Source: a bacterium
Lineage (GTDB): Bacteria; Patescibacteriota; Microgenomatia; Daviesbacterales; UBA10151
Reading direction: 5' to 3'
Length of the DNA stretch: 26,083 nt
NCBI GenBank assembly: GCA_021786105.1
Contig: JAJYNW010000022.1
Coordinates: 1 to 26,083 of the forward strand
Part shown: positions 1 to 26,083 of the stretch, piece after piece
Layout of the letters: every line of letters starts with the position of its first letter
Numbering within the stretch: position 1 is the first letter of the stretch
The notes under the pieces: model-generated
Database searches by the model: none
What the model saw: only the letters and a program-made list of their open reading frames with translations
Told to the model about the DNA's origin: nothing
Position numbers and translations under genes: made by a program

Positions 1-13
1 AATATTTTAGAAT

Positions 14-64
14 ATTAATGGACAGTTCACCTTCTCTCAACAGGAGGTCCTGTCCATTAATTTT
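14..64 (+). terminator. Long hairpin, probable intrinsic terminator of an upstream gene
   Basis: ATTAATGGACAG (14-25) is the exact reverse complement of CTGTCCATTAAT (50-61); inner stem ACCTTCT/AGGAGGT; followed by a short T run. Confidence 0.55.
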
Positions 65-143
65 GCCCATAAGCTACCCCTTAAATGCAAATTAGTTAAT
101 TTCCTGGAATAAGTGCAGGTGGGTCAGGAATCTAGACTCTTGA

Positions 144-2192
<2,049 letters not shown>

Positions 2193-2240
2193 TCCCTGCT
2201 TACACCTGCACTTTTTTACATAAATTGATATACTTTAGGC

Positions 2241-2801
2241 ATGAAGAGAAAAATCGTAGCCAGATTACAACTAAATAACGGAAAAGAAGTTGTTTTCAAA
2301 TATCCTCAAATAGAGGATGCCCTTGAAATGATGAACTATTTTAACGGTCTTTCCAAAGAACAAACGTTTATCACATTCCAAGGAGAGCAAATTTCTTTAG
2401 AGTTTGAACAAAAACGCTTGAAGGAGCTATTGCAAAAGATCAAAAACAAGATGGCAATCCAAATACTGGTTTTTTGCAATTCCCAAGTAATAGCAATTTC
2501 TGATCTTATCATGCGAGAAAGAGCTGAAAAACATATCGGCAGCTTTGGTATTACTGTAGCAAAGGAATTTAGAGGATTGGGAATCGGCAGAAAACTAATG
2601 CAAACTGTTATAGACGAGGCTATTTCCAGAATCCCTCAATTAAAAATACTTGTTCTTGGAGTTTTCAGTGATAACCCAATTGCACAAAACATGTATAAAA
2701 AAATGGGCTTTATAGAGTATGGTTCCTTGCCTCAAGGAGTAATGCACAAGGGACATTTGGATAATCATATTTATATGTACAAAAAAGTAAGGGATTTATG
2801 A
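2241..2801 (+). CDS. GNAT family N-acetyltransferase
   Basis: Acetyl-CoA motif A (GITVAKEFRGLGIGRKLM) and motif B (NPIAQNMYKKMGF); TG-A-TATACT -10 box 6 nt before ATG (leaderless); ATGA overlap with murC. Confidence 0.9.
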   Translation: MKRKIVARLQLNNGKEVVFKYPQIEDALEMMNYFNGLSKEQTFITFQGEQISLEFEQKRLKELLQKIKNKMAIQILVFCNSQVIAISDLIMRERAEKHIGSFGITVAKEFRGLGIGRKLMQTVIDEAISRIPQLKILVLGVFSDNPIAQNMYKKMGFIEYGSLPQGVMHKGHLDNHIYMYKKVRDL

Positions 2802-4129
2802 GTACGCGTGTACATTTTTTAGGAATAGGGGGGAGTGGGGCATCGGCGGCAGCAGCCATTGCCCAAGCTCAAGGCTTTGAGGTTACCGGCTGCGATTTGG
2901 ATCCCCACAATGAATTCACTTCCATTTTCCAGCCGGATCAGCTTCTAACCGGACATTCTTCAAAACATTTAGCCTGCAACCTTTCAGGTTACCGCACAAA
3001 CGTAGACATTTTAGCTGTAACACCAGCCATTTTCTCTCTTGATCCTGACAATCCTGAGCTTTTAGCAGGCAAAGAAAAAAATATTCCCATTCTGACCTGG
3101 CAGCAATTTTTGGGAGAATATTTAGCTAAAGACAAATTTGTGATTGCTGTTTGCGGCACTCACGGCAAAACCACGACAACTGCCATGATTGCCAAACTGT
3201 TGGAAGATGCCGGACTGGACCCAACTGTGGAATTGGGAGCCATTGTGCCAAAATGGAAAACCAATTATCGAATTGGCTCTGGTAAATACTTTGTTGTGGA
3301 AGCTGATGAATTTAATGATAATTTTCTCCACCTGAAACCAGACATCATCGTTGTTACCAATATTGAAATGGATCATCCGGAATATTTCAAAGACTTTGAA
3401 GCAGTTAAGGAGAGCTTTAAAAAGTTTCTGCTTCAAACAAAAGAAGCTGTTGTAGCAAATTTAACTGATCCCGGAGCAGCTGAAGTGGTAAAAGTTGTTA
3501 TGAAAGCTCCACAAAAAAACAAAGTACAATATTTGGATTATTCCAAAAACGAATTAGGCGTGGACTTAAAAATTCCCGGAGGATTTAACAGGTTAAATGC
3601 CAAAGCCGCCATGCAAGTAGGTTTAATTTTAGGAATTAACCCACAAATGATCCAAAAAAGCTTATCCGGTTATACCGGGGTAGGGAGAAGGTTTGAACAT
3701 ATTGGCCAGTTTAAAGGTGCTGAAATTTATAGCGACTTTGGCCACCATCCCACAGAAATACAAAAAACCATGGAAGTAACCAGGGAAAAGTTTCCCAATC
3801 AAAGAATTTTGCTGGTTTACCAGCCACACATGTTTTCCCGCACCAAAGCCCTGTTTGATGATTTTGTCAAAGTTTTTCAAAAACTGCCGGTTGATGAAGC
3901 TTTTATTATCGACATTTACCCGTCCCGGGAAATCGATACTGGTTTAGTTACCAGCCGACAACTAGTGGAAGCTATCCACAAACATTCAGTCAGCTACATC
4001 GGCAGTACCAGCCAAACCCTGGAAAGACTAAAAACTCAAATAGAACCGGGAGATATTGTCTTTTTTATGAGCGCCGGTGATACGGACAAATTAGCTAAAG
4101 AGTTGGTAAAGCGATCTGCTTCAAGTTAG
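2798..4129 (+). CDS. murC: UDP-N-acetylmuramate--L-alanine ligase
   Basis: HFLGIGGSG, P-loop GTHGKTTTT, VEADEF, TNIEMDH, GVGRRFE, DFGHHPTEI, QPHMFSRT. Confidence 0.9.
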   Translation: MSTRVHFLGIGGSGASAAAAIAQAQGFEVTGCDLDPHNEFTSIFQPDQLLTGHSSKHLACNLSGYRTNVDILAVTPAIFSLDPDNPELLAGKEKNIPILTWQQFLGEYLAKDKFVIAVCGTHGKTTTTAMIAKLLEDAGLDPTVELGAIVPKWKTNYRIGSGKYFVVEADEFNDNFLHLKPDIIVVTNIEMDHPEYFKDFEAVKESFKKFLLQTKEAVVANLTDPGAAEVVKVVMKAPQKNKVQYLDYSKNELGVDLKIPGGFNRLNAKAAMQVGLILGINPQMIQKSLSGYTGVGRRFEHIGQFKGAEIYSDFGHHPTEIQKTMEVTREKFPNQRILLVYQPHMFSRTKALFDDFVKVFQKLPVDEAFIIDIYPSREIDTGLVTSRQLVEAIHKHSVSYIGSTSQTLERLKTQIEPGDIVFFMSAGDTDKLAKELVKRSASS

Positions 4130-4898
4130 CGTTTAGGACTTTGCCAAAAAAGCGGCTGGCTACTACCAAAACCCGTTCCGGTGCATCAGTCACATAAAAT
4201 TCATATTTGGGTTTGGCATCTGCCAACAGGTTTTTTTCTTCTAAAAGCTTTTTTAATTTCTCAGCAGTTGGCTTGGCAGAATCCGCTAAAACCACCTCTT
4301 TGCCCATGGTCTTTTGAATAATTTTGTATAGCAGGGGATAGTGGGTACAACCCAAAATTAGCGTATCAATTCCTTTATCTTTTAAGTCCTTTAAATAATC
4401 TTTGGCTACCAGCTCCGTAGCCTGATGATCATCTAGCCCCTCTTCGGCAATCGGCACAAACAAGGGACAGGCGGTACTGTAAACTTGAATTTTGGAATTC
4501 AGGCTCTGAATTTTTTTCTCGTAAGCTTTGCTGTTGATAGTTCCCACCGTGCCAATCACGCCAATTTTATTACTTTTGGAAACCTGAATAGCCATTTCAA
4601 TAGTTGGTTCCACCACCCCCACAACCGGCACCGGAGAAATTTTTTCTATCTCATCCAAGCAGGTGGCGGAAATGGTATTGCAGGCCACCACCAAACATTT
4701 AACCTGGCGTTTGAGTAAGAAATTAGCCAGTTCCTTGGCAAATCTGGTGATCACTTCTTTACTGCGCGGGCCGTAAGGCACTCGAGCTGTATCACCAATG
4801 TAAATTATGCTTTCTCTAGGTAAGGCTTTAACTATTTCTTTAGCCACAGTTAAACCGCCAATACCCGAATCAAACACTCCAATTGGATTGTTATTCAT
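4095..4898 (-). CDS. murI: Glutamate racemase (start set to MNNNPIG)
   Basis: IGVFDSGIGGLTV, DTARVPYG, VACNTIS and LGCTHYP with both catalytic Cys. Confidence 0.96.
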   Translation of the reverse strand: MNNNPIGVFDSGIGGLTVAKEIVKALPRESIIYIGDTARVPYGPRSKEVITRFAKELANFLLKRQVKCLVVACNTISATCLDEIEKISPVPVVGVVEPTIEMAIQVSKSNKIGVIGTVGTINSKAYEKKIQSLNSKIQVYSTACPLFVPIAEEGLDDHQATELVAKDYLKDLKDKGIDTLILGCTHYPLLYKIIQKTMGKEVVLADSAKPTAEKLKKLLEEKNLLADAKPKYEFYVTDAPERVLVVASRFFGKVLNANLKQIALPTL

Positions 4899-4919
4899 AA
4901 GAAAAGTATAATACCACAT
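4899..4919. promoter_or_regulatory. 21-bp bidirectional leaderless promoter for murI and murD
   Basis: TATAAT (+, 4907-4912) 7 nt before the murD ATG; TATACT (-, 4910-4905) 6 nt before the murI ATG; no Shine-Dalgarno. Confidence 0.65.
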
Positions 4920-6230
4920 ATGCCATCGTTTAAAGACAAAAAAATCTTGGTCTTTGGCCTGGGTTTAAACCAAGGCGGAGTGGGATCAGCTAAATTTTTT
5001 GCCCAAAATGGAGCCGAAGTTAGAATCACTGATTTAAAATCGAAAGAGATTCTAAAAAGTTCCCTGGATCAACTCAAAGATTTTCCCCAAATTTCCTATA
5101 CCTTAGGAGAGCATAAATATGAAGATCTTGACTGGGCAGATATTGTGATAAAAAATCCGGCGGTTAAACCGGGAAATCCTTTCATGGAATACGCCCATAA
5201 AAACCATAAAGAGGTGGAAACAGACATGGGCATATTTTTGCAATTTGTTAAATCGAATCAAATCGTGGGTGTCACTGGAACAAAAGGCAAATCTACTACT
5301 GCTTCATTAGCATATGGTGTGTTAAAAAACGGCAGCAAAGATGTGATTTTGGCCGGAAATATTGGTATTAGTGTTTTGGATTCAATCCAGTATATTAAAA
5401 AAAATACCTTAGTGGTTTTGGAAATTTCCTCATTCCAATTAGAAGCATTCCAAGCGCACCAAGTTTCCCCCAAGTGGGCAATTGTAACCAATATTACCCC
5501 TGATCATCTTAATTACTACAATTCCATGGATGAATATATTGCAGTCAAAAAAGTAATCGGGCTTTATCAAACACCGCAAGATTTTCTCTTTATAAACAAA
5601 GACGATCCAACCACCAATAATCCAGGATTTTTAAACGATCTACAAGGTCAAATTACTTTTTACTCCAGCACAGATTTGCCGGAAGATTTTCAACCAATCT
5701 TAAAAGGAGAGCACAATAAATCTAATATCGCTGCAGCTCTGGCACTAGGAAAAACATTCAATATCGACTCAAACCTCTTGCTTAAAACTCTTGCTGATTT
5801 TAAAGGCGTACCCTTTCGGATGGAACTTATTAAAGAGTGGGGCGGGATTAAAATCTACAACGACACTACCGCCACCAGCCCAGAGGCCGGAATTAGGGCT
5901 GTTGAAACTTTTCCCAATTGTATTTTAATTTGCGGAGGCATGAATAAAAAAATGGATTATACAAAATATGCCGAAAGCTTAAGAAAAAATGTTAAAAAAG
6001 TCTTCTTTTTGGAAGGAGATTCTACTGAAGAAATTCAAAAGCTTTTAGGAAATAATTCCAAAACTTACAATAATTTGGAAGTTTTACTGCAAGATATTAA
6101 AAAAGAAGCTAAACCAGGAGACATTATTATCTTTTCTCCTGCCGCCACATCATTCAATTTGTTCCAAAATGAATTTGACCGCGGTAGAAAATTTAACGAA
6201 GCTGTCCGGAAAGTTTTTAACGATGCTTAA
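4920..6230 (+). CDS. murD: UDP-N-acetylmuramoyl-L-alanine--D-glutamate ligase
   Basis: GLGLNQGG, GVTGTKGKSTT, AGNIG, LEISSFQL, NITPDHL, YNDTTATSP, FSPAATSF, F..EFDRG..F. Confidence 0.94.
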   Translation: MPSFKDKKILVFGLGLNQGGVGSAKFFAQNGAEVRITDLKSKEILKSSLDQLKDFPQISYTLGEHKYEDLDWADIVIKNPAVKPGNPFMEYAHKNHKEVETDMGIFLQFVKSNQIVGVTGTKGKSTTASLAYGVLKNGSKDVILAGNIGISVLDSIQYIKKNTLVVLEISSFQLEAFQAHQVSPKWAIVTNITPDHLNYYNSMDEYIAVKKVIGLYQTPQDFLFINKDDPTTNNPGFLNDLQGQITFYSSTDLPEDFQPILKGEHNKSNIAAALALGKTFNIDSNLLLKTLADFKGVPFRMELIKEWGGIKIYNDTTATSPEAGIRAVETFPNCILICGGMNKKMDYTKYAESLRKNVKKVFFLEGDSTEEIQKLLGNNSKTYNNLEVLLQDIKKEAKPGDIIIFSPAATSFNLFQNEFDRGRKFNEAVRKVFNDA

Positions 6231-7356
6231 ATTTTTAAATTTATTTAAAAAAAGATACCAGACACTAAATAAAATTGAAATTTCACAAAACAATTTATTA
6301 CACAATTACCACTATTTGTCCTCGTTAGATAAAAAAGTACTGATCGCACCGGTGATGAAAAGCAACGGTTACGGTCATGGAATAACCAACGTGGGAAAAA
6401 TTTTAGATTCAGTAAATGCGCCTTTCTTTTGTGTTGATTCTCTTTTTGAAGCTTATGAACTGCAAAAAGCTAATATCAAAACTCCAGTTCTAGTCATGGG
6501 TTATTCCAATCCAGAAAATTTAAAGGTTAAAACACTGCCATTTTCTTTCGCTGTTTATGATCTTGAAACTACCAAGGTTTTAAATGAATTCCAACCAGGC
6601 TGCGGAGTCCATATTTTTGTAGACACTGGCATGCATCGGGAAGGAGTACCTGTTGAAAATCTACCCGAATTTCTTAACCAGATTAAAAAACTGACTAACA
6701 TCAAAATCGAAGGATTAATGTCACATCTGGCCTCATCCGAATCACGAAAGGATCCGCTTTTCCTAAACCAAATTAAACAATACAAAAAGGCCAAAGGAAT
6801 TCTCAAAAAGCATAAAATTCACCCTAAGTGGTTTCATATTGCCGCCACCGGCAGCCTAATCAATCCACAAACCAGACCAATTATTGCTGAAGTTTCTAAT
6901 TTAGCCCGGGCCGGTTTAGCCCTATACGGCTATTCATCATCCATGCCGGATCAGAATTTAAAGCCAACTTTAACACTAACCACTAAAATTGCCCAAATTA
7001 AAAAGGTTTCCAGAGGGGAAAAATTAGGTTATGATGGCACCTATACTGCCAAAAAAGATATGACTATTGCGGTTTTACCAATCGGTTATTATGACGGGGT
7101 AGACCGAAGATTATCTAACAAAGGAGCATTTTCCATAAATGATATTTCGTGCCCAATAATCGGCAGAGTCAGTATGAATTTAAATATAACTGATGTCAGT
7201 AGTGTCCCAAATCCCAAAGTTGGGCAAGAAGTGGTAGTATATTCCTGCAATCCAGCAGATAAAAATTCTCTTGGCAATGCAGCTAAAATTTGTAAAACCA
7301 TTCCTTACGATCTGCTGGTAAACTTAGCAGAAACAACCAGAAGGGAAGTTATATGA
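6223..7356 (+). CDS. alr: Alanine racemase (start set to the ATG overlapping the murD stop)
   Basis: PLP-Lys motif PVMKSNGYGHG, DTGMHREG, GLMSHLA, LGYDG (catalytic Tyr), IGYYDG, GRVSM. Confidence 0.94.
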   Translation: MLKFLNLFKKRYQTLNKIEISQNNLLHNYHYLSSLDKKVLIAPVMKSNGYGHGITNVGKILDSVNAPFFCVDSLFEAYELQKANIKTPVLVMGYSNPENLKVKTLPFSFAVYDLETTKVLNEFQPGCGVHIFVDTGMHREGVPVENLPEFLNQIKKLTNIKIEGLMSHLASSESRKDPLFLNQIKQYKKAKGILKKHKIHPKWFHIAATGSLINPQTRPIIAEVSNLARAGLALYGYSSSMPDQNLKPTLTLTTKIAQIKKVSRGEKLGYDGTYTAKKDMTIAVLPIGYYDGVDRRLSNKGAFSINDISCPIIGRVSMNLNITDVSSVPNPKVGQEVVVYSCNPADKNSLGNAAKICKTIPYDLLVNLAETTRREVI

Positions 7357-8261
7357 AAATTTTACTAGTCACAGGCGGAACCACTTCCGAACGGCGGATT
7401 TCTTTGATGTCGGCAAAGCAGGTCAAGAAGGGCCTGGAAGAATCCGGCCACCAAGTTAGACTGTTTGATTTTAAAAAGGGATCAGCACAGCTTAAAAATC
7501 TGGTTAAAGATTTTGATGTAGTCTTTCCGTTGATCCACGGCAAACAGGGAGAAGATGGCAGTCTGTATAAAACTCTGCAAAAGCTGGGCACACCTTTTGT
7601 GGGTTGTAAGCCGGAAGCAACCAAAAAAGCTTTTGACAAAATTCTTTCCAACAATATGTTTGACCAAGAAAAATTGCCCAGACCGAAATGGAAAATCGTA
7701 AAAAATATTGATGACATCAAAAAATTTGGCTTTCCTTGTGTTTTAAAAGCCGCTTCAGGCGGATCATCCAGGGAAGTAGCTATTCTGCATTCTGAAAAGA
7801 ATACCAAAAAAAAATTAGTCAGGAAAATTTTATCTCTTAAAGACCGATTCTTTGTAGAACAACTCATTAACGGAACAGAAATAACAATCGGAGTATTTTC
7901 TAACCACGCGCTTCCGGTCATAGAAATCATTCCACCAGTAGGCGGCTGGTTTGATTATCAGAATAAATACAGCGGACAAAGCCGGGAAATTGTTGGAGCT
8001 CCATCTGTTGATGAAAAAACTAAAAAGCTTGCTCAACAAATTGCTTTAAAAATTCATAAAAAATTTAATCTTTCTCCCTATTCCAGAACCGATTTCATAG
8101 TTTTAGATAATACCCCTTATGTCTTAGAAGTAAATCCACCTTGTGGAGTAGGACTTACTTCGCAATCCCTTTTCCCCAAAGCAGCAGCAGCAATAGGCCT
8201 GACCTTCCCCAAACTCTTGGATAAAATAGTTAAATTAGCGTATGAAAATAAACAAGTTTGA
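7353..8261 (+). CDS. ddl: D-alanine--D-alanine ligase
   Basis: GGTTSERRISLMSA, HGKQGEDG, SGGSS, FDYQNKY omega loop, RTDF, LEVN; ATGA overlap with alr. Confidence 0.92.
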   Translation: MKILLVTGGTTSERRISLMSAKQVKKGLEESGHQVRLFDFKKGSAQLKNLVKDFDVVFPLIHGKQGEDGSLYKTLQKLGTPFVGCKPEATKKAFDKILSNNMFDQEKLPRPKWKIVKNIDDIKKFGFPCVLKAASGGSSREVAILHSEKNTKKKLVRKILSLKDRFFVEQLINGTEITIGVFSNHALPVIEIIPPVGGWFDYQNKYSGQSREIVGAPSVDEKTKKLAQQIALKIHKKFNLSPYSRTDFIVLDNTPYVLEVNPPCGVGLTSQSLFPKAAAAIGLTFPKLLDKIVKLAYENKQV

Positions 8262-8888
8262 TATTAACGCATTAAAATTCCTCAGACCAAATGATCCGCG
8301 ATTAAAAAAAGTTTCCCAGGAAATTCCTCAGAATCAAATTAATTCAAAGAGCATCCAAAAAATTATTGAAACTATGCGGGGAGTGGCTTATGGTGAGCAA
8401 AAAGACCAGAAAAAACCTATCATGGTGGGACTGGCTGCCCGCAAATTGGGATTTTTAAAAGAATAATTTTGGTAGATGTTAAAGCTGACGGAAAAGGTAA
8501 GATAGGAGATTTAAGAGTTTACATAAATCCACAGATCACTTGGGCTTCAAAACGGGAAGGGGAGTGGTATGAAGGCTGTTATTCAACTGGTCGAATTTGC
8601 GGCATTGTTTCCCGCCCTCAAACCATAAAAGTTAAAGCTTTTACCTTAAAATCCTGGGGTGTAAACCTGATTTCACCCCTAGGGTGGCAGATGATCAAAG
8701 AGGAGTGGACAGGATATGTAGCCAGGATTTTTCAACATGAAATTGATCATCTAAATGGCAAATTTTTTATTGACCATATCCAAAATCCCGACTATTTACA
8801 CTGGGTAGAAAAGAATGAATTTCCCCTTTATAGAAACAAACAGGCTTGGAAAAATTGGCCCAAAAAATACCCTTTACCCCTTGCTTAA
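8242..8888 (+). pseudogene. def: Peptide deformylase with a 1-bp frameshift (true lesion or assembly error)
   Basis: Adding one C at 8438-8440 joins ORFs 8242-8466 and 8469-8888 and restores motif 1 VGLAAPQIG; motif 2 EGCYS and motif 3 QHEIDHLNG are intact. Confidence 0.88.
8653..8687. repeat. REP-like palindromic doublet inside def
   Basis: CCTGGGGTG...CACCCCTAGGGTGG; the CACC-N5-GGTG hairpin matches the repeats flanking the RAYT gene. Confidence 0.6.
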
Positions 8889-8948
8889 TACAGGCTAAAA
8901 AAGTATAATTTGAATAGAGCTGCAAGCTCTTTTTTCGTTAAAAACCTC

Positions 8949-11474
8949 ATGTCAAACATTGGTAAAATTCAACCAGCACCTATTATTGACGAGATGCAAA
9001 AATCCTATTTGGATTATGCCATGTCAGTCATTGTTTCCCGGGCTTTGCCGGACGTTAGAGACGGCCTAAAACCGGTCCAAAGAAGGATTATTTTTGCCAT
9101 GCACGCCCAAGGCTTACACCACACTTCACGCTTCCAAAAATCTGCTGCGGTGGTCGGAGAAGTCTTGAAAAATTTCCACCCGCACGGTGACGCCCCGGTT
9201 TACGAAGCAATGGTCAGAATGGCCCAAAACTTTTCCATGAGATATATGCTGGTAGACGGCCAGGGAAACTTTGGTTCAATTGACGGCGATTCTCCGGCTG
9301 CCATGAGGTATACCGAAGCCCGGTTGTCTGCCATTTCCGAAGAGCTTCTTCGTGACATTAACAAGAACACCGTTGATTTTATTGATAATTATTCCGGCAC
9401 CACCAAGGAGCCGGTTCTTTTACCCTCCGTTATACCAAACTTACTGTTGAATGGTGCTTCCGGAATTGCCGTAGGTATGGCCACCCAAATTCCGCCTCAT
9501 AATTTAGGCGAAGTTTGCGATGCGTTGGTTTACATGATTGACCACCCGGCCAAAAAAACAGCGGAACCCAGTGAAAACAAAACCGCAGAAACAACTGACG
9601 AATCAACTCATGAAGGTTTTCAATCAGAGGCCACAGTTGAAGATCTAATCGAGTTTGTCAAAGGCCCGGATTTTCCCACCGGTGCTTCCATTTATGACCA
9701 AACTGAAATTCTGGCAGCATATGCTACCGGCAAAGGCCGGATTGTGATGCGGGCCAAAGCGGAAATTGATGAAACTGCTGCCGGAAAAATGCAAATCATT
9801 GTGTCTGAACTGCCGTACCAGGTTAACAAAGCCACTTTAATTGCCAGAATTGCCGAATTGGTTAAAGATAAAAAGCTGGAAGGCATTGCCGATTTACGGG
9901 ATGAATCTGACCGCAAGCAAATGGTCAGGATTGTTTTTGATTTAAAGAGAGATGCTAAACCTCAATCCATTTTAAATAACCTTTACAAATACACTGCCAT
10001 GCAATCCGTTTTCAATGTGAATCTAGTGGCCCTGCTCGACGGCGTACCTCATTTGCTAACTTTAAAACATGTCTTAGAAGAATTTGTTTATCATAGACAA
10101 GTCGTTGTCAGAAAAAGATCAGAATTTGAACTGGCCGAAGCTAAAGCCCGCGAACATATCTTGGAAGGACTAAAAATTGCCGTTGATAATATTGATGCAG
10201 TAATTGAAACTATTAAAAAATCCAAAGACTCTGATGACGCCAGACAGAATTTGATAACTAAATTCAAACTCACTGAAATTCAAGCTGTGGCTATTTTAGA
10301 CATGCAGCTTCGAAGACTGGCTGCCTTGGAAAGGCAAAAAATTGAGGATGAACTGAAAATGGTCCGCGAAACAATTGCTTATTTGGAAGATTTGTTGGCT
10401 CATCCGGAAAAAATCTTGAAAGTTATCAAAGATGAACTTATTAAAATTAAAGAAAAGTATGGAGATGACCGAAGAACCAGAGTTTACAAACAAAAGGTTG
10501 GAGAATTTTCCGAGGAAGATTTAGTACCAAATGAGTTAACCATCGTCACCATTACGGGGGGCGGCTACATTAAACGCCAGGCTCCAATGTCTTTCCGGAC
10601 TCAAGCCAGAGGCGGCAAGGGAGTAATGGGAATTTCCACCAAAGAAACTGATGCCGTTTCCCACATTTTCTATACTCAAACTCACGACAGCATTCTCTTT
10701 TTCACTGACAAAGGTAGAGTTTTCCAGATTAAAGTCTGGGAAATCCCGGAAACTCAACGGGCTGCCAAAGGTCAGGCCGTGGTTAACTTGATCAATGTAG
10801 AACAAGGTGAAAAGATTACAGCAGTTTTAACCACCCGCCAAAAAGGCGAAAGTGCCCAATACTTCTTCATGTGCACCAAAAAAGGCACAGTTAAGAAAAC
10901 TTCTTTAAGCGAATATGCCAATATCAGGAAAAACGGTTTAGTAGCTATTAAGTTAGATTCCGGGGATGAACTTGGCTGGGTTGTGCCCACAGGTGGCAAA
11001 GATGATGTAATTATTGTCTCAAGGGACGGCAAATCAATTAGGTTTTCAGAAACCCAAGTTAAACCAACCCACAGAGATACCTCGGGCGTCAGGGGAGTTA
11101 AACTTGGCAAAGAGGATGAGGTAGTATCACTAAACTTGGTACAAAACGATGAAGATAAATTATTGGTGGTGATGGAAAATGGTTTAGGTAAAAAAACACC
11201 TTTCTCAGCTTGGAGCAAACAGGGCAGGGGAGGACAGGGAGTCAAGGCGGCCCAGGTAACTGCCAAAACCGGACCGATTGTAACAGCCCAAGCAATAGAC
11301 GGCAAAATGGATACTTTGGTGCTGACTTCCACTAAGGGACAACTGATCAAAATGAACTTAGCCGAAGTTCCCACGTTACAAAGACAAACTCAAGGTGTTA
11401 TATTAATGAGGGTGAGACCTGGTGAAAAAGTGGCAGCAGCCACCGTGGTAGCATCTAAGGAAAAGACAGAGTAA
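8949..11474 (+). CDS. gyrA: DNA gyrase subunit A (start set to ATG 8949)
   Basis: [29 protein letters not shown] (catalytic Tyr), GPDFPTG, GyrA-box QARGGKG, C-terminal beta-pinwheel repeats. Confidence 0.97.
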
Positions 11475-11481
11475 AGCTCAA

Positions 11482-11691
11482 ATGTCCAAAGAGAAAATCT
11501 TATCAACTCTAGCCATTATTTATTTCATGTTCGGCTTTGTCTTCGCCATTACCTTTGCCCTTTATTACCGCTGGCCCGGATTAGCTTTCTTGTCACCGGG
11601 ATTTTATAGTGTAATCTTCACCTGGCCATATCAGGCAATTGGTTTTACCAATGACCTTCTGCAGTTCGGTCTGGCCGGCAAACCCATCTAA
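11482..11691 (+). CDS. Small hypothetical membrane protein
   Basis: 69 aa, hydrophobic/aromatic TM-like segments, 7 bp after the gyrA stop. Confidence 0.65.
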   Translation: MSKEKILSTLAIIYFMFGFVFAITFALYYRWPGLAFLSPGFYSVIFTWPYQAIGFTNDLLQFGLAGKPI

Positions 11692-11694
11692 AAT

Positions 11695-11991
11695 ATGAGA
11701 ATTGGAATAGAATTTGAAGCATTTAAAGCTGTTACCATGGAGGGAATTGCAGAATTTCATGCAGCCCAAGTAAAAGCAGACATGAACGGACCTCTAGCAG
11801 ATGTTTGTTGTTTAGTTGGAGGAGTGGTTGGTGGATTTATGGTTTACCCATTCCGCCGCGTAGTAACCGCAAGTCTCCAGAGACGATTATTCAACAAAGT
11901 ACATCTAGAGCCTCCACCCTCCAGGTGGGATAGCTTGACACCTAATCTTTTTTGCCATATTTTAAAGATATGGCTACTAATAGGAAATTAA
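11695..11991 (+). CDS. Hypothetical protein whose 3' end reads through a REP copy and the transposase promoter
   Basis: ATG 3 bp after the previous stop; one hydrophobic segment (VCCLVGGVVGGFMVYPF); C-terminus encoded by repeat/promoter DNA. Confidence 0.4.
   Translation: MRIGIEFEAFKAVTMEGIAEFHAAQVKADMNGPLADVCCLVGGVVGGFMVYPFRRVVTASLQRRLFNKVHLEPPPSRWDSLTPNLFCHILKIWLLIGN
11914..11927 (+). repeat. REP-like palindrome left of RAYT
   Basis: CCACCCTCCAGGTG, the exact reverse complement of 12670-12683; itself a CACC-N5-GGTG hairpin. Confidence 0.75.
11935..11963 (+). promoter_or_regulatory. Sigma70 promoter, leaderless transposase mRNA
   Basis: TTGACA (11935-11940), 17 bp, TATTTT (11958-11963), 6 nt, ATG 11970. 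Confidence 0.55.
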
Positions 11992-12641
11992 TATTTGCTA
12001 ACGATGAGATCTATCATGTCTTTAATAGAGGGATAGAAAAAAGACCAACATTTACAAATAAGTGGGAATTTGATAGAGCGCTCTTTACCTTAAATTTTTA
12101 TAGATTTGCTAAACTGCCTATTAAATTGTCAAAATTTCTAGTACTCCCTAGCGACAAACAAAAAGAATTGTTAGGAGCATTAGAAGATTCTGAAAAACTA
12201 ATTGAAATAATTTGCTTTTGTTTAATGCCTAATCACTTTCATATAATGTTAAAACAAAAGCTGGAAAATGGAATTTCTATTTTTGTGTCAAATTTTACCA
12301 ATAGTTATACAAAATATTTTAATACCAAACATGAACGAGTAGGACCTCTTTTCCAAGGTATATTTAAAGCAGTTAGAGTAGAATCAGATGAACAGTTTGT
12401 ACATGTTTCCAGATATATTCATTTAAACCCAGTTTCTTCTTTTCTCATTAAACCAGAAATACTTAGTACCTACCAATGGTCTTCGTATCCTGAGTATCTG
12501 GGAAATACAAGCAAAAAATTTATAAGCAAAGAGAAAGTGTTAAGCTTATTTCCTTCAACAAAAGCTTATGAAAAGTTTGTTTTAGATCAAGCAGATTATG
12601 CAAAGCAACTTGAGCTAATTAAGCATTTAACATTAGAATAG
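11970..12641 (+). mobile_element. REP-associated tyrosine transposase (RAYT, IS200/IS605-like HUH Y1 transposase)
   Basis: YHVFNRG, FCLMPNHFHI (HUH), YTKYFNTKHERVGPLFQG, RYIHLNPV (catalytic Tyr), YQWSSY; flanked by inverted palindromes. Confidence 0.9.
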
Positions 12642-12669
12642 TTATTAAAGAGTGGGTGCCAATGTAATT

Positions 12670-12683
12670 CACCTGGAGGGTGG
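12670..12683 (-). repeat. REP-like palindrome right of RAYT
   Basis: CACCTGGAGGGTGG, inverted copy of 11914-11927. Confidence 0.75.
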
Positions 12684-12685
12684 GA

Positions 12686-12961
12686 TTATTTGCTTCCTAA
12701 GAATTTCTGGACAAAGTCGTTTAGGTAATTAGACAATCGAGCCACCACAAAAGCGGAAAACAAAAAATCAAAAAAAGGATTTATAATTGGCGTGCCTAGA
12801 AAAATACTAAACAGGCTAATCTGGTAAGCAAAAACCAGTAAAATTGCTATAGCTAAGGACAAAAGGGGGATGTAAGGCCGCAGAATTTGAACATTTCCTA
12901 GCAAATACTCAATAATAGCTTCATTCAAAACCGCAAAAAGGAAAGGTGCAACCCAAATCAT
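12686..12961 (-). CDS. Small multi-TM protein, putative phage holin-like
   Basis: 91 aa, about 3 TM helices; N-terminal E.IIEY and C-terminal ARLSNYLNDF recall small phage holin-like proteins (from memory, unverified). Confidence 0.55.
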   Translation of the reverse strand: MIWVAPFLFAVLNEAIIEYLLGNVQILRPYIPLLSLAIAILLVFAYQISLFSIFLGTPIINPFFDFLFSAFVVARLSNYLNDFVQKFLGSK

Positions 12962-12967
12962 GTTATT

Positions 12968-13288
12968 TTAGGCAGAAGTTTCCTTTCCGGGCGGGAAGGC
13001 GAATTGATAAAGATTAATTAAGGCGCCGATTATTGTCAAAGTATCATCAACCCGCTTTACCGGCTGAGCAGCATTAGGTGGCAGGGAAAGCGCTTGCTTT
13101 TCTTGATTACATTCAAACAGTTTGGATTGAAGGTTGGCAATCTCTTTATCTCTTTCCTGCAAAGCCTCCTGCAAGGTAATTACTTGCTGATTTAAAGAGG
13201 CAAGTGTAGTTTGGAGGTTTTCTATTTGAGATTGCAAAGCTTCCGGTGAATTTTGAGGTTTTGGCGGGTTAAATACTATTTCAGCCAT
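12968..13288 (-). CDS. Coiled-coil hypothetical protein (start set to MAEIVF)
   Basis: Heptad-rich LQSQIENLQTTLASLNQQVITLQEALQERDKEIANLQSKL; C-terminal hydrophobic stretch; 6 bp from the next gene. Confidence 0.7.
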   Translation of the reverse strand: MAEIVFNPPKPQNSPEALQSQIENLQTTLASLNQQVITLQEALQERDKEIANLQSKLFECNQEKQALSLPPNAAQPVKRVDDTLTIIGALINLYQFAFPPGKETSA

Positions 13289-13310
13289 ACATTCGGGCAA
13301 ACTTGGGAAT

Positions 13311-13374
13311 ATACTACAGGAGCAAATTCTACTTGTCAATCATAGTTGACAACAACCAATATTTATTTCACTAT
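13311..13374. promoter_or_regulatory. Back-to-back divergent promoters
   Basis: Palindrome TTGTCAA-N6-TTGACAA (13333-13352) supplies TTGACA on both strands; 17 bp to CACTAT (+, 13369-13374) and TAGTAT (-, 13316-13311). Confidence 0.6.
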
Positions 13375-13395
13375 AGAAAGTAGGGGGTGATAAAA

Positions 13396-13749
13396 ATGCA
13401 AATTCTAATAGCCTTGGTGCTGAATGCAGTAGCCTTATTGGTTACAGCTTACATAGTTCCGGGATTTCAGGTAGCAAATTTCACAACAGCCATACTGGCT
13501 GCCATAGTTTTAGGGGTAGTAAATACTTTTATTAAACCTATCTTAAGCTTTATTTCTGCGCCGTTAACAATTATAACTTTAGGGCTTTTTTCTTTTGTAG
13601 TTAATGCCGTGGTTTTATTTATCGTATCAGCAATAGTACCAGGAGTTAAAATTAACGGCTGGGTTCCGGCAATATTGGCTGCAATCGTGTTATCTGTTGT
13701 TTCAACAATTTTAAACACGGTACTGAAAGATTTGGGAGGAAAGAAGTAA
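13396..13749 (+). CDS. Phage holin family (4-TMS, YvlD-like) membrane protein
   Basis: NAVALL..AYIVPG, VLGVVNTFIKPIL, LTIITLGLFSFVVNA; SD-like GGGGGTG before ATG 13396. Confidence 0.85.
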   Translation: MQILIALVLNAVALLVTAYIVPGFQVANFTTAILAAIVLGVVNTFIKPILSFISAPLTIITLGLFSFVVNAVVLFIVSAIVPGVKINGWVPAILAAIVLSVVSTILNTVLKDLGGKK

Positions 13750-13776
13750 AGTTCTCCAAACGAGCAGTATAATTTT

Positions 13777-14703
13777 TCACTGCTCTTTGTTGCCTGAATG
13801 AAATACTTTGTGCACATCCTTAAGATGGGCATTAGTGACATGAGTGTAAATTTGAGTAGTGGAGATATTCGAGTGTCCCAGCATTTCCTGAACACTGCGT
13901 ATATCAGCTCCGTTAATCAATAAATCTGTCGCAAATGAGTGGCGGAGAGTGTGAGGGGTAGCCTTAACTGAAAAACCAAGTTGTTTGACATATTTTTCCA
14001 CAATCCGCTCAACCGAACGGGAAGTCAATCTCATTGCCTCGCCTCCATCTGCCGGATCAACTTTACCCTGGAAACGAATAAAAAGAGGTTTAAAGGTATC
14101 TTTGCGGACCTCCAGAAATTTCTCCAGCCAATAACAAGCTCCGTCAGATAAAAAAACCACTCGTTCTTTTCCACCCTTACCGACTATACCAAACTCCCGT
14201 CGATTCAAATTTATAGTATCCCTGTTAAGACCGGCCAATTCCGACACCCGCAGCCCGGTTGAAAAGAGAGTCTCCAGTATTGCCCGGTCTCTTATTCCGT
14301 CCACTTTAGCAGTATCAGGAGCCTCTAAAAGCGATTTAAGTTGGGCTTCGTCCAAAACCTTCAAAGGTCTTGGGTCGTTTTCTCCCAATTCAACTTTTTC
14401 CGGGGAGAGCGTGGCAATATCTACTCTGGCCAAATACCTTAAAAATGCCCGCAGAGCTATCATGAAATAATTTTGGGTAATCCTTTTTAAGGGATTTTTT
14501 GTTTTCGGATCAGTCCACCTGGCTAAGTGAAGCCGGTATTTTCTGACTAAACTCAAATCAATCTCTTTCGGATTAATATCACCGGCAAATTCTAAAAACC
14601 TCTTTAAATAATGATCATAATTTCTAATGGTCAGCTGAGAGGTGTTACGCTCCAGCTCCAGGTATTCTAAGAAATCGATGATTAAAGACGAGAGAGCAGC
14701 CAT
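13777..14703 (-). CDS. xerC: Xer-family tyrosine recombinase
   Basis: TGLRVSEL, GKGGKER, HTLRHSFAT, LGHSNISTTQIYTHV give the full R-K-H-R-H-Y set; XerC vs XerD cannot be resolved. Confidence 0.85.
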   Translation of the reverse strand: MAALSSLIIDFLEYLELERNTSQLTIRNYDHYLKRFLEFAGDINPKEIDLSLVRKYRLHLARWTDPKTKNPLKRITQNYFMIALRAFLRYLARVDIATLSPEKVELGENDPRPLKVLDEAQLKSLLEAPDTAKVDGIRDRAILETLFSTGLRVSELAGLNRDTINLNRREFGIVGKGGKERVVFLSDGACYWLEKFLEVRKDTFKPLFIRFQGKVDPADGGEAMRLTSRSVERIVEKYVKQLGFSVKATPHTLRHSFATDLLINGADIRSVQEMLGHSNISTTQIYTHVTNAHLKDVHKVFHSGNKEQ

Positions 14704-14723
14704 AGACTGATTTACCTTTTGCT

Positions 14724-15440
14724 TTAAAGCAATGCCAGCCCCAAAATCCCCAAAATAGTCAAAGCACCGCCAAAAATGGCCAGGGTAAACGTCAATTGCT
14801 CAGACCCGGCGGGAGGCAGGTATGGAGTTTTAGTGGGCAGTGGCATTGTCGATGATGGAGTAGAAATTATTGGCCCTCCGCCTGGACGGGTAGTGGGGGG
14901 TGCTGCAGTCTGGCCGCAAGCTCCTGTTCCAATCGTGTAATTACCATCCACTACAGAATTTAAAGTATCTACCAACGTTCCTCGCTCCACTACGTTAGAA
15001 TCGGTGGTTTTTGCTTTATCCGTAGGAAGAAAATCAAATTTAACCTGGGCTACTCCTGCAGGTGCATTGCTTTGCACCGTAAAATTTACGGTAGCCAAGG
15101 TACCTTTGCTGGAAAAGGGGGTATTGACGGAAGCCAGACCTGAGATAGTAATCCTACCGTTTTGCACATCAATATTATTCCCAGGATAATCCGGGTAAAC
15201 CGTACCGTTTGTGATGGAGGTAGCATTAAACCTTGAAGGATCATAGATCAAAATCGCATCAGTGCCGTCTGTTTGGGTTCCGCCTGTATCCAAAACAACA
15301 TTCAAAGAAAAATTGCAGCCTCTGTTAAACGTGCCGGTGGAAGGCTCAAGGGATAAAGTAGCGGTCTGAGCAAAAACTCCGGCAGGAGAATAAAACAACC
15401 AAAAGGCGAAAGTAAGAAAAAAAAGTAATACCCTAATCAT
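14724..15440 (-). CDS. Cohesin-domain surface protein with signal peptide, P/T linker and LPxAG + C-terminal TM
   Basis: Signal peptide ending VFA; cohesin-like beta-sandwich (LDTGG..TDGTD..LIYDP...G.I.ISG...GTLATVNF...TTDSN); PT-rich linker; LPPAG then hydrophobic tail. Confidence 0.75.
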   Translation of the reverse strand: MIRVLLFFLTFAFWLFYSPAGVFAQTATLSLEPSTGTFNRGCNFSLNVVLDTGGTQTDGTDAILIYDPSRFNATSITNGTVYPDYPGNNIDVQNGRITISGLASVNTPFSSKGTLATVNFTVQSNAPAGVAQVKFDFLPTDKAKTTDSNVVERGTLVDTLNSVVDGNYTIGTGACGQTAAPPTTRPGGGPIISTPSSTMPLPTKTPYLPPAGSEQLTFTLAIFGGALTILGILGLALL

Positions 15441-16078
15441 TGTACCGAAAGCTCTAAATTGCTAACCGTTTCTAATATGTCCTTAGATGTACCCATCTCT
15501 ACCAAATTAGAATCAGTGGTAGCGCCTTTCTTGACAAAATCAATTGTCAAAGTGGTTTGTCCGACCAGTTTAGCTTTCAGGTTTATCACGGCAAATTGCC
15601 CTGAACCCTTAAAGCCAGTTTTTGCACTGTTAACCCCGGAAATATTAATCAAACCTTTATTGACATCAACCGATTGAAGCGGGTATTCATCAAAAATCTT
15701 CCCCTTCACTAATCCGGTCGTTGCTACCGTTAAAATCTTCGGGTCAAAATGGACCACCAAATCAACCCCGTCAATTTCATGCCCCCCGGTATCCACCACT
15801 ACCGAAACAGGCATTGTTTCATTAACTGTAAAGCTGTTTTTAGGAATGCTCAAGGAGATTTTTCCTCCTGTTAGCTGTTGAGCTTCAATTTTACGCACAG
15901 GCAGGGGCGGGGTAGAAATAGGAGTAGTTAAAACCTTAGCAGCGTAGATTAATTCTGCCAATATTATAATCCCCAGTATCGCAAAAATAATTTTGGGGCC
16001 GGAAAATTTTTTCTTAATTTCTCCCGACAAATTATTGCCATTTAATTGATTATTTACTGGTATATTAGAATTTTCCAT
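15437..16078 (-). CDS. Cohesin-domain protein with N-terminal membrane anchor (start set to MENSN)
   Basis: KKKF..PK + TM IIFAILGIIILAELIYAA; cohesin motifs VDTGG..IDGVD..HFDP...G.I.ISG...GQFAVINL...TTDSN, paralogous to the neighbour; ATGA-coupled. Confidence 0.75.
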   Translation of the reverse strand: MENSNIPVNNQLNGNNLSGEIKKKFSGPKIIFAILGIIILAELIYAAKVLTTPISTPPLPVRKIEAQQLTGGKISLSIPKNSFTVNETMPVSVVVDTGGHEIDGVDLVVHFDPKILTVATTGLVKGKIFDEYPLQSVDVNKGLINISGVNSAKTGFKGSGQFAVINLKAKLVGQTTLTIDFVKKGATTDSNLVEMGTSKDILETVSNLELSVQ

Positions 16079-16092
16079 ATATATATATATAT
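16077..16092. repeat. (AT)8 dinucleotide tract abutting the cohesin-gene start codon
   Basis: ATATATATATATATAT read directly from the sequence. Confidence 0.9.
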
Positions 16093-16129
16093 TATGTACT
16101 ACAATCGCCAATTTTTTACCATAAGTTCT

Positions 16130-18892
16130 TTACGGTCTTGCAGTTGAACCGACGTTAAGATTTGATCTGGTTGCACTACCGGTTGCAGCTGGATTCGAAC
16201 TAGAAGGAGCTGACGTACCACCCGGAACCGGTTCTGAATCACTTGAAGCACCATAATCATGCCTCATACAAGCCCAATCGATGGAATTAACCCGGCCGTC
16301 TCCGTTAAAATCTGCCGATCTGCCGGAAGCGCTTCCGGCAATAATCCACTGGCGGTTTAACTCCGCCTTATCCATGGCATTAATCGTACCGTCTCCGCCG
16401 TCAGCCGGGAAAATATCCCCCAAGGGCAAACTGAAATCGCTAACATAAGTCGTACCTTTTCCGGCTGTAAATGAAACTGTCTTTCTCAAAGACCTCGGAG
16501 CTCTCAACGAAAGTTTGTAATTTTTACCTTCTTCCAATTTTTGGCTCAAGCCCTGGATTACTCCTTTGGTATCAATGCTGACTGTTTGTTTGGTAAGAGT
16601 TCCTCCTGCAAATGCACCGGCCAAAACCAGATCAACATCACTGATGGTAGTCGGGGGCGGCCCGCCGCAGAAGAATTTGGCGCCAACCGAAAGTTGGGAA
16701 ATAGCGCTACATTGACCATCACCAGTCTGTTCATCCACATTAGTCAAAGTCACTGGTAAAGCTTCTCCGGTCGGAGCGTTTTGCCAAACCAATTTAATGC
16801 TTTTATCTTTCCATTCTTTAATCGGCAGATCTGCTTCGCCGCTTTTAACTTTTCCTTGATCAGACCCAAAATTTTCTCCTCTCAAAGTTGCAATCGCATC
16901 GCTTCCTTCAAAACTTAAAGAACAGCTGGTAATTTTGGGACTATCACCCAAAAGTTTAATCTGCGCTTGGCACCCCTTTGGACAATCTGCAGTAGTGGAT
17001 ATATGATTATTGGAATCCATAAACTGGACAAAGATGGTCTTGACGCCGGGAGTTTGGTCTTTAAAAGTATAGTCAATCGGACCTTGCTCAGTCTTCACCT
17101 CATAAGTCTTCCAAGACGTCACAATACCGGCATCGTCCAAATCTGCCAAGCTTTCCGCCACCCTGAACTTTTTGGTAGTTACCGGCGAAGGAGGAGCTGA
17201 TGGAGGAGCAGTGGGTGCAGTTAAGCTAACCTCCTGATGACTGCTATTCCCGCAGCCGTTCCAGTTAAAAGTCCTTTGAGAACTCCATAAAGGATTACCG
17301 GTACAAGCATTAGCCATAGCCTTGGCATCATCTGCAAGGTCAGCCGGACGGCAGTGAATAGGGTCATTATTACCAGGTACACAATTTGCCGCAGGCTGAC
17401 CTTTAGAAGTACCGTCTTCAGTAGGCTTCCACATATAAGCATTACAAAGTATGGTAAAACCTTCCTTTTCTTGAGGAATGGGCTTTTCGAGCGAAGGAGC
17501 ATTAGGAGAAGTATCCAAAGTTGCCTTACACCCGCCGCTTAAACCCGTTACATCAGTATTGCAGGTAGCAATTTTATGATAATCACCACCAGACCCTCTA
17601 TCATTGAAATTGTAATATATCTCCATTGTCCTGATGCGAGTATCATTTGAAGTAGCAGAATAGGTGACCTGACTACCTCGAGCCGCAGTTTTAGGACCAT
17701 TAATAGTACACGTCGGACCATTTCCAGTAGACGTTCCAGAACCAATAGTATAAGTAGCTGAACCGCAATGCTGCTTTTGGGCAGTATCACCCCAATAATG
17801 ATTCCAGGTCCCACCACTTACTGCGTTTTGAGCAGTACAGGTGTACTTTCGCCCCCCCACGTCTTGAGTACAATTTCCCACCCCGCCGCTCCAGGTATCA
17901 CCGCCAACCCACTGGTCCTCTTTATTGGCAGAGGAATACTGGAAGATGATTGGATCGCCAACTTTGGGCGAGCTGGGAGTAACACTCAAATTACCATCTG
18001 CCGGACAAGAACCAGGAGTTCCTCCGCCTCCAGTAGTAAAACTCCCGTTCGGAGTACAAGTTCTCGCACCGTTACCAGAACCAAAAGTTAGCGTATGTTG
18101 TGAATCGGCAGCGCCAGCATCAGGCACAGTAAAAGTAAAAGTCGGACCAGAAGTAACCGGATCTGTAATAGAATTCCAACCTCCACCATCCAACTTCCAC
18201 TTCACATTATCCCACTGGTTATTGTAATCTTTTTCACCCTTAACCGATACTTTAAAACTGGAACCTGCTGCCGGGCTATTAGGAATCGTCCAGGAAACTG
18301 AACATTCCTGAGCTGATGGGGGAGTCGTAGCCCCCTGGCTACAACTTAAATCTGAACAACCAGTTATATAGTTACAATAAGCTTGTCCTGCTTCGTCGTT
18401 GTAGCACCATTGAGTATATTGATGACCCGTACAACTTTGTCCATTTTGAGTTGTAGTACACGATTTACTGTTAGAGCCATTAATCAGCAGACTGCCATCA
18501 GCGGCTCCCGTACATGGCACCGGATCTCCCTCTCCGCCAAACGGACAAGCAGCTGCATAAGCTGTTTTTACCAAACCTTGAGATAGAAAGCTCATGATTG
18601 GATTTTTAGATTGGGCTGTTTGGGTAGAGGCTCCGACCGGTGGTCCCAATGGGGAGGTGATCTGAAGAGAAATCTTGGGTTTGGTGGCTACCCAGACACC
18701 ATTACCTTTTTGTTTAACATTAGGTCCGGTAAATACCACCGGATCAGTAGCAGCCCGGGATTTAATAATCTGCTGCATTTGCAGCTGCCTTATACCTAAA
18801 GGCAGTGCCAAAATTAGGATCCCCAAAAGAAGAACACTAATTAAGTTTTTTCTGTTTTTGAAGAAAGTTTTAAATTCTTCTGTTCCTATCAT
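16130..18892 (-). CDS. Large Cys-rich membrane-anchored surface protein with Ig-like/IPT domains and C-terminal X-module + dockerin
   Basis: N-terminal TM + QQIIKSRAA; IPT/TIG-like PKITS...LRGENFG..QGKV...WKDKSI; duplicated Ca-binding loops GDIFPADGGDGTINAMD and ADFNGDGRVNSID. Confidence 0.78.
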   Translation of the reverse strand: MIGTEEFKTFFKNRKNLISVLLLGILILALPLGIRQLQMQQIIKSRAATDPVVFTGPNVKQKGNGVWVATKPKISLQITSPLGPPVGASTQTAQSKNPIMSFLSQGLVKTAYAAACPFGGEGDPVPCTGAADGSLLINGSNSKSCTTTQNGQSCTGHQYTQWCYNDEAGQAYCNYITGCSDLSCSQGATTPPSAQECSVSWTIPNSPAAGSSFKVSVKGEKDYNNQWDNVKWKLDGGGWNSITDPVTSGPTFTFTVPDAGAADSQHTLTFGSGNGARTCTPNGSFTTGGGGTPGSCPADGNLSVTPSSPKVGDPIIFQYSSANKEDQWVGGDTWSGGVGNCTQDVGGRKYTCTAQNAVSGGTWNHYWGDTAQKQHCGSATYTIGSGTSTGNGPTCTINGPKTAARGSQVTYSATSNDTRIRTMEIYYNFNDRGSGGDYHKIATCNTDVTGLSGGCKATLDTSPNAPSLEKPIPQEKEGFTILCNAYMWKPTEDGTSKGQPAANCVPGNNDPIHCRPADLADDAKAMANACTGNPLWSSQRTFNWNGCGNSSHQEVSLTAPTAPPSAPPSPVTTKKFRVAESLADLDDAGIVTSWKTYEVKTEQGPIDYTFKDQTPGVKTIFVQFMDSNNHISTTADCPKGCQAQIKLLGDSPKITSCSLSFEGSDAIATLRGENFGSDQGKVKSGEADLPIKEWKDKSIKLVWQNAPTGEALPVTLTNVDEQTGDGQCSAISQLSVGAKFFCGGPPPTTISDVDLVLAGAFAGGTLTKQTVSIDTKGVIQGLSQKLEEGKNYKLSLRAPRSLRKTVSFTAGKGTTYVSDFSLPLGDIFPADGGDGTINAMDKAELNRQWIIAGSASGRSADFNGDGRVNSIDWACMRHDYGASSDSEPVPGGTSAPSSSNPAATGSATRSNLNVGSTARP

Positions 18893-18986
18893 AAAAAGGG
18901 CCTATATCTAATACTTAACTATTTGGGATTCTTTGTCAACCCCACTCATCCTGAAGTTACCCAGTTTGTAGCTAAAATGTTAGCAC

Positions 18987-20252
18987 TCACTGGCAAGAAG
19001 AAGATTTGCTTTGAAAAACATCATAAGCCTGCTTGGCAGTTCCATTACTGCGCACTAAACTGAAGCCTAAATAACCAGGCGTTCCCGGACTGCAACTGGA
19101 CGTCCAAAGCTCGCACTCGAAGTTATGGTAAAAAGCCGCTTCAATCCAAGGTTTTGAAGCCAGATAATCCAATCCTTCTCCGATTAAACGCGCCTGCTTA
19201 GCTTCATCGTTATTCGTCGGCAAACCCCATTCTCCCAACCAGATCTTTTTATTGGCATCACCTTGGTTGACCATTATATTCCTTATATTATCTACCCCTG
19301 CATAATCGAAGGGTTCCCCATAAGGATCAAGCGCCAACCGATCAAAATAGGGCTGAGCGCCGTGCCCGTACATTGCCACCAGATAATTAGTATTTGCGCC
19401 TGATAAGTGTCCGCCAACAACTACAGCACTAGGCTCTGCAGAACGAACTGCTTCGCTAAAATATTTTAGCCAACCAGTATACCTAACTGGATTATAACCC
19501 CGGCAGTTAGGTTCAATACCATAATCCCAATAGGTTACCTTATCCTTATACCTACTGACCATTGCATAAACCACATCTTTAAATACCTGCACTACTCCCG
19601 CATCATCTTTCAAAACCCGGCAAACGTATTCGGAACTGCAACAATAAGAGTTGTCGATTGGAGCACTCATCTGCCTAACCCAATCCGGAAAACAATCACC
19701 GTCACAAAACTTCACCGCCGGAGTTTGTCCGTCGGCAATTGCATCATTTATATCTTTATCAGTTGAAGTGAAATCAAAAGCAGCGCCCTGATTTGGCTGA
19801 ATAGACTTCCAGGCAACGGGGATAAAACGAAGCGAAGGGTGGGTAAAAAGTTGTTTGATTTTGTCTGTAACCGGGCCATTAAAACCAAAGATATAAGGAT
19901 TATTACAAGCAGCTCTTGGGGTGGCTGTCGGGGTAGGGGTGACGGTTGGTTCAGAAGTACCAAGAGGTTCAATGACAGCTCCAACCGGCGGACCAAGTGG
20001 GGAAGTGAGTTGTAAAGATACTGCATATTTTCCGTTTTGGGATTTGGTAGCTATCCAGGCTCCATTACCTTTTTGTTTAACATTGGCTCCAGCTACAAAA
20101 GTAATAGGATCTACACCAGCCGCCCGGGATTTAATAATCTGCTGCCTTTGTAAAAGACTGATACCTAGAGGTAAGGCTAAAATTAATATACCTAACGCTA
20201 AAACACTGATTAAATTTTTTCTGTTTTTGAAAAAAGTCTTGATATCCTCCAT
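18987..20252 (-). CDS. Membrane-anchored clan GH-A glycoside hydrolase (GH5/GH39-like; start set to MEDIK)
   Basis: N-terminal TM module, PTVTPTPTATP linker, W..IQP..G.FDF, YWDYGIEPN (acid/base Glu), IWLGEWG (nucleophile Glu). Confidence 0.75.
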   Translation of the reverse strand: MEDIKTFFKNRKNLISVLALGILILALPLGISLLQRQQIIKSRAAGVDPITFVAGANVKQKGNGAWIATKSQNGKYAVSLQLTSPLGPPVGAVIEPLGTSEPTVTPTPTATPRAACNNPYIFGFNGPVTDKIKQLFTHPSLRFIPVAWKSIQPNQGAAFDFTSTDKDINDAIADGQTPAVKFCDGDCFPDWVRQMSAPIDNSYCCSSEYVCRVLKDDAGVVQVFKDVVYAMVSRYKDKVTYWDYGIEPNCRGYNPVRYTGWLKYFSEAVRSAEPSAVVVGGHLSGANTNYLVAMYGHGAQPYFDRLALDPYGEPFDYAGVDNIRNIMVNQGDANKKIWLGEWGLPTNNDEAKQARLIGEGLDYLASKPWIEAAFYHNFECELWTSSCSPGTPGYLGFSLVRSNGTAKQAYDVFQSKSSSCQ

Positions 20253-20256
20253 AATA

Positions 20257-21513
20257 TTAATTATTCCGTGTGCTTTGTGATCGCTTCTGCCAATCAATCC
20301 TTTTATACATCAAAGGAAAGTTACTCATATCACTTTCCGGAAATTCCCAAGTCTCCTTTATTTCCTTAGCAATTTCAGTGAAAGGGTCGCCGGGCAGAGG
20401 AGACCCCAGAATCGAACTGTGTCCCACTGAATATGAACCAGGAACAGCGCAAGCCGCCTCTTCTAAATATTCTACTAAATCAGACATTGCCTCCCCATCC
20501 TTGGCAATCTCTTTTGCAGTCATTCCTAAAACCTCGGTCATAATAGCTAGAGAATAGCTGGCCATCCCCACCACTGATCTGCCTCCTTGCCCTTTCCGAC
20601 TCCGTTTCAAGTTATCTACAGCCATATTTAAAGCCTGTCTCAAAGCTTCGATTCGATCCTGCTCACTTTCTAAGAATGGCTTCTCTTTAATTCTGGTCGG
20701 AGTTACCTTAATCTTTTCTGCGCTCTTGGCCTTCATACCCCAAGCCAACCCCGCTTCGGCCACACGCGCTTCTTCCTCTGTACCTTTTAGCAGTTTTGGA
20801 TACCAAGTTTCTCTATCGTGTTCAGTAATACCAGCTTTATTTACACCAGACTCTCGTCCATGAACTTCCCGCCAAGTCCGCCTCATCACTTCTTTCTCCG
20901 CCTTTTCATCTTCCGGTAATTTAATTTTCAAAGTAGGTGCATCATCAATTCTGACTATAAACGATGGACTAACTAAAAGAACATTAGAGTGTGGATCGTC
21001 TACAGCCGATCCATTCATTATTATCCTTACTCCTTCAATATCAGTCTCTACTATCAAATATTCCCTGTCACTTGTACTTTTGACCAATAATGAACCAGAA
21101 GGGATTTTATTCATTCGGTCACCACTCAAAACATCTATCTCCATATGTGGTAAATTTTGCGATGCAGCGATTGTTGGCAACGATCCGCCGGTTACCGCCA
21201 ACCTTCCTCCGTCAGGAGTCGTAACATGAGCTCCTAATTTTCTAAAATAGGTATCCACAAATCTTCTATTGTAATCAATATTAACTTGCGAAAATTGGAT
21301 AACAAAAGCGCTTCTTTGCCCCCATCTTTGCCCTCTGGCCACTGCTTGATCAAAACGGTGCACTGGTTCGTCTAGCCACTCTTTCTCCAAATGTGAATCA
21401 GGCATACTTGCTCGAAGTTCAATATCAGTAAGTACACGAAATAAAGCTTCTTTTCTTTTGGCAAAAGCATCTGGAGTAGGGGATTTTTCTTGTTCTGGTA
21501 TCTGTCCTGCCAT
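20257..21513 (-). CDS. Hypothetical protein (orphan)
   Basis: 418-aa ORF with its own promoter; stop 4 bp before the GH start; no motif recognised. Confidence 0.75.
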   Translation of the reverse strand: MAGQIPEQEKSPTPDAFAKRKEALFRVLTDIELRASMPDSHLEKEWLDEPVHRFDQAVARGQRWGQRSAFVIQFSQVNIDYNRRFVDTYFRKLGAHVTTPDGGRLAVTGGSLPTIAASQNLPHMEIDVLSGDRMNKIPSGSLLVKSTSDREYLIVETDIEGVRIIMNGSAVDDPHSNVLLVSPSFIVRIDDAPTLKIKLPEDEKAEKEVMRRTWREVHGRESGVNKAGITEHDRETWYPKLLKGTEEEARVAEAGLAWGMKAKSAEKIKVTPTRIKEKPFLESEQDRIEALRQALNMAVDNLKRSRKGQGGRSVVGMASYSLAIMTEVLGMTAKEIAKDGEAMSDLVEYLEEAACAVPGSYSVGHSSILGSPLPGDPFTEIAKEIKETWEFPESDMSNFPLMYKRIDWQKRSQSTRNN

Positions 21514-21538
21514 CTGAATTATAAACTAAATCATCTTA

Positions 21539-21567
21539 ATTATGGCTATAGAGCTGGAAAAAAGCAA
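21539..21567 (-). promoter_or_regulatory. Sigma70 promoter of the 418-aa ORF/GH unit
   Basis: TTGCTT (21567-21562), 17 bp, CATAAT (21544-21539). Confidence 0.55.
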
Positions 21568-21639
21568 GGAGAACAATAGTTAATCTCAAAATATTGTACG
21601 ACAACGAAAAACTTATTTAATTAAATCAATTTAAAGCAA

Positions 21640-22512
21640 AACGAGGTGTGAAATATTGCGGATATCGTAACAAAGCAATCAGGAATAATATAACTGGCCT
21701 GGAAGTATGTCAGGAGATTACAGATTACCGGCCGTTAAATAAACAGGCTTTTGGAAGCTTAGGCACTGGTTAAATACTTACTTAAACTTATTAAAAAAAA
21801 TATTTTAAAAAATAAACTCAAAAAAGTTTGCATCTTAGTAAGCTACTTAAGATACCAGCTCCAAAAATTGCTTGTTTTTAACACTTCCGAGCCTGCTGAA
21901 CGCGAAGCCCTAGAAGGCCACAAAAACGGCTGATTAAGGGGAGAGACGCAGGATAGGTCATCTAAGGTTTAGGGCTATAGGAAGCCCTAAAGGTAAAGAT
22001 GGCATATTTTAAAAATCAGCAGCAAAAATACAAAAAATTCCGGTAGGAAATAAACATAAATAAGTTCAAATAAAACTTTATTAAAACTCAGTTACTTGTA
22101 CATTAATTTACCAGATCTAATCCCAAAGGCCTCTCCTCCGGAAAACCCTTCCTTGACGTCGGATAAGATACATTGTACGACATGATAATATAGGGAAGAT
22201 TTAAAAAGGAATAAAAAAGCAAGGACAACAAGAAGTGTAGTGTATTTCTAACTCTTCATTCTTACCGTTTATTCATCTTCATCAGGATTCCTAGTATAGA
22301 AGGGTCCCTCTAAAACTTCAGCACTGTATTTAGCACTTATCCACAAAGCATGCCAGAAAAGAATAAGCCAAATTCTCTCGGAGTAGCAAGGAAGACCCTT
22401 AAAGTACGGAGTACTAAGATACGAAGGATCGCAAGCTTCGCTTATTGTGGCAACGATCACAATAGCAATGTAGTTATCGAGGTCTAACTTCAGTTAGGCC
22501 CTATAGTTTTTA
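21640..22512 (+). ncRNA. Candidate large structured non-coding RNA (family not identified; ends approximate)
   Basis: No credible ORF; many local and long-range helices, most G-U pairs favour the + strand; GCAA loops; ends in hairpin GGTCTAAC-TTCA-GTTAGGCC followed by a T-rich tract. Confidence 0.55.
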
Positions 22513-22602
22513 ACTTTCGTGCCTGTTGACTATATCAAACTATATCAATTAGACTTTTCACGATATTTATCCTAATTTTTCACGCTTCCCCTTTATAAAC
22601 TT

Positions 22603-22623
22603 CCACGGCTTGAAAAGCCGCGG
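22603..22623. repeat. IS200/IS605-end-like palindrome, copy 1
   Basis: CCACGGCT-TGAAA-AGCCGCGG in context AAACT...TTCTT; similar to 25967-25987. Confidence 0.6.
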
Positions 22624-22735
22624 TTTTCTTAATCTTAAGTTTACATCCGTATAATACTGTCTCTCTTCCCCACTTTAGATCGTTATAGCAATATAATTTT
22701 AAGACATTAGCTTCAAATCTTTAAATTTTACTCTT

Positions 22736-23524
22736 CTATCCGCTCCAGGGCGTTGTGAAGAAACCCACCAAAAGCACTATTACCCCAATCCCCACATATT
22801 CCCACACTAACCTCTTGTTTAACCTACCTCTCAGTCCTTCAGTAATTAAGCCCAAAAGCACGTACATAGCTGATGATAAAGACAACGCCCACATAACTGA
22901 AGTTTTAGAAAAAGGCCAGAACGAAAAGCCTAAAGCCAGCTCTCCTAAAATTAGGCTCAAAACAAAGCTTTGCACCAAAGTAACTGTCTTAATCTTATCC
23001 TCCATCTGAATCGACCAAAGCACCTGCAGAATCAGCGGAAAGCTAATCAGGAAAACTACTACTCCATTCCAAAGAAACAATAAATTAAAAGCGAAGGTAA
23101 CATGGTATAAACAGAAAGCTGCAAGCAGTGTGAAAAGGAAACCGGCCGTTGACGCTGCCCGATACAAAGGAATAGTCCTGATACTGGCTACATTAAAGAC
23201 ATTCTGCGCCAACAATAATAAATAGAAAGTTAAACCGAATATAAAAGCCACTGGCAGCCTGGTTAACCATCTAATAGGCAGCAAGAAATAAAAACTGGCA
23301 ACAGCCACTGTAAAAAAAGTTGGCAGAATCATCAGAATTAAAGCCTTGATAACATTTAACCCATCCCAGAGGGACCATAAAGAGAGGCTATATGCTAAAA
23401 CTGCCAATCCTCCCAGGAAACGAAATCTGAGATTAAAATCTACCAGTTGTGTCGAAAGTAGTCCTATAGTTAATAAAGCTGAGCTGATAATTATTTTTTG
23501 TCTTTTGTTGAGAACCAGATTCAT
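22736..23524 (-). CDS. Multi-pass membrane protein of unknown function
   Basis: 262 aa, about 9 hydrophobic helices; NVFNVASIRTIPLYRAA loop; SD GGAGGAG upstream. Confidence 0.85.
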   Translation of the reverse strand: MNLVLNKRQKIIISSALLTIGLLSTQLVDFNLRFRFLGGLAVLAYSLSLWSLWDGLNVIKALILMILPTFFTVAVASFYFLLPIRWLTRLPVAFIFGLTFYLLLLAQNVFNVASIRTIPLYRAASTAGFLFTLLAAFCLYHVTFAFNLLFLWNGVVVFLISFPLILQVLWSIQMEDKIKTVTLVQSFVLSLILGELALGFSFWPFSKTSVMWALSLSSAMYVLLGLITEGLRGRLNKRLVWEYVGIGVIVLLVGFFTTPWSG

Positions 23525-23547
23525 ACTTCTCTCCTCCCCTTGCCAGT

Positions 23548-23611
23548 ATCATTCCTGCAAAAGCAGGAATCTATATAAATATTTTATGATCCCGATTTTC
23601 ATCGGGATGAC
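23548..23611. repeat. Paired-hairpin REP/REPIN-like element
   Basis: ATTCCTGC-AAAA-GCAGGAAT (23551-23570) and ATCCCGAT-TTTC-ATCGGGAT (23589-23608), with complementary outer ends TCATTCC/GGGATGA. Confidence 0.75.
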
Positions 23612-23623
23612 TCACTGCGTTCG

Positions 23624-24172
23624 TCACTTTGCCACCAATTTTAATACATGGCAAATTGCGATGGCCAAAGCATCCGTGGCGTCATCCAAATGCCCGCCTT
23701 TCCAATTCGCCTTAAGCTTATTTCTCTTCCGCCCGTTCGTCCCCAAAAACTTCCTAACTCCTTCGTGTACCTGATTTTTATCAGCTCGACCCGAACCTGC
23801 TACCATCAGCTTCACTTGTAGACCAGTATAATCGTGAAACGGGATTTTACGTTGGGCCGCAGTCAGCATAATTACTCCCCTTGCCTGTCCTACCATAATA
23901 GCAGTTCTGGTGTTAGCTCCGAAAAAAAGCATCTCGCACGCCATTTGGTCGGGTTGGTATTTTTTAATCACTTCGGAAAGTTCGCTATGGATCATCTGCA
24001 GGCGGTCCTGCATTAACCTATCTTTAGGGGTACTGATATTGCCGTAGGTAATCAGCTCGATATCATATTTAAATTCCCGGCCCAATATATCATCCGGCAC
24101 TTTTATCACCCCGAAACCTGTGGTAGCAGTTCCAGGATCAATCCCCAAAATTATCATAGTTTCTTTTGCCAT
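23624..24172 (-). CDS. ruvC: Holliday junction resolvase RuvC
   Basis: ILGIDPG, ACEMLFF, GQARGV, VK..VAGSGRADKNQV, DDATDALAIA; start may instead be 24157. Confidence 0.95.
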   Translation of the reverse strand: MAKETMIILGIDPGTATTGFGVIKVPDDILGREFKYDIELITYGNISTPKDRLMQDRLQMIHSELSEVIKKYQPDQMACEMLFFGANTRTAIMVGQARGVIMLTAAQRKIPFHDYTGLQVKLMVAGSGRADKNQVHEGVRKFLGTNGRKRNKLKANWKGGHLDDATDALAIAICHVLKLVAK

Positions 24173-24264
24173 CCTGAACGAAGTGAATGATCTCTAACTT
24201 TATATCAGATACATTAATGTAACTTGCATTCGCAAGAGATTCTTCGCTAATCACTCAGAATGAT
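24168..24264. repeat. REP/REPIN-like inverted-repeat element
   Basis: CATCCTGAACGAAGTGAATGATCTCT ... AGAGATTCTTCGCTAATCACTCAGAATG imperfect inverted arms around an AT-rich spacer. Confidence 0.65.
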
Positions 24265-24266
24265 AA

Positions 24267-25019
24267 TTAAATAAGCTCCTCTGGAATGTCAAAATTCGCA
24301 TAAACCTTTTGCACATCATCCGAATCCTCCAGTTTAGCCGCAAAATCCAATACTTTTTTTGCTGATTCCGCATCATTAATTGCGACTAAAACATTCGGTT
24401 TAAACACTAACTCTTGAGACTCTACCCCATACCCTGCCTGAGTAATTTTATTACCCATAGTATTTAATTCTGAGCTTTCTGTATATACTAAATACTTTTG
24501 TATATTATCCTCCTTATAGTCCTCCACATCTTCCGCTCCTAAATCAATCAGCTCCAATATTTCATCTTCCAAACCGCCTCCCTTGCTCTTGACCCGGATT
24601 TCGCCCTTTCTATCAAACATATATGCTACGCTTCCCTGTCCGGCCAGACTTCCCCCATTCCTTTCAAAAATATTTTTTATTTCCTGCAAAGTCCGCATTT
24701 TATTGTCAGTCACCCCTTCCACCAAAAAAGCCACCTTCGAAGGACCAAAACCTTCGTAAAGCACTTCTTCCAGGGTTTGACCGGGTAACTTGCCTAAACC
24801 TCTGTCAATTGCCCTTTGGATATTTTCCTTAGGCATATTAACTGCTCTGGCAGCATCTGCAGCCACTCGGAGCCTGGGGTTGGATTCCGGATCACCGGAA
24901 CCGCCCATTTTAACAGCAATAGTAATAGCATTGGCAAGTTTGGTAAAGGTTTGGCCACGCTTGATATCCGCTACCCCTTTTTGTCTTTTAATTGTCGACC
25001 ACTTGGAATGTCCTGACAT
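24267..25019 (-). CDS. yebC: YebC/PmpR family protein (start set to MSGHSKW)
   Basis: MSGHSKWSTIKRQKG, NPRLR, NMPKENIQRAI, YEGFGP, TDNKMRT, LEDSDDVQKVYAN; usual synteny with ruvC. Confidence 0.96.
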   Translation of the reverse strand: MSGHSKWSTIKRQKGVADIKRGQTFTKLANAITIAVKMGGSGDPESNPRLRVAADAARAVNMPKENIQRAIDRGLGKLPGQTLEEVLYEGFGPSKVAFLVEGVTDNKMRTLQEIKNIFERNGGSLAGQGSVAYMFDRKGEIRVKSKGGGLEDEILELIDLGAEDVEDYKEDNIQKYLVYTESSELNTMGNKITQAGYGVESQELVFKPNVLVAINDAESAKKVLDFAAKLEDSDDVQKVYANFDIPEELI

Positions 25020-25109
25020 AATCTTTAGATCATAACTTGCCACTGATATTTTTTCAAGGTTGAACAGAGTTTGCTTATGCCCCATAATAATAGTAAAATA
25101 TCATCTGAT

Positions 25110-26033
25110 ATGAGCTGGGAATGCAAAACAACGCCTATTGATGTTGCTTTATTAGATACCTCACTACAAAATGAGGGTTTAGATCCATATAAAACGAGAT
25201 TCGCCCGTTATCTCAAAAGAGAAGGTAGGTTGTCTGAAAATGACGCTCATTACTCTTCTGAGGAGGGCTTTGCTGAATTAGTCAAAGCAACTATTCCAGA
25301 ACGACAAATAAGTAGTTTTGTGGGAGTTCGCATAGCTGAAGGTCAAAAACCTAGATTATTAAGAGAAGAATTTGAAGCCTATTTAACCCCTGTTATAGAA
25401 GAATATAAAACCGCTGAAAAGCATACTCCAGAATTAATTGATTATACTTGGCAAAAAATATGGAGGGCAATAGGAAGTGCAGTTGATCATACCTACGAAG
25501 TGCCTTCCTGTGACAGAACTATAAAAGAGCTTGAATCTTTCCGAGCCAAAAAAAGAAGATTCATGGTTCTTACGCCGGATGAAATTTACACGCCGGAAGG
25601 ATTAGCAAGGTTAGCAACTGTATTACCAGTCAAGATTTATGATTCTATCGGTATCTACAAACCAGAAAAAATCACCCAGATTTCACACAATCTAGCCAAA
25701 GGTGGCTGTATTGATGTTGAAATAGATACGCGGGGTGATTCTGACGGATATTTCCTAAGATATGGTGATTCAGAACAACAGCTTGCCTCTATGGGCAAAG
25801 CAGGCATGAGACTACCAACCTTTCTTGTAGCAAATATTTTCAGCTGGTTATTAAACGGATTTTATTTTAATACAGTGGGCGGTCCATATGCGAAACTTAT
25901 CGGATCTTCTTCCGGACAATATATGATTTATGCTTGTTCTTACGGAAACGGCGAAGTCGGAAAACTCCGCGGACTAAAAGTCCGCGGGTTCTTTACCTTT
26001 CTTCCTTTGCATGATGTTCCTTTTGATTCCTGA
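25110..26033 (+). CDS. Hypothetical protein (orphan; start set to ATG 25110)
   Basis: Long ORF divergent from yebC; no motif recognised; C-terminus encoded partly by a palindrome. Confidence 0.7.
   Translation: MSWECKTTPIDVALLDTSLQNEGLDPYKTRFARYLKREGRLSENDAHYSSEEGFAELVKATIPERQISSFVGVRIAEGQKPRLLREEFEAYLTPVIEEYKTAEKHTPELIDYTWQKIWRAIGSAVDHTYEVPSCDRTIKELESFRAKKRRFMVLTPDEIYTPEGLARLATVLPVKIYDSIGIYKPEKITQISHNLAKGGCIDVEIDTRGDSDGYFLRYGDSEQQLASMGKAGMRLPTFLVANIFSWLLNGFYFNTVGGPYAKLIGSSSGQYMIYACSYGNGEVGKLRGLKVRGFFTFLPLHDVPFDS
25967..25987. repeat. IS200/IS605-end-like palindrome, copy 2
   Basis: Perfect CCGCGGACT-AAA-AGTCCGCGG. Confidence 0.7.
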
Positions 26034-26083
26034 CATATTCTTTCACCTTTTCTAGTTCTTTTGTTCCTACCGTGGAACCATAA

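Follow-up and report, generated by a model that had tools for sequence, protein, structure and literature searches.

Bacteria of the candidate phyla radiation have tiny genomes that hold little non-coding DNA. The described systems closest to the locus reported here are of several kinds. OLE RNA (Rfam RF01071) is a large bacterial non-coding RNA that is encoded beside its membrane-protein partner OapA. The datA and DARS loci of E. coli are non-coding clusters of DnaA boxes with an IHF site, in which three or more functional boxes lie within 100–1000 bp. DnaA-repressed promoters carry a DnaA box just downstream of the -10 element, as at dnaA itself. In the XerS/difSL system of streptococci a conserved non-coding sequence directly precedes the tyrosine recombinase gene at the GC-skew terminus, and difSL occupies 31 bp within ~50 conserved bp (PMC1914069).

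The locus described here resembles each of these systems in part. Like OLE it is ~0.6 kb long and single-copy, has many strictly conserved nucleotides and adjoins a gene for a multi-pass membrane protein (here of the DUF5656 type), whereas it has no Rfam match in sequence or structure, belongs to another phylum, shows marginal covariation where OLE has many covarying helices, and carries a DnaA box beside a xer gene. With datA and DARS it shares a non-coding position outside oriC, a DnaA box in fixed orientation and a relative distance from oriC that is conserved between genomes (0.36–0.39 of the genome), but it has one strong box, with two sometimes present in one element, and its blocks A–D are box-free. 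As at DnaA-repressed promoters, a -10-like motif (on the minus strand) is followed by a box within ~13 nt in most relatives; the predicted product would however be a long non-coding RNA instead of a protein, and the proximal box of the sequence analysed here is degenerate. The likeness to XerS/difSL lies in a conserved non-coding sequence beside a tyrosine recombinase gene at a GC-skew terminus and in an 11-6-11 palindrome before a recombinase gene in 12 relatives, whereas the present unit is 0.55–0.75 kb long and built of blocks that are not recombinase-type palindromes, leaves the palindrome outside, and in this genome lies 7.2 kb from xer.

A near-universal one-copy unit of 0.6–0.7 kb in this order, with short motifs that outlast the neighbouring DUF5656 protein (27–37% identity), is under the kind of constraint that usually indicates either an RNA that is essential or a chromosomal site of key importance. 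The locus is probably an undescribed RNA gene, although it could instead work as DNA. Either would be new if true, the one as a replication-coupled large RNA and the other as an unknown type of chromosome-maintenance site, and either would provide a concrete handle on replication termination and chromosome resolution in uncultured organisms.

Results

Limits and organization of the conserved unit

The window (the whole stretch of 26,083 nt that was analysed) contains an ORF-free gap of 1222 nt at 21514–22735, flanked by minus-strand ORFs (20257–21513 and 22736–23524) and with a longest internal ORF of 63 aa. The initial annotation had pointed to such a gap and to a long non-coding feature within it, and both are borne out, the latter with strong selection acting on it. 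Syntenic alignments reveal no consistent ORF shared among relatives, with indel lengths that are not multiples of three, and a small minus-strand ORF of 21 codons in block A was rejected because relatives carry 1–4-nt indels. Alignment of the window with 19 syntenic regions of relatives (A1; also with E-INS-i) delimits a conserved unit at ~21885–22590 (~0.55–0.75 kb) that is organized into ordered sequence blocks A–F, so that the limits first proposed for the feature (21640–22512, ~850 nt) were wrong in both size and position. The parts of the locus and its principal neighbours are as follows.

21514–21872 (no strand assigned): non-conserved left part of the gap; no relative matches below query position ~360 by blastn, and the segment is unaligned in A1
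21887–21995 (minus): block A, matched by model R1 at 84.2 bits; holds the invariant AAAACGG (21923–29), P2 (~21939–21963) and hairpin P3 TTTAGGGC/GCCCTAAA (21968–21991)
22038–22051 (minus): block B, purine-rich, consensus GGACGGGAA from the alignments
22122–22203 (minus): block C, with a pyrimidine run, helix P5 GACGTCGG/ACGAC, ATTGTnCGAC (22172–22181) and TATAGGGAAG (22189–22198)
22204–22329 (minus): block D region, degenerate in this genome; in relatives AAAGAGGAG ... CTCTTCTCC ... CTTCGGG
22330–22358 (no strand assigned): block E, delimited by alignment, with a perfect DnaA-box 9-mer TTATCCACA at 22337–22345 (plus)
22360–22498 (no strand assigned): lineage-specific insertion (the 'four hairpins'), gapped in 16 of 19 relatives in A1
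22493–22590 (no strand assigned): block F, matched by model R2 at 85 bits; holds CCCTATAG, the degenerate box TTTTTAACT, TTCGTGCC, two copies of CTATATCAA (22530, 22540) and two of TTTTCACG (22555, 22577)
22529–22547 (minus): a putative promoter made up of a tandem pair of extended -10-like motifs, TGATATAGT in minus-strand reading
22592–22660 (no strand assigned): window-specific segment with a terminator-like hairpin (22606–22620) and T run, outside the conserved unit and multi-copy in relatives
22736–23524 (minus): DUF5656-type membrane-protein gene (assigned with the ESM Atlas), the constant neighbour at the block F side
13777–14703 (minus): XerC/D-type tyrosine recombinase gene (Pfam Phage_integrase and SAM_1), 7.2 kb beyond block A

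The invariant core of block C, ATTGTnCGAC, is present in 81 of the 84 sequences examined. The motif TAGGCAC recurs in the conserved unit, twice as a direct and once as an inverted copy, and one relative carries a tandem AAACTATA array in a variable spacer.

Distribution and relation to known RNA classes

The conserved unit is single-copy in its own genome. When the gap sequence was compared by blastn with 40 relatives, all 18 congeners (18/18) and four of six other genera of the family were matched, in collinear blocks that begin only at gap position ~360. The sequence-only models R1 (block A) and R2 (block F) extend this distribution across the order: block A is found in 91 of 96 genomes (59 of 63 genera, and 75 of 77 genomes of high quality) and block F in 85 of the 96, each nearly always once per genome. 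Wherever A and F both lie on one contig they are on the same strand, A before F, and 350–650 nt apart. A class-wide sample of 151 genomes gave matches in all eight genomes of the family (8/8) and in a few from other families (G126, E 2.6e-11; G034, E 1.4e-6; G148, E 4e-6). These last three represent three other families and retain the order AAAACGG, ATTGTnCGAC, DnaA box, CTATAG/TATATCA, while their DUF5656 neighbour is only 27–37% identical.

Searches of the whole window against Rfam at the gathering threshold, a check that the initial annotation had named, returned no match (OLE, GOLLD, ROOL, HEARO, raiA, 6S, SRP and group I/II introns were among the families covered), and relaxing the threshold to E<=10 over 21400–22800 gave just five chance-level matches, all with E of at least 1.1. 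ARAGORN found nothing in the window. The statement that the locus is neither tmRNA nor RNase P RNA holds, because both genes occur elsewhere in the genome (tmRNA at C17:48427–48847, 117.8 bits; RNase P RNA at G000:C7:7262–7547, 108.5 bits). Full-text literature searches and a check of one preprint for these taxa found no description of the locus. It is a real, strongly constrained and apparently undescribed non-coding element.

Folding and covariation

The thermodynamic signal is lukewarm and does not tell the strands apart. On the plus strand 21640–22512 folds at -190.5 kcal/mol versus -183.0 +/- 6.5 kcal/mol for 20 dinucleotide shuffles (z -1.15, two shuffles being as good), and on the minus strand it reaches z -2.67. 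Ten homologues average z -2.0 (plus) and -2.3 (minus), while the three out-of-family elements give plus/minus values of -3.3/-3.35, -1.3/-2.8 and -4.8/-1.9 (the last being L128), with no consistent strand.

Consensus folding adds little. RNAalifold yields -3.55 kcal/mol on the A1 genus alignment and, for 80 block A sequences, -9.7 (plus) and -12.4 (minus) kcal/mol with covariation nearly absent; for 24 family-wide sequences the energy is zero in 11 of 11 windows of 100 columns on both strands. No Watson-Crick pair appears among the top 45 of the APC-corrected mutual information, and a scan of column-pair stacks gave no Watson-Crick signal, although helices in the variable parts could be missed since the MAFFT alignments are poor there. 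For block A a structure of helices Px, P2 and P3 was proposed, and pairs were counted in alignment A4, which is unbiased. The paired fraction of cells is 76.8% versus 75.6% in shuffles, a value matched by 10 of 500, and the covariation score is 0.200 versus 0.179, a marginal excess reached by 6 of 500.

Individual sequences nevertheless offer compensatory versions of the short hairpins. P2 appears in single genomes as AGATGACT/AGTCATCT, AGAAGC/GCTTCT, AAGTGGT/ATCACTT or GGATAG/CTATCT, and P3 in single sequences as GGGC/GCCC, ATTGT/ACAAT or CTTGAT/ATCAAG. P5 (GACGUCGC/GCGACAUC) is a perfect helix of 10 bp in L126 and one of 8 bp in L127, while its 5' strand is absent from 45 of 84 sequences. 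The lineage-specific insertions are self-contained hairpins in the alignments. Because of these hairpin versions and hairpin insertions we conclude that local structure exists, short of 'highly structured'. By eye, a candidate long-range closing helix between TAGGCACGA in block A and TCGTGCCTA in block F shows compensatory changes in L155 and L200 and lost in L165, L194 and L033–L036.

The helices on which the locus was originally described as highly structured fare unevenly. The complementary strings are all present where they had been placed, and the T tract said to follow the hairpins is seen as the T run CTATAGTTTTT past 22500. The first two helices, however, fall in the left third (21640–21872), which has no counterpart in relatives, and the 'four hairpins' together with part of AAGGGTC/GACCCTT lie inside the insertion at 22360–22498 that most relatives lack. 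Among those in conserved sequence, TTTAGGGCT/AGCCCTAAA and CTTCCTT/AGGGAAG are kept in some relatives (the latter, which flanks P5, partly so among 18 evaluable sequences), whereas three others are not: in 20 relatives CCTGC/GCAGG has 55% standard pairs, and GTCATCT/AGATGGC (47%) and TTCCGG/CCGGAA (40%) are each kept by one of the 20. With an energy that hardly beats shuffles, no family-wide RNAalifold consensus and marginal covariation, 'highly structured' is weakly supported and for the most part fails the refuting conditions that the initial annotation itself had named.

Strand

Wobble patterns point both ways, with the two clearest positions favouring the minus strand. Read on the plus strand, pair 6 of P5, which lies within four invariant pairs, is C.A in 26 sequences, U-A in 6, C-G in 5 and C.U in 2, giving standard pairs in 11 of 39 versus 37 of 39 on the minus strand. 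P3 pair 109–126 is A-U in 42, A.C in 33, G.U in 4 and G-C in 1 (standard in 47 of 81 on plus versus 76 of 81 on minus). Leaning to the plus strand are P3 pair 113–122 (U.G in 25 versus C.A in 11), Px (U.G in 15–20 versus C.A in 8–10) and TATAGGG/CCYTATA (G.U in 10), and in P2 the G.T and A.C intermediates are about equal (14 versus 11; 12 versus 12). A UUCG-like CTTCGG motif also reads better on the plus strand, and so do the A-rich linkers, whose AT skew there is about +0.2. No terminator conserved at the block A end was found. We weight the minus strand above the plus strand, a tentative preference that rests partly on the layout of the block F promoter-like motif and DnaA box described below. 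The plus-strand assignment of the initial annotation is doubtful, since the two clearest wobble positions fit the minus strand and the only conserved promoter-like motif is on it.

Promoter-like motifs and the DnaA box

A perfect DnaA box (TT[AT]TCCACA), for which the chance expectation is well under one per hundred elements, is found in 72 of 81 elements on the plus strand and never on the minus strand (0/81); with one mismatch allowed the counts become 78 and 8 of 81. Its commonest start is 23 nt ahead of the first CTATATCA. In the window's genus block E holds a box that adds to or replaces this one (22337–22345 in the window), and the window's proximal box is a degenerate one. The minus-strand form of the two CTATATCA repeats is TGATATAGT, which fits the extended -10 motif TGnTAnnnT; this motif is present at the F end on the minus strand in 80 of 81 elements versus 26 of 81 for the control, and exact TGATATAGT in 62 of 81. 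Upstream of the -10-like motif on that strand lie two CGTGAAAA tracts, 22 nt apart, and the 8-mer TTTTCACG/CGTGAAAA has just five occurrences in the whole genome. By eye TTTTCACG equals a DnaA box with one base deleted. The DnaA box itself lies ~13 nt downstream of the -10-like motif on the minus strand in most relatives, and in the window the perfect box is ~185 nt downstream, past the insertion. Upstream of block A no promoter-like motif is conserved family-wide in the alignments.

From these motifs we infer a layout like that of a DnaA-repressible promoter, which would be aimed into blocks E to A and co-directed with the neighbouring genes. The same motifs could also act as protein-binding sites with a role at the DNA level, and TATCAA cores beside the box resemble the IHF consensus. 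The element is not a cluster of DnaA boxes as in datA or DARS, since most elements carry one perfect box and not several close together. A link to the dnaA promoter was considered and dropped: TTTTCACG also occurs just upstream of dnaA in this genome, but CGTGAAAAG is no commoner than the control in 18 congeners and is not near dnaA in G007 or G018.

Chromosomal position

The element lies at or close to the end of a replichore. Cumulative GC skew in the complete genome G023 is lowest at 360–370 kb, and dnaA is at 370.6 kb; the skew is positive as far as the element (664.6–665.4 kb), falls there from +0.188 to -0.030 from one 5-kb bin to the next, and then stays near zero for ~130 kb. G106 and G107 likewise have a replichore of uniform skew and gene orientation that stops at the element, past which gene orientation is mixed. 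The distance from the element to dnaA is 0.36, 0.36 and 0.39 of the genome in the three complete genomes (G023, G106 and G107). In the window both skew and gene strand switch at ~14 kb, at the xer gene, and in G007 the skew shifts only gradually near the element. The element is not oriC, because in G023 the skew minimum falls at dnaA while the positive skew ends at the element, and because the genes on either side are directed toward it or through it.

Neighbouring genes, Xer and dif

The product of the gene at the block F side, a 262-aa multi-pass membrane protein, falls in DUF5656 clusters by ESM Atlas features (0.96) and by structure (TM 0.96–0.97); Pfam and NCBIfam gave nothing for this or for the 418- and 436-aa neighbours. 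The DUF5656 gene adjoins the element in 22 of 22 further in-family and three of four out-of-family loci, block F begins within ~15 nt of its stop codon in several relatives, and beyond it lie ruvC and yebC. On the block A side a 345-aa tyrosine recombinase gene directly adjoins in 12 of 20 aligned relatives, with a promoter of its own that is close to consensus (TTGACA-N18-TATTAT). An 11-6-11 palindrome (e.g. TGAGTATAA-GGTTGA-TTATACTCA) lies a short way before the start codon of this gene in 12 relatives, outside the element. By eye, a conserved TTGTCA stands back-to-back with this xer promoter, upstream of block A, in the 12 relatives. This genome has a different XerC/D-type gene (13777–14703), 7.2 kb off and behind cohesin and dockerin genes; its orthologues (75–77% identical) are 4.7–5.6 kb from the element in G023, G106 and G107. 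Orthologues also lie within ~1 kb of the element in the three out-of-family loci, and in three other families an Xer308-type gene follows it within ~0.5–1 kb.

The element occupies a dif-type position (at a skew switch and, as in single-recombinase systems, beside xer). A dif core is a 28–31 bp imperfect palindrome of the form 11-6(8)-11 that is free of indels. The genome contains no canonical dif core at up to one mismatch, and a dif candidate, ATATTGTG-CGACAT-CAAAATAT, was rejected for indels in its right arm among relatives. A search for att repeats of an island found no direct repeat of the element end within 12600–22100.

Interpretation

A proposed minus-strand transcript

The reading that we tentatively prefer is that the conserved unit is a single-copy gene for a non-coding minus-strand transcript of ~0.55–0.75 kb with a DnaA-controlled promoter. 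It builds on the observed conservation, single copy, block order, synteny, motif orientation and wobble patterns, from which transcription, its start, DnaA control and any role are predicted. One metatranscriptome and three metagenomes gave no RNA coverage of the element, a result that is neutral as to its transcription. The transcript would be co-directional with the upstream genes yebC-ruvC-DUF5656 and with xer, which lies downstream. Its promoter region would be block F, in which two phased CGTGAAAA tracts lead to the two tandem -10-like TGATATAGT motifs and the DnaA box just downstream, and DnaA bound at this box could tie expression to the replication cycle. The body of the transcript would pass through blocks E, D, C, B and A, and would comprise a few short hairpins (P5, P3, P2) and long AU-rich linkers, with CCGUUUU and GUCGnACAAU as strictly conserved single-stranded segments. 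Such a product may act as a free RNA or as a long leader of the downstream gene, ancestrally xer. An unlikely extension of this reading is that the locus stands for a large housekeeping RNA of a new class, which all Daviesbacteria would have in one copy and which would also occur in other Microgenomatia. Such an RNA would be DnaA-gated at the replichore end and work with the DUF5656 protein and/or Xer, linking the replication cycle to chromosome resolution or division in ultra-small bacteria.

Alternative explanations

The same conservation might instead reflect a group of sites at which proteins bind the DNA, placed at the replichore end and next to the Xer dimer-resolution genes, a possibility that we consider on the unlikely side. 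Its role could be that of a DnaA-binding regulatory locus (datA/DARS-like in outline), a fork-arrest or termination region, or an accessory Xer recombination sequence, with the blocks as binding sites and the AT-rich spacers serving for bending or spacing. Conservation that lies mainly in primary sequence, in short asymmetric blocks of which some are repeated (CTATATCA twice, TTTTCACG twice, and TAGGCAC), agrees with this, as do the variable spacers (including the one with the tandem AAACTATA array), the weak support for secondary structure on both strands and the near-equality of G.T and A.C in P2. So do the fixed orientation of the DnaA box (72 of 81), the TATCAA cores near it, which resemble the IHF consensus, the position at a replichore end in G023, G106 and G107 at 0.36–0.39 of the genome from dnaA, and an Xer-type gene that is adjacent or within 4.7–7.2 kb. 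However, a 0.6-kb unit with about six blocks in fixed order far exceeds the dif and Ter sites known to us; there is a single strong DnaA box; AAAACGG and ATTGTnCGAC are non-palindromic and match no binding site familiar to us; and compensatory hairpins and hairpin-shaped insertions are unexpected of plain duplex sites. The skew change in G007 is moreover gradual. The 11-6-11 palindrome between element and xer in 12 relatives recalls difSL before xerS (PMC1914069), yet this recombinase-type palindrome lies outside the element.

If the locus does encode an RNA, the transcript might run on the plus strand, as the initial annotation supposed in proposing a large ornate RNA, and would then end in the hairpin and T run after block F. 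The several wobble positions that fit the plus strand, CTTCGG as a UUCG-type loop, the A-rich linkers (AT skew about +0.2), GGAGGAG/CTTCTCC pairing with G.U on this strand (by eye), terminator-like hairpins past block F in the window and some relatives, the z of -4.8 versus -1.9 for L128, and the TTGTCA back-to-back with the xer promoter in 12 relatives (by eye) are in its favour. We nevertheless regard it as quite unlikely, given the lack of a family-wide promoter-like motif upstream of block A, the A.C in 33 of 81 at P3 and C.A in 26 of 39 at P5, a z of only -1.15 for the window, and a course that would be head-on to the flanking genes and to replication. A very unlikely alternative is that the element is no gene of its own, being an intercistronic part of a yebC-ruvC-DUF5656-(element)-xer operon transcript whose conservation would serve the flanking genes in processing, stability or translational control. 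In its favour, the element shares the strand of all its neighbours, block F begins in several relatives no more than ~15 nt from the stop codon of the DUF5656 gene, and an Xer308-type gene follows within ~0.5–1 kb in three other families. But the element is unchanged where xer is 4.7–7.2 kb away with genes between, it is also kept where the adjacent recombinase owns a TTGACA-N18-TATTAT promoter, and the block F promoter-like motif suggests a start of its own.

A minor observation concerns the lineage-specific insertion, within which 22415–22446 resembles a short multi-copy sequence of relatives by blastn.

Palindromes at recombinase genes

In 12 relatives of the window's genome an 11-6-11 palindrome of two sequence types is kept directly 5' of the start codon of the 345-aa tyrosine recombinase gene that adjoins the conserved non-coding element (syntenic loci L018-L032), accompanied at these loci by a near-consensus promoter, TTGACA-N18-TATTAT. 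This palindrome is a dif-like or operator site. The window's own genome (G000) holds two perfect 10-6-10 palindromes, one on each of two contigs, whose arms are nearly identical to each other and which are similar to the recombinase-site palindromes of the relatives:

G000:C20:15618, GTTAAAGTAA-GGTTGC-TTACTTTAAC
G000:C22:55620, GTTGAAGTAA-CTAACG-TTACTTCAAC

Skew and replichore layout

Within the window, GC skew and gene strand switch together between 13000 and 14800, both being + before ~14 kb and - after it. A XerC/D-type recombinase gene lies at the switch and three further features lie near it:

11952-12641, IS200-like Y1 transposase gene
13330, 8/10 palindrome, TACTTGTCAA-TCATAG-TTGACAACAA
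13387-13749, holin-family gene
13777-14703, XerC/D-type recombinase gene

In the complete genome G023 a ~130-kb zone (665-800 kb) in which GC skew is close to zero and genes are of mixed orientation separates two skewed replichores, and in the complete genomes G106 and G107 a zone of the same character, at least 100 kb long, lies beside the element. In all three the distance between dnaA and the element is 0.36-0.39 of the genome, and the replichores seem asymmetric. In G000 the dnaA-dnaN intergenic region (G000:C17:19967-20150), which is AT-rich in one stretch and contains several motifs resembling the DnaA box, is likely oriC.

Repeats in and around the element

Two short segments within the window-specific insertions (22592-22649 and 22415-22446) have many matches across the relatives' genomes at 80-94% identity, some of them at contig ends and, in one relative (G006:C13), including three ~28-nt copies in tandem; they appear to be small repeats or small mobile sequences. 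At L030 (G003) the AT-rich spacer between blocks A and B of the element is taken up by AAACTATA, repeated in tandem about six times.

Elsewhere in the window (18677-18880 and 20040-20249), the gene for the 920-aa dockerin protein shares a paralogous segment with the 436-aa ORF, as shown by direct repeats 51 and 132 nt long with 77-86% identity.
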